A stretch of DNA of 64,000 bases from Candidatus Atabeyarchaeum deiterrae (lineage in GTDB: Archaea > Asgardarchaeota > Atabeyarchaeia > Atabeyarchaeales > Atabeyarchaeaceae). The DNA lies in NCBI GenBank assembly GCA_037310415.1, contig CP147780.1, positions 2,692,680 through 2,756,679 of the forward strand, in the 5' to 3' direction. Positions 1 through 64,000 of this stretch are shown piece after piece (within the stretch, counting starts at the first letter, position 1; every line of letters begins with the position of its first letter). The position numbers were made by a program, and so were the translations under genes. The notes under the pieces were generated by a model that saw nothing but the letters and a program-made list of their open reading frames with translations, had not been told where the DNA came from and did no database searches.

Positions 1-481
1 TGTTTGTGATGTTGCCCCAGCTTACGTTTCCCGATGGGCTGGTGGTTGTTCGTGCGTCCAGAGGTGTCTGACTGCTGCGCTGGATTCCCGTGTTCATGTA
101 TGCTTCATTGTCGTAGCAGACGTATAGCACGTCGTGTTTTCTTTCGAACATGCCGCTTAATGCGCCCATGCCGATATCTGCTGTTCCGCCGTCGCCGCCT
201 TGGGCAATTACTTTAGCTTCGTCTTTTCTACCTAACGCTTTCAAAGCAACCTGGATTCCCGATGCAACTGCCGCAGCGTTTTCGAACAATGAGTGAATCC
301 ACGGAACCTCCCATGCAGATTGTGGGTCACGTGTCGTGAACACCTCCAAGCAGCCCGTAGCGTTAGCTATTATGGTGTTCGAACCGGCAGCGTTCAAAAC
401 TAATCTTGCACCCAGCGACTGTCCGCAGCCCATGCACGCCGTGTGCCCTGGGGCGAATAGGTTCTTGGTTGTGGTTTCCAT
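1..481 (-). CDS. porB: 2-oxoacid (pyruvate-type):ferredoxin oxidoreductase beta subunit, 5' part only (runs off the window)
   Basis: Manual translation from ATG at 481 gives [21 protein letters not shown]..., with ANATGCLEV and GDGGTADIG motifs. It directly follows the alpha subunit and is absent from the ORF track because it is truncated. Confidence 0.9.
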
Positions 482-487
482 GATGCT

Positions 488-1672
488 TTAATCGCCTTCT
501 CCTAGGAGCTCTCTGTCAAGGTCAACGAAATCCAACTCCGCGGGTTGTTTCTCAGCCCGCTCAATTGCGCCTTGTATTGAGTTCTGAGTAATGTCCCTTC
601 CTCCGAGTCCTATTATGAAGTTGCTAATGTTGCTCGGAGAATTCTTCGATTTAGCGTCAAACAGTGATTTTATCTCAGCGCAGAGTATGCCACCCTTGCC
701 AAGGGAGATGGCTTTCTCGAAAATAATCAGGTTCTTGACACCTTTCAGAGCGTCATGAAGCTTCTCATTTGGGAACGGTCTGAAGGTTCTCACCTTGACC
801 ACACCAATCTTCTTGCCTTGGCGCCTCATTTTGTCAACAACGTCTTTCATGGTTCCGACCATTGATCCCATTCCGACCAGCAACGTCTCAGCGTCCGAAA
901 CTTGGTATTTGTCGATCAACCCACCGTAGTGCCTTCCGAACTTTGCCTCGAAATCGTTAGCCACATGCTCTATTCTTCCTTTAGCTTTCTCCATTGTTTC
1001 CTGCATCAAGTATCTTGTCTCCATGTATCGCTCAGGACCAACCATTGCTCCAAACGTCAGTGGGTTCTTCGTGGTCAGGTAGTATAGAGGTTGATATGGT
1101 GGGAGAAAATCGTCGACATCGTCTTCGGCAGGAACGTCAACCGGTTCATATGCATGTGTCAAAATGAAACCATCCATGCAAACCATTACAGGCAACATGA
1201 TGTCTTTGTCTTCGCCGATCTTGTAAGCCTGGATCTGCAGATCACTCGCTTCTTGATTGTTCTCGGCGTAGATCTGTATCCAACCAGAGTCTCTGGCGGT
1301 CATTGAGTCCTGTTGATCATTCCATATGTTAATTGGTGAAGAAACGGATCTATTGGCGCAGGTCAAAGACACTGGAAGCCTCAACCCTGCAATGTTATAC
1401 AACACTTCAAGCATCAGAAGCAAGCCTTGAGATGTCGTGGCAGTATAAGTCCTGGCCCCAGTCGCGCTCGCTCCGAGCACAACTGATGCAGCAGAATGTT
1501 CACTTTCTACATTGACGAACTCAGCCTTTAGATCACCGTCAGCAACTATCTGAGCTAGGTTTTCAACTATATGTGTCTGGGGGGTTATGGGATATGCTGA
1601 GATAACATTAGGTCTACAAAGTCTAACGAATTCAGCTACAGCTCTTGATCCTTCAATCATTTTTAGAACCAT
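488..1672 (-). CDS. porA: pyruvate/ketoisovalerate:ferredoxin oxidoreductase alpha subunit
   Basis: AYPITPQT, VESEHSA, ATTSQGL and GLGGRDI motifs. Confidence 0.93.
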   Translation of the reverse strand: MVLKMIEGSRAVAEFVRLCRPNVISAYPITPQTHIVENLAQIVADGDLKAEFVNVESEHSAASVVLGASATGARTYTATTSQGLLLMLEVLYNIAGLRLPVSLTCANRSVSSPINIWNDQQDSMTARDSGWIQIYAENNQEASDLQIQAYKIGEDKDIMLPVMVCMDGFILTHAYEPVDVPAEDDVDDFLPPYQPLYYLTTKNPLTFGAMVGPERYMETRYLMQETMEKAKGRIEHVANDFEAKFGRHYGGLIDKYQVSDAETLLVGMGSMVGTMKDVVDKMRRQGKKIGVVKVRTFRPFPNEKLHDALKGVKNLIIFEKAISLGKGGILCAEIKSLFDAKSKNSPSNISNFIIGLGGRDITQNSIQGAIERAEKQPAELDFVDLDRELLGEGD

Positions 1673-1682
1673 GTTTCATTCC

Positions 1683-1967
1683 TCACCGCTTCTCCGGTTT
1701 CATCTCCAGAGCTTTGACTGGGCATACTTCTACACAAATGCCGCAGCCCTTGCAGTAGTCAAGGTCGACCTCGAACTTGTTTTTCTTGTCGACCTTTATC
1801 ACTCCCTCTGGGCAATAGAGTACGCAGAGTGTGCATGCTGTGCACTTGTTCTTGTCGCAGACAGGGTGTTTAGTTCTCCAGCTTCCAGTCTTGTTTGCTC
1901 TAGTGCTTCCAGGTTTGGCAACAACTGAAACGGGTATCTTCTTCGCCGTCGTTTTGCTGGTGCTCAT
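1683..1967 (-). CDS. porD: 2-oxoacid:ferredoxin oxidoreductase delta subunit (2x[4Fe-4S])
   Basis: TGSWR...P, CTACTLCVLYCP and YCKGCGICVEVCP; operon position. Confidence 0.93.
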   Translation of the reverse strand: MSTSKTTAKKIPVSVVAKPGSTRANKTGSWRTKHPVCDKNKCTACTLCVLYCPEGVIKVDKKNKFEVDLDYCKGCGICVEVCPVKALEMKPEKR

Positions 1968-1968
1968 T

Positions 1969-2511
1969 TTATGATCGCCTCACGTAGTCATATGCTGCCT
2001 TGGCAGCTTTGGCGTTTTTCTCGCCAAGTTCGCCGGGGAATCTTTCCTTTATGCAGCGCTCTATCGATTCGAGTTTAATCAGGTTGGTGGCTGCCGCGAA
2101 TGCGCCCATTAGAACCGTGTTTGGAATTGGTCGTCCAATAATCTCATTCGCTATGCTGGTCGCCGGAACAGTAATGAGTTTAGCTTTGGTTTGAAGGTTG
2201 AGTTCGCTTGGTTTCTTCTCAGTGTTCACTATTATAAGTCCGCCATCCTTCAGACCTCTGAGGACATCAACAACTCCGATTAACGTAGCGTCTTGTACAA
2301 TGATGTAGTCTGGATTAGTTATCTGACTCCTGGATCGTATTGGTTTATCGCTAATCTTGACGAATGATTCTACCGGAGCGCCCATGCGTTCCGAGCCGAA
2401 GCTTGGAAAGGCTTGAGCGACCTTCCCGTCTTCGAATGCCGCCACGGCGAGAAGTTCCGCTGCAGTGACAACTCCTTGACCGCCGCGACCGTGCAACCTG
2501 ACTTCAATCAA
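1969..2511 (-). CDS. porG: 2-oxoacid:ferredoxin oxidoreductase gamma subunit
   Basis: HGRGGQG and FGSERMGAP motifs. TTG start at 2511 follows GGAGG; the ORF track extends to 2535. Confidence 0.9.
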   Translation of the reverse strand: MIEVRLHGRGGQGVVTAAELLAVAAFEDGKVAQAFPSFGSERMGAPVESFVKISDKPIRSRSQITNPDYIIVQDATLIGVVDVLRGLKDGGLIIVNTEKKPSELNLQTKAKLITVPATSIANEIIGRPIPNTVLMGAFAAATNLIKLESIERCIKERFPGELGEKNAKAAKAAYDYVRRS

Positions 2512-2818
2512 CTTGGTGAACCTCCAAAGTAACATGAGAAATTCACGTTCAGAAGTTAGCCAGAGATGTTAAGCTATCAGCATAACCTTAAAGCTTGCCG
2601 TTCAATATCAAAAGAAAACGAGATGTTTCACTCCGACATGTGTAGAAAACCGCTATAAAAAGATAGTTAACTGTCATTAGATAGAACATTTGCCAAAAAG
2701 AATCGGAAAGAATGGCATGGAGTCCTTCCGTGACTCTGTTTGTACTTTTCTGATCAGCTGTCCTGACCAGTCACCTTAGCTCGGTTGCAGTGAGGCAAGT
2801 CTTTTCTGTATGAAGATT

Positions 2819-3262
2819 TCAGGTTTCACCGATCACGGTAACGACGAACTCTCGGTACTGGGGTCCGTCAAACTCCAGATAAAAAACTGATTGTCTTTGA
2901 CCAAGTACGAGTTCGCCATTTTGCAGAGGTATGACTGTGTGGTTTCCGACCAAAACACTGCGCAGGTGACTTGGAGCATTGACCCCAAGCCTTCCGTCGA
3001 AGTCCAGATATCTTGCATGCCGATAATTCCCTTCGTCTGGAACAAGGTTTCCGAAAAGGGTTATTATATCTCGTCGAATGCATTCAGCATCCTCATTTAC
3101 GGTTATGCCGGTCGTGGTGTGCATTGTGATAACGTAAGATACACCATTATTGATCTTGGAATCGGCTACAGCCTGCTTGATATATTCTGTGATGTTCAGT
3201 ATGTCTTGGAAATCATTTGTCTGGATCCCGATGCGTTTAGTGTAAGTCTTCAAATTACACAT
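2819..3262 (-). CDS. YjbQ/UPF0047 family protein
   Basis: HTTTGITVNE, NAPSHL, LGQRQSVFYLEFDGP motifs. Confidence 0.85.
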   Translation of the reverse strand: MCNLKTYTKRIGIQTNDFQDILNITEYIKQAVADSKINNGVSYVITMHTTTGITVNEDAECIRRDIITLFGNLVPDEGNYRHARYLDFDGRLGVNAPSHLRSVLVGNHTVIPLQNGELVLGQRQSVFYLEFDGPQYREFVVTVIGET

Positions 3263-3270
3263 CTCCTATC

Positions 3271-4128
3271 TCAGTGAGGATTTCCGAGCAGTCTTGAGGG
3301 GTTGTTTTGGAAAACGTTTTCGATGACATCTTCCTCTCGCAAGACATTCCTGACGGCTTTGACCATTTTGTGCATCTCTATTCGAGGGTAGTTCGACCCG
3401 AAGACTATTTTCTTGTCTAGGCTTCGCTGAACAAGAGTTATTGGCAATTGTTTCGTGAAGACGTATTCGATGAATTCTTTGGGAGTGTCAGCATAGAGGC
3501 ATGAGGTGTCCAAATAGACGTTCGGGTACTTGAGTGCCAATGCCACAGACTCAAGAACATGTGGCCATCCCATGTGAGCTATTATAAGGTTCAATCCTTG
3601 GAAATCATGGGCAATGTCCTCAAGCAGTCCAGGGTGACTATACTTCATCATGGCATCTGCCTCCCAAGTCATTCCAGCATGCATGACCACTGGTATTTTA
3701 AGTTTCGTGGCTTTGGTGAACAGAGGGTAGGCTTTCTCTTTGTCATTTGGATAGAACTGTTGGAGACTTGGGTCTAACTTCAATCCTCTTAGTCCCAGGC
3801 CAGTTATGGCTTCAGCCAGTTCATCAACGGCTTCTTCTCTAAGTGGGTCGACACTTGCAAAACCTATGAAGAAATCGTGTTTGGAAGCAAGATCCGCGAC
3901 CTGTTCGTTCGAGAAGATCTTGCAGTTGTGGGCTGTCGTGCAATCAATGGGGAGAAGTACGGCTTTGTCTATTCCAGCCACTTTCATCTGACCCTTGAAT
4001 GTTTCAAGAGGCTGCAAAGCATTCTGTAGGTTGAATATGTGTCTGACTGCATGCCTTAGTTGCTCAGATCCCTCAACAACTTCCTTTATCAAGACGGGGT
4101 GCGTGTGAAAATCAATCAATGGCAACAC
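3271..4128 (-). CDS. amidohydrolase family protein (Amidohydro_2 type)
   Basis: DFHTH, GLKLDP, HAG, AHMGWP, FGSNYP. Confidence 0.85.
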   Translation of the reverse strand: MLPLIDFHTHPVLIKEVVEGSEQLRHAVRHIFNLQNALQPLETFKGQMKVAGIDKAVLLPIDCTTAHNCKIFSNEQVADLASKHDFFIGFASVDPLREEAVDELAEAITGLGLRGLKLDPSLQQFYPNDKEKAYPLFTKATKLKIPVVMHAGMTWEADAMMKYSHPGLLEDIAHDFQGLNLIIAHMGWPHVLESVALALKYPNVYLDTSCLYADTPKEFIEYVFTKQLPITLVQRSLDKKIVFGSNYPRIEMHKMVKAVRNVLREEDVIENVFQNNPSRLLGNPH

Positions 4129-4217
4129 CTCCAGGATAATTATCTTCGTGCAGATTGGCTCACAGGATCACCTTAGAAGAATTCACAGTTGAATCCGATT
4201 GAGAGCTGGATGCGCTA

Positions 4218-4727
4218 TCAGCCTAGAGGTTTGACCGTGAACTTGCACATCTCATCACCCTTTGCAACGCACTCTACTTCCTTGACGATATATCTCCCGC
4301 CGAAGGATTTCTCATAGATCGTTGAGATCATGCCGACGGCGATATAGTCGACCTTCAATCCCTTCGTGGGGTATTCGTCTGCTATCGCACTATTCTTCAG
4401 AATGACTTGACCGCCTTCTCGATTGGGCTCAGTCACGAAGAGTCCCCAGCCCTTTGTTGAAAGGCTTCTGAAACAAGATTTGGCAAGCTCTTCTTTAGTA
4501 GCGTTGTGTGTTCCGAGTTCCTTCAGAGCTACAAGGCGTCCTACTCTTGTTAGGACTGCTCCTACAGTGGTCTCACTCATGTTTTCAGCCGAGTACTTCA
4601 GCATTTGAACTATGCTTATGATGTCCTTGACGGCAACTCTTTGCCCTTGTGACATCATTTTCCCATCGCTTGGCATCCGTAGGTCGCTCAGAAACCTCTT
4701 GAACTCTGCCTTCGTTGATTCTTCCAT
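4218..4727 (-). CDS. V4R-domain protein
   Basis: GWG motif and C-terminal EVECVAKGDEMCKF. Confidence 0.8.
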   Translation of the reverse strand: MEESTKAEFKRFLSDLRMPSDGKMMSQGQRVAVKDIISIVQMLKYSAENMSETTVGAVLTRVGRLVALKELGTHNATKEELAKSCFRSLSTKGWGLFVTEPNREGGQVILKNSAIADEYPTKGLKVDYIAVGMISTIYEKSFGGRYIVKEVECVAKGDEMCKFTVKPLG

Positions 4728-4729
4728 TT

Positions 4730-5317
4730 CTATTCCTCCTTCTTTGGCTTGAACTCGAATTCACAATATGGTTTTCCCTGAGCTACGCAGGATATCTCCT
4801 CAACGTCAAATGGTTTTCCCCAGGTTTCTTCAGCTGCGCCCTGTATCATTCCAGCAGCATTTACGTGGATTGGACTGGCCTTCTTAGTTGCTGAGGCATT
4901 GTCACCATAGTCCTCCCATTTCACAGTGCCACTCAAGTTTTTCTTGTCAAAACTCATCTCTTTGAGCGCACCCCAACCGACAGCTGAGAATAGCCAGAAA
5001 TAGAAGGTGAATGCTAGTTCGTCTTCGAGTTTGAACATCTTCTTCCCGATTTGAACCATGTGCTTCCCGCTTGTCACATGTGCTTCCTTTATGATTCTGT
5101 TGACGGTGTGTGGTCCAAGAATATCACTGAAACTTTCTAGGAAGTAGGATATGAATGCTGAATCAACGAATGCTATGCGCAGACCGCTCAGTCGATCGAT
5201 CACCTTTCCCGGAACAGGATTCTCGATTATCGTCTTCAGCATCTCAAAGGACTCGTGGACGTTTTTCATTCCGATTTTCTTTGCCAACCTTTCATACAAG
5301 TTGTCTGAAGTTGCCAA
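4730..5317 (-). CDS. V4R-domain protein
   Basis: GWG motif and C-terminal EISCVAQGKPYCEF. Confidence 0.8.
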   Translation of the reverse strand: MATSDNLYERLAKKIGMKNVHESFEMLKTIIENPVPGKVIDRLSGLRIAFVDSAFISYFLESFSDILGPHTVNRIIKEAHVTSGKHMVQIGKKMFKLEDELAFTFYFWLFSAVGWGALKEMSFDKKNLSGTVKWEDYGDNASATKKASPIHVNAAGMIQGAAEETWGKPFDVEEISCVAQGKPYCEFEFKPKKEE

Positions 5318-5593
5318 CTGATTTCACACCAAATCTTTTTGTTGATCACTTTCGGGATATTAGGGACTTCTATCTTCTCAGCCCGTGGATCAGGCACGAC
5401 ACCCAACGGACTTCCTTTAGAGCAAGAGGCATTCGTATCGTTACTTGTATTCAAGTGGCTAATAAACCCGTTGATTCTCTTTGGTTCTCAAAAGCGCGAG
5501 AAAGTACTTGACAACGCTTAAATCTGAATCAATCGAATGATTCTATCGCAACAATGATTCTCAATGCCCAAGTAGACTTCAAGGTGTTCCTGA

Positions 5594-6763
5594 TTGAAGA
5601 TTGCGGTAGTGAGCGACAGTTATGCGCCTTATGTTGATGGTGTTGCAAGATACCTCGATAGAGTCGTTCAGATGTTTGTTTCCAGAGGACACAAGGTACT
5701 GATACTTGGACCAGGATTTTCTCTCCGCAAGAAATTCGAATATGATCGGCATGGAGTTGGAATTGTTAGAAACCCCACCCTCTGGATGCTAAGGCTCAAT
5801 GATTATTATCCTTCTCTTCCAACGAGGGTTTGCTCTTCGATAATGAAGTGGGCTGATGTCGTGTTCTCGCCAAGCCTCGCACCCCTGGGCATATACTCTA
5901 TAATCTACTCTAAGAGAAGAAATAGACCAATGGCTTTCTTCTGCGTGCACGATGAACGGGTGTTGATAGGGAAGACAATTTTGTTGCCTCTTCCGAAATC
6001 GGTTGTGAGTTTCATCATCCGCCTCCTCTACAATAGATGTCCCGTAATATTCTATGCTACACAGAGGTTCAGAGAGAAGATCCTTAAGGTAGGCATACCC
6101 GAGGATCGCTTAATATACAACCCGTATGGAATAGAGTTCGACTTCTTCTCCTCGGGAGATAGAAAAGCTGGCAGAAAGAAACTCGGCATTCCTCAAGATG
6201 CAAAAGTCGTTCTCTATTTGGGTAGAATGTCGGAAGAGAAGAATATTGAGACACTGGTAAATACTATACCAGAAGTTTCAAAGCGTATCTCAAAACTCTA
6301 TTATGTTTTTGCCGGCCATGGACCGAAGTTTGATGACTACCGAAAACAAGCACTGAAAGTCGGCAAAGCATCACGAGTAAAAGTGGTCTTCACAGGTCGA
6401 GTTAAGTTCGAGGACCTGCCAAACACTTATGCAGTCGGAGACGTCTTTGTCCACCCCTCTCTTCACGAGGCCCAGTCATTCACTGTCCTGGAGGCCATGT
6501 GCACAGGCTCGCCTGTCATAACGGCCAAGGAAGAGGGTAAGTACAGTTTTCTGAGGGAAGGGTACAATGCTGAATTCGTAGAGAACGTTCTCGACTATCG
6601 GCAGATCTCAGGCAAAATCATCCAACTTCTCGAAGACGGCAACAAACGGATTCAGATGGGTAGGAATGCCGTTACGATGGCTAAGAGATACACTTGGGAT
6701 GCCCACATCGACAGATTGGAAGAAGGGTTCAGACGAGCCATCAATGCAAGAAAGAAGAACTAG
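5594..6763 (+). CDS. GT4 family glycosyltransferase
   Basis: SDSYAPYVDGV N-terminus, GRMSEEKN, EAQSFTVLEAM (ExxxxxxxE). Confidence 0.9.
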   Translation: MKIAVVSDSYAPYVDGVARYLDRVVQMFVSRGHKVLILGPGFSLRKKFEYDRHGVGIVRNPTLWMLRLNDYYPSLPTRVCSSIMKWADVVFSPSLAPLGIYSIIYSKRRNRPMAFFCVHDERVLIGKTILLPLPKSVVSFIIRLLYNRCPVIFYATQRFREKILKVGIPEDRLIYNPYGIEFDFFSSGDRKAGRKKLGIPQDAKVVLYLGRMSEEKNIETLVNTIPEVSKRISKLYYVFAGHGPKFDDYRKQALKVGKASRVKVVFTGRVKFEDLPNTYAVGDVFVHPSLHEAQSFTVLEAMCTGSPVITAKEEGKYSFLREGYNAEFVENVLDYRQISGKIIQLLEDGNKRIQMGRNAVTMAKRYTWDAHIDRLEEGFRRAINARKKN

Positions 6764-6848
6764 CCAAAGGCACTTCAATATTTGACCACTAGGAAGAGAC
6801 TCAATGTCGATCGCTTTACCTGTTTTCTCTCTTCAAGCGATCCGAGAA

Positions 6849-7070
6849 TCAGTTTCTCTTTCCAGAGTCTTTTCCCGTTCGTTCTTTTTCTTGAGTCTTC
6901 GTCTTGTTACTCTTACATTTCTCTCTTCTCAGACAAAAGTTGCAGTCGTATGTTAGCTCACATATTTGGCAGTTGAGGGTCTCGAAGCAAGGCTCGGGGA
7001 GGAAACCCTCACTATAAAATAGGTTCTTGTCACTCTTCTTCAGCTTGATGCAGATGAAGTTCTCACACAT
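6849..7070 (-). CDS. small Cys-rich putative metal-binding protein
   Basis: 8 Cys including CQIC and CNFC, basic tail. ATG at 7070 follows GGAG; the track starts at TTG 7082. Confidence 0.5.
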   Translation of the reverse strand: MCENFICIKLKKSDKNLFYSEGFLPEPCFETLNCQICELTYDCNFCLRREKCKSNKTKTQEKERTGKDSGKRN

Positions 7071-7227
7071 CTTTGCTCCCAATGGTTTACTGCTGTGTCT
7101 TTTTTCATTAGGTTTTCCGTCCCTTGCTACGTACCACCAGATTTATCAGAAACAGAATAGTATTGTGTTTGTTCAACGGTCACTTTCATCTTGCGGTTGG
7201 ATTCCTGAACGCCTCTGAGGTCTGAAG

Positions 7228-7941
7228 ATGCGGGAGAAAGTCGTGCGGCACAAGGACTTGCTTGAGGTAGTCTACTCTGCCGAAGACTGGGCGTTACTCA
7301 AACAGATGCGGCAAGAAGCCAAGAACCTGATGACGATCCTTCAGGAAGACGGCGTAATATCCATCGTTCATGGAAGTGTCGCCCGCGGTGATGTTACTCG
7401 CACTAGTGACATTGATATATTTATCCCACTTCAAGTTTCCTCGTTCAAAGTAGAGTTGGCTTTGAAAAAAGGTGAAATCAGCATCATTTCTAGAAGAATA
7501 GAGTTGGCCACGCCTCAACATGCAATAAAAGGACACATCGAGATCGGCGTAAACCGCACGGTAACATTTCCATTATCTAACCTAAAGCGACGCGAATGGG
7601 AGTTCTACAGATTTGGTGGTGTAATTGACCTTGATGAGATCATTAATGATAAGAGAGTAGTGGGTGTTGATAAGCGTCTGGTTCTAATCGAGCCTACTCC
7701 CAAAGGTCATAACGAGAGCTCCATAACTGGTAAGGAAACGACCGTTAGCGGGCTTCTGGGAGTGAGTTTGGACTTGGTCGAGGAGCGAGCCAGAGTTCTG
7801 AGAAGAAGGGACTCGATCGGTAGAACAGGTGTGTACCTCAGGCGTGAATTGTCTCCTGAAGAAACCTTCGAGGAGGCACTCAAAGAGATCAGTGAAAGAA
7901 ATCCAATTGTCAGAAGAAGACTTGCCTCTGATAGAAAATAG
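7228..7941 (+). CDS. archaeal pol-beta superfamily nucleotidyltransferase
   Basis: HGSVARGDV...SDIDIF, EFYRFGG, GVDKRL, GRTGV. Confidence 0.85.
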   Translation: MREKVVRHKDLLEVVYSAEDWALLKQMRQEAKNLMTILQEDGVISIVHGSVARGDVTRTSDIDIFIPLQVSSFKVELALKKGEISIISRRIELATPQHAIKGHIEIGVNRTVTFPLSNLKRREWEFYRFGGVIDLDEIINDKRVVGVDKRLVLIEPTPKGHNESSITGKETTVSGLLGVSLDLVEERARVLRRRDSIGRTGVYLRRELSPEETFEEALKEISERNPIVRRRLASDRK

Positions 7942-8076
7942 AAGCGATCTTATGGCAACGTTTAAGTATAAAGTACCCCAGAAGAATGTACTCAGCTTCT
8001 TGGAGTGAAGACGTTCCAGGGTTTGAGTTGACAAGATCTGAGTTTTCTGGCAATCTGAAATGGGGTTGAGAATTCG

Positions 8077-10473
8077 ATGGGAGACATTTCTTTACTCTTT
8101 ATTCTAGGTCCTCCTCTGATAATCACAATGATCCTGCTCCCATTCGTCCGGTCCGACATCAACAGACGATTCTGCCAGACCTTGTTTCTCATCATCTGGG
8201 CAAAAGCGTTCATCGACATACTCCAGTTTCTCAGCGGCTCTGTCAACTACATCCTTGGCCCAGCTCAAGGAGTAAACGATGCAGTGCTCGGCGCACAGTT
8301 CGGGTTGGGAGTATTCTATTCTGGAGCTTGGCTGCTTGAAGAGTTGCTTCTATGGGGATTTGTCGCGTTCTTCGCCGTCCTCATAGGATCATTTTACCTA
8401 TTCATTACAGTTTCGAGGAAAAAGGGTGGATCCATTGCAGATAAGATGAGTCGAGTAAGCTTCTCAAAAACCCTCGAGAATCCACTAGTATCTGCATTCG
8501 ACTTCAATAGCTTTGAGACCTACCTCATAATTGGCCTGGTGACTCTTCCGTCCATGATATCAATTTATGTCGGAGTTATTATGGCCGGTTACTCTGTTTT
8601 TGCAGTCAACGTCGTGTATCTCGCGCTACTACTCTACAGGTTCTCCCTGATGGCATATACAAGGATTGCAGGAAAAGCTGATCTGCACCTCGACAAAGAA
8701 GACATTGGACGCAAGTACCAAAGAAGAAATCTGGGCTGGTTCACAATTCTGAACTTGATCATCTCGGTAGTGACACTGAGTTACACGCTGGTCTTTACGA
8801 ATGTTGATTTGGGGACCCTTGCCAATGCTACCCTGGGTGAGCTGCAGGAATTGCTGGTTGCGATCTTAGTACTTCCGTTCGCAGAGGGCTTCGCCGTACT
8901 CTTCTTCCAGAGATTTTGGCGATTCTGGTCTCGACTAGGAACCCGCATACGCGGAATAAAAATAAGACCTGCGCTATATTCCCTCTTCAGAGGTCTGTTG
9001 GTCAGTGGTGCTTGCTTCATTTTCCTATACTCGCTTCTGTCATTCGTCATAGCAACAACAGTATTTTTCTCATCTCAGCAAACTGTTCCACCGACGTTTA
9101 ATATTGAGGCAGGATCGCTGTGGATATACAAGGAGTTCTTGAGGTTGTCCCCCACGGGCATTCCTCAAGCAACGCCGAGTATTCTGTGGATGCTTCCAAT
9201 GTTCTGGGGTCTGGCAGGTCTCTTCTTGTTCCAGTTCATCAAAGTCCTGATAGGCGGTTCCCTAACGCATAGGAAGGGCGTCGCCCCAGAGTACAGCATC
9301 CTCGTCGCGAGTATCACGATCGCCGTACTGATCTGGGTGCTCATACCCGCTTTGAACGCCTTCTTAGGATATTTCTTGGTATATCTGACGGCTCCGAGCG
9401 GCGCAGCAACTTGGACCCGTTTGATTCTCCCGACACCGCTGGTAAGCTCTCTAGCAATAATCTATCAGTTCATACCAGCGCCCACCGATCTTCTATACAT
9501 ACTATTTCTGGATCTGCCTATCTGGGTGTTCGGGTCACTGTTCCTCACCTACTTGTTCAAGTTCAGAAGAGAGTTGATTCCAGCGAAGAAGGAACCTGGC
9601 GTTTTCAGGATACCTGATTTCTTTAAGCTTTTCATATCGTTTTGTATTGTTATAGTCGCTTCGGTCGCCACGATCGCCTTGATAGGGCCAACGACGCCTG
9701 CCGGAGACTTCGTAAATTGGCTTCTAAGTAAACTCTGGTATCCTAATGCAAGCGAATCACTATTGTTTGCAGTTATTGGGCAGTGGTACGTATTCTTCCA
9801 CAACATGCTTCGATTCATTCTCACGGTGTTCGCCCCACTATTGTTCTGGGTAAGCATTGTTGGAATCTGGAAAGCGTGGCGAAGGCATGAAAAGGTAAAG
9901 AGTTTGAAATGGTATATCTTGGCGATTGCTCTCTTTGCATTGGAAGCAGTCTTCTTCGCAGATAGATTCACTTACATAGCAATCATAGTTATACCGCTCG
10001 TACTATCGGCGTTATACAGGCTGTTTTACCGTATCGTGAAGAGAGTCCCACCAAAGACAATGTTCAGAACAACCTTCCTTAAGATTGCATTCTACTCGTT
10101 AATTCTGAGTGAAATCTACTCGACCGCGATATCCATAGCAGATAGGTATATGTTCGGCTTTTCTTCCGCGGGCAGCGTGGGGTTGTTTTTCTTCCTATTG
10201 GAATTGATACCTCATGGCATAGTCGAGATTCCTGCAGCGATACTCGCGGGCATGATTGGGTTATACATTGCAAGGAGAATGACGAAGGCCCTAGACGAGG
10301 ACGAACGAGGTCTGAACAAGTTCATGGCTGGAGGAGAAAACCTTTTCTGGTCTCGAAAAGTTTGGTATCCGATCATTTTCGTAACAATCTTCTTCGTGAT
10401 CGCAGCGGCACTGGAGATCTACGTTGCTTGGGACATAATGGCGCCTCTTGCCAGTCTATATGGATTTGCCTAG
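8077..10473 (+). CDS. large polytopic membrane protein with C-terminal SpoIIM-like domain
   Basis: Many hydrophobic helices; C-terminal LIPHGIVEIPA...AAALE matches the SpoIIM/DUF95 signature. Confidence 0.7.
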   Translation: MGDISLLFILGPPLIITMILLPFVRSDINRRFCQTLFLIIWAKAFIDILQFLSGSVNYILGPAQGVNDAVLGAQFGLGVFYSGAWLLEELLLWGFVAFFAVLIGSFYLFITVSRKKGGSIADKMSRVSFSKTLENPLVSAFDFNSFETYLIIGLVTLPSMISIYVGVIMAGYSVFAVNVVYLALLLYRFSLMAYTRIAGKADLHLDKEDIGRKYQRRNLGWFTILNLIISVVTLSYTLVFTNVDLGTLANATLGELQELLVAILVLPFAEGFAVLFFQRFWRFWSRLGTRIRGIKIRPALYSLFRGLLVSGACFIFLYSLLSFVIATTVFFSSQQTVPPTFNIEAGSLWIYKEFLRLSPTGIPQATPSILWMLPMFWGLAGLFLFQFIKVLIGGSLTHRKGVAPEYSILVASITIAVLIWVLIPALNAFLGYFLVYLTAPSGAATWTRLILPTPLVSSLAIIYQFIPAPTDLLYILFLDLPIWVFGSLFLTYLFKFRRELIPAKKEPGVFRIPDFFKLFISFCIVIVASVATIALIGPTTPAGDFVNWLLSKLWYPNASESLLFAVIGQWYVFFHNMLRFILTVFAPLLFWVSIVGIWKAWRRHEKVKSLKWYILAIALFALEAVFFADRFTYIAIIVIPLVLSALYRLFYRIVKRVPPKTMFRTTFLKIAFYSLILSEIYSTAISIADRYMFGFSSAGSVGLFFFLLELIPHGIVEIPAAILAGMIGLYIARRMTKALDEDERGLNKFMAGGENLFWSRKVWYPIIFVTIFFVIAAALEIYVAWDIMAPLASLYGFA

Positions 10474-10688
10474 CCCGCTCGAACTCGATGTTGAGAAAAA
10501 CGGATTGACCCCATAGACCCCTTCCGTTTTCCTTTGTTGCGAATTCGATTGTCTACTTCATTTACCAGAAATGTGGACAGAAACTCCAATGTTTGGAACT
10601 TCCCAACAAGAGTTGTTCGCCCGTTCTACTTCTTCAAAATCCTTATTTAACTGCCTGCCCCTTAATACTATGTATCCAGATAGTTGTC

Positions 10689-11051
10689 TTGAAGCAAGCA
10701 GAAGAGCATACCACAAGCAGGAGTCTGATACCGTTGTCGTGTTGGGAAGAATTCTTTGCAGGCGAACTTAGCAGATTAAAAGACTTCTATTTGATTCAGA
10801 TCAGCAAAGAGGACTGCAAAGAAGTCGAAGAATGGCTGAGAGACACACTCGAGTCAGCTACTGTGCAGAGCTGTGTAGACAAGCTGAGAGTCATGCCCAC
10901 CACTGAGCTCAGACAACTTAGATATGACCTCGTGCAGCTGATCAAGAGAATTCACAGAAACAAGACTAGCGAAAGACTCAGCAAGGTTCAGGCTGTTGGC
11001 GCAGCAGATGAACTTGATGAAAGAAGAACACGTGATCGCAAGGTCGAATAG
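10689..11051 (+). CDS. hypothetical helical protein
   Basis: Open frame 10593-11051. An in-frame TTG at 10689 lies downstream of a TATA-like TTATTTAA. Charged, helical composition. Confidence 0.5.
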   Translation: MKQAEEHTTSRSLIPLSCWEEFFAGELSRLKDFYLIQISKEDCKEVEEWLRDTLESATVQSCVDKLRVMPTTELRQLRYDLVQLIKRIHRNKTSERLSKVQAVGAADELDERRTRDRKVE

Positions 11052-11252
11052 ACATATTCGATTGATTCGGTATCCGTCTCTGGGAACAGGAGAGTTGAGG
11101 CTCTTTTCTATGGTATTCTTTTGGGTTTTCACGCAGGTTGACCGAACCTTAAGAAATCCGGTCGTTTCTCTGATTTTGCCCGTACGACTTTCCTGATGGC
11201 TCATAGGAGAGCATCGAACTGCTCCTGAGTGATCGCCCTCGAGTTTGGTGAA

Positions 11253-12404
11253 CTATTTTGTCCAGAGTTTTGGTATGAGATCCAGTATTCTTGTTCTCAG
11301 AATTGGGATAGCTCTCTCAACCCTAGCTTTTGCTAGGGTGTCACAGAATGGCACTTCAGTGGCATTCGAGTCGACGAAGAGTGGTTGGAATTTGAAGAGT
11401 TTGAGTTTCTTCGATCCATTGGCATCGGCGCCTGGTAGAAGACTGAAACTGAGAGCTGCGTACTGTTTTCCAAACCACGAAAGTTCAGTTTCCATTCTGC
11501 ATGTCCATATTAGCGCCACTTCCTTCCCGTAGACTGTGGGAGGACCAATGATAGGCGGGGTCTTCAATGGTAACTCCAGATCTTCACCAGGATTGACTTT
11601 CCCATTTTCTTTGAGTATGAATCCTGCCGATCCGACTCTGTCCGCCATTAATGGGCTAGCGTTCCAGCAGTCTATTAATCCCCTGAAACCATTCACCTTC
11701 CCGCCCTTTGGCGTCGGATTCCAGACCTTCAGCTGCAGGTCAAGTCCTTGACGTTGCTTCGTGTACTTTGAGGGGGCTTTGAGTTCACCAACTTCAGTGA
11801 ACTTGGCTGTGACTGACTCACCAGTCGATATCTCTGAAGGGGCATATTTGATTATTAGTGGTTTCACAGCTCTATCATACGAGGAGTCCTTCTGGAGAGA
11901 CAGGCTATGGACGAAACCTGATCCTATCGTTGATGCATCAGACAATGTGGTCTTTTCTTCCTCGTTGATCCCGATTTCTTCTCGGATCCTCTCAGGAATG
12001 TTTTCCATGAGCCATGACATCTCGCCAGATTCTCTCACTGGCTTTGCCAACACCGCGAAGATGTTCCAGCCCCATGCAATGTCAACTCTTCCTTGCTTTC
12101 CCTTGGAGGCGAACGTCGGCGGATAGGCAAACTGAAACTCTGGATCCTTGGGTGTCTGGAAGATCACATCAAAGAAGCTTTTGTTAGCTATTGGTTTATT
12201 CTCAACCAATGTGACTCCCCAATCATAAACGAGAGTCTGCCGGATTTGTTTCTTGCCACTAGATATGATTGTGCTGTTCTCGGCACATACAAGGCCGACT
12301 CTTAGATGCCCAGGCTTTTTGTAGTCGGAATCAATGAGGATTCTGCATCTGATGGGCTCACCCATCAAGTAGTTATCTTTCTCTGTGAATATCTTTATTC
12401 CCAT
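11253..12404 (-). CDS. arrestin-fold protein (N- and C-type arrestin domains)
   Basis: YLMGEPIRCRI...LRVGLVCAE...FQTP...YPPTF...IAWGW, followed by a second sandwich LKVWNPT...VNPGE...LKTP..GPPT.YG..V.L.W. Confidence 0.65.
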   Translation of the reverse strand: MGIKIFTEKDNYLMGEPIRCRILIDSDYKKPGHLRVGLVCAENSTIISSGKKQIRQTLVYDWGVTLVENKPIANKSFFDVIFQTPKDPEFQFAYPPTFASKGKQGRVDIAWGWNIFAVLAKPVRESGEMSWLMENIPERIREEIGINEEEKTTLSDASTIGSGFVHSLSLQKDSSYDRAVKPLIIKYAPSEISTGESVTAKFTEVGELKAPSKYTKQRQGLDLQLKVWNPTPKGGKVNGFRGLIDCWNASPLMADRVGSAGFILKENGKVNPGEDLELPLKTPPIIGPPTVYGKEVALIWTCRMETELSWFGKQYAALSFSLLPGADANGSKKLKLFKFQPLFVDSNATEVPFCDTLAKARVERAIPILRTRILDLIPKLWTK

Positions 12405-12528
12405 GTACTGTCGACTCCTGCGAATATCGCAGTCATGAAACGTGAAAATGCGAAAGCTGGAACTATGGAAGAAAGAAGCGTCCGTGTGGTATTAATAGGT
12501 TTTGCCTTTGAGGGCAATTATCGGAGGG

Positions 12529-12933
12529 TCATTTGAGAAGTTCAACCATCTCTGCAGGTATGGCGACAGGCTGGAAGTTCTCATTTATTGCCACAACCTT
12601 CACGTTACCGCTAGCTGACAGTTTCCCGGAAGTCTTATTGTAAACAGAAAATTCGTATCTGATGCTTGTTCTCCCTACCGCACCAATTTTCAGTTCTATC
12701 TCAAGTAGATCATCAAATCTCGCAGGTGAGAAATACTGGCAGTAGGCTTCGACTCTCGGTAAGCCGAAGATCTTCTCCTTCACTTTGAAGTCTGAGAAAT
12801 CTATTTTGAGTACTTCTCGAAAGAGTTTCTGTTCGGCCACCTCGAAATAACCGAAGAAATTCGTGAAGTGGACTATTCCTGCAGTGTCTGTCTCCTTCCA
12901 CCTCACTCTGACTTCCTCTTTGATTGATTTCAA
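12529..12933 (-). CDS. acyl-CoA thioesterase (4HBT/YbgC hotdog fold)
   Basis: VRWKETDTAGIVHFTNFFGYFEVA. Confidence 0.88.
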   Translation of the reverse strand: MKSIKEEVRVRWKETDTAGIVHFTNFFGYFEVAEQKLFREVLKIDFSDFKVKEKIFGLPRVEAYCQYFSPARFDDLLEIELKIGAVGRTSIRYEFSVYNKTSGKLSASGNVKVVAINENFQPVAIPAEMVELLK

Positions 12934-13194
12934 GAGATATCACCAATCTAGCTGAGGTATTGTACTCAAGTAGTCACCTTATTACATTTCAGTTTCGACT
13001 ACATAGAGTGACCCGTTCAGATTTCAGAGACGGTTGCGACTTTCCCAAAATAGACACGCAGATTTAAGAAGCTTTATGAGTTAAGAAGAGTAAGTACTAG
13101 CGGCGGTCTCAGAGAATCGTAGCAATGACTAACTCTCCGTGGATGCCTGTTGGGGAAACTAGTATCTATTTCATTTTGAGATCAAACGTGAAAT

Positions 13195-13812
13195 GTGGAG
13201 GACAAGGCAGAGTTGCAGGTGTTTAAGGTCATCGCTGTGGGTGACGGTTCAGTGGGCAAGACCAGCATTACAATTCGGTTCTGTGAAGGCAAGTTCTCGC
13301 AGGAATACTTGATGACAATAGGCGCGAATTTTGGAGTGAAAGCGCTTTCCGTCCCCTTCGGAGAGGAAGTCAGGGAAATCAAACTGCAGATTTGGGACAC
13401 GGGAGGACAGGAGAGGTTCAGCCCCATTCGCGAGCTCTACTACAAGGGAGGGCTTGCAGCAATAGTGGTCTTTGACGTCACGAATAGAGAAGGCTATGAC
13501 CATTTACCTATGTGGTTCAATGAGGTGCGAAAGAACGTTCCCAACATACCGCTAACTCTCGTTGGTAATAAGATAGACATCCCAAATAGAGTCATCACAT
13601 ATGAGGAGGGGCTGCGGATGGCAAAGAGGTGCGCAGCTCCTTACAGAGAGACATCAGCAATGACTGGCGAGAGAGTTGATGAAGTGTTCAGTGAATTAGC
13701 ATACAGGATCCTGCTGTCGTTGTACGGCCCTCCGAAGGTGGGTGGACAAACTGTTATTGGCATACCTAAGGATCTTCAGAGATATAATTCGCAGGCTCAA
13801 GGGAAACGATAA
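13195..13812 (+). CDS. Rab-like small GTPase
   Basis: GDGSVGKT, TIGANF, KLQIWDTGGQERF, YYKGG, NKID, ETSA. Confidence 0.93.
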   Translation: MEDKAELQVFKVIAVGDGSVGKTSITIRFCEGKFSQEYLMTIGANFGVKALSVPFGEEVREIKLQIWDTGGQERFSPIRELYYKGGLAAIVVFDVTNREGYDHLPMWFNEVRKNVPNIPLTLVGNKIDIPNRVITYEEGLRMAKRCAAPYRETSAMTGERVDEVFSELAYRILLSLYGPPKVGGQTVIGIPKDLQRYNSQAQGKR

Positions 13813-13870
13813 GGCAGCGCTGGCCTGTCCTGATGTTCGCTTAGTCTTTTTTGTGCATCCGATAGGAAAC

Positions 13871-14947
13871 TTATCGGGAGCATTTCTCAAGAATTCGGTC
13901 GATTGCATCCATCGGACTCTCCATCTTTGTGAGCAACCTCTTAGTATTTACTCTGAATTTGCTGGGGTTGCGCAGGATTGCCAAGGCATGACTTGTTACT
14001 TTGCCCATGTCCGCCGAGCAGTAAATTGGAAATCCCTTCTTTGATAGGTATCTTTCCACATCCATGGCTTTCGGAAAATGGCAAATACTTGGAACACCAA
14101 GTAGAGCAGCCTCCCAACTCATCGTTCCTCCCCCACTAACAGTCAGCGTCGAGAAAGCTATCAGACTCGGTCCATCTATCGCCTTGTCTGGTACAATCAC
14201 TTGGCCAGCGAATCGTTCCAAGGTGGCTCGGCGTTGTTCCTCGTAGCGCGGAAGCACGACAATCTGAGTGCTTGGGAACTCTTTCAGAATCTTCTCGATT
14301 AGGGGTGTTCCCTTCAACTCTAATGCATTGACGTCCTTTAGCCCTCGCATGTACGCTGCCTTGGATTCTTCGGGTCTGATCACGACTATAGGTTTCTGTT
14401 CATCCAAGCCTAGTGCCTTGAGTACAGAGGAGTCAGGTTTGACATTCGGTATCCAGGCAACTTCATCAACGCCATCGTATTGAACGATTGATTCTTTGCT
14501 TGCCCCAAGCTTGAGTAGCTTGCTCGGGCTAATGCATTTGGGAGTCACAACATAAGTGGAAAGTGGAAAGCTTAGTTTGCAGACGGCGATTGAGTGGGGA
14601 GTGTCGTTCAAGCAGATGCTGGTCAATCCAAGCCCGAATGCAACCCTTGCTGCTTCTGGGGAGCTGAAATGCATTGAGAAGTCTATCTCTTTGCATGAGG
14701 GGGAGATGAAATCCGTCAGACTGAGTACCCTTTTGGTGCTTGCTCTCAGCTTTCCTTCGAGGGTTTCTCCACCATATTCTCCGGCAACAAAGTGAGGAAT
14801 CCGCTTGAGTTTCAAGAGATCAATAACGACATCGTGGACTCTAGTCGTCACAATGACCCTGTTACCTTTTGCTTCCAAGTCTCTCTTGATGCTCTCAAAA
14901 AGCAGAACTTGCTTAGGCGTCATTATGTCGAGCCAGAATGTCATCAT
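13871..14947 (-). CDS. DUF354 family (predicted glycosyltransferase-like) protein
   Basis: WLDIMTPKQVLLF, SPEAARVAFGLG, DTPHS, RPEE, GGGTMSWEAALLG. Confidence 0.85.
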   Translation of the reverse strand: MMTFWLDIMTPKQVLLFESIKRDLEAKGNRVIVTTRVHDVVIDLLKLKRIPHFVAGEYGGETLEGKLRASTKRVLSLTDFISPSCKEIDFSMHFSSPEAARVAFGLGLTSICLNDTPHSIAVCKLSFPLSTYVVTPKCISPSKLLKLGASKESIVQYDGVDEVAWIPNVKPDSSVLKALGLDEQKPIVVIRPEESKAAYMRGLKDVNALELKGTPLIEKILKEFPSTQIVVLPRYEEQRRATLERFAGQVIVPDKAIDGPSLIAFSTLTVSGGGTMSWEAALLGVPSICHFPKAMDVERYLSKKGFPIYCSADMGKVTSHALAILRNPSKFRVNTKRLLTKMESPMDAIDRILEKCSR

Positions 14948-15061
14948 TGTGTGGAAATACCTGCCTGGAACCCTCAGATGAAGTTCTATTGATTAGAAGT
15001 AGTTAATAAACTCGGTTCCCATCACACATAGACTTAAAGTCCGCGAGAATAGGGATGCGAA

Positions 15062-15583
15062 TCATATGTCGTGTTTCAAGACATACAAGTCAAGTATCTT
15101 CTCGAAAAGTTTACGAACATTCTCCCCTGTTTTCGCTGAAGTCTCTATGAAACTTGCACCGATCTCCTTCGTCAACCCTTTTCCCTCCTCTATACTCACA
15201 ACCCTTCTCGGCAGGTCGATCTTGTTCCCAACCAGTATTAACGGGACGTCTTCTTTGAGATACCTTTTTAGATCATTCAGCCAGACTCTGACGTCTTCCA
15301 GCGTCTTGTGTGAGGTGACGTCGTAGACTATGGAAGCGACTGCCGTGTCGGCATAGTATTTGCTCCTGACCTTGTTGAAAGCTTCTTGGCCAGCAATGTC
15401 CCAGATTACGACAGTCACTATTTTTCCTTCGAGTGAGAATTCCTTTGCAACCACGTTTACTCCCTTTGTTGGATTGTACTGAGCTTTGAATTGGGACGCC
15501 ACGTAAGTTGAAATCAAACTTGTCTTTCCCACAGCTTGGTCGCCAGTAAAGATTACTTTACACACATGATCCTTTGAACTCAT
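15062..15583 (-). CDS. Rab-like small GTPase
   Basis: GDQAVGKT, YNPTKG, WDIAGQE, NKID, ETSAK. Confidence 0.93.
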   Translation of the reverse strand: MSSKDHVCKVIFTGDQAVGKTSLISTYVASQFKAQYNPTKGVNVVAKEFSLEGKIVTVVIWDIAGQEAFNKVRSKYYADTAVASIVYDVTSHKTLEDVRVWLNDLKRYLKEDVPLILVGNKIDLPRRVVSIEEGKGLTKEIGASFIETSAKTGENVRKLFEKILDLYVLKHDI

Positions 15584-15867
15584 TATCTACTCAACCCTCG
15601 ATCCGAGAGTGTATGCCTTACTTTCGCCGTTCTCGTCAAGAAAGTCCTATTCTTGGTTATTTGCCCGTCCGTGGCTAATAATCCAGCCCGACCGGCTGTT
15701 TTCTACATAGTACTGTTATATGCTTCTCCTATTCTTGAAGTTTACCCGAAGCGTATTTCGAGCATCCAGAGCGATTGCGACTCTCCCAAGCATTCTCATC
15801 TGGCACGTTACAGCATGAATGGAGACAGCACCAACTATGTGACAAGCCCAAACCTCTGATCGTTGCG

Positions 15868-16140
15868 TTGACAAGTGAACAAACAGGAGTCAAGAACCAT
15901 GCGAAAAAAAGTGATTTAGCTAGCGGATTCTCGCCGATTCAACTGGTGTCAGAATTCTATGAGAATACTGATTCCCAGGGCAACACGAGGATTTTCAAGG
16001 GAGTCGTTGACAAAGCGATCATTCTTAGGATGTCTGTCGAGCCAGAAGACGCAAGCAATCTATTTGAATCTATTACAATAAGGAAGCGCCTCAAGACAGC
16101 GTTGGAGAATGTCTCTGCAGTGCTTCACAAAGAAGCATAA
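15868..16140 (+). CDS. hypothetical protein
   Basis: Open frame 15775-16140 with a protein-like C-terminal half. Start uncertain; an in-frame TTG at 15868 was chosen. Confidence 0.4.
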   Translation: MTSEQTGVKNHAKKSDLASGFSPIQLVSEFYENTDSQGNTRIFKGVVDKAIILRMSVEPEDASNLFESITIRKRLKTALENVSAVLHKEA

Positions 16141-16220
16141 GTACTTGACCACTTGTCTATAATTCCAAGAGCATAATGAAGAATCAGTGTATTTGTAGAT
16201 CACAGGAGGTTTAGTGTTAC

Positions 16221-17843
16221 TTGCTCAATGAAGACTCGAATCCGAGTCTGGATGAGGATGACGAATCGTCCATCATGAACCTCTTCTTAGACCCTGCAGG
16301 TGATAACCTTGACGATTTTGAAGATGCACTCATCAAGTCTCTGAAACTGCTTAAGCTATGGTGGAAGGGTCAGGGAGATAACAGTCCGCCTCGACCAAGC
16401 GAAGATGAAGTCAGAATACTAGTTCAGAAGATGGAAGACCAAACCAAGTCCAGCCCGTTCACTCCAACTTATAAACAGCTTGAGTCCTGCATAGCTACAT
16501 TGTTTCGAAACATGAGGTTCAATAAGAATAACTTGATCAATGTCCACCCTTCGCCTATCCTGCCAGCTGTGCTGGCTTCATTATTGACGATGTTGCAGAA
16601 CCCGAATAACTTGTCTTCCAGCACTTCGGCTGCAACCACGTTCATGGAAGAGGAATGTATTTGTGAACTTGCCAGTCTTGTCGGATTCTCTGGTAGCACG
16701 AAGGGTGCTTCATGTAGAGGAAACATTGTATCCTGCGGTACAATATCAAATCTGACAGGCCTAACAGTTGCAAGGGAAAAAGCTTACAGGAAATCATTGA
16801 ATTCCGAGGCGGACTTTAACAAAAAGTTCGGGCTGTTTGGAAGCCCCAGAGGCGTGATCCTGACTACCAAGTCCGCCCATTACTCGATTCGGAAAACCAC
16901 ACGGATCCTTGGACTTGGAGATGATGGCTTAATCGAAGTTCCCGTTGCATGCGAAGATGAGGTCACTGAGTTCGATAAGTCTGGCAAACCTTTCAAACTC
17001 AAGCCTTCAACTCAAGTATACGCAGAGACACTTGAAAATGTTAAGAGATCGAGACGAAAAACGGATGGAGAAGACTCAATCATAATATCTGCTGTCGCGA
17101 CCTTGGGAACAATAAATACTGGAACAATAGAACCAATTCAACCCCTCGTTGGACTCAGAGATGAGTATGGATTTCACCTTCACGTTGACGCGGCGATCGG
17201 GGGTCTCGCCTTAGGACTAGATGAAGTTAAGAAAAAAGCTTCGGGAGTTGAAGTCGCTGATTCAATCACGATCGATCCTCACAAACTCGGTTTTATTCAG
17301 TATCCGTGCAGTGCTATATTGTTCCGCAATGACTCGGACCTTGATTTCTTGGCAACTGATGTCCCTTACGTTGACTCATGTGCCAGCACGATTGAGGGAT
17401 CGCGTCCGGGCTCCAGCGCTGCGGGGTTCTGGGTTGCCCTGAAGACCCTTGGTAGAGATGGTTACAATAGGATAATCGGGCGATGCATCAGCCTGACCAA
17501 GACCCTCGGTAATCTGCTCAATGATGCTGGGTACCAAGTTCTCCATGAGGTTGATCTTAACACCGTCTGCTTCGCTCTCAAAAAAGAACGAGAGCCTAGA
17601 AAGAAACTGAATAGGCTCACGAGCGAGCTTCAGAACAGAGTCACTGCCAAAGGAAAATACTTGACAGGCAAGGTTGACGATGTTTCCGGGATAATGGTGA
17701 AAGATAGACCTTGGCAAAACAGCTCTGAAAAAGTGAGCTTAACAGGAATCAGGGTCTGGATCATGAACCCACAGATCGATGAACATGATCTTGAGCTGCT
17801 CATAGGTGAACTCAATGAAAGGAGAAAGCAACTTACTTTCTGA
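16221..17843 (+). CDS. group II PLP-dependent amino-acid decarboxylase (tyrosine-decarboxylase-like)
   Basis: NPNN, GTISNL, AHYS, HVDAAIGG, TIDPHK (PLP lysine), EGSRPG. Confidence 0.85.
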   Translation: MLNEDSNPSLDEDDESSIMNLFLDPAGDNLDDFEDALIKSLKLLKLWWKGQGDNSPPRPSEDEVRILVQKMEDQTKSSPFTPTYKQLESCIATLFRNMRFNKNNLINVHPSPILPAVLASLLTMLQNPNNLSSSTSAATTFMEEECICELASLVGFSGSTKGASCRGNIVSCGTISNLTGLTVAREKAYRKSLNSEADFNKKFGLFGSPRGVILTTKSAHYSIRKTTRILGLGDDGLIEVPVACEDEVTEFDKSGKPFKLKPSTQVYAETLENVKRSRRKTDGEDSIIISAVATLGTINTGTIEPIQPLVGLRDEYGFHLHVDAAIGGLALGLDEVKKKASGVEVADSITIDPHKLGFIQYPCSAILFRNDSDLDFLATDVPYVDSCASTIEGSRPGSSAAGFWVALKTLGRDGYNRIIGRCISLTKTLGNLLNDAGYQVLHEVDLNTVCFALKKEREPRKKLNRLTSELQNRVTAKGKYLTGKVDDVSGIMVKDRPWQNSSEKVSLTGIRVWIMNPQIDEHDLELLIGELNERRKQLTF

Positions 17844-17950
17844 CTGTTCTGGCGTTACCGTACGAGGCGAGTGAAGAAGAACTGTATATATAATCCAAAG
17901 TGACTAAATTAGACAAATCTAAGCAAGCATAGGCGTGGTGCATTGAACGT

Positions 17951-19036
17951 ATGGATCCGGAGCACAGAATGAAATTGGTCACGAGAGGAACTGAAGAGAT
18001 CATAACAAGGGACGAACTCAAAACGCTCCTCGAAACCAAAAGCAAACCGAGAGCATACTGGGGTTTTGAGTTGAGTGGATTTCTGCACCTCGGCACAGGG
18101 CTTGTATGCGGAAACAAAATCAAGGATTTCGTCCAGGCTGGATTCGAATTCACAATACTTCTGGCTGACACCCATAGTTTCATAAACAAGAAACTTGGTG
18201 GCAAGTGGGAGAACATTTCGCTTGCGGCAGAGTACTTCAGGCACAGCTTCATTGCCTTAGGCATAGACCCGACTAAGGTTCGATACGTTCGTGCATCCGA
18301 GATCATGAACAGGTTCGATTATTGGTTCAAAGCTATACAGGTAGCGAAGAGCGCGTCCATCAACAGAATGAGACGGGCACTTCCAATAATGGGACGTGAG
18401 ATGACGGGAGAAGATATTGAGGCAGCATTCATGTGGTACCCCGCGCTCCAAGCTGCCGACATCTTCGACCTTGACCTCCATGTAGCGGCTGCTGGACTGG
18501 ATCAGAGAAAAGCACATATGTTGACGAGGGATGTTGCCGCGAAACTCGGCTGGCGACCGCCAATAAGCGTGCACACACCTCTTCTCCCAGGTCTGACTGA
18601 GACAAAGCAACGAATGGAATACGATGAGGACGAAAGAATCAGCGCAAAGATAACCAGTAAGATGTCAAAGAGTGTGCCACAGAGTACTATCACCATACAT
18701 GATTCGCCTCAAGAGATAAGGGACAAAATCAAGGGAGCCTTTTGTCCTCCGAAACAGCTTGAAGGGAATCCAATTACAGAAATAGTTCGTTTGATCATAT
18801 TCCGAGAAGACGACGCAAAGCTGAACATCATTAGACCAGACAAATATGGAGGCTCACTTGAACTCAAAAGCTATTCTGAACTTGAAAGAGCGTACCTACA
18901 AGGGAAGCTACACCCAGTTGATCTGAAGCAAGCTGTCGCTGACTCGCTGATAGATACGCTCAAACCCGTGAGAGACTACTTCAGTAAGAATCCTGGACCG
19001 TTGGAAGCAATGAGGAAAGTGACGATCACCAGATGA
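17951..19036 (+). CDS. tyrS: tyrosine--tRNA ligase, archaeal type
   Basis: YWGFELSG.LHLG, YPALQAADI, GLDQRKAH, KMSKS, LHPVDLK. Confidence 0.95.
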   Translation: MDPEHRMKLVTRGTEEIITRDELKTLLETKSKPRAYWGFELSGFLHLGTGLVCGNKIKDFVQAGFEFTILLADTHSFINKKLGGKWENISLAAEYFRHSFIALGIDPTKVRYVRASEIMNRFDYWFKAIQVAKSASINRMRRALPIMGREMTGEDIEAAFMWYPALQAADIFDLDLHVAAAGLDQRKAHMLTRDVAAKLGWRPPISVHTPLLPGLTETKQRMEYDEDERISAKITSKMSKSVPQSTITIHDSPQEIRDKIKGAFCPPKQLEGNPITEIVRLIIFREDDAKLNIIRPDKYGGSLELKSYSELERAYLQGKLHPVDLKQAVADSLIDTLKPVRDYFSKNPGPLEAMRKVTITR

Positions 19037-19037
19037 A

Positions 19038-19796
19038 ATGAACAAGGATCTTGATTTTCATCGGGGATCACGCTTGGCTCCCAGAGGCACAATCAGGTTG
19101 AAGAAGCCCACTATTTTCCAGTCTAATCTGTTCCGAGGATTACCATACTGGCGTTTGTCTGTACAAGATGCTGCAATCGAGCAAATTCTAGATTTTGAGA
19201 ATGCAGACAAAGCCAATCCGCGGATTCTGGACTTGGGATGCGGGCTAGGGTATACTTTAACCAGACTCTCAACTTCCGTTCGACATGGAGCTACTCTAGT
19301 GGGAATCGACATTAGCGAGTGGGCCATTGCCCGCGCGAAGATTCTTATTCAGGAAACTGGCGACATCTCCAGAGTAAAGATCGAGTGCGCCAATGCAGAA
19401 AGCACACCATTTGGCGATGAGGAGTTTGACATAGTAATCGCCAACTTGGCTTTCAGTGTTTTCAAAAAACCTGAGAATGCAGCATCTGAAGTCGCCCGAA
19501 TCTTGAAGAAAAATGGGAGGCTTGTTCTAACTGAGGTGAACAAGGCTAGTTTATTGGGGAGACTAGGAGAGCTTGGTGATGCCCTAACTGGACGCCTCTA
19601 CTACCATCTCTATTCACCAAGTGAGCTTGCCAGGCGATTCACGATACTCGGACTGAGATTGGATAGAGTCTCAAGAATTCCTCTGAAGCTGAACTTGAGA
19701 GGACGCGTCTTGAAGATCTCCTCTAAGATCTCTCCTGTATTCCTTCTCAAGTTATCCAAACCGTCTCGCTTATATCAAGGTACAAGAATTAAATAG
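19038..19796 (+). CDS. class I SAM-dependent methyltransferase
   Basis: ILDLGCGLG, GIDIS, FDIV, LKKNG. Confidence 0.88.
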   Translation: MNKDLDFHRGSRLAPRGTIRLKKPTIFQSNLFRGLPYWRLSVQDAAIEQILDFENADKANPRILDLGCGLGYTLTRLSTSVRHGATLVGIDISEWAIARAKILIQETGDISRVKIECANAESTPFGDEEFDIVIANLAFSVFKKPENAASEVARILKKNGRLVLTEVNKASLLGRLGELGDALTGRLYYHLYSPSELARRFTILGLRLDRVSRIPLKLNLRGRVLKISSKISPVFLLKLSKPSRLYQGTRIK

Positions 19797-19931
19797 AATG
19801 ACCAAACCAATTCCCTTGTTTGTTTTGATTACGTAGTACCATGAATGAGTGTTTCAGTGGTAAAATACACTGTTTTAACAGTTTAATGCGGTAATAGAGA
19901 AGTCTGTCCTCAAAGGAGGTGTCACTAACTA

Positions 19932-20234
19932 ATGATCAGTAAGGAAGACATCATGAAGGCTCTCCAGGGTATATTTGATCCAGAGATCCCAGTGAACATA
20001 GTCGACTTGGGTCTGATCTACGAAGTCAACGTCGACAAGAGTAGCAATGTCAGCATAAAGATGACCTGTACTACTCCATATTGCCCGATGAACCGATATC
20101 TGCAACAGGAAGTAACTGACAAGACAAAGGGCATCAAAGGTGTAAAAGAAGTCAAGGTTGAAATGGTATTTGAGCCGCCTTGGACCCCTGATAGAATAGC
20201 TCCCTCAGCAAGAAAAGAGTTGAGCATCCAGTAG
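19932..20234 (+). CDS. DUF59 (SufT/MIP18-like) Fe-S assembly protein
   Basis: DPEIPVNIVDLGLIY, TTPYCP, PPWT. Confidence 0.9.
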   Translation: MISKEDIMKALQGIFDPEIPVNIVDLGLIYEVNVDKSSNVSIKMTCTTPYCPMNRYLQQEVTDKTKGIKGVKEVKVEMVFEPPWTPDRIAPSARKELSIQ

Positions 20235-20402
20235 GTTTTACAAGAGTCTCACTGAGTATTGTCTTGTGAAATCTCTTTTCTCACCATTCTGATCCGGAAA
20301 ATGAATGCGGAATTTGGGATTCTCTTCTTCCTTCATTCTTTTCCAACTCACTTTATCCTCCCAGCAAAACCTAAAATACGCAGAGGATTCTATACCTCTT
20401 CG

Positions 20403-20558
20403 GTGATCGAGATTGGTGACAAGTGGTTCTACAAGTGCCCGAAATGTGTGACCGTAACTGAAGTTGAATTCCACCCCTGGAGGGGCCAACTCGCGTGCCA
20501 TGGAGTCTGTCCAGAGTGTAAGGCGGACTTCTGGAACTTTGGTGTCTGGAAAGAGTAA
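20403..20558 (+). CDS. small zinc-ribbon protein
   Basis: CPKC...CPEC in the last ~50 codons of track ORF 20259-20558; in-frame GTG at 20403. Confidence 0.55.
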   Translation: MIEIGDKWFYKCPKCVTVTEVEFHPWRGQLACHGVCPECKADFWNFGVWKE

Positions 20559-20592
20559 AAAAGGACTCTGGCTACTCTGATAGAGAACTCAA

Positions 20593-21345
20593 TTGGATTG
20601 CGAGGTAGTAAGAGCATTGATTAATGACGCTCATGTGCATGTGGGTCCTTCAGCTCCCTGGGTTCCCGAAGTTAGCCCGGCAAGAAATATCGATGATTAC
20701 ATGAAAATCATGGAAAAATACGAAATCGGAAAAGCTATAATCTTTCCTAACCCAGGCGTGGGAGAAGGCTACGCAAAGCAGAACGATGTTATTGCACAAG
20801 CCCAGAAGAAGTACCCGAATCGAATAATAGGGTTCGGTCGGACGGATCCGAGACTAGGGGACGGAGCAATAAAGGAAGTTGAACGTTTCATCAATAAGCT
20901 GGGTTTGAAGGGTGTTAAGTTGCATCCGATAGTTGAGTGCTTCAGACCAGATCACCCAGCTTTCGATCCCTTCTTCAAGGCAATCGAAGATCTGCGTGTT
21001 CCGATACTTTTTCATTCTTCGCCTGGGTTCTTTGCCGAGCCTCATTTGATAGCTGTGGTTGCTGAGCGACATTCCAAGCTTAGAATATGCCTTGGTCACT
21101 TGTACGGCTCCATGTTGCCTATATTGGAGAAAAACAGGAATCTTTGGACTGAAACCAGTGGAGTATCTTTGCCTGCTACAGTTACTGGTGCAGTCAAGGT
21201 AGCCCCTGACAGAGTCATGTATGGATCAGATTGGCCGTATCTCAATCCGAGAGTTGAACTTGTTAAGGTTGAGGAAGGCGTTCAAAACAAGGAAGACTTA
21301 AAGAAGGTTCTTACTAGCAACTTTGACAAGTTCGTCGCAATGTGA
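20593..21345 (+). CDS. amidohydrolase family protein (Amidohydro_2 type)
   Basis: DAHVH, GVKLHP, FHS, LGH, YGSDWP; start may be TTG 20617. Confidence 0.88.
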   Translation: MDCEVVRALINDAHVHVGPSAPWVPEVSPARNIDDYMKIMEKYEIGKAIIFPNPGVGEGYAKQNDVIAQAQKKYPNRIIGFGRTDPRLGDGAIKEVERFINKLGLKGVKLHPIVECFRPDHPAFDPFFKAIEDLRVPILFHSSPGFFAEPHLIAVVAERHSKLRICLGHLYGSMLPILEKNRNLWTETSGVSLPATVTGAVKVAPDRVMYGSDWPYLNPRVELVKVEEGVQNKEDLKKVLTSNFDKFVAM

Positions 21346-21349
21346 TAAT

Positions 21350-22432
21350 TCATGTCACGGAATCAACCTTGATTGGTCGGTTGGTTCTCGCGGATTCCTG
21401 GACTGCCATGGAGAACTGCAACACTTTCCTACCCTGCTCGCCAGACAGGATGGGCTCTTTGTTTTCTAGTATGCTGTTGATGAAATGTCGTCCAGAATCT
21501 CTGAATGAGACATCCCATTCGCACTCAATGTTGTGGAAGTAGGTTGCTTTGCCATCAGATTTGTACAGTATCAACGGAGCCATGTCAAGGAGTTGGGCCG
21601 TGCCTCTAGTGGCAAATATGTAGCCCTTGTCTCCGGTGACCTCGAGTCTGTCTTCGTCTCCATAGAATCTGCTAGTAACAAAGCAATCTGGTGACCAAGT
21701 CGTTATGAAAGCTCCGTAGGCGCCCTTCGCTTTGTATTTCCATTCAGCTACCGCTGGGCAGTCAATCTTCAATCCTGCGAGGTTCGAACACTCTATCCAA
21801 GAGAAAACCTCGTCAACTTCACCCAGAAGATACATTGCTAATGAGAAGACATGATAGCCATGATCCCAAACTATTGGTCCTCCTCCGCAAGTCTTTGGGT
21901 TGAATCTCCATGCCCACGTGTCACCGGGAATCTCCCATCCGCCCACACCACAGTTGCCAACTCTTATTACAACCATGCTTGGTGTGCCTATTTCCTTCTT
22001 ATCTATTAACTCTCTCACCTTTACGTGTGGAGGGTAGAAGACGAAGTTCTCGAACACTTTGAATTTTACCCCGGCTTTTCTTGCAGCCAAGATCATCTCA
22101 TCTGCTTCCTTGAGATCCATTGCCATTGGTTTCTGCACCGAGACATGCTTCCCTGCCTCTGTAGCAGATATTGCGACATCATGATGAAGATGATGAGGCA
22201 AAAGAATCTCTACAACATCAACGCTAGGGTCCTTCAAGAGTTTGGCGTAGTCAGTGTAGTACTTCTCAGCGCCCCATATCTTAGCTTTCTGCTTCGCCTT
22301 TGCCTCAACACTGTCACAAGTGGCAACTATTCTCGCTTTCTTGAAGTCTATATACGCTAATGCATGAAGGTCAGAGATTCTGCCACAGCCAATGAAACCA
22401 ACGCCGAGAGGTTTGCTCGAAGCCAAACTCAC
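21350..22432 (-). CDS. Gfo/Idh/MocA family oxidoreductase
   Basis: GFIGCGRI, GKHVSVQKPMA, GGG..WDHGYH. Confidence 0.9.
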   Translation of the reverse strand: MSLASSKPLGVGFIGCGRISDLHALAYIDFKKARIVATCDSVEAKAKQKAKIWGAEKYYTDYAKLLKDPSVDVVEILLPHHLHHDVAISATEAGKHVSVQKPMAMDLKEADEMILAARKAGVKFKVFENFVFYPPHVKVRELIDKKEIGTPSMVVIRVGNCGVGGWEIPGDTWAWRFNPKTCGGGPIVWDHGYHVFSLAMYLLGEVDEVFSWIECSNLAGLKIDCPAVAEWKYKAKGAYGAFITTWSPDCFVTSRFYGDEDRLEVTGDKGYIFATRGTAQLLDMAPLILYKSDGKATYFHNIECEWDVSFRDSGRHFINSILENKEPILSGEQGRKVLQFSMAVQESARTNRPIKVDSVT

Positions 22433-22538
22433 ACAACCTCCATAAAACCAGAAAAAACTTGCCGAACCCTCAACAGATGTATTTCTAAATGAACAAGTTA
22501 TTATATATTGTCTACTTTGGTCTCCTCCTTATTTGATT

Positions 22539-24221
22539 TCACTTGCTTATTGTATTCTGTTCATCTCTTGCTCTTAGTATAGCTCCATTAGTTGCTGACG
22601 TTGCGAACATTGAATATCTCGCGAGATATCCCTTTATCTTTCTCGTGGGTTTTCTCCATATGCGCAAACGTTCCTTCAATTCTGATTTAGGCACATTCAA
22701 TTCTATTCTTCTTTGAGGTATATTGTACGAGATGCTGTCCCCATTCTCGACCGCAGCGATTGGTCCTCCCTCGATGGCTTCGGGTGAAACATAGCCTATC
22801 GCCGGACCTCTTGTCGAGCCTGAGAACCGACCGTCGGTTACCAGGGCAACACTAGAGTCAAGCTGCATACCAACTAACATCGCTGTGATAGCGTGCATCT
22901 CTCTCATTCCGGGGCCGCCTTTTGGCCCTTCATAGCGGATCACAATTACTGAACCTTTCTCTACTCTGCCGTTGACCACTGCCTCCGTAGCCTCTTCCAT
23001 TGAGTTGAAAACATTCGCAGGCCCCTCATGTTCCAACATTGCAGAGTTGACCGCCACTTGCTTTACTAGCGCTCCCTCAGGCGCTAGGCTGCCTTTCAGA
23101 ACGGCTACGCCTCCCTCCTTGTGCACAGGAGTATTGAAAGGTCTTATTACCTCAGGTCTTCTGGTTCTTTCAACGCCCTGAACATAAGACTTGAGAGGTT
23201 CTCCAGTTACCGTCATCGCTTCCCAGTTGATGAGGCTTGAGAGTTCATTAAGCACAGCAGGGATTCCACCCGCTTCGTCAAGATCTTCCAGTGTATATTC
23301 CCCTGATGGAACGATAGGGCATAGATGGGGCGTCTTCTTGCCAGCTAGGTCAATGTCGTCGAAGGTTAGCTTGATGCCAAGTTCATTGGCTATCGCGGGA
23401 ATATGCAAGCATGCATTCAAGGAGCCTCCTATCGCCATGTCGACTGTTAGAGCATTCTCAAAGGCATCGCTGGTCATAATCTTTGAAGGTGTGATGTTCT
23501 TTGAGAGTAGATCCATGATTCGCTTTCCGCTCTCCTTGGCGAGCCTGAGCTTCTTGGCACTAACAGCATGAGTAGTTGCACATGTGGGCAGACACATTCC
23601 AAGAGCTTCGGTTACACATGCCATGGTGTTGGCCGTTCCCATCATGGCACACGATCCAGGACCCGGGCAGGCAGTGTCTTCAATGCGCTCCAATTCCTTC
23701 ATGCTTATTTCAGCTTTCCTTGCCTTAGCCGAATACTCGCGTATTTGGGTTGTTGTGATCTTCCTTCCTTTGTAAATGCCCGGAGCCATTGGCCCTCCTG
23801 TCACAACTATTGTTGGAATATCTAGTCTCGCAGCAGCCATTAGGTGTCCAGGAACAATCTTGTCGCATGATGAGATCATGACCATGGCGTCGAACTGATG
23901 CCCTTGTATCATTACTTCAACTGTGTCTGTGATAAGATCCCTGCTTGGCAATGAGTATTTCATGCCTACGGTTCCTTGGCATATACCGTCGCATATTGCT
24001 ATTGTATTGAACTCGAATGGCATTCCGCCCGCACTCCTGACACCAGTCTTGACTGCTTCAGAAATATCATTAAGATGTATGTGACCAGGAACAATCTCAC
24101 TGTAGGAGTTTACCACGGCAACCCAGGGTTTCGAAATATCGGAACCCGTTAGTCCCAAGGATTTAAGGAGTGCTCTCTGGGCGGTTCTGTCAATTCCAAT
24201 CTTCATAGCTTCGCTTCTCAA
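22539..24221 (-). CDS. ilvD: dihydroxy-acid dehydratase (IlvD/Edd family)
   Basis: [45 protein letters not shown]. Confidence 0.9.
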
Positions 24222-24372
24222 AGATTCCGAACACCTCGCTGAGAATCCGGGTGCAGGATAGACAAAACTTATCAGATTAGATCATTCTACGATGTGCCCA
24301 GGAATATGAAACATGTTGATCATTCCCTTGATCATAAGCGTAATCCATATTTAGCTTCTCCATCGTCTTGTT

Positions 24373-25203
24373 TTGGGTTGGTGTTATTCATTGGTTTTCG
24401 GGTTTGTTGCTTTTCCCCGTAAGCTGGAAGATTACTTGCCTTGGGCTGCAGAGAATGGTTTTGAGCATATCGAGATTGATGGAACTATTCCATCCAATTT
24501 TCCTTATGAGTTCTCGAGACACCGGGTGGAGTCTCTGCTGGAACAAGTGCGTCAACTTGGAATCACATTGAGTTATCACACATCATATGCAGTGAATCTG
24601 GCTGATCCACTCAGAGAGCTTAGAACTGCGGCAAGGAATCTGATTGGTCGATGCATGGAGTTAGCATACAAGTTGAAGGCAAAGTGGATAACGATTCACC
24701 CTGGCTATAAGATTGGCTGGCCTGACCAGAAGAATGAAAGGGTGCCATTCTTTGTTGAGTCCCTGAAGTATCTGCTGGAGAAGGCCGAAAAACAGGGTGT
24801 CCAGATTGCAGTTGAGAACCTTAACAGACTTATGCAAGGTGAGGTATTCTACCTTGGAGATTGCTTTGATCAACTGCGGCAGATTTTCTCATCATCAAAC
24901 TCGAAGTTCCTGAAGATGACGTTGGACTTTGGCCATGCGCATCTGAATGAGGGGGTAGAGAAGTATCTGAGGACCTTCGCTGATAGGATTATTTGTACGC
25001 ACATTCATGATAATATGGGACAGGGAGTAGATCAGCACCTGCCTGTCGGCAAGGGCAGTATAGACTGGAGAAGAGCCTGCAAAGTTATCAAAGGGATCGA
25101 CTATACAGGTCCCTTGTGTTTCGAGGTTTACTCCGACGAAGAAAAGATAGCCGGAATGAAAATGCTTCGTAGGCTGCTGGGTGAGGAGCAGAAAGGAGAA
25201 TAA
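24373..25203 (+). CDS. sugar-phosphate isomerase/epimerase family TIM-barrel protein
   Basis: TIHPG, AVEN, TLDFGHA, HIHDN, DQHLPVGKG, FEV. Confidence 0.85.
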   Translation: MGWCYSLVFGFVAFPRKLEDYLPWAAENGFEHIEIDGTIPSNFPYEFSRHRVESLLEQVRQLGITLSYHTSYAVNLADPLRELRTAARNLIGRCMELAYKLKAKWITIHPGYKIGWPDQKNERVPFFVESLKYLLEKAEKQGVQIAVENLNRLMQGEVFYLGDCFDQLRQIFSSSNSKFLKMTLDFGHAHLNEGVEKYLRTFADRIICTHIHDNMGQGVDQHLPVGKGSIDWRRACKVIKGIDYTGPLCFEVYSDEEKIAGMKMLRRLLGEEQKGE

Positions 25204-25225
25204 GAGCAAGTCTTCTGGTTCTTGA

Positions 25226-26182
25226 TTATTCTTCTTTCACATAGTTCCTTAATATTCCAATTGACTCTATTTCAGCTTCTATTATGTCCCCAGGTTTCAA
25301 GAGTCTGGGTTCTGGTTTAGCGTAGATTCCAACGCCACCTGGAGTGCCAGTAGCAATAATATCTCCAGGTTCCAGAGTTATGGACTCTGAGATGAAGGAG
25401 ATGATACGTGGGATCTTGAAGATCATGTTGTTCGTAGAGCTGCTTTGTCGCACTTCACCGTTGACTTTCAACTGTATCTTCAGGTTGAGCGGATCTGGTA
25501 TCTGATCTTTTGTAACGAGGCATGGACCCATGGGCGCGAATGTGTCGAAGCTCTTCCCCCTGAAAAACTGCTTGTCGTTGAACTGTATGTCTCTCTCTGA
25601 TATGTCGTTGAGGATAGTATAACCCACAACATGTTCGTATGCTTCTTCTTCAGGAATTCTTCTGCCCTTCTTTCCAATCACTACAGCCAGCTCGACCTCA
25701 TAGTCTAATTTCTTTCCCATCCTAGGGTAGATTACTGCGTCCTCTGTGCCTACGATGGCGGTCCAGGGCTTAGTGAATAGAACCGGATTCTCGGGTGGTG
25801 GGCGTCCACCTTCTTTGGCGTGATCTGGGTAATTAACTGCAAGACAGAAGATGTTTTTTGGGGTTCGAGGAATCGGTGCGAGGATCTTGATCTCTCCAAG
25901 TTTGTACGCAACCGTTTCCTTGCCTCTCTTGAACTTGAAAGTATCGCCAGCGATTTCCGCTTCAATTCTGTGAGCTAGGTCGCCTATTTTTCTCAACGGC
26001 GTGTCGCCGAGCGCGAAAAGCCTCAATAGGTCGGGGGGAATATCTCTGATTGCATCAGTTGGACTGATATTGTTGTATGAGGCGTAGGCAGAGTTCAAGT
26101 CAAGGACGATCATGCCCTGCTTGACTAATGCTCCTAAGCGCTGTTCACCGCTAGTAGATACCTTGAATGTTACCAGTTTCAA
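25226..26182 (-). CDS. fumarylacetoacetate hydrolase family protein
   Basis: NYPDH, DYEVEL, NDISERD, GKSFDTF, ATGTPGGVG. Confidence 0.92.
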   Translation of the reverse strand: MKLVTFKVSTSGEQRLGALVKQGMIVLDLNSAYASYNNISPTDAIRDIPPDLLRLFALGDTPLRKIGDLAHRIEAEIAGDTFKFKRGKETVAYKLGEIKILAPIPRTPKNIFCLAVNYPDHAKEGGRPPPENPVLFTKPWTAIVGTEDAVIYPRMGKKLDYEVELAVVIGKKGRRIPEEEAYEHVVGYTILNDISERDIQFNDKQFFRGKSFDTFAPMGPCLVTKDQIPDPLNLKIQLKVNGEVRQSSSTNNMIFKIPRIISFISESITLEPGDIIATGTPGGVGIYAKPEPRLLKPGDIIEAEIESIGILRNYVKEE

Positions 26183-26198
26183 CGTCTTGAGCCTCTTG

Positions 26199-27053
26199 TC
26201 ATCTTAGACCGATGATCTTCTTAGCTTCGCTTGGCTCAGCGACTTCCCGACCCATCTCCTTTGCTAGCTTAACAAGGTTCTCCACCAACTGAGCAGTGTT
26301 CTCGGCCGGCACACCTTTCTTCACATATGGGTAGTCTTCAGTTCCAACGCGTACATGCCCGCCATCCAGTATTGAGAGTACTGCAATCTTTTGTTGGTCG
26401 GATCCCATTACGCTGATTGCATAGACGGAATCAGGTGGGAGGTACTTCACTCTGTAGAAGTACTCTTCAGAAGTTGCAGGACTCCAAGTTCCACCAGGCC
26501 AACCAAAGAATAGCGTCTGGTAGTGTGGCGGCTCAAGCAACTTCTTCTTTATCAGGTAATTCAGGTTCCATATTGAACCTGTATTCCAGACTTCCCACTC
26601 TGGCTTTATTTTGGTCGCCCTGCATTTCTTGCAGTACTCTTCAAGCTCCTCGCGGGGGTGCAGCCTGTGGAAGTCTTTCCCAGTGAACGCTTCGTCGTGG
26701 TGATTCAGAATTATCGAGATCATGTCGGGTTTATTCTCGAATATCTCTTTGCGCTCTTCGATAGGTTGGCTTGACATGCCGGCTTGAATGATGATGTCGC
26801 ACTTATCGCGGATCCCGCTTATGGTTTCTTTCCAGCCGCCAACTCCGTGGATGTGTGCAATGCTTGCTCCAGCTTCATAGCACTTTACGATTTCGTCGAT
26901 TATTCCATCTGCTGTCTTTGGGTAGTTGGTCAGTTCGGGGTTGATCCATGAGAAATTCGGCGTTGCTGTGATGATCAGCTTCTCAGTCTCATTCTTCTTC
27001 GATAACATAAATCGGCCCACCATCCTTTTGGTTTGAATTGCCAGAGTTACCAT
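26199..27053 (-). CDS. beta-keto acid cleavage enzyme (BKACE/DUF849) family protein
   Basis: KLIITA, AGASIAHIH, KPEWE, GGHVRVGTED, GREVA. Confidence 0.85.
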   Translation of the reverse strand: MVTLAIQTKRMVGRFMLSKKNETEKLIITATPNFSWINPELTNYPKTADGIIDEIVKCYEAGASIAHIHGVGGWKETISGIRDKCDIIIQAGMSSQPIEERKEIFENKPDMISIILNHHDEAFTGKDFHRLHPREELEEYCKKCRATKIKPEWEVWNTGSIWNLNYLIKKKLLEPPHYQTLFFGWPGGTWSPATSEEYFYRVKYLPPDSVYAISVMGSDQQKIAVLSILDGGHVRVGTEDYPYVKKGVPAENTAQLVENLVKLAKEMGREVAEPSEAKKIIGLR

Positions 27054-27830
27054 TTATCGGGCGGCCCATCCGCCATCCATGAGAATATCGGCTCCAGTCA
27101 TATAAGAGGATTCATCACTTGCTAGAAACAGAATTCCTGTTGCAACTTCTTCTGGTTTAGCCCATCGACCCATAACGCCTTGTGATTCAAACTCCTTTCT
27201 CAGGTCTTCTGGATCCATGTTGCGTTGCTTCGCTTGTTTAGCGACGTCGCTTCGAAGCATCGGCGTGTCCGTTGCGCCCGGGCTCACACTATTGACTCGG
27301 ATGTTGTAAGGTGCCAAATCCAGCGCGAGTGCTCTTGTCATGGCAAGCGAGCCTGCCTTTGAAGCACAGTAGAGCGAGTGATTGACTTGCCCGACGTGCG
27401 CTGCAATGGAGGCCAAGTTCACTATTACTCCAGATTTCTGTTTCTTCATATGGGGAACAACAAACTTGCAGCAGAGAAATACTCCTTTCACGTTGGTTCT
27501 GAAAAGCAGGTCGAAGTCCTCCTCGCTGTAGTCGTCCAGTGAGCCAACACGGACGACTCCTGCGTTGTTCACGAGTATATCTATCCGCCCGTACTTCTCA
27601 AGTGTCTTGCTAACCATGTTCTGAACCTCTGAGGATTTCGATATATCCGTCTTAATGAAGAATGCTTCTCCCTTCTCTTTCTTGATTTGAGCCAAGGTTT
27701 CTTCACTGCCTTTGAGATCAACATCTGCAAGGACAACTTTGGCCCCTTCTTTGACAAAGAGGACTGCTGCTGCTTGGCCTATTCCAGAGGATCCTCCTGT
27801 GATTATGGCAACTTTGCTTTTTAGTTTCAT
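27054..27830 (-). CDS. SDR family oxidoreductase
   Basis: TGGSSGIG, NNAG, YCASK, DGG. Confidence 0.92.
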   Translation of the reverse strand: MKLKSKVAIITGGSSGIGQAAAVLFVKEGAKVVLADVDLKGSEETLAQIKKEKGEAFFIKTDISKSSEVQNMVSKTLEKYGRIDILVNNAGVVRVGSLDDYSEEDFDLLFRTNVKGVFLCCKFVVPHMKKQKSGVIVNLASIAAHVGQVNHSLYCASKAGSLAMTRALALDLAPYNIRVNSVSPGATDTPMLRSDVAKQAKQRNMDPEDLRKEFESQGVMGRWAKPEEVATGILFLASDESSYMTGADILMDGGWAAR

Positions 27831-27855
27831 TGATTCTCACCCCAGCTTTGAACTC

Positions 27856-28992
27856 TCAGGGCATACCGTATATTTTTCTTTCCAGGGTTGAAATTCGCTC
27901 AGAGCCAGAGGCTTTAACGACGAAAGTGTCCTCGATACCCACGAGACCTTGGTTCGAGAGAGTCCATATTTCTATATCCACTACGTTATTCTTCGCGAAG
28001 GGAAGTTCCGAAGCCCCTCTCATGGCGTCGTAATAGTGAAATTCCTCTATGAGAAGCCCGACACTGTGAATAGTTAAGAAGAAGGGCATATCTTTCGCGG
28101 CTTTCTTATGAGCTGCCTCGGTGGCTTCGTAGGCCTTTCCTGGCTTCACTCCTGGCTTGACTGCATCTATGCAGACCTGCTGAAGTTCAACCATGAAGTC
28201 ACTAGCTTCTTTCAGATCTTTGGCTGGGGCACCTATTGATGCGTGACGACTCACGTCGGAACCATATCCTGCGTATATAGCGCCGACATCAAATCTGGCA
28301 AGGTCACCTTTCTTCATTTTTACTCCTGTTCCTGGATACTCTGGGTCGCTAGTTCCTATACCTAGCGTGATGTGGTCGACTCCCATTCCACCCGCATTTA
28401 TAATTTCCGCTTTCGCGATCCTGATTAAATCGTTATCTGAAACGCCTTCCTTGACGGAGCTAATCATTGCTTCGATTGCTTTCTCGGCTACTCTGGTTGA
28501 TTCTTTTATTCTCCTGATCTCTTCTTCACTTTTCTCAAGCCGCATCTCAATGAAGATGTCATCTGAAATCCTGACCTTTGCCCTCGGGAATTCCTTGGCT
28601 AGTCGCTCATACTGATAGTACGGCATCTTGGATTCTATTCCGATTGTTCCTGTTTCAGTTAATCCAGAGTCCCTCACAATTGAGGTTAGGCTATTTAGGG
28701 CATCGTCCATAGAGAGAATTCCACTGAACTCCTTAATCCAAGTGGCTTTGTTGGTGCTGCTGAAAAGTTGCCATGAAATAAGTGCTTCTTCTCCATCCTT
28801 CTTGACGACTACTATTGTGGGATACTGATTTGACAGGACATAGAGAATTGGATTGTTTTCGACGTGCCTTACAGGCATGCCGCTCGCGTAGAAAATGTTC
28901 TCAGGTGAAGATGCTACTAAGACATCGACACCCTTGCTTTCCATTAGCTTGACAGCTTTCTTCTTGTTGAAACCTATAGGCTCCATTCTCAA
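27856..28992 (-). CDS. M24 (Xaa-Pro peptidase/creatinase-like) family protein, copy 1
   Basis: ENIFYASG, RLEKSEEEI, D..GYGSD, HSVG, DIE, GIEDT. Confidence 0.85.
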   Translation of the reverse strand: MRMEPIGFNKKKAVKLMESKGVDVLVASSPENIFYASGMPVRHVENNPILYVLSNQYPTIVVVKKDGEEALISWQLFSSTNKATWIKEFSGILSMDDALNSLTSIVRDSGLTETGTIGIESKMPYYQYERLAKEFPRAKVRISDDIFIEMRLEKSEEEIRRIKESTRVAEKAIEAMISSVKEGVSDNDLIRIAKAEIINAGGMGVDHITLGIGTSDPEYPGTGVKMKKGDLARFDVGAIYAGYGSDVSRHASIGAPAKDLKEASDFMVELQQVCIDAVKPGVKPGKAYEATEAAHKKAAKDMPFFLTIHSVGLLIEEFHYYDAMRGASELPFAKNNVVDIEIWTLSNQGLVGIEDTFVVKASGSERISTLERKIYGMP

Positions 28993-29086
28993 ATCACTCC
29001 TAGACGAAGGTTGATCACGTTTTTTCTTAATGCTTGTTTCTAGATCGACTCAATCTCAGAACTAGAATATTCACATTTCCTCGCTA

Positions 29087-30235
29087 CTAGACTCTATAAA
29101 TTCTTCTCTCAAGAGTCGACAGTTCTTTGCAGCCTGAGTCTGTGACGAGGTACGGATCTCCTACGCCTATAAGACCTTGCGGAGGAAAAACTGTGGAACA
29201 ATCAACGTCGATTACCATACTCTTCTTGAAGACAATCGGGGAAGCCCCCAAGACAGTGTCGTACAAAGTACATTCTTCAATTGATAGCCCCACGCTGTGA
29301 ATTGACAGGAAAAAGAACGCTTCGCCTCCGCCTCTCCTGTAGACGTTATACGCGGCATTCACGGCATCTAGAGGCTTCACTCCAGGCTTGATAGCATCGA
29401 CGCAAGCCCTTTGAACCTCTATCATCAGCTTGTTTGCCGTCTCAGCACTCCTGTCGTAGGTGCCAACGATGGCGTATCGGGCGACATCAGAACAGTATCC
29501 TTCATGGATCGCTCCCACATCGAATCGAACGAGGTCACCTTTCTTCATGGTAATCCCAGTCTTGGGGTATTCAGGATCACTGCTGCCTATTCCCAGCGTG
29601 ATGTGGTTAACTCCTGCCGTTTCCTCGTCGATAATTCTTCTCCTAGCGACTCTTACAAGGTCGGTGTCCGATACCCCTTCTTTGGCATAGCCAATCATTG
29701 TTTCAACGGTCTTCTCAGCTATCCTCGTTGATTCCTTTATTCTTCTGATCTCTTCCTCGCTTTTCTCGAGTCGCATATCCGTGAAGATGTCATCTGATAC
29801 CCTGATCTTCACGTCTGGAAATACCTTGGTTAGCCAGTAAAACTGGTAGTACGGCATTCCTGACTCTATTCCGATTGTTCCATCTTGAGGCAGACCTGTT
29901 TCTTCAATTAACGACTCGAGTCGCTGCAAAGCTTCGCTTCTGGAAAGTATGCCAACAACTTTCCTAACCCAGCTGACGCTCTCAACACTTCTAAAAAGCT
30001 GCCACGTTATTAGAGCTTCTTCTCCATCCTGTGGAATAATCACGATACTCGGGTACTGGTTGAACAAAACGTATAGAATTGGGTTACTCTCAGCGTACCC
30101 CACCGGAATGCCACTCGTGTAGAAGACGTTCTCAGAGGAGGAGGCTATTAAAATGTCGACGCCTTTGTCCTGCATTAGCTTGGAACCTTTCTTCTTGTCG
30201 TACCCGATAGGCTCCATTTCACTCCTGGCTCCCAA
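29087..30235 (-). CDS. M24 family protein, copy 2 (degenerate metal site)
   Basis: Close paralog of copy 1; DVD and GVGDP occupy the positions of the two Glu ligands. Confidence 0.82.
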   Translation of the reverse strand: MGARSEMEPIGYDKKKGSKLMQDKGVDILIASSSENVFYTSGIPVGYAESNPILYVLFNQYPSIVIIPQDGEEALITWQLFRSVESVSWVRKVVGILSRSEALQRLESLIEETGLPQDGTIGIESGMPYYQFYWLTKVFPDVKIRVSDDIFTDMRLEKSEEEIRRIKESTRIAEKTVETMIGYAKEGVSDTDLVRVARRRIIDEETAGVNHITLGIGSSDPEYPKTGITMKKGDLVRFDVGAIHEGYCSDVARYAIVGTYDRSAETANKLMIEVQRACVDAIKPGVKPLDAVNAAYNVYRRGGGEAFFFLSIHSVGLSIEECTLYDTVLGASPIVFKKSMVIDVDCSTVFPPQGLIGVGDPYLVTDSGCKELSTLERRIYRV

Positions 30236-30429
30236 GTTTAGTTTCCGTTATTCCCCGTTCCTTGATTGGAAACCACATATATTCTCACAACCTTTTTAAG
30301 GTTATGTTGCGAATCTTCGCCTATTCTAGTGAAATCGCATGATCGACGCATATTTATGTTCATGATGCACTTCTTGACTGCAGTCAGTTACATGAAAGAA
30401 AGTCTCTTTTGGAAGGAGGCTTCTATATC

Positions 30430-31485
30430 GTGGGGAAAGTTCGTGTCGGCATCATTGGAGCTGGATCTGCTGGACTTCTTCATGCATTGTCCTACAGCCT
30501 GATTCCTGAGAAGGCTCGGCTAGTAGCTGTGTGCGACATTAGTGAGAATGCTGCTAAGGGCATTGCAAAAGCATACAAGGCTGGTAAAACCTACACTGAT
30601 TACAGGAAGATGCTTGAGCAGAAAGATATTGACGCAGTTTCGGTCTGCTTGCCACACTTCTTGCATGCCGAGGTCACTGAGGCTGCAGCAAGAGAAGGAA
30701 AACACGTGTTGTGCGAGAAGCCGATGGCTACAACACTAAAAGAATGTGATAGAATGATCAACGCCGCTAAGAAGGCTAGTGTCAAACTCATGATAGCAGA
30801 GAATCACAGGTGGACGCCTGCACACATAGCGATGAAAGAGGCTCTGGATCAAGGAAAGATTGGCGATGTCATCCTTGCGCGCACATATGAGGTTGTAGAT
30901 GAACGCACCAACATGAGCAATCCTACCCTGTGGAAAGGCACGTCTGACAGAGCGGGAGGCGGCTCACTTATGGATCAAGGTGTTCACAAGGCAGCTATGT
31001 TGAGGTGGTTCTGCGGCGACGTCAAAAGCGTCTACTGCTGGACGAGTCAACAGATGATCAGGTTGCCGAACAAGGCTGAGGATACAGCTATGATGTTTCT
31101 GAAGTTCGAGAAGGGAGCTATCGCGGATTTGCTTCTCAGCTTCGCCCCTATAGCTTACTTCAACAACTCATTTGAGCTCTATGGAACTCACGGGACAATT
31201 CTCGAAGATCACGCATGGAGCGATCCCGTCCGCATCTTTTCAACTAAGCCCGGCAAGGAAAGCTACAAGTGGATTACTCCAAAGGTGGAGCATCAACCTT
31301 ACCCAGGCTACTATAGGATCTCTTTCAGACTTGAAGCCGAGCATTTTGTTGACAGTATATTGCAGGATAGAAAGCCGGAGCTGAGCGGAGAGGATGGCAG
31401 GGCTGCAGTCGAGGTAGCACTCTTAGGATATCACTCCGCCAAAATCGGAAAGGAAGTCATGAGAGGAGAAGTGCAACTCCCTTAG
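30430..31485 (+). CDS. Gfo/Idh/MocA family oxidoreductase
   Basis: GIIGAG, GKHVLCEKPMA, GGGSLMDQGVH; GTG start follows GGAGG. Confidence 0.9.
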   Translation: MGKVRVGIIGAGSAGLLHALSYSLIPEKARLVAVCDISENAAKGIAKAYKAGKTYTDYRKMLEQKDIDAVSVCLPHFLHAEVTEAAAREGKHVLCEKPMATTLKECDRMINAAKKASVKLMIAENHRWTPAHIAMKEALDQGKIGDVILARTYEVVDERTNMSNPTLWKGTSDRAGGGSLMDQGVHKAAMLRWFCGDVKSVYCWTSQQMIRLPNKAEDTAMMFLKFEKGAIADLLLSFAPIAYFNNSFELYGTHGTILEDHAWSDPVRIFSTKPGKESYKWITPKVEHQPYPGYYRISFRLEAEHFVDSILQDRKPELSGEDGRAAVEVALLGYHSAKIGKEVMRGEVQLP

Positions 31486-33281
31486 GTCTGATTCTTGGAT
31501 TTGCGCAGATACTCGGGTATTGGAACGTCCCACCAACCACTGCCTAGACCTTCCGAGTATGGATGCTCTATTGGTATCATGGTTTCTATGAGCGATGGCT
31601 TACCTGAATCGATGCAGTTCTTGATAGCGACTTTGAGCTCACCCGGTTTCTCTACTCGTTCAGCGTGGCACTTGTATGCCTCAGCGACTTTCGCGAAGTC
31701 AGGCGTATATCGTTCTCCAGATCTATCAATAAATTCAGTCGCATAGTCTCTTCCTTTGCCATATTTGTCTATTTGGAGGTCTCTGATTGAGCCAAACATC
31801 TGGTTGTTCAGCAGGCAGTGTATTATTGGTATGTCGAATTGCACTGCTGTCGCCAGTTCATGACCGCACATGAAGAAGTCTCCGTCTCCGCCTATACTCA
31901 CAACAGTGCGTTCTGGCTTTGCCAACTTTGCGCCTAGTGCCGCTGGGATACACCACCCCATTGTCGAAAAGCCGCCAGATGATAGGTGTGTTCTCGCCTC
32001 ATATATCGGGAACTCTTGAAACAGTTGAGCTTGTGCATGTCCAGCTGAACCGACGAAGATGGTTTTTCGATCAAGTGTATCGCGCAGTTCTTTTAGAAAG
32101 AGCGATGTGGTTATCTTGCCTCCAACGACTTTCTGAAGTGACTTGATCTTTGCGAACCAATCTTCTTTACCTTTCTTCAATTCTTTGAAGTAAGTTGATG
32201 TTTGGTAGTCTTTTCTTTTAGCGATCTTTCCAACTGCCTCGAAGAGGTCGGCAAGAACTGTTTTCGCGTCTCCCACGATGCCTACTTCGACTGGGTAGTT
32301 TTTTCCTATCTCGGTTGGGTCGATGTCAACCTGGATCAGCTTCGTAGGTGGGATTGAGTAAGTCACTCCAAGTTTGTAGGAGCTTGTCGATTGGTCGGAG
32401 AATCTGCAACCAACTGCTAGTATCACATCGGCCTCACGCGCAACTTTGTTTCCTATGTCCGAGCCTTTTGCTCCTCCGTAGAAAGCTGAAAGAGGATGGT
32501 CTTCGGGAATCGCGCCCTTTCCCATAAGCGTGGTGATGACAGGTGCACCAGTGAACTCTGCAAAGGCAATTAATTCATGGGAGGCGTCTGCTAGGATAAC
32601 GCCGCCTCCTGCGACGATAACTGGACGTTGAGCCTTCGCGAGGAGCTTGGCAGCATCTAATATTCTCTCTGGATCTGCTCTGATTCGCCCAGTGGGTCTA
32701 TGGCGAATTGGATCTGGGATTTCGGTTTCAATGGAGTTTGCCTGAATATCCATTGGGAGAGTTATATGGACTGGTCCAGGCCTACCTGTCAGCGCCCATC
32801 TGAACGCGTCAGGAAGAACTTTCGGTAGCTGATCGACTCTACTGATGTTCCAGGTGCGTTTGACAATTGGGCGCATTACGCTGTAGAAGTCTGCCCAAAT
32901 CTGTCTGTCTATTTCCTGGAAAATCCCTCTTCCAAATGAGTAAGAGTGAGTTTCGCCTGTGAAGAGAATCATAGCTGTGGAATCAACATAGGCAGTGGCG
33001 GCGCCAATCACGAGATTGGCTGCGCCAGGTCCAATAGAGGTTAGTACTGCAAGGGGTTTGCCACTCGCTCTGAAATACCCGTCAGCTAGGTGTGCAGCTG
33101 ATTGCTCATGCCGAACTTGGATCATGGATATCTTGTCGCTCCGATCTCTGAGAGCGTCAATCAGTCCGAGATTTCCGTGCCCGGGAATTCCAACTGCATA
33201 AGGGATATTTTCCTTGACGAGATATTCAGCAACAATCTCGCCACCAGTATAGCGCGGCAATCCAGAAAAACACTCCATCAA
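31482..33281 (-). CDS. thiamine-diphosphate enzyme (acetolactate synthase/IolD-like)
   Basis: GIPGHGN, RHEQ, TSIGPG, GRPGPV, GDGDF...NN. Confidence 0.88.
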   Translation of the reverse strand: MMECFSGLPRYTGGEIVAEYLVKENIPYAVGIPGHGNLGLIDALRDRSDKISMIQVRHEQSAAHLADGYFRASGKPLAVLTSIGPGAANLVIGAATAYVDSTAMILFTGETHSYSFGRGIFQEIDRQIWADFYSVMRPIVKRTWNISRVDQLPKVLPDAFRWALTGRPGPVHITLPMDIQANSIETEIPDPIRHRPTGRIRADPERILDAAKLLAKAQRPVIVAGGGVILADASHELIAFAEFTGAPVITTLMGKGAIPEDHPLSAFYGGAKGSDIGNKVAREADVILAVGCRFSDQSTSSYKLGVTYSIPPTKLIQVDIDPTEIGKNYPVEVGIVGDAKTVLADLFEAVGKIAKRKDYQTSTYFKELKKGKEDWFAKIKSLQKVVGGKITTSLFLKELRDTLDRKTIFVGSAGHAQAQLFQEFPIYEARTHLSSGGFSTMGWCIPAALGAKLAKPERTVVSIGGDGDFFMCGHELATAVQFDIPIIHCLLNNQMFGSIRDLQIDKYGKGRDYATEFIDRSGERYTPDFAKVAEAYKCHAERVEKPGELKVAIKNCIDSGKPSLIETMIPIEHPYSEGLGSGWWDVPIPEYLRKSKNQT

Positions 33282-33343
33282 CTTTTTCTGAATAGTATAG
33301 TTAGAGTTGGTTCCAGTATCTATTAAAACATACGGGTCCCCTT

Positions 33344-33616
33344 ATGCTTTGGCGAGTGCACTTTCAAAATGTCAGACATAAGAGATATATTCCAGAGCTC
33401 ATAATCTTGCTGAAACATGCTTCCGCTTCGCTGATAGCGCTAGCTTTTATTCTAACGCGCTCTATCGTAGGACAATCAAGAAAGCTTGGTGCTAAGACAA
33501 CATTATGCGCCAATTGCGGTGCTCGTCTTCAGGAGGGAGCCACGTATTGCTCATGGTGTGGCTTTCCATCCAAGACGGATAAACCATTGAGAGCGCGAGC
33601 CTTTAATAGAAGCTAG
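33344..33616 (+). CDS. small protein with a hydrophobic segment and zinc ribbon
   Basis: CANCG...YCSWCG; start uncertain. Confidence 0.45.
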   Translation: MLWRVHFQNVRHKRYIPELIILLKHASASLIALAFILTRSIVGQSRKLGAKTTLCANCGARLQEGATYCSWCGFPSKTDKPLRARAFNRS

Positions 33617-33677
33617 AAGAATCCTACAAGAAAAGCTACGGAAAAGCTCTTCACATTCAATTGGAGGATGTTGCTCC

Positions 33678-34202
33678 ATGAAAGTATTAGTCGCATATTA
33701 CAGCGATACCGGTAACACGGAGAAAATCGCCAAAGCTATTTTTGAAGAAGCTTCAAAGAAAGACAAAGTAGATTTGAAGAAGATCAAAGATGTGACAGTG
33801 GACAACCTGAACGACTATGACTTCGTCTTCTTAGGTTCACCTTGCATCGCTGGTGACATAGCTACCCCAGTAAAGAAGCTTCTCACAGCTATTCCTAAGT
33901 CACCAAAGTTCAAACTTGCAGCTTTCCTCACGCACATGTCTCCTGTTTCCGAGCAGCATGACGGTTACGGAAGATGCTTAGTTTCTTTCGAAAATGCAAA
34001 AAAGGAAAAGCAAGTCGACTTCAAGGGAAGTTTCGATTGCCAAGGCGGACCTGCACCCAGAGTGCAGGAATTAGTGAAGCAGGGCAGGAATGTACCTGCC
34101 GATTTGTTTGAGAAACTAATGGCAGAAGCAAGAAAGCATCCGAGCCCCGAGGATCAAAAGGGAGCAAAGGAGTTTGCCAGACAGGTACTACAGAAGATCT
34201 GA
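33678..34202 (+). CDS. flavodoxin family protein
   Basis: YYSDTGNTEKIA, FLGSP. Confidence 0.88.
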   Translation: MKVLVAYYSDTGNTEKIAKAIFEEASKKDKVDLKKIKDVTVDNLNDYDFVFLGSPCIAGDIATPVKKLLTAIPKSPKFKLAAFLTHMSPVSEQHDGYGRCLVSFENAKKEKQVDFKGSFDCQGGPAPRVQELVKQGRNVPADLFEKLMAEARKHPSPEDQKGAKEFARQVLQKI

Positions 34203-34293
34203 AAAAGCTAGTGAAACTCCTGAAAGAGGGAAGCCAGAGAATATTGGATTGCCGCTAAGGCCAGCCCTCGAAAGCCACTGAACAAATCTGTTA

Positions 34294-34755
34294 TTATGCT
34301 CCGACTTCTGTACTCTGCAACCTTTTCCTCTCAGTGACTACTTTCCGTGCCTTCTGGAGCTCAACTATGTTTGACAGTGAGTTGAGAGCAATTACGGCGG
34401 CCATGAGTATTGCTATGAGGCTTATGTCAAGGGTTATTGTTAAACCTGGGCCGACAGTGTAATCGGCTGGTGTTCCCAATAGGAAGTAGATGTACGCAGC
34501 GCTGAACAGAGAGCTTGCTATCCCAGCCAAAGCCCAAACAACCGAGTTCTTCGGGAATGCTCCCCTGCAGAATGCTATTACTGCTATAAAGACACCGATT
34601 GACGTGATACTGAGAGTTCTCACTGCACCCAGCGACAGCGCCGGATAGAGTAGTGCCAGTTGCTGAAGAATTAAGTTGGGCAGAATTATCCAGAAGACGA
34701 CTGAATAAACAGCATTAATCACACCGCGCGAGAAACTAAATCGTGTTCTACTCAT
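34294..34755 (-). CDS. hypothetical 4-TM membrane protein
   Basis: Four hydrophobic segments and a basic tail. Confidence 0.7.
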   Translation of the reverse strand: MSRTRFSFSRGVINAVYSVVFWIILPNLILQQLALLYPALSLGAVRTLSITSIGVFIAVIAFCRGAFPKNSVVWALAGIASSLFSAAYIYFLLGTPADYTVGPGLTITLDISLIAILMAAVIALNSLSNIVELQKARKVVTERKRLQSTEVGA

Positions 34756-34838
34756 GTGCTAGCCACCACCATCATTCGTATTTTGCTGAGTTGGATCTGA
34801 CTCCCTACGAATTGCTCTTGATCGGATTCGGTAAGCTG

Positions 34839-35267
34839 CTATGCCGTGATTGATTGAGTTGCATTAAGCGTGTACTTCATGAAACTATAGGCAAACTCAC
34901 TGTGCACGATGAGCGTCACCTGGTAGAGTTGTGGGGTAGAGGAGAGTCCCGTTATCTGAAGAATGATGACTCCGTTGTACGGATGACCCGCTGGTATACT
35001 AACCGGGAGTGTTGAGTTGCTGGCGGAGAAGGTGCTATTTGAAAGGTAGATTGCAACGTAGAAGTTATCTATGTTGTAGAACCCATTGTTAACTACAGCG
35101 TAATCCCAAGTGATCGTTATGTTTGGTGGACTGCCAGTTTGGGAACGGGCTCCTGGTGTGAAACCGAACGCGGGTGGAACGGCGGAAATCACTGTTGAAG
35201 CTGCGAATGCTAGGAATGCTACATTGGCGAGCGCTATTATTGTTTTGGTTGCTGTACTCATTTTCAT
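34839..35267 (-). CDS. N-terminally anchored extracellular beta-sandwich protein
   Basis: Signal/TM helix, beta-rich body, N-X-S/T sequons (NIT, NST x2, NAT). Confidence 0.65.
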   Translation of the reverse strand: MKMSTATKTIIALANVAFLAFAASTVISAVPPAFGFTPGARSQTGSPPNITITWDYAVVNNGFYNIDNFYVAIYLSNSTFSASNSTLPVSIPAGHPYNGVIILQITGLSSTPQLYQVTLIVHSEFAYSFMKYTLNATQSITA

Positions 35268-35535
35268 ATGGATGTAACCCTCCTTGAATTTTACAGGTGT
35301 TCTTCGTACGTTTCACGCACAAATGTTGTATTTTGTGGATATATATGTGTAACGACGTATTTAACATCTCGCCAAATACCTTCAGCAATGATAACCATGT
35401 TTGCATTACCTCAACCCCAAGCATCAATTGATTCATGGATTGATAATTGGGCAGTTTGTCCCGTGATTAGTCAAGCTTAATTAGGAACTGAGACCCAAAT
35501 CAAGAGTAGAAGCTTGTTGGAGGCGTATTTGTCCT

Positions 35536-36531
35536 TTGGGAAGTCTCGCTCAAGGTGCAAGAAATGCTGTACGAGTCTGCATGAGTGTCAGGAAAGGAGA
35601 ACACGTTCTGATCGTTAGTGACAAGCCTAGATTTGAGATTGGCAATGCGATCAAGAAAGAAGCCGAAGCCGTATCACCTGGCAACGTCGAAATCTATGTT
35701 TTGGAGGACTACTGTTCAAGACCAATGTCAGATCTCCCCGATAAGATTGCCACGAAGATACCTTGGGCGAATGTCACTTTTTGGGCAACCGAAGCCATGA
35801 AGGGAGAGGTCACGGGCAGGATGCAATTCCTGAGAACCGCACTGAAGTATGCTAGACATGGACATATGCCAAACATAACTAGGCAGATCATGGAGGATGC
35901 AATGTGCGCCGACTACAACGAGGTATACAGAGTTACGATGAAAGTCAACGAAGCCGTGAAGAATACCAAGAGAATAAAAGTGACTAATCCCGCCGGTACG
36001 AATTTGGAGGTTGAGCTCAACCCGCAATGGCGATGGAAGCCATCCCACGGCTTGTTTCACAAGAGAGGTGAATGGGGAAACTTGCCTGAAGGTGAGATCT
36101 TCACCGCAGCATACAAAGCGAATGGCGTCCTTGTAGTGGATCTACTTGGAGACTTCTTTGACAAGAAATACGGCATACTTACAGCCGACCCGCTTCGCAT
36201 CAAAGTGAAAGACTCAAGAGCAGACATAGGCGGCATTCAATGTAACAACCAGGAACTAAAGAAAGAGCTGCAAGCGTATCTGAAAACTGATGAGAACAGT
36301 AATCGTCTGGGAGAAACCGCACTCGGAACGAACACCTTCCTGAAGAAGTTAACAGGTAATCTTCTGCAAGATGAGAAGTTCCCTACAGTTCATTGTGCCT
36401 TTGGAAACCCCTATCCAGATGAGACTGGAGCTACATGGGATTCCAAGACGCATGTGGATTGCATCATGATCGACTCCAACGTCTGGATAGACAACAAGAA
36501 GATCATGGAAAAGGGAAAATACCTGCTCTAG
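35536..36531 (+). CDS. M29-type (thermophilic metalloprotease) aminopeptidase
   Basis: GNLPEGEIF, GETALGTN, LQDEK, HCAFG, HVD. Confidence 0.85.
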   Translation: MGSLAQGARNAVRVCMSVRKGEHVLIVSDKPRFEIGNAIKKEAEAVSPGNVEIYVLEDYCSRPMSDLPDKIATKIPWANVTFWATEAMKGEVTGRMQFLRTALKYARHGHMPNITRQIMEDAMCADYNEVYRVTMKVNEAVKNTKRIKVTNPAGTNLEVELNPQWRWKPSHGLFHKRGEWGNLPEGEIFTAAYKANGVLVVDLLGDFFDKKYGILTADPLRIKVKDSRADIGGIQCNNQELKKELQAYLKTDENSNRLGETALGTNTFLKKLTGNLLQDEKFPTVHCAFGNPYPDETGATWDSKTHVDCIMIDSNVWIDNKKIMEKGKYLL

Positions 36532-36707
36532 GCATGGAAAAGGGAAACTCAACAGGGTCCTGAGGACCTCATACCCCACGAAGTACATTGCATATCCAGT
36601 TTTTCCTGATATGGACGAGTCTTGCTCTGAGGAGAGAAATAGGTAGAATCAGTCGGTCCTAAGTCTTCTCATGCATCGAGGGACCATCTCGGATACGAGA
36701 AAGATTT

Positions 36708-36956
36708 CTAGTCGACGTTCTTTATGCCTTTTATATCCCAGTTGTCTTCGACCCTTAGAACAATCGAAGTGTGGAAGTTCCTGTGAGTTTTCGGGCATCT
36801 CAGTATCGCGCCGAGCTGTCTACTGGACTGCCCAGCGGATTGCGGCACGAAGCTTTTTCCTGCCATGGTGTTAGGTCTCTCTAGCAGCATATTGACCGTA
36901 TGTGTGCCCTTGCATTTCGGGCAAGATACGCTAACACTTTTCTCTTGTGTCTCCAA
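36708..36956 (-). CDS. small putative zinc-binding protein
   Basis: CPKC...H...CPKTH; TTG start follows GGGAG. Confidence 0.6.
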   Translation of the reverse strand: METQEKSVSVSCPKCKGTHTVNMLLERPNTMAGKSFVPQSAGQSSRQLGAILRCPKTHRNFHTSIVLRVEDNWDIKGIKNVD

Positions 36957-37215
36957 TTCCCGTCTCCCTTAGAGAACATTACGGTAATACCTTATTATAT
37001 TTTGCCCAGCATCAAGTCAGTGGGAAATTCCTATAAAACTAGGTGTTCGAGAGCATTTTCTGTCAATTTAGCTGCTTATCCTGCCATGATTTGGTGTGAT
37101 AACGGTCTTATGTTAGAATCGCAACCATGGACCCTCTACAGACTCTCGACACCTAAAGAATCATATTTCGTTCTATTCATTAGTAGTGTTCTGGCAGATA
37201 ACCAGAGGGAGCCGG

Positions 37216-37779
37216 ATGGAACAGCCTACAAGACAATACAGCTTTAAGATTGTAGTTCTCGGAGATTGGGCTGTGGGAAAGACCAGTCTCGTAAGGAGAC
37301 ATGCTAAAGGTAAGTTCACTTTTGATACAAAAGCCACGATCGGCGTAGATGTGACCACGAAACAATACAGGCTCGAAGGCGGAATAACAATTACGTTGGC
37401 AATTTGGGATGTGGCTGGGCAGGAATTCTGGAGTTCGGTGAGGCACCAGTACTACGGAGGAGCCAATGCGGCGATCTTGGTTTTCGACTTGACGAGGCCC
37501 GAATCATTCTGGCATATAAAAGCGTGGTACGTTGATCTCAGAGACAACTTAGGGCAAAAGGTCCCAGTTGTCTTGTTGGGGAATAAGACGGATCTCCCTG
37601 ATCAGAGAGCTGTTACTCTAGGCGAAGCATCTGAGCTTGCCGATGGTTACGGTTTCAAGTACTTTGAGACTTCTGCTGCCACGAGCGAAAACGTTGATAG
37701 AGCTTTCTACAACTTGCTCGCTCAGATAATCATCTCCAAGAAGATTGGGATGGATGTCTTTGGGATAAGGGAAGTGTGA
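37216..37779 (+). CDS. Rab-like small GTPase
   Basis: GDWAVGKT, TIGVDV, WDVAGQE, YYGGA, NKTD, ETSA; ATG at 37216 follows GGGAG. Confidence 0.93.
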   Translation: MEQPTRQYSFKIVVLGDWAVGKTSLVRRHAKGKFTFDTKATIGVDVTTKQYRLEGGITITLAIWDVAGQEFWSSVRHQYYGGANAAILVFDLTRPESFWHIKAWYVDLRDNLGQKVPVVLLGNKTDLPDQRAVTLGEASELADGYGFKYFETSAATSENVDRAFYNLLAQIIISKKIGMDVFGIREV

Positions 37780-37816
37780 AGGAAAGCGTCGCAGGGCACT
37801 AGTTTTCCTGTGTAGT

Positions 37817-38596
37817 TCACATAGTCATACCGCCATCGACCGACAGGTTCGTTCCAGTGCAGAACTCGTTCAGTACTAGGAAGAGGACTCCATCAGCGAT
37901 CTCTTCTGGCGTTCCCAATCTTTTCATGGGCTGGCGCGCTATCAACTGCTGTCCTGCTTCTTCAGGATCTTCAGACTGTGAGACCCTTCTTCTGAAGGAG
38001 GGCGTATCAGTGGTTCCAGGGCTAATGCTGTTCACGCGGATGTTATCACTGATGTAATCCATCGCCATTGCACGGCTCAAAGACAAAACGGCACCCTTTG
38101 ACGCCGTGTATGCAGCCCTATCCGTGACTCCTTTCAGTGCAACGGATGATGCGGTGTTGATTATTGTGCCCTTTGTTCTCTTTAGGTGCGGGACAGCGTA
38201 TTTTGACAACAGGAAGATACCGCGTACATTTACCGCCATTGTTTTGTCCCAATCCTCAACCGATGTATTGTCGATCCTTCCAGGAAGGACGATGCCCGCG
38301 TTGTTGAATAGAATGTCAATTCTTCCGTATGCCGCGACTGTCTTTTCGATGATTCTCTCTGCATCCTCCGGCTTTGAGATGTCCCCTTGAATGAACTCTG
38401 CTTTTCCGCCTGAGCCTCTAATCTTCTTGGTCACTTTTGAGCCGGATTCGGCTACATCAACGCAACACACTGCTGCCCCCTCTCTGGCAAATAAGATTGC
38501 AGTTGCCTCACCGATGCCTGCACCAGCGCCAGTAACGATGGCGACTTTTCCCTTCAACCTCAAGTTAATCATCTCACTCTTACCTCTCAGTAACAT
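37817..38596 (-). CDS. SDR family oxidoreductase
   Basis: TGAGAGIG, NNAG, YTASK. Confidence 0.92.
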   Translation of the reverse strand: MLLRGKSEMINLRLKGKVAIVTGAGAGIGEATAILFAREGAAVCCVDVAESGSKVTKKIRGSGGKAEFIQGDISKPEDAERIIEKTVAAYGRIDILFNNAGIVLPGRIDNTSVEDWDKTMAVNVRGIFLLSKYAVPHLKRTKGTIINTASSVALKGVTDRAAYTASKGAVLSLSRAMAMDYISDNIRVNSISPGTTDTPSFRRRVSQSEDPEEAGQQLIARQPMKRLGTPEEIADGVLFLVLNEFCTGTNLSVDGGMTM

Positions 38597-38898
38597 TAGG
38601 AGAGGTTACTAGTTATTCTTTGTTGCCCTAGACCCGACAGTTGCCAGAGCCTTGGTCTTCCACTCTTACGCGTCACAATCTTTTCATTCTCCATCAAATG
38701 CAGGTGATAGTTGACGACATTGTAAGAGAGGCTCGCTTCCTTGGATATCTTTGACGCGGATTTCCACCCGCGTTCCAAGGTTCGGATGACCTTAGTTCTG
38801 CTTATTACCCCTGGGAGTACGTTCAGTATTCTCCTTAGGTAGGCTCTTGGTTCGGCTTCAGGTTTCTCTATCTTTCTTGCCTGTCGCCTCACTCTCAT
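38596..38898 (-). CDS. winged-helix (ArsR-like) DNA-binding protein
   Basis: SASKISKEASLSYNVVNYHLHLMENEKIV...W; TAATG overlap with the SDR gene. Confidence 0.75.
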   Translation of the reverse strand: MRVRRQARKIEKPEAEPRAYLRRILNVLPGVISRTKVIRTLERGWKSASKISKEASLSYNVVNYHLHLMENEKIVTRKSGRPRLWQLSGLGQQRITSNLS

Positions 38899-39132
38899 GA
38901 AACCTCCGCAGACTCACTTGGATATCATCATGTGCATCCAGCATCTGTCAGAGCCATGCAGCAACCACCAAACAGAAAAACGTGTAGCTTAGCATGATGA
39001 TACTCAATCTATTAGTTTTTGCGGTCAATTCTTGAATGCTAATGCCTAGGTCCGTTTGCTGGCAGCTAGCATAGTAACATATAGATGAAATGAAAAGCTT
39101 ATTTTAGGGGTCAGACAACTCTTCAAACCTAG

Positions 39133-40521
39133 TTGATGCATATGGCAGTAACCGATTTTCTCAGGAGCCTAAAGCAGTGGCATGATAGGGGAGTTTTGAC
39201 CAACTACAATCTGCTTCCCGAAACTATTCCATCGACAATGCCGAGTCGAGTTCACATTTGGGATGAGACGCTCAGAGATGGTGAGCAGACTCCAGGAGTT
39301 TCTTTGAGCGTTAATGAGAAAGTCCAGCTTGCGAAGTTGCTGGATGAGGTAGGTGTGGACATAATAGTCGTCGGTTATCCGGCTGTTTCGAAGCATGAAG
39401 CGGAGTCGGTTAAGGCTATATGCAAGGAACGTTTCTCCCACGCTAAAGTAGGTGCCCCTGCTAGGGCTCTGAAGAAGGATATCGATGCATGTATCGATTG
39501 CGGGGTCGAGGAGGTGCCGATCTTCCTTGCAACGTCCGATCTTCGAATAAAGTATGATTACATGTTTAAGGGTGGTCGCGACGAAGTAGTTAAGCGGGCT
39601 GTCGAATCGGTTGAATATGTTCGTGAGCATGGAATGAAGGCTGATTTCGTAGCGGAGGACTCGAGCAGAAGCGACCTTGATTTTGTTGCGAAAGTCTTTA
39701 AAAACGTGGCTGAGGCTGGAGCAGAGAGGGTTGTTGTGGCTGACACTGTTGGATTCATGCGACCAGGCTCGATGAGAGTCTTCATGAGACGACTCATGGA
39801 CAAACTGCGCATGGATTCGGTTAAGGTGCCTGTATCTGTTCACTGCCACAATGATCTTGGACTGGCGACTGCAAACACCTTGACGGCAATAGAAGAGGGA
39901 GCCGATTTCCCTCACGTCTGCGTAAATGGCTACGGCGAGAGAGCCGGCAACGCACCTCTGGAAGAAGTTGTCATTGCGCTGGAGATCCTCTACAACGTGA
40001 GAACAGGCTTGAAAGTTGAAAAACTCTTCGAGCTCTCATTACTTGCGGAGAAGGTCTTCTGCATTCCTATTCCAGTTCACAAAGCAATCACTGGCGGCAA
40101 TGCATTCACGCATGAATCCGGAATACATGTAAAAGGAATGCTGTTCCACCCGCTCGCATATGAACCGATTGACCCCAAGATTGTTGGAAGAACGAGGCAG
40201 ATAAGTTTCGGGAAATTGAGTGGATCGGCTGGAGTCAGATCCGTCCTTGAGAGGGAGTTGAAGGGCGTCAGGTTGAGTGACGAAGATGTAAACAGAGTGC
40301 TCCAAGCCATAAAGGCTCGAATTGAGCGTCAAGGAGAAGACGAGAAAGAGAAGACGGTAACCGAGTTTCAAGAGAAGGTTAAGAAGACGATGGCGAAGAT
40401 ACTTGCAGGAGTACGGTACAAGGAATTCTGGGAGATTGCGGGAAAAGAGCTGAAAGTACCAACAGAAAAGTTGGACGAAATCATTAAACGCAGGGTGGAG
40501 CATGAATGGATAAGTCTATAA
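39133..40521 (+). CDS. LeuA-family (isopropylmalate/homocitrate/citramalate) synthase lacking the regulatory domain
   Basis: DETLRDGEQ, HCHND, GERAGNA, HESGIH, GKLSG. Confidence 0.85.
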   Translation: MMHMAVTDFLRSLKQWHDRGVLTNYNLLPETIPSTMPSRVHIWDETLRDGEQTPGVSLSVNEKVQLAKLLDEVGVDIIVVGYPAVSKHEAESVKAICKERFSHAKVGAPARALKKDIDACIDCGVEEVPIFLATSDLRIKYDYMFKGGRDEVVKRAVESVEYVREHGMKADFVAEDSSRSDLDFVAKVFKNVAEAGAERVVVADTVGFMRPGSMRVFMRRLMDKLRMDSVKVPVSVHCHNDLGLATANTLTAIEEGADFPHVCVNGYGERAGNAPLEEVVIALEILYNVRTGLKVEKLFELSLLAEKVFCIPIPVHKAITGGNAFTHESGIHVKGMLFHPLAYEPIDPKIVGRTRQISFGKLSGSAGVRSVLERELKGVRLSDEDVNRVLQAIKARIERQGEDEKEKTVTEFQEKVKKTMAKILAGVRYKEFWEIAGKELKVPTEKLDEIIKRRVEHEWISL

Positions 40522-40607
40522 GCTGATATTTCGCGAATCGTCGCTACTTCTCTGGAGTCCAACATAACATGTCCAAGTGATTCTCCGTATTCAAGAGGTA
40601 ATGCAGT

Positions 40608-42044
40608 TTGAAGGACCCAAGTCTTCCGGAAGACATTGTTGAATTCCTTCTGGATGATTCGTTCAAGCAAGGAGCAACGCACTGCGAAATAAGAATTGAG
40701 AGCTATTCGAATGAGACCTTGAACGTTGAAGGAAAACTATTGAAGTCGAGTTTCAACCATTCGTCTAAGGGTGTGGGGGTCAGGCTAATCGCAAATGGGG
40801 CTTGGGGCCTGGCGTCAACCACGGACTCTGATAATGAAAGTCTGAAGAATGTAGTAGCATCTGCAGTCAACATGGCGAGGTCGGTAGGCAATCGAAGGAA
40901 AACGCCTGTCAAGCTGCGTGAGAGCAAGCCAGTTCGCGACAACGTTGCCACCAAGGTCAAGGTGGGCTTTTCAGATGTTGAGTTGAGAGACAAAGTGGAC
41001 TTGCTTGTAGAGTGTAACAAGAGACTCAAGGCTTCGAATGAAGTTGCAAAGACGATCGCCACATTAGTCGAAATTGAAGGCAACAAGTTCATAGCGACCT
41101 CTGAAGGAGCAAGAATCAATTTCAAACATTCAATGACGTTTGGAACATTAACAGCATTTGGCTTCAGCTCAGGAGTTTCAGAATCGGCTATGGTGGAGCT
41201 TGGTGGCTCTGGTGGTGTCGAGAAAATGGAACCGAGCTACCTCGTTGATGAATCAAGGAGCGTTGGGGAAAGAGCTGTGCGTTTGCTTAAGGCAAAGGCA
41301 TGTCCAAACATAGGAAAAACCGAGATAGTGATGGATCCGACGTTCATGGCCCTTCTTACCCATGAAATAATAGGGCATCCGTCTGAAGCCGACAGAGTAC
41401 TCGGCTGGGAACAAGCGTGGGGAGGCGGCGCATGGTGGCAGGGCATGCAGGGACAAATGGTAGGCTCTGACCTACTCAGCGCTGTGAACGAAGGAGACAT
41501 TGAAGGGGCACTCGGGTACTTGCCCTATGACGATGAAGCTGTCAAATGTAAGCGCACATACCTAATCAAGAATGGCAAACTCGTTGGACATATTCAATCG
41601 AGACAGACGGCCGAAACATTTGGCGTCGAAGCCACTGGCGGAATCAAAGCATTCTCCTATGACTGCTCTCCTTTGATAAGAATGAGTAATGCGTTCATCT
41701 TGGAGGGCGATTGGAGGCCCGAAGAAATAATCGAAGAAACGAAGAATGGCGTCTTCGTCAAGTACTACATCAGCCCCTCAATAGATGACAGACGCTACAG
41801 ATGGACGATCACCCCACAGGAGACCTACGTGATTAAGAATGGTGAGATTGGCGAACTCTATAGAGGTGGCGTAATCATGGGTGTCGCGCCTGAATTCTTC
41901 AAGTCAATTGACGCCGTTGGGCGAGACTTGAGAATACTTCCTGTAATAGGGTGTGGCAAGGGCGATCCTGAGCAACTGATATGCGTTGGCAATGGCGGTC
42001 CAACCATACGTAGCAGAGCAACGGTCGTTGGGAGAGGTGAGTAG
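40608..42044 (+). CDS. tldD: TldD family metalloprotease subunit
   Basis: GVGVR, HEIIGH, YDDE, RMSN, CGKG. Confidence 0.9.
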   Translation: MKDPSLPEDIVEFLLDDSFKQGATHCEIRIESYSNETLNVEGKLLKSSFNHSSKGVGVRLIANGAWGLASTTDSDNESLKNVVASAVNMARSVGNRRKTPVKLRESKPVRDNVATKVKVGFSDVELRDKVDLLVECNKRLKASNEVAKTIATLVEIEGNKFIATSEGARINFKHSMTFGTLTAFGFSSGVSESAMVELGGSGGVEKMEPSYLVDESRSVGERAVRLLKAKACPNIGKTEIVMDPTFMALLTHEIIGHPSEADRVLGWEQAWGGGAWWQGMQGQMVGSDLLSAVNEGDIEGALGYLPYDDEAVKCKRTYLIKNGKLVGHIQSRQTAETFGVEATGGIKAFSYDCSPLIRMSNAFILEGDWRPEEIIEETKNGVFVKYYISPSIDDRRYRWTITPQETYVIKNGEIGELYRGGVIMGVAPEFFKSIDAVGRDLRILPVIGCGKGDPEQLICVGNGGPTIRSRATVVGRGE

Positions 42045-42050
42045 TTCCAA

Positions 42051-43478
42051 TTGAAAACAACCAGCATTCTGGGCGACTTCGTTCGGGAAGTCCTCAACGG
42101 CCTATCCAAAAAGGGAAACGCAGAACAACTGGAAGTCTACTGTTCAGCCAACCAGATACGTTCGCTCAAGATCGTGAATAATGAGATCCTTGAATCAAAG
42201 CGAGTGATAGATTCGGGAATTGGTGTTCGTGTTCTGAAAGATGGGTTCGTTGGTTACGCTTCTAGAACCTCATTGACGCTCGAAGGTGCAAAAGAAGCTT
42301 ACACCCGAGCTGCTGGCATAGCCAACTCGAAGCTGGGCGAAAGAGAAGAAAAGGTCACATTTGCACACCCACAAAGCGTTAAGGGTTCAGTACCGCCGGA
42401 GGCTCCCTTTTCAGATCATAAGCTTCGAAGCCTCCAAGGCGAAGAACTAGCTGAGCTTGGAAAGACAATGCTTGACTCAGCACTGGGGCTTGACAAACGT
42501 GTCGCTGACTCTTCAGGGTCGATCAACATAGTCAGCTATGAGTTCGCTGTTTCTAATTCGAATGGAATCGACTCACAAGACGAAGGCGACTATGCCTATG
42601 CGACTCTCACCTCTATAGCGAAAGAAGGAGAGCAATCAGCTCAAGGCTTCGACACGCTTGTAACACGACGGTACGCGAAACTCGTTAGTGAAGTGGGGGA
42701 AGTGGGAAGCAATGCAGCAGACACAAGCGTTCGAAGCTTAGGTGCCAGACAGCCGTCGTCTGGAAAATGCGACATTATCTACACGCCTACTTGTCTCAGC
42801 ATAACTATGCTTAACCTTGGAAGGATGGCTAATGCGCAAAGGGTGCAGGATGGTCAGTCGATCTTCGTTGACAGTCTAGGTAAGAGCGTCGCATCTGACA
42901 TGGTCTCCATAGTCGAGGATGGAAGATACGAAGATGGAATGCGAAGTACACTGGTCGATGACGAAGGTTTACCAACGAAACGCACTGTCATCATCGAGAA
43001 TGGTACACTGAAATCCTTCTTCTTTGACTCTCACACCGGAGCGAAGTCCGGTGTTCAAAGCACTGGGAATGGCTTTCGAATAGCGACTCAGGTTGGGGGC
43101 AGCACTCTTGAAGGTAAGAGATATGATTATCCTCCTACTTGTTCATCGGCAAATTTCGTTATCCTTCCTGGAGACACGACCGAAGAGGAACTAATCCAAG
43201 ACACCAAACGCGGAATCTTGCTTGGATGGACTAGATACGAGCGAATCCTAAACAGTAGAACCGGCGCATTCACAGTAAACGCAAGAGGTAGAAACTTTAT
43301 GATCGAAAATGGTGAAATCAAGTATCCTGTATACGGATTTAGAATACACGACAATTACATGAACGTGCTGAAGTCAATTGACTGTGTAGCCAGAAACGTT
43401 GAACAGAAAGGACATTGGGGACTAGCTTCCATCGCTCCAAGTTTCAGAACTCGCGGTATTCAGATAATTTCAATGTAG
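42051..43478 (+). CDS. pmbA: PmbA/TldE family subunit
   Basis: GIGVR, DDEG, STGNG; no HExxxH; paired with tldD. Confidence 0.85.
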   Translation: MKTTSILGDFVREVLNGLSKKGNAEQLEVYCSANQIRSLKIVNNEILESKRVIDSGIGVRVLKDGFVGYASRTSLTLEGAKEAYTRAAGIANSKLGEREEKVTFAHPQSVKGSVPPEAPFSDHKLRSLQGEELAELGKTMLDSALGLDKRVADSSGSINIVSYEFAVSNSNGIDSQDEGDYAYATLTSIAKEGEQSAQGFDTLVTRRYAKLVSEVGEVGSNAADTSVRSLGARQPSSGKCDIIYTPTCLSITMLNLGRMANAQRVQDGQSIFVDSLGKSVASDMVSIVEDGRYEDGMRSTLVDDEGLPTKRTVIIENGTLKSFFFDSHTGAKSGVQSTGNGFRIATQVGGSTLEGKRYDYPPTCSSANFVILPGDTTEEELIQDTKRGILLGWTRYERILNSRTGAFTVNARGRNFMIENGEIKYPVYGFRIHDNYMNVLKSIDCVARNVEQKGHWGLASIAPSFRTRGIQIISM

Positions 43479-43574
43479 CAGCATGGGACCACGGCGAGGG
43501 ACTGTCTGATAGTACTCGACTTCTGCATATTTCCTACGGAGCGCAACTCAATACTGATGGTGCTTCAGGTTCTG

Positions 43575-44654
43575 TTACTCTGCAGGTTTGAATAGTACTA
43601 CCTCATGGAGCGTTGTGCCGCGCTCCTTGTGTCCAGTGCCGTCTTTCTTCACGTCAAGCTCGAAACTAGACTGTAGTCTGAAATAGCCAGGCTTCATCCT
43701 TAATACATGCCTCGCTAGAAAACGAAGCACTGACCCAAAACGATCCAACATGTCCTCGGCCTCAAGAACTTTCTCGACTTTGAGCCTAGCTTCCATCTCA
43801 CCTGGAACTCTGATTCTCAACTTCTTTGGGTAGCTGTGCTTGGCGCGGGGATCATATTCGAAGTTCCCTTTGTGGAACTCAAAGTCACCAGTGCTGAGAA
43901 TGGGGTTCTCCCCTTTGGCTAGCATCAGAACCTTAACAGCATGCCGATCCACCTTCTTGTTACACTGGATGAAGGCGTAGCATACCGTGTAATTCTTTGA
44001 ATAGATTCTTCCCCACATCCAATACTCGATTATGCTCTGGAACGAGAAATCTAGCCAGTTGTGGTCGTGATATCCAACACCTTTCACTGATATCTTGTGC
44101 TCGCCGTCACGAATAGTGCCGTTGACTGAAGCCCTCGCGAATGGGACAACCCAAGCAAAGTATCCCATATCAGCAAAGTGTGAGAACCCCGTACCGGGTT
44201 TCCAACCCCTCACTTGGGTTGAGTAAGTCAAATCAAACCCTAGTTCCTCCTCATCGAGATGGATTACGTACACTGGAAAGCCTCCCTTCGAATGGTCGAC
44301 TTTCAGGTAGTTATGACCAACCTTGACATCTGCTCGCTTACGGGATGCATGGAACTCCGACTTCGGGTATTCGATAAACTTCTGGGTCTTCTTGCCGTCT
44401 GGTCTCAGCAGAACAAGCTCAACACCTGCTTTGCCTGCGGTTGGTCCAGGGTTTGGGTTTGATGCATAAAAGAATGCTACGATGGTGTGACCAGACTCCA
44501 GATGGGCGTCGAAGTACCACCATTCATACGTCTTCTTTTTTGCCATGTCAATGTGAAGCCCGTCGTCTTCGGGAGTGAGTGGAGCTATTATGCTATCCCG
44601 TCTTCCTGGGCCTGACCACCCTTCTTCTACTCTCTCGCTGATTGTCTCTTTCAT
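43575..44654 (-). CDS. CrtC/AttH-like (lipocalin-type beta-barrel) protein
   Basis: YEWWYFDA, GVGYHDHNW, WMWGR. Confidence 0.75.
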   Translation of the reverse strand: MKETISERVEEGWSGPGRRDSIIAPLTPEDDGLHIDMAKKKTYEWWYFDAHLESGHTIVAFFYASNPNPGPTAGKAGVELVLLRPDGKKTQKFIEYPKSEFHASRKRADVKVGHNYLKVDHSKGGFPVYVIHLDEEELGFDLTYSTQVRGWKPGTGFSHFADMGYFAWVVPFARASVNGTIRDGEHKISVKGVGYHDHNWLDFSFQSIIEYWMWGRIYSKNYTVCYAFIQCNKKVDRHAVKVLMLAKGENPILSTGDFEFHKGNFEYDPRAKHSYPKKLRIRVPGEMEARLKVEKVLEAEDMLDRFGSVLRFLARHVLRMKPGYFRLQSSFELDVKKDGTGHKERGTTLHEVVLFKPAE

Positions 44655-46234
44655 TTCTTCTTTGCCGCTCCTGTCACGTAATATCCTGCATCAGAGGCGC
44701 CTTTAGGATCGAAGGCGTCCTTAATCTTTCTCAGCCAATCGGGGTAGTTCATAGTGCGATCCGCATAGTAGTCGTGCGCATCATCACCAACCATAAAGAA
44801 TGGCATGCCTAAAGCCTGCTCAAGATCCATTTTATTGCTTTCATCTTGGTATTCTACGTATCCCGAGCATGATTCCGCTGAGGTTGACTCGTAGACGGTT
44901 GGGGACTCGAGATGGGCCATGTGTCCTCCCTCATACCCCGTCATCCAGATTCCATCTCCCCTGTCGTCTCCAATCACGTGTTTCTTGATGTACTTCTGTT
45001 TAAGCGGCTTGTTCAATTGCGCGATTTTGACTGCTAACGATATCGTATCCATGCCGCCGTGAGTGCTCTGGAAACAGTTGGAGAAACGGAAGGCGTGAGC
45101 CCCGAGCATATTCCTTACTGTCTCCCCATAATGCATGGGCTTAGGTGAGACTACTCCTGCCTCCACTAAGTCTTTACCGCCGTACTTATCTGCAATTACC
45201 TTAAGAAGCTGAGTGCGAAACTCGAACTCCCGCGATGTGTGGGCTGCTACTAGCACAACTATGTACTTCTTTGTCTTGGCCAGAAGACCCCCGAAGATCG
45301 CATTGATCGCCTCCGCCTTGGTATTAGTGAACAGGACCGCCAAACCTTCTGGTGCAGACGTGGTCGCAACCATGGCCAATTCGCGGTCATTGATCTCGTA
45401 GTAGGCTTTCTCGTAGGCTTCCCAGTTCTCGAAATTCAGAACGTACATCCTCCAGTATAGGGGTATGTCCCATTCGTAATTTGGAATAGTGCCACCAGTT
45501 CGCCATTTCCAATCCTTCTGCGCTGGCCAAGAGTACAACCTGACTGCGCACTTGGTAAACACGCCAAGGCCTCCATAGGCTCCCAGCCACCCTCTCATTA
45601 CTCCTCTGAGACTTGGACCTGGTCCGTCACCGGCAAACCACTTTCCGTTGTGATCAAAGGATCCTAGTCTCAGGATCTCACCATCCGGAAGCACCCACTC
45701 CACGCCTAGAACGTTCCTGCCACTGAAGCCGGTGTAAGGAGACGTAAAGCCTGGACCCACGAATGATGTGTGGCTTGCCAGAGGAGATGTCTGTGGACCG
45801 GCACCCTGCGCGTGATGCATTAGCCCGTACCTGAAGAGTTCGGATTGGAGTTCCGCGTTGGTTACGTATGGCTCGATGACTGCATACATGTTATTTGCAT
45901 CGACTTCCAGGATCCGATTCATTCTTCTGAGATCGATTTGAATGGCGCGCGAACTGCTGACGCCAGCCCAGCGACCAAGCCCAGTGCTCAGAGCTTTGAA
46001 TTTCAAGTCATGCTCGTTACATAGTCGGACGATCGCCTGCACTTCCTCCGTAGACGCGGGGAGCACAACAGCTAGCGGTCTTTGCCCGAATCTTTCGGGT
46101 TTCTTGCCAGGTTGTAGGTTATGGAACTCTTCGCCCCACTGGAAGGCATAGGTATCCAGTATGCTGGGTTCTCTTGTGATGTTGTCCTCGCCGACTATCT
46201 TCTTGAAGGCATTGTAAACTGCATCCTCTAGCAT
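44651..46234 (-). CDS. FAD-linked oxidoreductase (VAO/PCMH/GlcD FAD_binding_4 family)
   Basis: PLAVVLPASTEEVQ, DLRRMNRI, GPGPSLRG, KDAFDP. Confidence 0.85.
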   Translation of the reverse strand: MLEDAVYNAFKKIVGEDNITREPSILDTYAFQWGEEFHNLQPGKKPERFGQRPLAVVLPASTEEVQAIVRLCNEHDLKFKALSTGLGRWAGVSSSRAIQIDLRRMNRILEVDANNMYAVIEPYVTNAELQSELFRYGLMHHAQGAGPQTSPLASHTSFVGPGFTSPYTGFSGRNVLGVEWVLPDGEILRLGSFDHNGKWFAGDGPGPSLRGVMRGWLGAYGGLGVFTKCAVRLYSWPAQKDWKWRTGGTIPNYEWDIPLYWRMYVLNFENWEAYEKAYYEINDRELAMVATTSAPEGLAVLFTNTKAEAINAIFGGLLAKTKKYIVVLVAAHTSREFEFRTQLLKVIADKYGGKDLVEAGVVSPKPMHYGETVRNMLGAHAFRFSNCFQSTHGGMDTISLAVKIAQLNKPLKQKYIKKHVIGDDRGDGIWMTGYEGGHMAHLESPTVYESTSAESCSGYVEYQDESNKMDLEQALGMPFFMVGDDAHDYYADRTMNYPDWLRKIKDAFDPKGASDAGYYVTGAAKKK

Positions 46235-47506
46235 CTACTTGCCACCTCCAATGCTTCTGGCGACCAGTTCTGTGAGATCGTAATATTCCATTGAGGAGCC
46301 GCGAGAGCTGAGACCGTCGCGGAAGTTGGTTCCACAGAATGGGCAGGTTGAAACAAGAGCCTGTGCCCCTGTTGCCTCTGCCTCCTCAAGTCGTCGATTC
46401 GCAGTCCAGAGAGCGAAGTCTGGGTATGCTGCTTTTACTCCTGCACCAGCTCCACAGCAGTATGCGTATTCGCGGATTCGTTCCATCTCGACGAGTTCGA
46501 CACCTGGTATTTGTTTGAGGACATTCCTCGGTGCGTCGAATACGCCGCCTGCTCCTCGACGCTCTGGCTTGGGCGGATTGTAGACGTACACGAGAGTTAG
46601 GACCTCGACTTTTTGTCCGTGCCATGGTAAGTACGGCTCGGCCATTCTGCCGAGATGGCACGGATCATGATAGGTGACCTTTAGGGGTACTCTTCTGCTC
46701 AGTTTGAGTCGCTTTTCTTTTAGAAGACTCTCAGTTAATTGTGAAATGTGGACGATCTCAAAATCATGTTTAACAAAGCGTGAGTATTCTACTTTGAGCA
46801 TGTTGTAGCAACCTGCGCAGCTTGTGATGATGCGTTTGATCCCTGCTTCCTTGAACTTTGCCACGTTGTCTTCCATTATCTTGATGGCTCGTTTCCTGTC
46901 CCCGACCCTGTAAACAGGACTCCCGCAGCAGAACTCATCAGAGCCCATAAGCCTGAAGCCTTCATTGGCCGCATTAAGGATCTTTGCAGTTGCTGTGGCG
47001 ATTTCTTCGCGTCTGTACGCTGCTGTGCAGCCCACAAAAAACAGAGTTGAGGAAGACTTCTCGATAGCGATATCATCAGTGAGCCAGGCAGGTCTCTTCT
47101 CGGTGGGCTCACCATAAGGGTTGTGATATCGTTCAACCAGTTTGATGTACTCCTCATGTTTTGGCATGGGTCCCGCGCCTGACTCGACGGCTGCGACTCT
47201 GAACTCGTGAATCGCCTCATTTGGCTCCAGGTCGTAAACCCATTTGCAGGAAACCTCACAAGCACCACAATTTGTGCATCTGTACAGTACATTGAGCGTC
47301 TCTGGAGTGAGCTGTACTCGGCCCTTGTGATAAGCATCGGCAATTATCATTCGTCCTCCGCCTGAATATGCGTGGAAGTTGTACTTCTCAATTGAGGGAC
47401 AGATGTGAGAGAACCGTTTGCTCTTGATTTGCAGTTGCGGTAAGAACTTGCAGTTGGAACATCTCACGCAACTGTCCATCATCTCTTCGAATTTGTCGAG
47501 TGACAT
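46235..47506 (-). CDS. Fe-S oxidoreductase with ferredoxin motifs and two CCG domains (GlpC/HdrD-like)
   Basis: CVRCSNC, CTNCGAC...C, FCCG...CAGC, YHDPCH...CCG...CPFC; ATG 47506 overlaps the upstream TAA. Confidence 0.88.
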   Translation of the reverse strand: MSLDKFEEMMDSCVRCSNCKFLPQLQIKSKRFSHICPSIEKYNFHAYSGGGRMIIADAYHKGRVQLTPETLNVLYRCTNCGACEVSCKWVYDLEPNEAIHEFRVAAVESGAGPMPKHEEYIKLVERYHNPYGEPTEKRPAWLTDDIAIEKSSSTLFFVGCTAAYRREEIATATAKILNAANEGFRLMGSDEFCCGSPVYRVGDRKRAIKIMEDNVAKFKEAGIKRIITSCAGCYNMLKVEYSRFVKHDFEIVHISQLTESLLKEKRLKLSRRVPLKVTYHDPCHLGRMAEPYLPWHGQKVEVLTLVYVYNPPKPERRGAGGVFDAPRNVLKQIPGVELVEMERIREYAYCCGAGAGVKAAYPDFALWTANRRLEEAEATGAQALVSTCPFCGTNFRDGLSSRGSSMEYYDLTELVARSIGGGK

Positions 47507-48999
47507 TATTGCACCTCCTTGAAACAAAGCCGACCTGGATTCATGATCCCGTTGGGATCGAATATCCGCTTGACCCGTTGCATGGCTGATACCGTTGTCC
47601 GGGAGCATCGCTGAAAGACGGAGCTAGTGAACTGGCCATAGGGTCGACTGAAGTACGCTCCCGATTGAAGCATCGCTTCACTTCCTTCAAGGTAGAGCGC
47701 CTTGGCGCGCTGGATATCTTCCTGGCGAACTGGGTCGTAGTAGATATCGCATTCAAAATGAGTGTTAGTTCCTTGGCTAGTTGGCTGTATGTACGTGCCA
47801 ATCTGTTCAACTGGGTAATTCGCTTTGCTGGACACGCTCGTGAAAGCTGACCAAAGCACTGGAGCAACGTCAAGGGTTGTCAAAGCAAATACCTCTTGGC
47901 ATCCACCTGAAAACCTCAGTTTCCAATAAGGCTCCTCGCTCGGCACCCCAATAAGCCCTGAAATACTCTTCGCCGTTACCTTCCCAACGTTATCTTGTAG
48001 CTTAACTCCGCACTCAGATGCAATGTCACCAGCATCAGCTATCCGGTAGCTCAGTTCTTCCTCAGCCATTTCGCCATGCCCAGAGAAACTAAGAATGAGA
48101 TTCCAGGGTGGAAGTGTCTTCCGAAGTGCCTCAATTTGCCTACGAGTTTTTCTGAGCGCACAGGAAAGGCTCATGGCATTCAAGATGAAGAGGTCATCAG
48201 AGAGCTTACGCCTAAGCAAGGCATACACGAAACCGGTGAAATCCTCGATCTGTTTGGATTGTCCCAGCAGTATCTTCTGCACACTCGGCGCTATCTCACA
48301 TTTGACAGATGCCCAACTGACAATCCCGATTGACCCCTGCGAACCTTGGATCAGCCTGAATGGATCAAACTGAGAAGGCCCCAATGGGTTCTTCTGAGCC
48401 TGACCAGAAGCCCATTGTTCTTCCAGACTGCCCGGTCCAGCCGCGGAACCCGTTCTAAAGAGGCTCCCGCTTCCGAACACAACTTCAGTGCACAACAGTG
48501 GATCTGACGAATCCCAATGGTATCGCGGCATAGTGATGGGCTCTCTATCTAGGCATCCGGCGACAACTGATTTTGAAGGTCTCGGCAGCAAGGGGATAAG
48601 TGGTCTCAGTCCCTGCCTCGAAAGCTCCTTAACAAACTCATCATAGGTGACACCCGCCTCAACCATCGCCACCTTGTTAACTCGGTCGACCCGCAAGATC
48701 TTCCTCATTCTTGTTAAATTAACGATGGCTGAATTCTCTGACTGCGGGATTGTGTCTCCACGAAGCCGGGGACCTCCTGAGCTTGCTGGCACAATTGGGA
48801 TCAACTTCGAATTCGCTAGTTCCACGATCCGCTTCAGTTGGTCCACATCCTGTGGCCAGACGACGCACACAGGTGTTCGGGTCTCACAGAGGGTCTTCGC
48901 TCCTGAGTACTCCTTCAAATCGTGAGGATCGATGCTTACATTCTCGGCACCGACGATCGCCATCAACATCTTTGCTGGGTTGTCTGTCAACTTGATCAT
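47506..48999 (-). CDS. FAD-linked oxidoreductase (VAO/PCMH/GlcD family), second subunit
   Basis: VEAGVT, FRTGSA, QGSIGIV, KRIFDPNGIMNPG. Confidence 0.85.
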   Translation of the reverse strand: MIKLTDNPAKMLMAIVGAENVSIDPHDLKEYSGAKTLCETRTPVCVVWPQDVDQLKRIVELANSKLIPIVPASSGGPRLRGDTIPQSENSAIVNLTRMRKILRVDRVNKVAMVEAGVTYDEFVKELSRQGLRPLIPLLPRPSKSVVAGCLDREPITMPRYHWDSSDPLLCTEVVFGSGSLFRTGSAAGPGSLEEQWASGQAQKNPLGPSQFDPFRLIQGSQGSIGIVSWASVKCEIAPSVQKILLGQSKQIEDFTGFVYALLRRKLSDDLFILNAMSLSCALRKTRRQIEALRKTLPPWNLILSFSGHGEMAEEELSYRIADAGDIASECGVKLQDNVGKVTAKSISGLIGVPSEEPYWKLRFSGGCQEVFALTTLDVAPVLWSAFTSVSSKANYPVEQIGTYIQPTSQGTNTHFECDIYYDPVRQEDIQRAKALYLEGSEAMLQSGAYFSRPYGQFTSSVFQRCSRTTVSAMQRVKRIFDPNGIMNPGRLCFKEVQ

Positions 49000-49099
49000 C
49001 CCTTCTCATAGATGATTCCAGTTATTCTGAGACCGTACTTAAGCCTAACTATACACATCTAGGACAATTAGGGACATGCTAAGCTCTCACCTTTCATAG

Positions 49100-49113
49100 G
49101 AAAAACGGAAAAG
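49100..49113 (-). terminator. oligo-T terminator after tRNA-Tyr
   Basis: Minus strand reads CTTTTCCGTTTTTC just after the encoded CCA. Confidence 0.5.
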
Positions 49114-49115
49114 GG

Positions 49116-49319
49116 TGGTCCCGGCGGCAGGAGCCTCACCGATGGCGTTGGCGTCATCGGACTTGAACCTGCGACCAGACGGTGTCTGAACAGGGGCTAA
49201 CGTACTCAAACGTCTTGCAAGGTACATCGAAGACTCATTTGTACCCTACTACAGCCGCCCGCTCTAGAGTGCAGACTAAGCTGAGTTTCCAGCTCGCTGA
49301 ACCACTGAGCTACGCCGGG
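49116..49319 (-). tRNA. tRNA-Tyr(GTA) with three introns (20/21: 49266-49300; 37/38: 49184-49248; 59/60: 49133-49161), CCA encoded
   Basis: The spliced product CCCGGCG TA GCTC AGTGGTA GAGC G GGCGG CTGTAGA CCGTC TGGTC GCAGG TTCAAGT CCTGC CGCCGGG A CCA is a 75-nt cloverleaf with C1:G72 and A73. Introns 1 and 3 are bounded by exact BHB motifs. Confidence 0.93.
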
Positions 49320-49353
49320 ACAATGCAAGCAAATTAGAAATTCACTCGTGAGT

Positions 49354-49369
49354 TTATTAAAGATTTTGG
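49354..49369 (-). promoter_or_regulatory. BRE/TATA-like promoter of tRNA-Tyr
   Basis: Minus strand CCAAAATC-TTTAATAA about 35 nt upstream of C1. Confidence 0.5.
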
Positions 49370-49517
49370 TTATGCGCTGGCAATTTGCCTCAGGTGTTGA
49401 TGGTTGAGGGACACCAAAAACGGAGTGAGCCATTCTTGTGGAGAACCTAGTCTACGCTCGTTGTATGCGATTGTTGAATCTGTTTTTTCCCGAACTATTG
49501 GCTGCGAGTGGCTTTGT

Positions 49518-51449
49518 TTAGGTCTTGCCCTGTAAATATCTCTGCACAGAAGGATATTTCGCCAGATCCTTGTGGGGAAGCAGTATCGAGGCTATAAATT
49601 CTCTCTTAAACCCTTCCTCAGCCATTAGCTCAACGTATTTGATCTGCTTTGATAGCTTGTCTGCAAGATCTCTTACATCTTTTGAGATCAATGCCATCTT
49701 TGCTCCGGCGAGTGCCGTGTTGCCGACAAACGTAATTCTCTCGGTCGGAATGTCAGGTATCAGTCCTATAGTTTTGGCATTTTCTGGGTTGAGATAGTTT
49801 CCGAATGCTCCGGCGATGTATGCTTTGTCTATGTCCTTTTCTGTGATTCTCTTTTTCTGCATTAGTATTTCGCAGCCTGTGTGCAGGGCCGATTTCGCGA
49901 GTTGTATTTCGCTTATGTCTTTTGTTGAGACAGTTATGTGCTGGTTTAATGCAGTTTCGTCTTTCCAAGCGATTACGAAGGACGTTCCTTCTTTGCTTTC
50001 CTCTTCTGTCTTAATGAACCTGTTTGTTTTGATGGTTTCTTGGTTGAATTTGCCTCGTGATGATATGACGCCTGTTTTTAGCAGCTCGGCGACTATGTCA
50101 ACCATGGCTGATCCACATAGTCCTACTGGTTTTTCTTCTCCGATGGTTTCGTATTTCACGTCGAGGGTCTTCGGATTGATCTTCACCTTCTCAATGGCCC
50201 CCGTGACCGCTTTCATTCCGTATTTTATTTGTGTGCCTTCGAAAGCTGGTCCAGCTGCGCATGAACAGGATAGTATTTCTTCGTTGTTTCCGAGGAAGAC
50301 TTCACCATTCGTGCCGACATCAACAAGCAAACTTATCTCTTTTTTGTCATGTATTCCTGTGGCTATTACGTCTGCTACTGCATCAGCCCCAACGTATCCC
50401 GCCACGCACGGCAATACATGTACATTTCCCTCTGGGTGAACTCGCAACCCAGTTCTCTTCGCGTCAATGTTGACTGATCTCTTTATTGCTGGAGGATATG
50501 GAGCCAGTGAGAGGAACTTCGATTGCACGCCCAGAAACAGGTGAGTCATTGCTGTGTTGCCTACAATGACGACTTCATTTATATTCTCCGCATGTGCCTC
50601 CCCGGCATCCGTGCAGGCCGATTCAATGACTGTGTTTATTCCGTCCACAACTAGCCTTCTTATTTCTTCTTGGTGTTCCGGACTCTGTACAGCATATGAT
50701 ATTCTGCTAAGAACGTCTTCGCCATGCTGTATTTGGGGGTTCTCCAGCATGCCTGCTGACGCAATCTCTCCAGTATTGAGGTTGATGACATAGCCGACTA
50801 TCTTCGAAGTTCCAATATCGATTGCTGCTCCATAGTTCTCTTGTGTTGTGTCTCCAGGTTCTATTTTCGTGATCTTCTGGTTGTTCCATATTGTTGCAGT
50901 GATATTCCAGTCCGCTTCTCGTACAATTTCAGATAGAACTCTAGAAACGTCGTAGCATAGATGAAGATCTCTCATTCCAGTGGTTGATTCAAGTTTGCTG
51001 AGTAATCTCTCGTCGTCGGCTACCGCGTCTGTGATTGTGGGTTTCTGCAGAACGAGGTGAGCCTTTCTGACTGCGGGGTTGAGCTGAACAGTCTGTTCCA
51101 TCCCTTTTATCTGGATCCTTCTCACGCCTACTCTACTTTCGCTCGGAATGAACACTGTGACCATGCATCCAGTAGCAGGTTCTTTTGCCGTGATCTGCGC
51201 TTGGCATGAGAGACGGTACTTGTCTCCTGTTTCCTGTTTAGTTAGATGTTCTCTTTCTGAGCTTGTCATGTTGCTGAGTAGGTCTGATCCATTCACGATT
51301 ATTACCTTGCATTTTCCGCAGGTGCCTTCTCCGCCGCATTCGGATCTTATTTTGACTCCTAGTTGTTTGGCGGCGTCAAGAAGATGGATTCCGCTGCTGA
51401 AGCATCCTCTTCTTCCGTCTGGTTCGAATATAACCGTGATTGGCTGCAT
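49518..51449 (-). CDS. ATP-dependent reductive activator of corrinoid proteins (RACo/DUF4445, ASKHA) with N-terminal [2Fe-2S]
   Basis: CGGEGTCGKC...RLSCQ, AIDIGT, GEDVLSRI, DVGTNGE, AAGPAFEG, AGAFG. Confidence 0.9.
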   Translation of the reverse strand: MQPITVIFEPDGRRGCFSSGIHLLDAAKQLGVKIRSECGGEGTCGKCKVIIVNGSDLLSNMTSSEREHLTKQETGDKYRLSCQAQITAKEPATGCMVTVFIPSESRVGVRRIQIKGMEQTVQLNPAVRKAHLVLQKPTITDAVADDERLLSKLESTTGMRDLHLCYDVSRVLSEIVREADWNITATIWNNQKITKIEPGDTTQENYGAAIDIGTSKIVGYVINLNTGEIASAGMLENPQIQHGEDVLSRISYAVQSPEHQEEIRRLVVDGINTVIESACTDAGEAHAENINEVVIVGNTAMTHLFLGVQSKFLSLAPYPPAIKRSVNIDAKRTGLRVHPEGNVHVLPCVAGYVGADAVADVIATGIHDKKEISLLVDVGTNGEVFLGNNEEILSCSCAAGPAFEGTQIKYGMKAVTGAIEKVKINPKTLDVKYETIGEEKPVGLCGSAMVDIVAELLKTGVISSRGKFNQETIKTNRFIKTEEESKEGTSFVIAWKDETALNQHITVSTKDISEIQLAKSALHTGCEILMQKKRITEKDIDKAYIAGAFGNYLNPENAKTIGLIPDIPTERITFVGNTALAGAKMALISKDVRDLADKLSKQIKYVELMAEEGFKREFIASILLPHKDLAKYPSVQRYLQGKT

Positions 51450-51655
51450 TTATTGGCAATCCCTTTCCTTGTCTCTGAAATTCGTCTGCGATATAATGTG
51501 AGCGAACCACAATATTGGTTGAGTAACATCAATCCTATCGCATCATCGCAAGGTCGTATCATGCAAGGTGTTATTAATCTGTTTGTGAAAAACAATCTGA
51601 TTCCTGCAATGTGACTCACATTGTCAGTCGCAAAGAGGACGCTCTACCGCGCCTT

Positions 51656-52729
51656 CTAGATTCCGATGTATGTGTTGTCACCTAAGACGAAACGGGATCC
51701 GCGCGGCTTTGCCGGGTTTGATGCGATCTTGGCGTCTCGACCTATTAGGCTGTCCACGATTCTAAGATTGCACTCTATGGTTGCACCATCCATTACTATT
51801 GAGTTCTCAACTTCCCCACCTGTGATCGTCACGTTGTTGCCGATGGATGTGTATGGTCCGACATAGGTGTCTGGTCCGATCCTGCAATCTTTTCCGATTA
51901 TTGCTGGACCTCTTACTGTCGTATTCTTTCTTATCACAGTTCTCTCACCAATCACTACATTTCCAGCCACGCTTGCGTCGTCCTCGACTGTGCCATTGTT
52001 GCACGGTTGAATGTCGGATAGTACTAGTTGGTTTGCTTCCAGGAGATCTTCTGGTTTACCTGTGTCTTTCCACCATCCGTCCACCATGTCGTAGCCGACC
52101 TTATGCCCTTCTTCGATTAGCTTCTGGATTGCATCTGTTATTTCTAGTTCGTTTCTCCATGATGGTTTTATGTGCTTGGCTGCATCAATTATTGCGACTG
52201 TGAACATGTAGATGCCCGTGAGAGCTAGGTCACTCCTTGGTTCCTTCGGTTTCTCTACCACCCTGACAAGTCTTCCTTCTTTAACTTCGGCAACACCAAA
52301 CCGTCTTGGATCTTTTACTTTCGTGAGTGCAACCATTGCATCGTAATCTGATTTCCTGAAATCCTCAACGAGGTACGTGATTCCTTTCTTAAGGAGGTTG
52401 TCTCCGAGGTACATTACGAAGGGATCGTCTTTGACGAAGTCCTCAGCAAGGAGCACAGCATGCGCAAGACCTTTCGGCTCTGGTTGGTCAATGTAGGTAA
52501 CGCGCACACCATATTTGGAGCCATTGCCAATAGTTTCTATAATCCCTTCTTTTGTTGGTCCTAGAATTATCCCTATGTCTTTTATCCCAGCGTCTCTTAT
52601 CGCTTCTAAGCCGTAGATGAGTATCGGTTTGTTTGCTATAGGCAACATGTGTTTGTTCCCAGTGTGAGTCAGAGGTCTGAGTCTAGTTCCGTGACCTCCA
52701 CCAAGGAGGACACCCTTCATAGTCTTCAT
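51656..52729 (-). CDS. rmlA: glucose-1-phosphate thymidylyltransferase (long form)
   Basis: GGHGTRLRPLT, EKP, RNELEITD, WKDTG, hexapeptide tail. Confidence 0.92.
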   Translation of the reverse strand: MKTMKGVLLGGGHGTRLRPLTHTGNKHMLPIANKPILIYGLEAIRDAGIKDIGIILGPTKEGIIETIGNGSKYGVRVTYIDQPEPKGLAHAVLLAEDFVKDDPFVMYLGDNLLKKGITYLVEDFRKSDYDAMVALTKVKDPRRFGVAEVKEGRLVRVVEKPKEPRSDLALTGIYMFTVAIIDAAKHIKPSWRNELEITDAIQKLIEEGHKVGYDMVDGWWKDTGKPEDLLEANQLVLSDIQPCNNGTVEDDASVAGNVVIGERTVIRKNTTVRGPAIIGKDCRIGPDTYVGPYTSIGNNVTITGGEVENSIVMDGATIECNLRIVDSLIGRDAKIASNPAKPRGSRFVLGDNTYIGI

Positions 52730-52753
52730 GGCGTAGACCTTCCTTCACAAATA

Positions 52754-53647
52754 CTACTCTCTTTCTTCTCTTAAAACTTTCAACGCAACATCCATTGCCA
52801 ATGGCTTGTGAGTTAGTGTTTTCTTGGCTTTCTCAACATTAAGGGACGCGTCTTCGGGTCTCTTGGCTTTCCAATTCAGCTGATCAGATTTTATGGGGGA
52901 GATCAACTTCTCATCTAGCTGGAAGGATTTGCATATCGCCCTGGCGAAGTCAAATCTGTTAATCCTTGTTGCTCCTGACAAGTTGAATATGCCTGTCAGA
53001 TTGCGTTTTGCAGCTTCGACTAGCATTTCTGCCAAGTTCGTGTTTAATGTGGGAGAATTGTACTGATCATCTATCAGCTTCATCTTTTCCTTTTTCTCTA
53101 GATTGTTTATAACCCATATTGCAAAGTTTGGTCTATCCATCCTACCCCATCCGAAGATTACGTCCGTTCGGGCAATACACCAGCTCGGGGCGATATTTCT
53201 AATGTATTCTTCTCCCTTCAACTTTGTTAGACCATAGTAGTTAATGGGGTTGGTTTTGTCTTCTTCCTTGTATAATCCTTTGGCGCCGTCAAAGACATAG
53301 CTTGTAGATATGTGCACTACTAGTGCGCCTACTTTCAAACACGCCTGAGCGATGCTCTTTGGTCCTTCAACGTTCACTTTCCAAGCAGCTTCTTTCTCCA
53401 CCTCACACTGATCTACGTTGGTCATTGCAGCAGCGTTTATGACAGCATCTGGTTTCAATTCCTTGATCATCGATGTTGTAGACTCGGCATTGGTTATGTC
53501 AAGTCTCAGGAATTTCACCTTGCCATCCAAACTAGGTAACGGAGCGGGGGACAGGTCAATTGGATAGACCTCAATGTCTTCCTTTAGGCAGCATTTTACG
53601 AGTTTCTCGCCAAGCAGCCCCGCAGCGCCAGTGATTGCGATTTTCAT
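52754..53647 (-). CDS. rmlD: dTDP-4-dehydrorhamnose reductase
   Basis: TGAAGLLG, AAMTNVD, YVFDG, YGLTK, DQYNSPT, AKRP. Confidence 0.9.
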   Translation of the reverse strand: MKIAITGAAGLLGEKLVKCCLKEDIEVYPIDLSPAPLPSLDGKVKFLRLDITNAESTTSMIKELKPDAVINAAAMTNVDQCEVEKEAAWKVNVEGPKSIAQACLKVGALVVHISTSYVFDGAKGLYKEEDKTNPINYYGLTKLKGEEYIRNIAPSWCIARTDVIFGWGRMDRPNFAIWVINNLEKKEKMKLIDDQYNSPTLNTNLAEMLVEAAKRNLTGIFNLSGATRINRFDFARAICKSFQLDEKLISPIKSDQLNWKAKRPEDASLNVEKAKKTLTHKPLAMDVALKVLREERE

Positions 53648-53652
53648 TTTGT

Positions 53653-54681
53653 TTACCATCCCTGTTTCCAAGGGGTCGGGTCAATTACCTTTTCCGTAGC
53701 TAGGGGTTTCCACCACCATTCATTTTCGACATACCACTTGACAGTTTCCTGTAATTCGTCTTTGAGTCCATGTTGAGGTTTCCAGCCGAGATCGGATCTT
53801 ATCTTCGATGAATCGAGACTATACCTGAAGTCGTGCCCTGGCCTGTCTTCCACATGAGTGATTAACTCCTCTGGTTTTTCGAGGATGTGGAGGATTGTTT
53901 TAGCAATCTCGATATTCGGGGTTTCCGATCCTGACGAGACGTTGTAGATCTCCCCAGGCTTCCCTTGCTCCATGACAAGGTGAATAGCTTCACAGTGGTC
54001 AATTACATACAGCCAATCTCTGATCTGTTCACCTGATCCATAGATTGGAACAGGTAGGCTTAAAATTGATCTGATTATCGTTTTGGGGATAAGTTTTTCT
54101 GGAAACTGGAATGGCCCAAAATTGTTTGTGCATCTCGTTATCATGGTTTCCAAACCATAGGTGCGGTAGTATGCTTTGACAAGCATGTCAGCTGAGGATT
54201 TAGTTGCAGAATAGGGACTTGAGGGATTCAACACGTCATCCTCTTTGAATGATTTGGATCCTTCGGCCGAGCCGTAGACCTCATCCGTTGAGACTTGAAT
54301 GAATCTCTTCCGGCCCTTACTTTTTCTCACGGCCTCCAAAAGAGAGAATACTCCATAGGCATTACTCTTGAAGAAGGAATATGGATTTGATATGCTTCTA
54401 TCAACATGTGTCTCAGCGGCAAAGTTTACAACCATGTCCACATCACTTAGGACGTCTTGAACGGTATCTGTGTCAGTTATGTCAGCATTGATGAAAATGT
54501 GGTTGCTAAGGTTCTCAATGTCTTTCAAGTTCGCTAGGTTGGAACCATAGCCAAGGTTATCGATGTTCAGTATTTCTATGTCTTTGCTGTTCCCGGAATG
54601 TTCCTTCGAGTAGACACTTAGAAGATGCTTTATGAAGTTGCTTCCGATGAAGCCTGCGCCGCCAGTGACAACTATTTTCAT
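53653..54681 (-). CDS. rmlB: dTDP-glucose 4,6-dehydratase
   Basis: TGGAGFIG, AAETHVDRSI, STDEVYG, YSATK, DRPGHD. Confidence 0.95.
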   Translation of the reverse strand: MKIVVTGGAGFIGSNFIKHLLSVYSKEHSGNSKDIEILNIDNLGYGSNLANLKDIENLSNHIFINADITDTDTVQDVLSDVDMVVNFAAETHVDRSISNPYSFFKSNAYGVFSLLEAVRKSKGRKRFIQVSTDEVYGSAEGSKSFKEDDVLNPSSPYSATKSSADMLVKAYYRTYGLETMITRCTNNFGPFQFPEKLIPKTIIRSILSLPVPIYGSGEQIRDWLYVIDHCEAIHLVMEQGKPGEIYNVSSGSETPNIEIAKTILHILEKPEELITHVEDRPGHDFRYSLDSSKIRSDLGWKPQHGLKDELQETVKWYVENEWWWKPLATEKVIDPTPWKQGW

Positions 54682-54713
54682 ATTGTCTCCACACCAGAAT
54701 CCAATTCAGCCAG

Positions 54714-55211
54714 CTATTTGTAGGGAGGCTTATTCCAGTCGAACGGTTTTCCCGTCTTTGGATCAACTATCTTGGGATCGTTCCATGGTCTTCGCTCCTC
54801 ATCAGGGTTGTTGTAGTCGTAAAGCCTTGTGGTGAAGTAGACTAGAACTGATGAGGAATCGCCTAGGGCTTTGGTCCCATGCCAGTAGAAGCCTGGTATT
54901 TTCACAACTTGAAGTCTTTCTCCACTTGAGACTATCTCATCAAGCTGTCCTCTGGTCTTTGATCCTTCCCTGTCATCGTACGCGCAAATCTTGACAGCTC
55001 CCCTCAGAACCACCATATAGTCATTTTGACCTCGGTTATGCCGGTGCCAAGCTCTAATGATGCTTGGAAAGCTTATTGAGAAGTTCGCTTGAACTATGCG
55101 GTCATTCTCCAAGATCTCTTTCCAGTCTTCGCGTAGGATTTCGGTGAAGAGACCTCGCTCATCTGGCATCTTCTTCAACTCATAGATCTTCATGCCGGGC
55201 AACATACTCAT
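54714..55211 (-). CDS. rmlC: dTDP-4-dehydrorhamnose 3,5-epimerase
   Basis: DERGLF, RAWH, PGFYWHG; located in the rml operon. Confidence 0.88.
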   Translation of the reverse strand: MSMLPGMKIYELKKMPDERGLFTEILREDWKEILENDRIVQANFSISFPSIIRAWHRHNRGQNDYMVVLRGAVKICAYDDREGSKTRGQLDEIVSSGERLQVVKIPGFYWHGTKALGDSSSVLVYFTTRLYDYNNPDEERRPWNDPKIVDPKTGKPFDWNKPPYK

Positions 55212-55357
55212 AAAAGCCTCCTAGAATCTCTGCTTCGCCTGAGCACCTTGCAAGGGGTGCTCCGCGTGTCAGCTTCACTCCTTTTCATGTCAGGTTAGGC
55301 TCTTAACCTTTTTCAATGCTACGGTAGCAATAAGACGTGCACCAGTGGACTAGGCTG

Positions 55358-55390
55358 AAAAAGAAGTGAAGTGATGCTAATATCACTTCA
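55358..55390 (-). terminator. hairpin plus U-tract terminator-like element
   Basis: Perfect 9-bp stem TGAAGTGAT/ATCACTTCA with a 6-nt loop, then CTTCTTTTT on the minus strand, 7 nt after the stop of 55398-55733. Confidence 0.55.
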
Positions 55391-55397
55391 ATGGATT

Positions 55398-55733
55398 CTA
55401 CAATTCGGCTATTATGTAGACTATGGCAGACAGAATGAGCAACAGAGCTCCCAGGTCTCCACCGAATATATAGGCAACTATCGCTACGATGAGTATCATT
55501 AGCCAGCTAACTTTGAACTTGAGCGATATGTTCAGAAGACCGTAGCTCGCGAAGATAACCAACGCTAGAATTATTAGGATGATTCCGTCGACAAGGAGTC
55601 CAAGAGAATAACCCCAGAACTGCGCGATGTGGTAAGGCATCTGTAGTACGTCCAAGATTCCAAAGATGAGAGTAACGAGCGCGCCGATCAAAGCTAGTAT
55701 TCTGCCAAAATTCTTGATTTCCTTTTTCTTCAA
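55398..55733 (-). CDS. small membrane protein
   Basis: 3-4 hydrophobic helices; TTG start follows GAGGAG. Confidence 0.7.
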   Translation of the reverse strand: MKKKEIKNFGRILALIGALVTLIFGILDVLQMPYHIAQFWGYSLGLLVDGIILIILALVIFASYGLLNISLKFKVSWLMILIVAIVAYIFGGDLGALLLILSAIVYIIAEL

Positions 55734-55899
55734 ATATGCTCTCCTCAGTTACTTGAATAGACAAGTTACGAGCATATAGTTGGTGTCCCGATATTTATGG
55801 ATTACCTTAAGGTAGGCCTGTGAGAGAATATAGACGAGGGAGATCCTTCCAGATTTCTGGATGGTAACTCTGTTGTAACTGACAACACAGCAGACTGGT

Positions 55900-58689
55900 T
55901 CAAGCAGTAAAACTAGACTTTAAGACGCCTGATACTAGAGTCCCGGTGGATCTTTGAATACCTTCCTCGACCTTGTTCCGCACATCGTCGCCAAGCAACG
56001 CTGCTGCTTTCTTGAGGACCGCAAAGGCGTTTCCGTACTTGTTCCTCAATAGAATTGAGAACTGTTCACCGAACCATTCCCTTACTGAACTGCGTTTGCC
56101 TTCGCTTTGATCTGGAGGCACGAGTCTGAGCATCCACTTGTCTTCTCCTCTGCTCCACCCGATTCCGATGGGTTTTCCTATGTAGTTGGCTGGCTCACTG
56201 ACGATTTCTATCGGCAAGGCACCAATGGTAACTCTCTCGCTGTCAATTGACGTCAAGTAGCGTTCATCGACGTATCTTGATATAAATGAGAAAGTGTTCT
56301 CGACAGACATTCGTATATATTCCGATAGATGCATAGACACCAAGCCCGCGATATTGGTTTCTTTGACTTTCAGAAGTGGTTTGAGAATTGATGACATTTG
56401 TTTATGACCAATTAATTGTGCCACTCCTCGCTGGACGAGTGCACTTGGGACTCCAAGCCCCAAGATGACGCATGAATAAGCGTAGAGAAGTTCAGGCAAT
56501 CCTCCCTCAAAAAAGTCCGCGATAAGAGGTAGCTTATAGGAACTGACAGCGACGGGTGGAGCTTCAAGCATACCGTCAAAGTACTTGAGGAACAAGGGAC
56601 CAGTTTTGAGGCTCAGATCGATTTTCTCCTTAACAGATGCTATCTCAGAATATGTTCTCTTAATGACCTTCTCAAATGAAAGTTCAATTTGACTGGTCAG
56701 GGCTTTTTCAGGCTCTATGACATATTCCTTTTCTCTGTCATCTAATGTGTAGAGTGTCTGTTTAGCGAGAGCAGCTCGCTTTTCTCCTTCCGAGTTGGTC
56801 AATTCCTCAACCGAGGCATTGATGAATGACGTAAGTCTCTTCTCGAAAGCTATTATCGCGCCGTAGAGCTTTTCGGAGTCCTCAAGAAGAGGCTTGTAGG
56901 TTTTTCTGTCTGCTTTGGGTTTCTGAAGTTCGATTTTCGGCAAGGCTCGACTTCCGACACTTCTAAGATATGTGGCAAATCTCTTGAAGTTCTCGACAGA
57001 CGTCTGGTAGTAGTTCTGAAGGAATTGTTTCAGAGGTTCGTGAAATTCATTGGACAGAGTCTTTGCCATCTTGTCCAGAATGGAGGCGCTAAGGGTCTTC
57101 CAGTTTCCCCACAGTCTCCTTAGAAGTAGAGAATCCTGAGCCATAGCCACTTTTGAGTGTTCTTCTCCTTCAACTATTAGAGTGCCATCTTCCTTCTTAA
57201 CAATCTGATTCTCGATGCCAGTTGCAAGAAGATCAGTGTAAGTTGGAATATGCCCATGGATGTCCACAGTCTTCCACTTGTACTCCGCTAGGATGTTTAT
57301 GGCCCCGACGATCTGGTAAATGATCACAACTCTAAACATGTAGTCTCTGATGATTTTTGCCTTTTCAATAAAGAGATCTCTATCTACGAGAATCCTGTCC
57401 AAGATCTCCGCATAGCTTTGTGCTATTGTCTCGTAGAGTTTACTCTTGGCCTCGAAACACTCGGGTGAATCAGTTAGTGGTTCCTGTCTGGACATGATCT
57501 CCAATAGTGACTTCTCAAAAGATTTGTACAAAACCTCTGATCCCGCCAAGCTAGGGAGCGCGTCTCTGATGTCTCTTGGCTCCACCAGTCTTAGGAAAAG
57601 GCAGGCAGCGGTCTCACTAAAGGAAGAGCCGCACTTGTCAACGAACTTTTTCAGCAGGTCGACTAGTGTAGCGTCAGCTTTAAGGTTTGCAACTAGTTGG
57701 ATCATGGTTCCACAGGGGCCCTTGTCGGCTAGAAAGGATGAAATAAAGTCCGCGGCCATCTCGCGCAGTCCTTTCGATCCATTCGATTCGCTCAGGGATG
57801 GGTGTGCCAAGAGAAGCACCGAGGATCGCTTCCCCATTCTATTATATACAGCGTTGATGAATTCATTGTTCCATGTCTCTCTTCTCTCAGAGAGTCTGAA
57901 AAATGCTGTTTCATCATTGATGGAGCTGCCAATAGTCTCCAAGAAACTTGCCTTGACTTCATCGACAACTTTTTGCATGTCATTCATTGCTTGAGGCTTC
58001 ATGGTTTTTAGCTCCATCGCGATTTCCAGAGCTATTTTCCATTGATCCTCCTTTGTGTTGAGAGCTAGGAAAAGGTCTTGATCTGCGGTGACGACTATTA
58101 TCTCCTTGGCAACCAATAGCGTGAGCTCATCTTGCCCCAGCGCCAGATACTGGGCGGAGATTGCGCTCAAGAAAGGTTCAGACAAAGTAATGGTATTACC
58201 TAAAACTGATAGAGCTCTTCTAACGACATCTCTGAAGTCAACCGTGACCATGGGACGCATTCGTGTGGATGCTCGCCAAAGCTTAAGTGCCTCCAAGTAG
58301 ATTTCGGCTTTCCTGGCGAAGAGCGAGACGAAGTATCCTTTTGCTATCTCATTCCAGTCAGCGTTTGTGGCGATGACTTCCCCAACGATCCGTCCGAATT
58401 CACTGAAGAGGTTCAGAATCTGCTCATTTGATATTCCACGGATGATGACACTCGTGAGGACCTCTCGCCCCATGACTACGGATCGTCTGAGTATGAGTTT
58501 GCCTCCACCTGGCACATCGATCTTCATGCCGTCAGCTGCTGTCTTTCTGAGATCTATCTCCCGTGTGAATGAGTATACAGCGCTTGTAAGGCCCCCGGCT
58601 AGCGCTGGATCATGTCCTCGCGTCCCGTAGGAGAGAATCGGTCTGCCGTCGGGTAATAGGGCTATGATCTCAAGTGTCGTTGTTTCCAC
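55900..58689 (-). CDS. 929-aa protein with N-terminal longin-like domain and long helical body
   Basis: beta-beta-alpha start IIALLPDGRPIL...DPALAGGLTSAVYSFTRE, then three beta strands and a helix; the remainder is helical with no TM segment. Confidence 0.6.
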   Translation of the reverse strand: METTTLEIIALLPDGRPILSYGTRGHDPALAGGLTSAVYSFTREIDLRKTAADGMKIDVPGGGKLILRRSVVMGREVLTSVIIRGISNEQILNLFSEFGRIVGEVIATNADWNEIAKGYFVSLFARKAEIYLEALKLWRASTRMRPMVTVDFRDVVRRALSVLGNTITLSEPFLSAISAQYLALGQDELTLLVAKEIIVVTADQDLFLALNTKEDQWKIALEIAMELKTMKPQAMNDMQKVVDEVKASFLETIGSSINDETAFFRLSERRETWNNEFINAVYNRMGKRSSVLLLAHPSLSESNGSKGLREMAADFISSFLADKGPCGTMIQLVANLKADATLVDLLKKFVDKCGSSFSETAACLFLRLVEPRDIRDALPSLAGSEVLYKSFEKSLLEIMSRQEPLTDSPECFEAKSKLYETIAQSYAEILDRILVDRDLFIEKAKIIRDYMFRVVIIYQIVGAINILAEYKWKTVDIHGHIPTYTDLLATGIENQIVKKEDGTLIVEGEEHSKVAMAQDSLLLRRLWGNWKTLSASILDKMAKTLSNEFHEPLKQFLQNYYQTSVENFKRFATYLRSVGSRALPKIELQKPKADRKTYKPLLEDSEKLYGAIIAFEKRLTSFINASVEELTNSEGEKRAALAKQTLYTLDDREKEYVIEPEKALTSQIELSFEKVIKRTYSEIASVKEKIDLSLKTGPLFLKYFDGMLEAPPVAVSSYKLPLIADFFEGGLPELLYAYSCVILGLGVPSALVQRGVAQLIGHKQMSSILKPLLKVKETNIAGLVSMHLSEYIRMSVENTFSFISRYVDERYLTSIDSERVTIGALPIEIVSEPANYIGKPIGIGWSRGEDKWMLRLVPPDQSEGKRSSVREWFGEQFSILLRNKYGNAFAVLKKAAALLGDDVRNKVEEGIQRSTGTLVSGVLKSSFTA

Positions 58690-58933
58690 TCAGTCTACAC
58701 TCCCGAGGAATGTTCAAAGAGAGAAGGGTACTATAAACATTGTTGTGATGTTGGGAAGATCGCAAGCATGTTGCCCATGAAACCAATCGTTAGTGGGCTA
58801 GCTTCATATGTAGGCTAGACTGATTTGTGTGTGGATGCTGAAGAGGTTTGATCAATGGTACATTGACCGACTCTTCTCAATAGCATGTACGACAACAATG
58901 GATGGACTGTCGAGGCAGGAGTTGCCATCAAGT

Positions 58934-59542
58934 ATGTTTACTTTTGCTTTTGCATACGATGCGTTCCTTGCCACCTTCTTATTGATTGCATTCATGGAAA
59001 TCGGGGACAAGACCCAGATTGTTGTGATAGCGTTAGCATCCAAGTCAAAGCAGACGGGCATGGTTGCTCTAGGTTCTTCATTGGGCATTTCTGCCGTCAT
59101 TATCTTGGGCGTCGCTGTTGGCACTATCTTGGATTTGCTTATTCCAGTCGAGATCATTAATGTCGGTGGAGCCATTATATTCATAGTTCTTGGTTTGGTC
59201 ATACTGGCAAAAAGCAAGAAACACAATGATGAATCAGATCAACCCAACAACAGAAGGTCAAGATTAGGCGTCGGAAGGAGAAGCATGCTAGTTGCGTCGG
59301 CTATCTCCGTTGGACTTATGGAGTTCGGTGATAAGACACAGGTTGCCACAATCACGCTAGCCGCTACGTATGATTCACCTCTTTCTGTAGCGTTGGGAGC
59401 AATCGTTGCAGAAACAACGCTTATGATTCTGGCAGCTTTCATTGGGGCTAAGTTGCTGGGGAGAATTCGCAGAGATCTCGTGGATTATCTGTCTGCTACG
59501 CTTTTTATATTGGCTGGCATACTAATGTTAACCCTGCGATAG
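58934..59542 (+). CDS. TMEM165/GDT1 (UPF0016) Ca2+/Mn2+ transporter
   Basis: Two E-phi-G-D-K-T motifs (EIGDKT, EFGDKT); ATG 58934 follows AGGAG (the track starts at 58829). Confidence 0.9.
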   Translation: MFTFAFAYDAFLATFLLIAFMEIGDKTQIVVIALASKSKQTGMVALGSSLGISAVIILGVAVGTILDLLIPVEIINVGGAIIFIVLGLVILAKSKKHNDESDQPNNRRSRLGVGRRSMLVASAISVGLMEFGDKTQVATITLAATYDSPLSVALGAIVAETTLMILAAFIGAKLLGRIRRDLVDYLSATLFILAGILMLTLR

Positions 59543-59612
59543 AGGTATGGGCGATCTAGTTGACCAAGGGAATCTATCATGAGTCTAGGGGTTCTAGTGT
59601 TGGGCACAGATT

Positions 59613-60224
59613 CTATTTCTCGTAGTATCTTGAAGCAAAAACTGTGAAAACTACTAGCATAGCTGTCGAAGCAAGTAGGGCAATTCCAGTCATTCCAAAT
59701 GGAGGTACGACGCTGACGACGAGAAGCAGAGCGCCAAGTGAGACAACCATTGTAACGCCGATTATCGCCACTTGTCTCTTCGCGTACTCTTTCAGTACAA
59801 CCCTGTAGTTATCCGTGACGTTTTCGTCTTTGCCAACTATTATTGATTTGGCTATCTCCGAAAATGATGTTAATGATGTCGCAAATTCAATGAAGAAGAC
59901 TAGCAGAACAAAGTCGAAGATAGTGAAATACGGCTCCGCTACCTGATTCAGTACCATGATGATCGCCAAGACTACACCTGAAATGCCAACGGCGTGATTT
60001 GACTCTGAGAGAACGCCGAAAATCGCAAATAGCAAACTAGGCATAGATGCGGGCAGGGATACCCTAAGAAGGAAATCGTTTTCACGCAAGTAGGGACCGA
60101 AAATCCCGCAAGTCGGTGACGCGGTGATGAGATAAATAGGTATGGCGAGAATTGCGAGTCGTAGGACCAACAATTGGACTCTTAAGACGTTCAAGCCATT
60201 AGTATCGGTCTTCTTGCTGACCAT
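59613..60224 (-). CDS. membrane protein of the MoxR cluster
   Basis: About 6 hydrophobic helices; overlaps the DUF58 gene. Confidence 0.65.
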   Translation of the reverse strand: MVSKKTDTNGLNVLRVQLLVLRLAILAIPIYLITASPTCGIFGPYLRENDFLLRVSLPASMPSLLFAIFGVLSESNHAVGISGVVLAIIMVLNQVAEPYFTIFDFVLLVFFIEFATSLTSFSEIAKSIIVGKDENVTDNYRVVLKEYAKRQVAIIGVTMVVSLGALLLVVSVVPPFGMTGIALLASTAMLVVFTVFASRYYEK

Positions 60225-61501
60225 CTTGCAAATGCCTCCACAGTTTTTGATAGTGGCAACTCAGGATCCCACTGAATGGCTTCTATGCCAAGCTTTTTTA
60301 GAAACGCGTAGGCGTTTTCTCTTTCGAGTTTGACTAGCATTTTGGCGTCCGATTTCCATTTGGAATCTGATTTACTCGCCTCTAGATTGCTTCCATCATA
60401 TGCTGGTATGATCGCCACTACTCTCTGTCTCCGCTCAGCCATTTTACGAACAAGCTCTCTCATTTCATTGTTTCTTAGCGGAGATAGGAATATGATCGTT
60501 GATGATGGCTGGATTGCTCTCATTGTGCTCTCGATCTGGTAACTGTACACGTTGGGGTTCTTGGGTCTAGTATCTATCAAGTTGTCAGCCAATCTTACTA
60601 GTTGTTTTCTGCCGCTTCCTGACCTAACCCATGTCCAGAATTCTCCGATGACCACCAATCCGACTCGGTTGCCCATTCTCAGGAAGTAGTCGCTGATTGT
60701 TATGCATACTCTGATGTAGTCCTTGAGGAACAGGGTTGTGGATGCGGTTGAATCTATTATTACATAAATGTCAGCTATCCTTTCCCATTCGTACTCGTTT
60801 GAGAGCAATGTTCCCGTTCTTGCTGAGGCCTTCCAGTTTATTCTCCTAAAGTCGTCCGTAGAGGAGTACTCCCTTATTTCGAAAAACTCTGTTCCCAGTC
60901 CGGGTGACCTTGATGGGATTATGCCATGAAGGGGTCTCATGGATATTCTGCCGGTTGGAAACCTTCTTAGCTCTTCAAGTACTGGGTATGCTGAGACTGT
61001 AGTCTCAGATCTTTCTATTTTTTCGTCTAACGACGCGAGGAAAAAGTTCATTGTCCTTATCTTGGTGTTCGGAATCATGAAGTGACCTGGGAAAAGAGGT
61101 CTTGTCTGGTATCTTATTCTTCGAGTCTCCTTTCCTCTAATATATACTATGTAGTGATTGCTTCCTTGATTCACAACGAGTTCGTCGGGCAGTGAGGTCA
61201 GAATCTCCAGGAAGAGCGGGCGCGATCCTTCATTTCTTATCGTTTCTTCGACTACCAAGTCCTCTATGTCGCTGATTCTGTCTTTCGGAGTTCTTTGCAC
61301 GAATGAGAGTTTGAGTTGATTTGATCCTGAGAAGAAGCTTGCTGTGAAAACGTACACTATGACTACGAATGCTACTAGAAATGCGGTGGGTAGTGTTGCC
61401 ACGAATCCTACCACGATCAACAGTAGTTCTAGCGCGGCAATCGCGATCGCCTTCTCGGTTTTCCCCTTCTTTGCTACATCCTTTTGAGCAGCACTTGCCA
61501 T
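60191..61501 (-). CDS. DUF58 family protein
   Basis: GLGTEFFEIREY, RRINWKASAR, IIDSTAS; N-terminal TM pair. Confidence 0.88.
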   Translation of the reverse strand: MASAAQKDVAKKGKTEKAIAIAALELLLIVVGFVATLPTAFLVAFVVIVYVFTASFFSGSNQLKLSFVQRTPKDRISDIEDLVVEETIRNEGSRPLFLEILTSLPDELVVNQGSNHYIVYIRGKETRRIRYQTRPLFPGHFMIPNTKIRTMNFFLASLDEKIERSETTVSAYPVLEELRRFPTGRISMRPLHGIIPSRSPGLGTEFFEIREYSSTDDFRRINWKASARTGTLLSNEYEWERIADIYVIIDSTASTTLFLKDYIRVCITISDYFLRMGNRVGLVVIGEFWTWVRSGSGRKQLVRLADNLIDTRPKNPNVYSYQIESTMRAIQPSSTIIFLSPLRNNEMRELVRKMAERRQRVVAIIPAYDGSNLEASKSDSKWKSDAKMLVKLERENAYAFLKKLGIEAIQWDPELPLSKTVEAFARWSARRPILMA

Positions 61502-62454
61502 TATTTCATCACTTTTGGAACTGGAGTTCTTGAGAGAATCTCATCGATCATTTTTTCGGACTTAGCACCAGCCAACCACGGACCAGCCTTCAAGATCAAT
61601 CTGTGAGACAATGCTGATATTGCAACAGCCTTTATGTCATCAGGGATGACATAGTCTCGTCCGCGCAAGATGGCATTTGCTCTTGCAAGCTGCCATATCG
61701 CCAGCGAGCCACGGGGACTTGCGCCAACTTCGATGTTTGAATATCTCCGTGTTGACTGCACTATGTCGACGATATATGATTCTACGTCCTCCTCCACATG
61801 TACATTTTCGACGACTTTCTGCATCTCGACTATCTTCTCTGGGTTAGCTACTATGTTGACGTCGAACTCCTCCTTCTTCCGCTCTTTTCTTCTATCAAGA
61901 ATTTCTATCTCCTCGTCCTTGGAAGGATATCCGACGCTAATCCTCATCATGAATCGATCTATCTGTGCTTCTGGCAGAGGATAGACACCTTCATATTCAA
62001 TTGGGTTCTGCGTCGCGAGAACGATGAATGGTCTGTCGAGTACATTAGTTTCCCCTTCGATCGTCACCTGTCTTTCCTGCATCGCTTCGAGCAGCGCCGA
62101 TTGTGTCTTTGGTGGAGCTCTGTTTATCTCATCGGCCAGCAACACGTTGGTGAAGATCGGTCCCTTCATCAGTGAGAAACTACTATTTTTCTGGTCATAT
62201 ACATATGTGCCGATTATGTCTGACGGAAGCAGATCACTCACGAACTGGACACGTTTGAATTTACAGCCCATCGCTAATGAGAATGACCTCGCAATCGTGG
62301 TCTTAGCTAGACCAGGAAAGTCCTCGATCAAAATGTGACCGTTTGCCAAAACGCCAACCATGACTTTCTCCAAAACGTCATCTTTGCCAACTATGATACT
62401 TTTGACTTCGCTCAGTATCTTACTTGCTAGATCGCTCGCTTCCTTAATTTTCAT
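61501..62454 (-). CDS. MoxR family AAA+ ATPase
   Basis: EDFPGLAKT, LLADEINRAPPKTQSALLEAMQE, ATQNPIE, GASPRG. Confidence 0.95.
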   Translation of the reverse strand: MKIKEASDLASKILSEVKSIIVGKDDVLEKVMVGVLANGHILIEDFPGLAKTTIARSFSLAMGCKFKRVQFVSDLLPSDIIGTYVYDQKNSSFSLMKGPIFTNVLLADEINRAPPKTQSALLEAMQERQVTIEGETNVLDRPFIVLATQNPIEYEGVYPLPEAQIDRFMMRISVGYPSKDEEIEILDRRKERKKEEFDVNIVANPEKIVEMQKVVENVHVEEDVESYIVDIVQSTRRYSNIEVGASPRGSLAIWQLARANAILRGRDYVIPDDIKAVAISALSHRLILKAGPWLAGAKSEKMIDEILSRTPVPKVMK

Positions 62455-62935
62455 ACTTCTTTTCCCACCTCTTCATTTGCTCAAGCACTCTTCCGTACTC
62501 ATCAAACATTAGGTCTGCATCATTCCATCTGAAGATTCTCCTCCCTCGTCCTTCCACTGATAGTCTGCCAAGTGGTCCGCCTGATAAGTAACTCATAATT
62601 GTGGTGAAACCACCAAAGTTCTTTTTCAGAAATGAATCATTGAACAGCATCCTTCTGAGCTCGTCCTCTCCCATTCCGAGCGTCAAAGAGATCCGTTCGA
62701 TAATGTCATGATACATCCTTTCTTTGAGAAGGACCAACGAACGCGGGCTCCTATGATTCGATCTTAGCGATTCAGCTAATTCCTCGATCTCTCCCATGGG
62801 AGGTTTGAGTCTCGGTACGTCTACCCATGTCTCAAAATCGATCGTTCTTGATCTCAGCCACCTTGTCATCTCGAAAAGTATCAATATCATTGATACTATT
62901 AGGAGCACCCACCAGACAATCGTGTACGCCAGCAT
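62444..62935 (-). CDS. membrane-anchored hypothetical protein of the MoxR cluster
   Basis: N-terminal TM; overlaps the moxR start. Confidence 0.65.
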   Translation of the reverse strand: MLAYTIVWWVLLIVSMILILFEMTRWLRSRTIDFETWVDVPRLKPPMGEIEELAESLRSNHRSPRSLVLLKERMYHDIIERISLTLGMGEDELRRMLFNDSFLKKNFGGFTTIMSYLSGGPLGRLSVEGRGRRIFRWNDADLMFDEYGRVLEQMKRWEKKYEN

Positions 62936-62943
62936 CTATTTGC

Positions 62944-63801
62944 TCAGCTCTTTTCAACCTTTTTTCTAGGTATAGCTTTTTTCAAACCTTCATAATGCTC
63001 CCCTGCTTCCTCTTTCTGGGGCACCCCCATGGGATGAATGCTAAATCTAGCCTCCTCAAAAAGATGTGTCAAAGGAGTGAAGTCTTTTCCAACCTTTGGA
63101 ATGGAACTCAAAGCATTTTTCTCGAATTCCCTTGGTGTCATGTGCTCACCCAGTTGAACTCCCCGATCGACGATGATTTCTCTCCCTTGAGCATAGTAAG
63201 CTAGTATAGCCTTTCTCTCATCATCCACAGTGAACCTGATTACGCCAGAAGTGGTGAACTTTGGTCTGGTTGCTTCGTTCTCGATTGGCTCTTCAGCGTG
63301 CTTAGATTTGCCACCTATGTAAGTTCCTATCAATATTGTCGCGACTGCGAAGCCGACTGTGAAGATGCTAAATAGCAGCCATGCATAGAAAGCTGGCACC
63401 CCTGGAGGTGTCTGGTTACTACCGCCCGAGCTGGGAGGTTCGATTTGCGCGAGTGTTCCTCCAGACCCAAATGGGAACATGAAGACTAGAACAAAAATTA
63501 TCGTTGCAAGGAAGACAGCGCCGGCGATTGCGAGTACGGCACCAGCCACCGTTGAAAAGAACCCTGCAGTTTGACGCGCTCCTCCTTTTGTGATTCTCAG
63601 CGGTCGTTTCAGAAGATAGTATATTGCCACTCCTGTAATCATGACAAAAGGTAGTAATTCTCCCATCGTGTCGATGAGAGTTCCTCCGGCATTTTCGGGT
63701 GCATAATGAAGAATTGAACTCGCTAGGATCAGGATAATCGTTGAAGCGAACAGGAAGGTGACCCAAGATGCTAAACGGTGACTAGGTTTTCGGGTGTCCA
63801 T
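62944..63801 (-). CDS. DUF4129-domain membrane protein
   Basis: 4 TM, then HMTPREF...LTHLFEEARFS. Confidence 0.8.
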   Translation of the reverse strand: MDTRKPSHRLASWVTFLFASTIILILASSILHYAPENAGGTLIDTMGELLPFVMITGVAIYYLLKRPLRITKGGARQTAGFFSTVAGAVLAIAGAVFLATIIFVLVFMFPFGSGGTLAQIEPPSSGGSNQTPPGVPAFYAWLLFSIFTVGFAVATILIGTYIGGKSKHAEEPIENEATRPKFTTSGVIRFTVDDERKAILAYYAQGREIIVDRGVQLGEHMTPREFEKNALSSIPKVGKDFTPLTHLFEEARFSIHPMGVPQKEEAGEHYEGLKKAIPRKKVEKS

Positions 63802-64000
63802 TGAGGGCTGTCTCCATCTGGCAGTCTGACTGAAGACGGCTGCATCTTCTCCTTTGGAAAGGAGGGTTGAAACACTGTATATCTACATTTTGGTTTCCCA
63901 AGAAACTAATCCGATGAGAGATAAGAACGGACAAAAGGTAAGAAGAAATCCTACTTCTGTTCCATCTATTTGAAGACCGCGTAGACGAGCATTGCCGCAA

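Follow-up and report, generated by a model that had tools for sequence, protein, structure and literature searches.

A divergent, probable member of the arrestin clan, missed by standard annotation, encoded near a Rab-like GTPase in Atabeyarchaeia

Gene content of the locus

The window analyzed here, a stretch of 64,000 nucleotides from the soil Asgard archaeon Candidatus Atabeyarchaeum deiterrae (Atabeyarchaeia-2; contig CP147780.1), contains on its reverse strand an open reading frame, 11253..12404 (P0001), that encodes a protein of 383 aa labeled 'hypothetical' in public records. No Pfam family matches this protein at E-values up to 1, the models of the arrestin clan being silent even at that level, and there is no NCBIfam match. 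Twelve orthologues, with 65-73% identity, align with it over the full length without internal gaps (13 sequences), which indicates that the gene is real and constrained. A profile scan of 400 Asgard genomes detected the family in 3 of the 3 Atabeyarchaeia genomes and yielded no credible match in the other 397, an exhaustive phmmer search of 1.8 billion cluster representatives recovered the cluster of the protein itself and nothing else, and a profile search of the PDB sequences gave no match. The matches outside Atabeyarchaeia in the phmmer search and the profile scan (E 0.1-0.4) were short and were judged to be noise. By the measure of these searches, the family is confined to Atabeyarchaeia. 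Among four metatranscriptome runs, one gave parts of the window, as two short contigs; a 266-nt contig from a wetland metatranscriptome library is identical to positions 11702-11967, a weak indication given that DNA carry-over is possible.

The preliminary description of this locus, made from the sequence alone, had noted arrestin motifs in both halves of the protein, an acidic insertion and a basic amphipathic tail that lacks PPxY, and each of these features was found. The AlphaFold2 (AF2) model consists of two sandwiches, aa 1-120 and 175-340, plus helices, and the two PPT-containing strands are located at aa 95 and aa 288. The N-lobe (aa 1-120; 12045..12404, reverse strand) is delineated by the AF2 strands, with block-mean pLDDT of 48-76 (most above 60), as well as by VIA-align and hhalign. 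The C-lobe (aa 166-345; 11370..11909, reverse strand) is delineated by the AF2 strands, with block-mean pLDDT of 31-75 (most 57-75), by hhalign and by language-model features. The lobes are separated by an acidic insert or hinge (aa 121-165; 11910..12044, reverse strand) that carries a net charge of -5 and comprises three helices predicted with low pLDDT; within it, K121, V123-M129 and W131-M133 are invariant in the 13 sequences. The C-terminal helices (aa 346-383; 11256..11369, reverse strand; 355-362 and 365-382 in the model) are conserved among the orthologues, and the last of them is a basic amphipathic helix (aa 361-381) whose hydrophobic moment, 0.48, is the largest in the protein and whose net charge is +2 to +3. 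A pattern search of the 383-aa protein found no PPxY, LPxY or clathrin-box motif.

Upstream of the arrestin-like gene and on the same strand lies a gene for a YbgC/FadM-type hotdog acyl-CoA thioesterase (P0002; 12529..12933), identified by 4HBT_2 (E 6e-11, 43 bits against a cut-off of 25.5) and TIGR00051 (75 bits against a cut-off of 68.7). This gene is present in all orthologous loci; the distance to the arrestin-like gene is 124 nt in the window and 122-127 nt across the loci. As previously described, the thioesterase gene alone separates the arrestin-like gene from a divergently transcribed gene for a Rab-like small GTPase (P0003; 13195..13812, forward strand; Ras family, E 1e-48). The best 60 PDB matches of this GTPase are all Rabs (Sec4, Rab14, Rab1 and the Thorarchaeota Rab 7ezb among them), and its P-loop, its DTGGQE, NKID and ETSA boxes and a KLQIWDTGGQE-type segment are all invariant in 8 orthologues. 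Its full-length orthologues, found only in the 3 Atabeyarchaeia genomes, are 73-79% identical, including a conserved Pro/Gly-rich C-terminal tail of 30 residues; in 8 of 8 orthologues, the last 45 residues contain no Cys that could be prenylated.

The remaining neighbors provide context. A second Rab-like GTPase (P0005; 15062..15583, reverse strand; Ras family, E 9e-50), with Rab6, Sec4 and Rab11 as the best PDB matches, is encoded 1.25 kb further on, in agreement with the distance of about 1.2 kb given earlier; a third Ras-family gene lies near 37246, and the genome has 29 such genes in all. Between the two GTPase genes lies a DUF354 gene (13871..14947, reverse strand; PF04007, E 9e-49) that is missing from the corresponding position in one of the orthologous loci (L001) and does not belong to the core. 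On the other side, a gene convergent with the arrestin-like gene (10734..11051, forward strand) encodes a small, conserved and helical protein with a length of about 105 aa; it can be assigned to no known family, has no Pfam match and shows 40-44% identity to the products of genes of 105-111 aa at the same place in the relatives. On the same side, 8077..10473 (forward strand) encodes a polytopic membrane protein of 798 aa with a weakly SpoIIM-like C-terminus (25.2 bits, below the cut-off of 26.9).

In the spacer between the thioesterase and arrestin-like genes, a TATA-like box (12490-12496) preceded by an A-rich, BRE-like stretch (together 12490..12503, reverse strand) is the probable promoter of the arrestin-like gene, judging from the known layout of archaeal promoters. 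The heptamer consists of seven bases that are invariant in 8 orthologous, otherwise variable intergenic regions, and this conserved box argues that the arrestin-like gene is not simply operonic with the thioesterase gene. The leader includes a candidate hairpin of 6 bp with a 3-nt loop (12415..12432, reverse strand) that overlaps a GGAG ribosome-binding-like site; RNAalifold on 10 sequences weakly supports it, with one compensatory A-U to G-C change in 3 sequences. A scan for sigma-70-type promoters and terminators, a model not applicable to archaea, gave nothing above shuffled sequences.

Similarity to arrestins

A tandem arrestin/Vps26-type fold had been proposed in the preliminary description, and comparisons with Foldseek, VIA-align, the ESM Atlas and hhalign bear it out. 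Although the confidence of the AF2 model is low (mean pLDDT 59.6), its best 50 Foldseek matches are all arrestins (E 4e-11). An unbiased VIA-align search of 48,161 chains, run independently of Foldseek, ranked first the N-lobe of ARRDC3 (Z 10.3, 126 residues aligned with the N-lobe of the present protein, rmsd 4.6), the N-domain of TXNIP (Z 9.9, 125 residues, rmsd 3.1) and ARRD-6 (Z 9.7), values that are modestly above the beta-sandwich background of 7-8; lower ranks were occupied by Vps26 (8.9), Vps26C (8.7), arrestin (8.6), Spo0M (8.3) and Rgp1 (7.8). Among the rows that carry a family, the shape search of the ESM Atlas returned arrestin/Vps26 clusters only. With language-model features, 10 of 10 family-bearing matches of the whole protein belong to the arrestin clan (score 0.90), and the C-half alone is placed in the same clan (score 0.87).

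Profile-profile comparison points in the same direction. Against a profile of 37 Pfam-positive Asgard arrestins, hhalign aligned the N-lobe with E 1.9e-7 (probability 93.7%) and the C-lobe with E 1.6e-4 (probability 50%). The observed score of the N-lobe was 49.0 compared to 28.8 for the best of 60 block shuffles, that of the C-lobe was 34.0 compared to at most 22.1 in its 60 block shuffles, and reversed controls gave E-values of 0.09-0.4. The signal depends on the breadth of the 37-sequence profile: with a shallow profile of the closest canonical paralogues, the E-value was 0.035, not significant. Pairwise BLASTP against the Pfam-positive arrestin of the same genome gave E 0.002-0.005, with the PPT strands aligned. 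These comparisons indicate profile-level homology to bona fide arrestins for both lobes. We conclude that the 383-aa protein very probably belongs to the arrestin clan and is a real, divergent variant that standard annotation misses.

The best structural matches are the alpha-arrestins and TXNIP (ARRDC3 N-lobe, 4r7x; TXNIP N-domain, 4gej; Caenorhabditis elegans ARRD-6, 7usy), which share with the archaeal protein the two-lobe layout and, close to where each lobe ends, a strand that contains PPT, at about 11-13% identity. The PPxY/LPxY motifs of alpha-arrestins (ARRDC/ART) recruit Nedd4/Rsp5-type ubiquitin ligases. Unlike alpha-arrestins, the present protein lacks PPxY motifs for HECT ligases and is not detected by the Arrestin_N and Arrestin_C models of Pfam, whereas it has the conserved acidic helical insert and the C-terminal amphipathic helix that alpha-arrestins do not have. 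Visual and beta-arrestins are characterized by a clathrin box, a polar core and a C-tail strand that is locked onto the N-lobe; in the present protein, the clathrin-box pattern is absent, and the C-terminus is modeled, with low confidence, as a helix rather than a strand. Spo0M of Bacillus subtilis (5cl2) matches only the N-lobe, of which 106 residues are aligned at Z 8.3 and rmsd 2.8, and the Spo0M family of Pfam does not match the protein, but in the language-model search the nearest clusters were those of bacterial Arrestin_N/Spo0M families. Spo0M itself has a poorly defined function.

The eukaryotic signature proteins recognized in Asgard archaea include both arrestin-domain proteins and Rab-like GTPases; to our knowledge, what any archaeal arrestin does has not been established. 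Canonical arrestin-domain proteins have been reported for Lokiarchaeote CR_4 and Hermodarchaeota (bioRxiv 10.1101/2021.04.02.438162), and the genome paper on Atabeyarchaeia makes no mention of arrestins (PMC11291895). The present genome encodes one canonical copy (P0019; Arrestin_N, 84.6 bits), near 2.054 Mb and away from any GTPase gene, and whole-genome scans with the Arrestin_N, Arrestin_C and Vps26 models detected this locus or nothing. By profile-profile comparison, the canonical Asgard arrestins (P0019 and family f31) belong to the same clan as the 383-aa protein. However, the canonical copies are recognized by Pfam and have no helical insert, and their C-termini are zinc ribbons, in some cases with a RING domain, whereas the 383-aa protein has the conserved acidic insert and ends in a basic amphipathic helix.

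Gene order and the adjacent GTPase

We estimate a probability of roughly 60% that the whole of the data is best explained by a two-lobed, cytosolic arrestin-clan protein that functions as an adaptor near the membrane and is expressed from its own transcription unit. A more specific reading, which we entertain only tentatively, would make the arrestin-like protein an effector or a regulator of the adjacent Rab-like GTPase that is recruited in the GTP state, perhaps through the conserved C-terminal tail of the GTPase, and sorts a membrane protein. In eukaryotes, retromer is recruited by a Rab (Rab7). The four-gene core, consisting of the genes for the small helical protein, the arrestin-like protein, the YbgC-type thioesterase and the Rab-like GTPase, is unbroken in 10 of 10 orthologous loci despite insertions or losses on both flanks. 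Furthermore, the arrestin-like protein and the tailed Rab-like paralogue are confined to the same 3 Atabeyarchaeia genomes, and the GTPase has Rab-like switch regions together with the Rab-family motifs.

Synteny had been proposed as a check on such a module. The arrangement of the arrestin-like, thioesterase and Rab-like genes is indeed kept in every orthologous locus, but all these loci trace to one lineage, with amino-acid identities of about 70% and a collinear stretch of about 20 kb, so that synteny is weak evidence of linkage and the adjacency may reflect inherited gene order only. Moreover, the two genes are on opposite strands and in different transcription units, with the thioesterase gene between them, and the abundance of Ras-family genes in the genome also counts against a specific pairing. 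The loci of canonical Asgard arrestins show no clear enrichment of GTPases: a Ras-family gene was found at 3 of 30 loci (95 kb in all), compared to about 1-2 expected. The polytopic protein encoded at 8077..10473 had been suggested as cargo. In two loci (L024 and L027), its gene is split off from the core by the XPB-Bax1 pair (XPB and DUF790 genes), which leaves this suggestion without a basis.

Coupling between the adaptor and the GTPase is unproven. Position, and position only, makes the neighboring Rab-like GTPase with the conserved tail the obvious partner to consider, and we regard the partnership as no better than possible. Direct, nucleotide-dependent binding of the arrestin-fold protein to this GTPase, with docking on the Cys-free tail, appears doubtful. 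If true, a prokaryotic Rab would be paired with an adaptor of the arrestin/Vps26 fold, the pairing that underlies the recruitment of retromer in eukaryotes, implying that Rab-adaptor pairing evolved or was retained in a deep-branching Asgard lineage.

Other readings of the fold and a proposed mode of action

The protein might instead be a generic tandem of Ig-like beta-sandwiches, of the kind seen in the C-terminal barrels of transglutaminases, with a likeness to arrestins that arose by convergence, without homology. By structure alone, the C-lobe ties with generic sandwiches (FXIII barrel, Z 9.7, and TMEM106B, by VIA-align), and for this lobe or for both lobes, the FXIII and TG3 barrels and TMEM106B equal arrestins (Z 8.6-9.7, with lower rmsd). 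The silence of Pfam and the low confidence of the model also fit this reading. The orientation of the lobes in the model is unlike that in arrestins, with TM 0.24 and an rmsd of about 22 Å across the two lobes, which counts against the arrestin assignment. Folding the C-half alone produced a worse model (pLDDT 52.8) and no Foldseek match below 1e-3; above that value, arrestins were interspersed with lectins and capsid proteins, and the result was uninformative. However, the profile-profile similarity of both lobes to Asgard arrestins is far above the reversed and shuffled controls, and the best 50 Foldseek matches and the language-model neighbors are exclusively of the arrestin clan, so that convergence is improbable.

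We consider it very improbable that the protein is a Vps26-like subunit of a retromer- or retriever-type coat. Vps26 and Vps26C have the two-lobe arrestin-type fold in common with it and match over both lobes, and Vps26 clusters turn up in the Atlas searches. Yet, the structural scores of Vps26 are below those of the alpha-arrestin N-lobes, and the Vps26 model of Pfam finds nothing in the protein or the genome; the genome also gave no Vps35 match, which leaves a retromer-like reading without a partner, a weak argument given that the Vps35 model was silent in the control genomes too. An equally remote prospect is a lipid or acyl role shared with the upstream thioesterase, for example as a beta-sandwich chaperone of GTPase lipid anchors similar to RhoGDI, PDE-delta or UNC119: the thioesterase gene keeps its position, strand and narrow spacing in all loci, but the two genes have the conserved TATA-like box between them, a C-terminal Cys and an N-terminal Gly2 are both missing from the two Rab-like GTPases and from all of their orthologues, and the fold-search matches listed include no chain of RhoGDI, PDE-delta or UNC119. 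With no lipidation motif and hence no visible anchor on either GTPase, the earlier suggestion that the thioesterase acts on GTPase lipid anchors was rejected.

Taken together, these observations suggest a model of an arrestin-clan adaptor. Under this model, the 383-aa protein would be a strongly diverged, Atabeyarchaeia-specific paralogue of the known Asgard arrestin-domain proteins, probably transcribed as an independent unit from a TATA-type promoter of its own, and would work as a protein-protein adaptor close to the membrane. The two beta-sandwich lobes would provide surfaces for partner binding, as in other arrestin-fold proteins, and the invariant acidic helical segment between them may serve as a hinge or a docking site. 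The basic amphipathic C-terminal helix could anchor the protein to the membrane or fold back as a latch, similarly to the C-tails of arrestins. Unlike alpha-arrestins, such an adaptor would have no PPxY through which to recruit a ubiquitin ligase.

The arrestin-like family described here is invisible to Pfam, which implies that profile-based censuses undercount arrestin-fold proteins. Together with the lineage-matched, tailed Rab-like GTPase, this arrestin-fold protein with its hinge helix and amphipathic C-terminal helix makes a compact, testable pair. Should the two proteins not bind, that would be a warning not to infer trafficking modules from the order of genes in collinear genomes; should they bind, it would be direct evidence of coupling between GTPases and adaptors before eukaryotes.

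Fold and ancestry of the arrestin-like protein

The 383-aa ORF at 11253-12404 (-) contains all the motifs on which the preliminary description based its proposal of a two-domain arrestin-like protein. Neither Pfam nor NCBIfam has a match to it, and a profile search of PDB sequences returned nothing. An AlphaFold2 model built from a 13-sequence alignment, of low confidence (mean pLDDT 59.6), contains two clear beta-sandwiches (aa 1-120 and about 175-340), separated by three short helices, and a further two helices at the C-terminus. The best 50 Foldseek matches of this model in the PDB are all arrestins (visual, beta and the alpha-arrestin ARRD-6; E down to 4e-11), in accord with the tandem sandwich originally proposed; because the model orients its lobes differently from arrestins, TM over the whole chain is about 0.24. 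VIA-align, which is independent of Foldseek and was run against 48,161 representative chains, ranks the ARRDC3 N-lobe first (Z 10.3, 126 aligned, rmsd 4.6), followed by the TXNIP N-domain (Z 9.9, 125 aligned, rmsd 3.1) and ARRD-6 (Z 9.7), with Vps26, Vps26C, arrestin-1, Spo0M and Rgp1 below. A shape search of the ESM Atlas agrees with the arrestin clan, and language-model features score the whole protein at 0.90 and its C-half at 0.87, all family-bearing neighbours being members of that clan.

The Z-scores of 9-10 are little above the beta-sandwich background, and we therefore looked for evidence in the sequence. BLASTP against the genome's canonical, Pfam-positive arrestin gave E 0.002-0.005 and aligned the PPT strands with each other; an hhalign comparison of the family with a shallow profile of that arrestin's close relatives was not significant (E 0.035). 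Against a profile of 37 Pfam-positive arrestins gathered across Asgard genomes, hhalign yielded E 1.9e-7 (probability 93.7%) for the N-lobe and E 1.6e-4 (probability 50%) for the C-lobe. Both lobes exceed the controls: reversed queries gave E 0.09-0.4, and the best of 60 block shuffles per lobe scored 28.8 against 49.0 observed for the N-lobe and 22.1 against 34.0 for the C-lobe. The N-lobe aligns best with the C-lobe of canonical arrestins; the two halves of arrestins are homologous to each other, so such cross-alignment can occur. Combining fold and sequence, we put the probability that the protein belongs to the arrestin clan at about 85%. That it is a generic beta-sandwich unrelated to arrestins is improbable in the face of these profile matches, even though generic sandwiches (factor XIII barrel, TMEM106B) score as well as arrestins against the C-lobe alone.

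The subfamily of this arrestin-clan protein cannot be assigned. Alpha-arrestins have the structurally nearest lobes, but their defining PPxY motifs are absent here, as the preliminary description had noted for the tail; a pattern search found no PPxY, LPxY or clathrin-box. A retromer-like role is very improbable, Vps26 having no sequence support and a search of the genome for Vps35 having found none, with a model that matched nothing in control genomes either.

Conservation and expression of the gene

The window comprises the terminal 64 kb of a genome that consists of one contig (2,756,679 bp); Atabeyarchaeia-2 is a wetland-soil Asgard archaeon with a complete genome (PMC11291895). The 12 orthologues of the arrestin-like protein are 65-73% identical to it, nearly all exactly 383 aa long and free of internal alignment gaps; nr lists one of them as Candidatus Njordarchaeota, and a protein labelled Atabeyarchaeia-1 is among the matches of a paralogue search. 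Because the two complete Atabeyarchaeia genomes are themselves about 70% identical in amino acids (PMC11291895), the protein evolves at the genome-average rate. An exhaustive phmmer search of 1.84 billion cluster representatives retrieved its own cluster and no other. When 400 Asgard genomes were scanned with a profile, the family was present in 3/3 genomes of its own taxonomic family and gave only noise in the remainder (E at least 0.1).

Two elements reported earlier, an acidic insertion and a basic amphipathic tail, are borne out. The segment between the lobes (aa 121-165) has a net charge of -5, and at its start K121, V123-M129 and W131-M133 are invariant in 13/13 sequences, which marks it as functional and not as a loose linker. 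A basic helix, conserved among orthologues, makes up the last 20 residues; no other helix in the protein is as amphipathic (hydrophobic moment 0.48). The canonical Asgard arrestins compared have neither feature.

The spacer between the thioesterase and arrestin-like genes is of nearly constant length, 122-127 nt across all relatives. Within it, an invariant TATA-like heptamer follows an A-run, about 89 nt upstream of the start codon (12490-12503, -), and a small hairpin that includes one compensatory pair overlaps GGAG (12415-12432, -). Judging from these signals, the arrestin-like gene is most likely served by a promoter and leader of its own, and the leader may be regulated. A single 266-nt contig in a wetland metatranscriptome library, identical to 11702-11967, hints at transcription without proving it.

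Neighbouring genes and synteny

The next gene upstream, also on the minus strand, encodes a YbgC/FadM-type hotdog thioesterase (12529-12933), identified by domain matches, and divergent from it is a Rab-like GTPase (13195-13812, +), whose best 60 PDB matches are all Rabs, a Thorarchaeota Rab among them. As also described before, a second GTPase follows (15062-15583; Ras family, Rab-like), beyond a DUF354 gene (Pfam). A third Ras-family gene of the window lies at about 37246-37728 (+; 170 bits to the Ras model), and the genome has 29. Orthologues of the first GTPase are 73-79% identical, including the Pro/Gly-rich tail; these last ~30 codons are conserved and Cys-free, and take the position of a prenylated hypervariable region. 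Full-length orthologues occur only in the same three Atabeyarchaeia genomes that carry the arrestin-like gene. The suggestion that the thioesterase handles lipid anchors of the GTPases has no footing, because neither shows a lipidation motif.

Downstream, a helical protein of ~105 aa without a family (10734-11051, +) is conserved in relatives and always convergent with the arrestin-like gene, at 40-44% identity, far less than its neighbours. Beyond it is a polytopic protein of 798 aa, one end of which resembles SpoIIM below the threshold.

Small protein, arrestin-like protein, thioesterase and Rab-like GTPase follow one another in this order without interruption in all seven metagenomic loci that carry distinct orthologues, as well as in two reference genomes. 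The flanks vary: the DUF354 gene is absent from one locus (L001), and another has an extra 289-aa gene beside the GTPase. In two loci an XPB helicase and DUF790 (Bax1-type nuclease) pair intervenes between the genes of the small and the polytopic protein (L024:9692-12736, L027:7295-8659); this interval is a local rearrangement hot spot. All compared loci come from one lineage, collinear over ~20 kb (tRNA synthetase, PLP decarboxylase and glycosyltransferase through a V4R pair), so adjacency of the core is expected even without function. That the core stays intact while its flanks vary thus argues only mildly for linkage, and direct functional coupling of the arrestin-like protein to the neighbouring GTPase is a tentative, rather unlikely proposition.

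Relation to canonical Asgard arrestins

The only canonical arrestin of this genome lies outside the window (G000:C1:~2054100-2055130, -; L020:901-1932), with Arrestin_N (84.6 bits) and Arrestin_C (33.8 bits) matches and a C-terminal zinc ribbon. Such ribbons also end its Atabeyarchaeia relatives (P0028, P0033, P0035); three Atabeyarchaeia canonical arrestins match Prok-RING_1 (31-33 bits, cut-off 29.1), with zf-RING_2 borderline, a fusion that recalls the recruitment of ubiquitin ligases by alpha-arrestins. Pfam-positive Arrestin_N genes are concentrated in Atabeyarchaeia, where an Atabeyarchaeia-1-like genome has four inside 11 kb, and in one Asgard family, f31 (61/76 genomes, often as tandem pairs); in the other sampled families they occur in three genomes only. 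Among 30 canonical loci (95 kb), three have a Ras-family gene where one or two are expected, no clear enrichment.

Asgard genes with Arrestin N- and C-domains are already published, according to a citation in bioRxiv 10.1101/2021.04.02.438162, and arrestins figure among proposed Asgard membrane-remodelling systems (10.1101/2025.11.06.686947). Our literature search found no paper tying them to GTPase neighbourhoods, and arrestins go unmentioned in the Atabeyarchaeia genome paper (PMC11291895). The present family is therefore a new form of a known Asgard kind, hidden at the sequence level; the profile-profile comparison with its controls, the promoter with the leader, and the flank rearrangements are new here. 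Taken together, the results reveal a constrained, lineage-restricted, two-lobed arrestin-clan protein, with a conserved hinge segment and a basic amphipathic helix at its C-terminus, at a fixed position beside a lineage-matched Rab-like GTPase. Such a protein would act as an adaptor at the membrane, with its basic C-terminal helix possibly serving as an anchor or latch.

Follow-up and report, generated by a model that had tools for sequence, protein, structure and literature searches.

The minus strand of the window, that is, of the whole 64-kb stretch of DNA analysed (G000:C1:2692680-2756679, the final part of a single 2,756,679-bp contig), carries at 49116-49319 a tRNA-Tyr(GUA) gene that starts with CCCGGCG and ends with CGCCGGG-A-CCA. 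Four exons alternate with three introns located in three different arms, an architecture that a preliminary description of this DNA had proposed and that is upheld here by the joined product, the splice motifs and the relatives of the gene. The features are listed below from 5' to 3'; h, H and h' denote the outer, central and inner helix, and a hyphen within a bulge marks the cut.

49353..49369, minus strand: likely archaeal promoter, the BRE/TATA-like element CCAAAAnCTTTAATA, 34-50 nt upstream of the mature 5' end
49116..49319 (G000:C1:2741795-2741998), minus strand: whole tRNA-Tyr(GUA) gene, 204 nt, CCA encoded
49301..49319, minus strand: exon 1, 19 nt; acceptor 5' strand, U8 A9, D-stem 5' strand, D-loop to position 20
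49266..49300, minus strand: intron 1, 35 nt, D-loop 20/21, strict hBHBh'; h GCTC/GAGC (the D-stem), H AGTG/CACT, bulges GT-T and CT-A, h' of 3 bp
49249..49265, minus strand: exon 2, 17 nt; A21, D-stem 3' strand, G26, anticodon stem 5' strand, C32 U33 G34 U35 A36 G37
49184..49248, minus strand: intron 2, 65 nt, anticodon loop, canonical position 37/38, relaxed BHB; h is the anticodon stem, H CTGT/TCAG, 3' cut in the 3-nt bulge AC-A
49162..49183, minus strand: exon 3, 22 nt; A38, anticodon stem 3' strand, variable loop UGGUC, T-stem 5' strand, T-loop to position 59
49133..49161, minus strand: intron 3, 29 nt, T-loop 59/60, strict hBHBh'; h GCAGG/CCTGC (the T-stem), H TTCA/TGAG (one G-U), bulges AG-T and GC-T, h' CCGATG/CATCGG of 6 bp
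49116..49132, minus strand: exon 4, 17 nt; U60, T-stem 3' strand, acceptor 3' strand, A73, CCA
49101..49112, minus strand: two T-runs directly after CCA

Removal of the three segments joins exons of 19, 17, 22 and 17 nt into a 75-nt product, which ARAGORN reads as tRNA-Tyr(gta), its cloverleaf being normal. This 75-mer contains the C1:G72 pair, the discriminator A73 and the encoded CCA, and the combination of C1:G72 with A73 is the identity set of archaeal and eukaryal TyrRS. Its D-loop comprises 7 nt with G18 G19 and A21, its anticodon loop is CU-GUA-GA, its variable loop measures 5 nt and its T-loop is UUCAAGU. The tertiary positions are complete (U8, A14, G18 G19, A21, U33, U54 U55 C56, A58), and the pairs G53:C61 and G15:C48 (the 15:48 pair) are both present. 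The earlier derivation of a 75-nt tRNA-Tyr from the 204-nt locus by taking out 35, 65 and 29 nt, with the same identity elements, is therefore borne out by the joined sequence, and the positions 20/21, 37/38 and 59/60 given for the introns are correct when taken as Sprinzl numbers. We rejected the same figures as linear indices, which yield a poorer cloverleaf with U at 21 and 38.

Following the archaeal BHB rule, we placed the splice cuts between the second and third bases of the 3-nt bulges. When the 204 nt were scanned blindly for strict motifs (h of at least 3 bp, H of 4 bp, h' of at least 3 bp), two sites emerged, exactly those of introns 1 and 3: both show a 4-bp H, two 3-nt bulges on opposite strands, and helices h and h'. 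[quoted passage not shown] Its central helix consists of C-G, U-A and G-C pairs plus a U35-U mismatch, and two unpaired bases shift its inner helix, so that the 5' cut falls within a small internal loop. These results agree with the preliminary description, which had given introns 1 and 3 as BHBs with the central helices listed above and intron 2 as relaxed.

Strict BHB motifs occur in the window at about 6 per kb per strand by chance; the motif alone is thus weak and not significant, and we rejected it as stand-alone proof. What lifts the locus above chance is that the boundaries fit the restoration of a tRNA, that conservation is specific to the exons and that a relative exists without intron 1.

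The minimum-energy fold predicted for the whole precursor (-84.8 kcal/mol) lacks the intron 2 BHB, the 5' strand of the anticodon stem pairing with a C-rich block of intron 2. When the fold is constrained, the cloverleaf can form together with the three BHBs at -71.6 kcal/mol, 13 kcal/mol less stable than the minimum. In these models the competing minimum-energy fold is the main structural caveat, and it is limited to intron 2.

Detection, copy number and published record

Run on genomic DNA, ARAGORN makes no tRNA call in the 64-kb window, with or without its intron mode, so that the check around the locus yields nothing on the uncut DNA and tRNA-Tyr only on the joined exons. The Rfam search of the genomic DNA finds no family at gathering thresholds and no tRNA around the locus at E values up to 10. 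The only Rfam rows at the locus, for snoRNA and U6atac, were dismissed as chance-level. Of the three introns, tRNAscan-SE called only two in the published run. The expectation that standard annotation would miss or mis-call such a gene holds for all three programs.

The gene is entry 27 in the tRNA table of the genome labelled 'SRVP_Atabeyarchaeota_2_curated.FINAL', listed as Tyr GTA at 2741998..2741795, which corresponds to window positions 49319..49116 (Valentin-Alvarado et al. 2024, Nat Commun 15:6384, PMC11291895, Supp. Data 4). The introns called by tRNAscan-SE, 2741863-2741927 and 2741812-2741840, coincide base for base with introns 2 and 3; the D-loop intron was missed by the program, and curation with R2DT brought the total to 3 introns (PMC11291895). 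The table contains neither coordinates for the D-loop intron nor a BHB description, both of which are supplied here (49266-49300, strict motif). In the same study, one or more introns interrupt 92-95% of the tRNA genes of three genomes, and more than half of the genes carry several, frequently at positions other than the canonical one (PMC11291895). According to a preprint, D-arm insertions in Atabeyarchaeaceae are systematically missed by tRNAscan-SE and appear as enlarged D-loops in its output, and the boundaries of Asgard tRNA introns are those of canonical BHBs, above all in the T-arm, with repeated gains (Goswami et al., bioRxiv 10.64898/2026.10.13.758758). The main text of that preprint makes no mention of tRNA-Tyr. 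The literature thus already covers the gene, the number of its introns and the pattern across the genome, and the locus is known; what we add is where the D-loop intron begins and ends and that its motif is strict, a relative that lacks this intron, a fourth insertion in Atabeyarchaeia-1 and the promoter-like element.

The preliminary description had asked whether an intact tRNA-Tyr exists elsewhere in the genome. None was found by any of four methods, namely whole-genome ARAGORN, the RF00005 model, BLAST of the locus against its own genome and the published tRNAscan-SE list; RF00005 produced 17 matches, all at published genes of non-Tyr identity. The genome, previously called Asgard-looking, has its nearest records among the Promethearchaeati / Atabeyarchaeia, and a neighbouring RACo-type protein finds its best relatives in SRVP18_Atabeyarchaeia-1 (69% identity) and the MAG LC30 (72%). 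Its tRNA genes, as located by ARAGORN and RF00005, have the coordinates given in the published table, which identifies it as the complete genome of the soil Asgard archaeon Atabeyarchaeia-2.

Some further observations concern the tRNA complement as a whole. Genes for tRNA-Asp, tRNA-Cys and tRNA-Ile(GAU) are absent from the published list of 43 tRNAs of this genome (PMC11291895); they are probably even more disrupted and still unannotated. In the 2.76-Mb circle, 40 of the 43 listed genes lie at 35 kb-793 kb and the tRNA-Tyr gene about 15 kb before coordinate 0, so that almost all tRNA genes are contained in one arc of roughly 30% of the chromosome. ARAGORN in intron mode mislabels several tRNAs (for example, Trp and SeC at G000:C1 243848-243938 and 246125-246215, against Arg-CCG and Arg-TCG by tRNAscan-SE), and its isotype calls are therefore unreliable in this genome.

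Comparison with relatives

Orthologues with an identical exon 1 are found in Atabeyarchaeia-1 (L008), in LC30 (L007) and on the metagenome contigs L051 and L057. We treat the window gene and those of Atabeyarchaeia-1, LC30 and L051 as four close copies, L057 being more distant. Among the close copies, which as close relatives are non-independent samples, exons are 97-99% identical, introns 55-82% (the intron 1 segment, 55-63%) and flanks 49-61% over 80 nt upstream and 60 nt downstream.

The strict motifs of introns 1 and 3 are conserved in the relatives, and their inner stems vary in sequence while pairing is kept. For intron 1, two copies have the H helix AGTG/CACT and LC30 has AGTG/CGCT; for intron 3, H is TTCA/TGAG or, in LC30, TTCA/TGAA. 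Judged from these aligned copies, the central helices of both introns change in compensating ways. The U-U mismatch of intron 2 is common to all four close copies.

The contig L051 (1593-1757) holds tRNA-Tyr exons that are one base off those of the window (99%). It retains introns 2 and 3 and lacks the D-loop intron, its D-arm being exactly the joined sequence predicted for our locus; close relatives thus differ in whether they have the 20/21 intron. A gap-tolerant alignment of the locus with an intron-free tRNA-Tyr gene (L053) places a 35-nt insertion at the site of intron 1. The same joined D-arm and the anticodon loop CUGUAGA occur in the intron-free genes L053 and L055, and one-intron tRNA-Tyr genes of other Asgard families (L039, L027) share either the joined D-arm or the CUGUAGA loop. 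Every Asgard tRNA-Tyr examined carries the 37/38 intron, which measures 64-75 nt in the Asgard L027 and L039 and in the metagenomic L056 and L058. The distant metagenomic tRNA-Tyr of L057 (1156-1300), with different anticodon and T stems, is interrupted at the same 20/21, 37/38 and 59/60 by introns of 15, 43 and 12 nt, each with four central BHB pairs, the anticodon one included.

Two of the relatives show peculiarities of their own. The Atabeyarchaeia-1 orthologue (229 nt) contains a fourth insertion (L008:1472-1500, minus strand). Its 29 nt lie in the region of the variable loop, with TGGT on either side, and are absent from Atabeyarchaeia-2, LC30 and L051. We found no strict BHB for this insertion, and a BLAST search for its donor against three Atabeyarchaeaceae genomes returned only the match to itself; the published table gives 3 introns in total for the Atabeyarchaeia-1 gene (PMC11291895, Supp. 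Data 4). The LC30 gene has an extra T in the D-stem 3' strand (GTAGC vs GAGC, L007:1559-1564) that would bulge the D-stem of the mature tRNA, and that is possibly an assembly error, since the contig name indicates a coverage of about 5x. An alternative cut at 24/25 that would absorb this T was dropped, no BHB being found there on hand reading.

Outside the gene, the CCAAAAnCTTTAATA element is kept in all four close copies, whose 80-nt upstream flanks are otherwise 51-59% alike, and this suggests that it is likely the promoter. The T-runs downstream are also common to the four copies and are likely an oligo-T terminator, oligo-T being where archaeal transcription ends.

The best conserved part outside the exons is the 37/38 intron, with 65-82% identity among these non-independent copies vs about 50-60% for the flanks. 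It includes the following structure.

49217..49249, minus strand: hairpin in the 5' part of intron 2, stem of 9-10 bp, kink-turn/K-loop-like loop (AAU-GA-N6-GA)

The stem of this hairpin covaries in LC30 and Atabeyarchaeia-1, and three of the four close copies have the kink-turn-like form (AAU-GA...GA). In L051 the first GA is replaced by AA, which makes the kink-turn reading weak. No C or D box pair was found in intron 2, the K-loop pattern is not enriched in the 43 tRNA genes of the genome (6 observed vs 4.2 expected), and our literature search found no paper on kink-turns in tRNA introns other than box C/D introns. The intron also has a GUUAGCC-like block able to pair with the anticodon-loop side (GGCUG). 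It is an unlikely idea that the 37/38 intron of tRNA-Tyr may act before its excision, either by recruiting L7Ae or by shaping the anticodon loop for an intron-dependent modification. In eukaryotes, the intron of pre-tRNA-Tyr holds the anticodon loop for pseudouridine 35.

Splicing enzymes and interpretation of the locus

The genome encodes the following candidates for splicing and ligation.

G000:C1:215530-216246: catalytic EndA alpha, 238 aa
G000:C1:625319-625915: His-less EndA beta, 198 aa
G000:C1:982706-984013: RtcB, one gene

Exactly two proteins of the genome match the EndA family (PF01974), both with N- and C-terminal domains. The 238-aa protein is closest to the catalytic alpha chain of Aeropyrum pernix (E 1.9e-46) and keeps Tyr, His and Lys of the active site, its catalytic His aligning with the residue mutated to Ala in 3AJV. 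The alignment is free of gaps over A. pernix residues 34-58, the Crenarchaea-specific loop, and the loop Lys (A. pernix residue 44) is conserved at the sequence level (IRKPK here, VEKPR in A. pernix). In the 198-aa protein Thr replaces the catalytic His of M. jannaschii EndA; this protein matches M. jannaschii EndA and the fusion entry 5X89, which we take to be from M. kandleri, better than crenarchaeal beta chains.

Compared in sequence with the (alpha-beta)2 endonuclease of A. pernix (PDB 3P1Z, 3AJV), the alpha protein shares the active site and the loop Lys; the beta protein differs in being a full two-domain protein, and the alpha protein in having about 60 extra N-terminal residues. One catalytic and one His-less paralogue with the Crenarchaea-specific loop Lys kept in the former is the predicted (alpha-beta)2 layout. 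The preliminary description had held that the locus constrains the EndA type of the genome, which is upheld here, and had proposed the classification that leads to this result. Two EndA paralogues consistent with (alpha-beta)2 are reported for 44 of 60 genomes in the preprint (bioRxiv 10.64898/2026.10.13.758758).

The mechanism that we propose for the locus is the standard archaeal one. Transcription from the conserved BRE/TATA-like element would give a precursor that comprises roughly 204 nt and, in addition, a leader and a trailer, and in which the D-, anticodon and T-stems would each extend into a 4-bp helix flanked by 3-nt bulges. The alpha and beta EndA proteins would excise the introns, and RtcB would join the four exons into the 75-nt tRNA with C1:G72 and A73. 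The anatomy of the sequence, its motifs, the pattern among relatives and the enzyme genes are observed; that the gene is transcribed, cut at precisely these bonds and ligated, and in which order the introns leave, is what we infer. Contigs from four metatranscriptome runs of the same studies gave no match to this stretch, a result that has no bearing on expression.

We weighed this pathway against a tRNA from which only the two tRNAscan-SE introns are removed, the 35-nt segment staying as an enlarged D-loop. Such a product corresponds to the 'mature' sequence in which tRNAscan-SE leaves the segment, and the preprint notes stretches of this kind in the output of the program (bioRxiv 10.64898/2026.10.13.758758). 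However, the segment sits in a strict BHB whose outer helix is the 4-bp D-stem, its excision restores a normal 7-nt D-loop with A21, and the joined form is read directly in L051 and in intron-free tRNA-Tyr genes. The segment also differs between the related copies to an extent that the exons do not (55-63% vs 97-99% conserved), and we consider its retention very unlikely.

The locus could also be a decaying pseudogene, tyrosine being decoded by another, undetected tRNA-Tyr. The essential isoacceptors Asp, Cys and Ile-GAU that are missing from the published list imply that hidden tRNA genes do exist in this genome, conceivably with a second tRNA-Tyr among them, but none of the four methods found one, while the exons of our locus are under strong purifying selection across at least 4 assemblies, the promoter-like motif upstream is conserved and the identity and tertiary positions are all intact. 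Decay of the gene is thus no more credible than retention of the D-loop segment. Still less probable, to the point of being negligible, is that the insertions are assembly artefacts, a concern that arises because the genome derives from a metagenome and that the preliminary description had itself raised as mis-assembly. The architecture is shared by three other independent assemblies and by a more distant one, and the genome is curated and circular, with a topology validated by Nanopore and PacBio reads (PMC11291895). We are confident that the locus is very probably the single, functional tRNA-Tyr(GUA) gene of Atabeyarchaeia-2.

Related systems are known in other lineages. In the Thermoproteales, a single tRNA gene may hold as many as three BHB introns or more at non-canonical positions, and the EndA is a two-subunit enzyme with broad specificity. 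The Atabeyarchaeia-2 gene resembles these in its BHB introns at non-canonical positions and differs in belonging to another phylum. Multi-intron tRNA genes of the Thermoproteales were reportedly the subject of work by Sugahara et al. in 2008, which PMC11291895 cites. The tRNA-Tyr(GUA) of eukaryotes has an intron at 37/38, as do the Asgard copies described here. Eukaryotic tRNAs contain a single intron, and their endonuclease measures the distance from the mature domain; we know of no eukaryotic counterpart to the introns at 20/21 and 59/60. The Asgard pattern is described in the preprint as of independent origin and heavier than that of the Thermoproteales, with 2.2 vs 1.54 introns per gene (bioRxiv 10.64898/2026.10.13.758758).

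As a practical reminder, genes of this kind return nothing in ARAGORN and Rfam. Heavily interrupted tRNA genes in Asgard archaea bear on the spread of splicing-endonuclease introns and on the substrate range of the enzyme, a point made in 2024 for this same genome (PMC11291895) and extended in 2026 in the preprint (bioRxiv 10.64898/2026.10.13.758758). The tRNA-Tyr locus offers a worked example of this, and no new phenomenon: an essential single-copy tRNA that would need three excisions.
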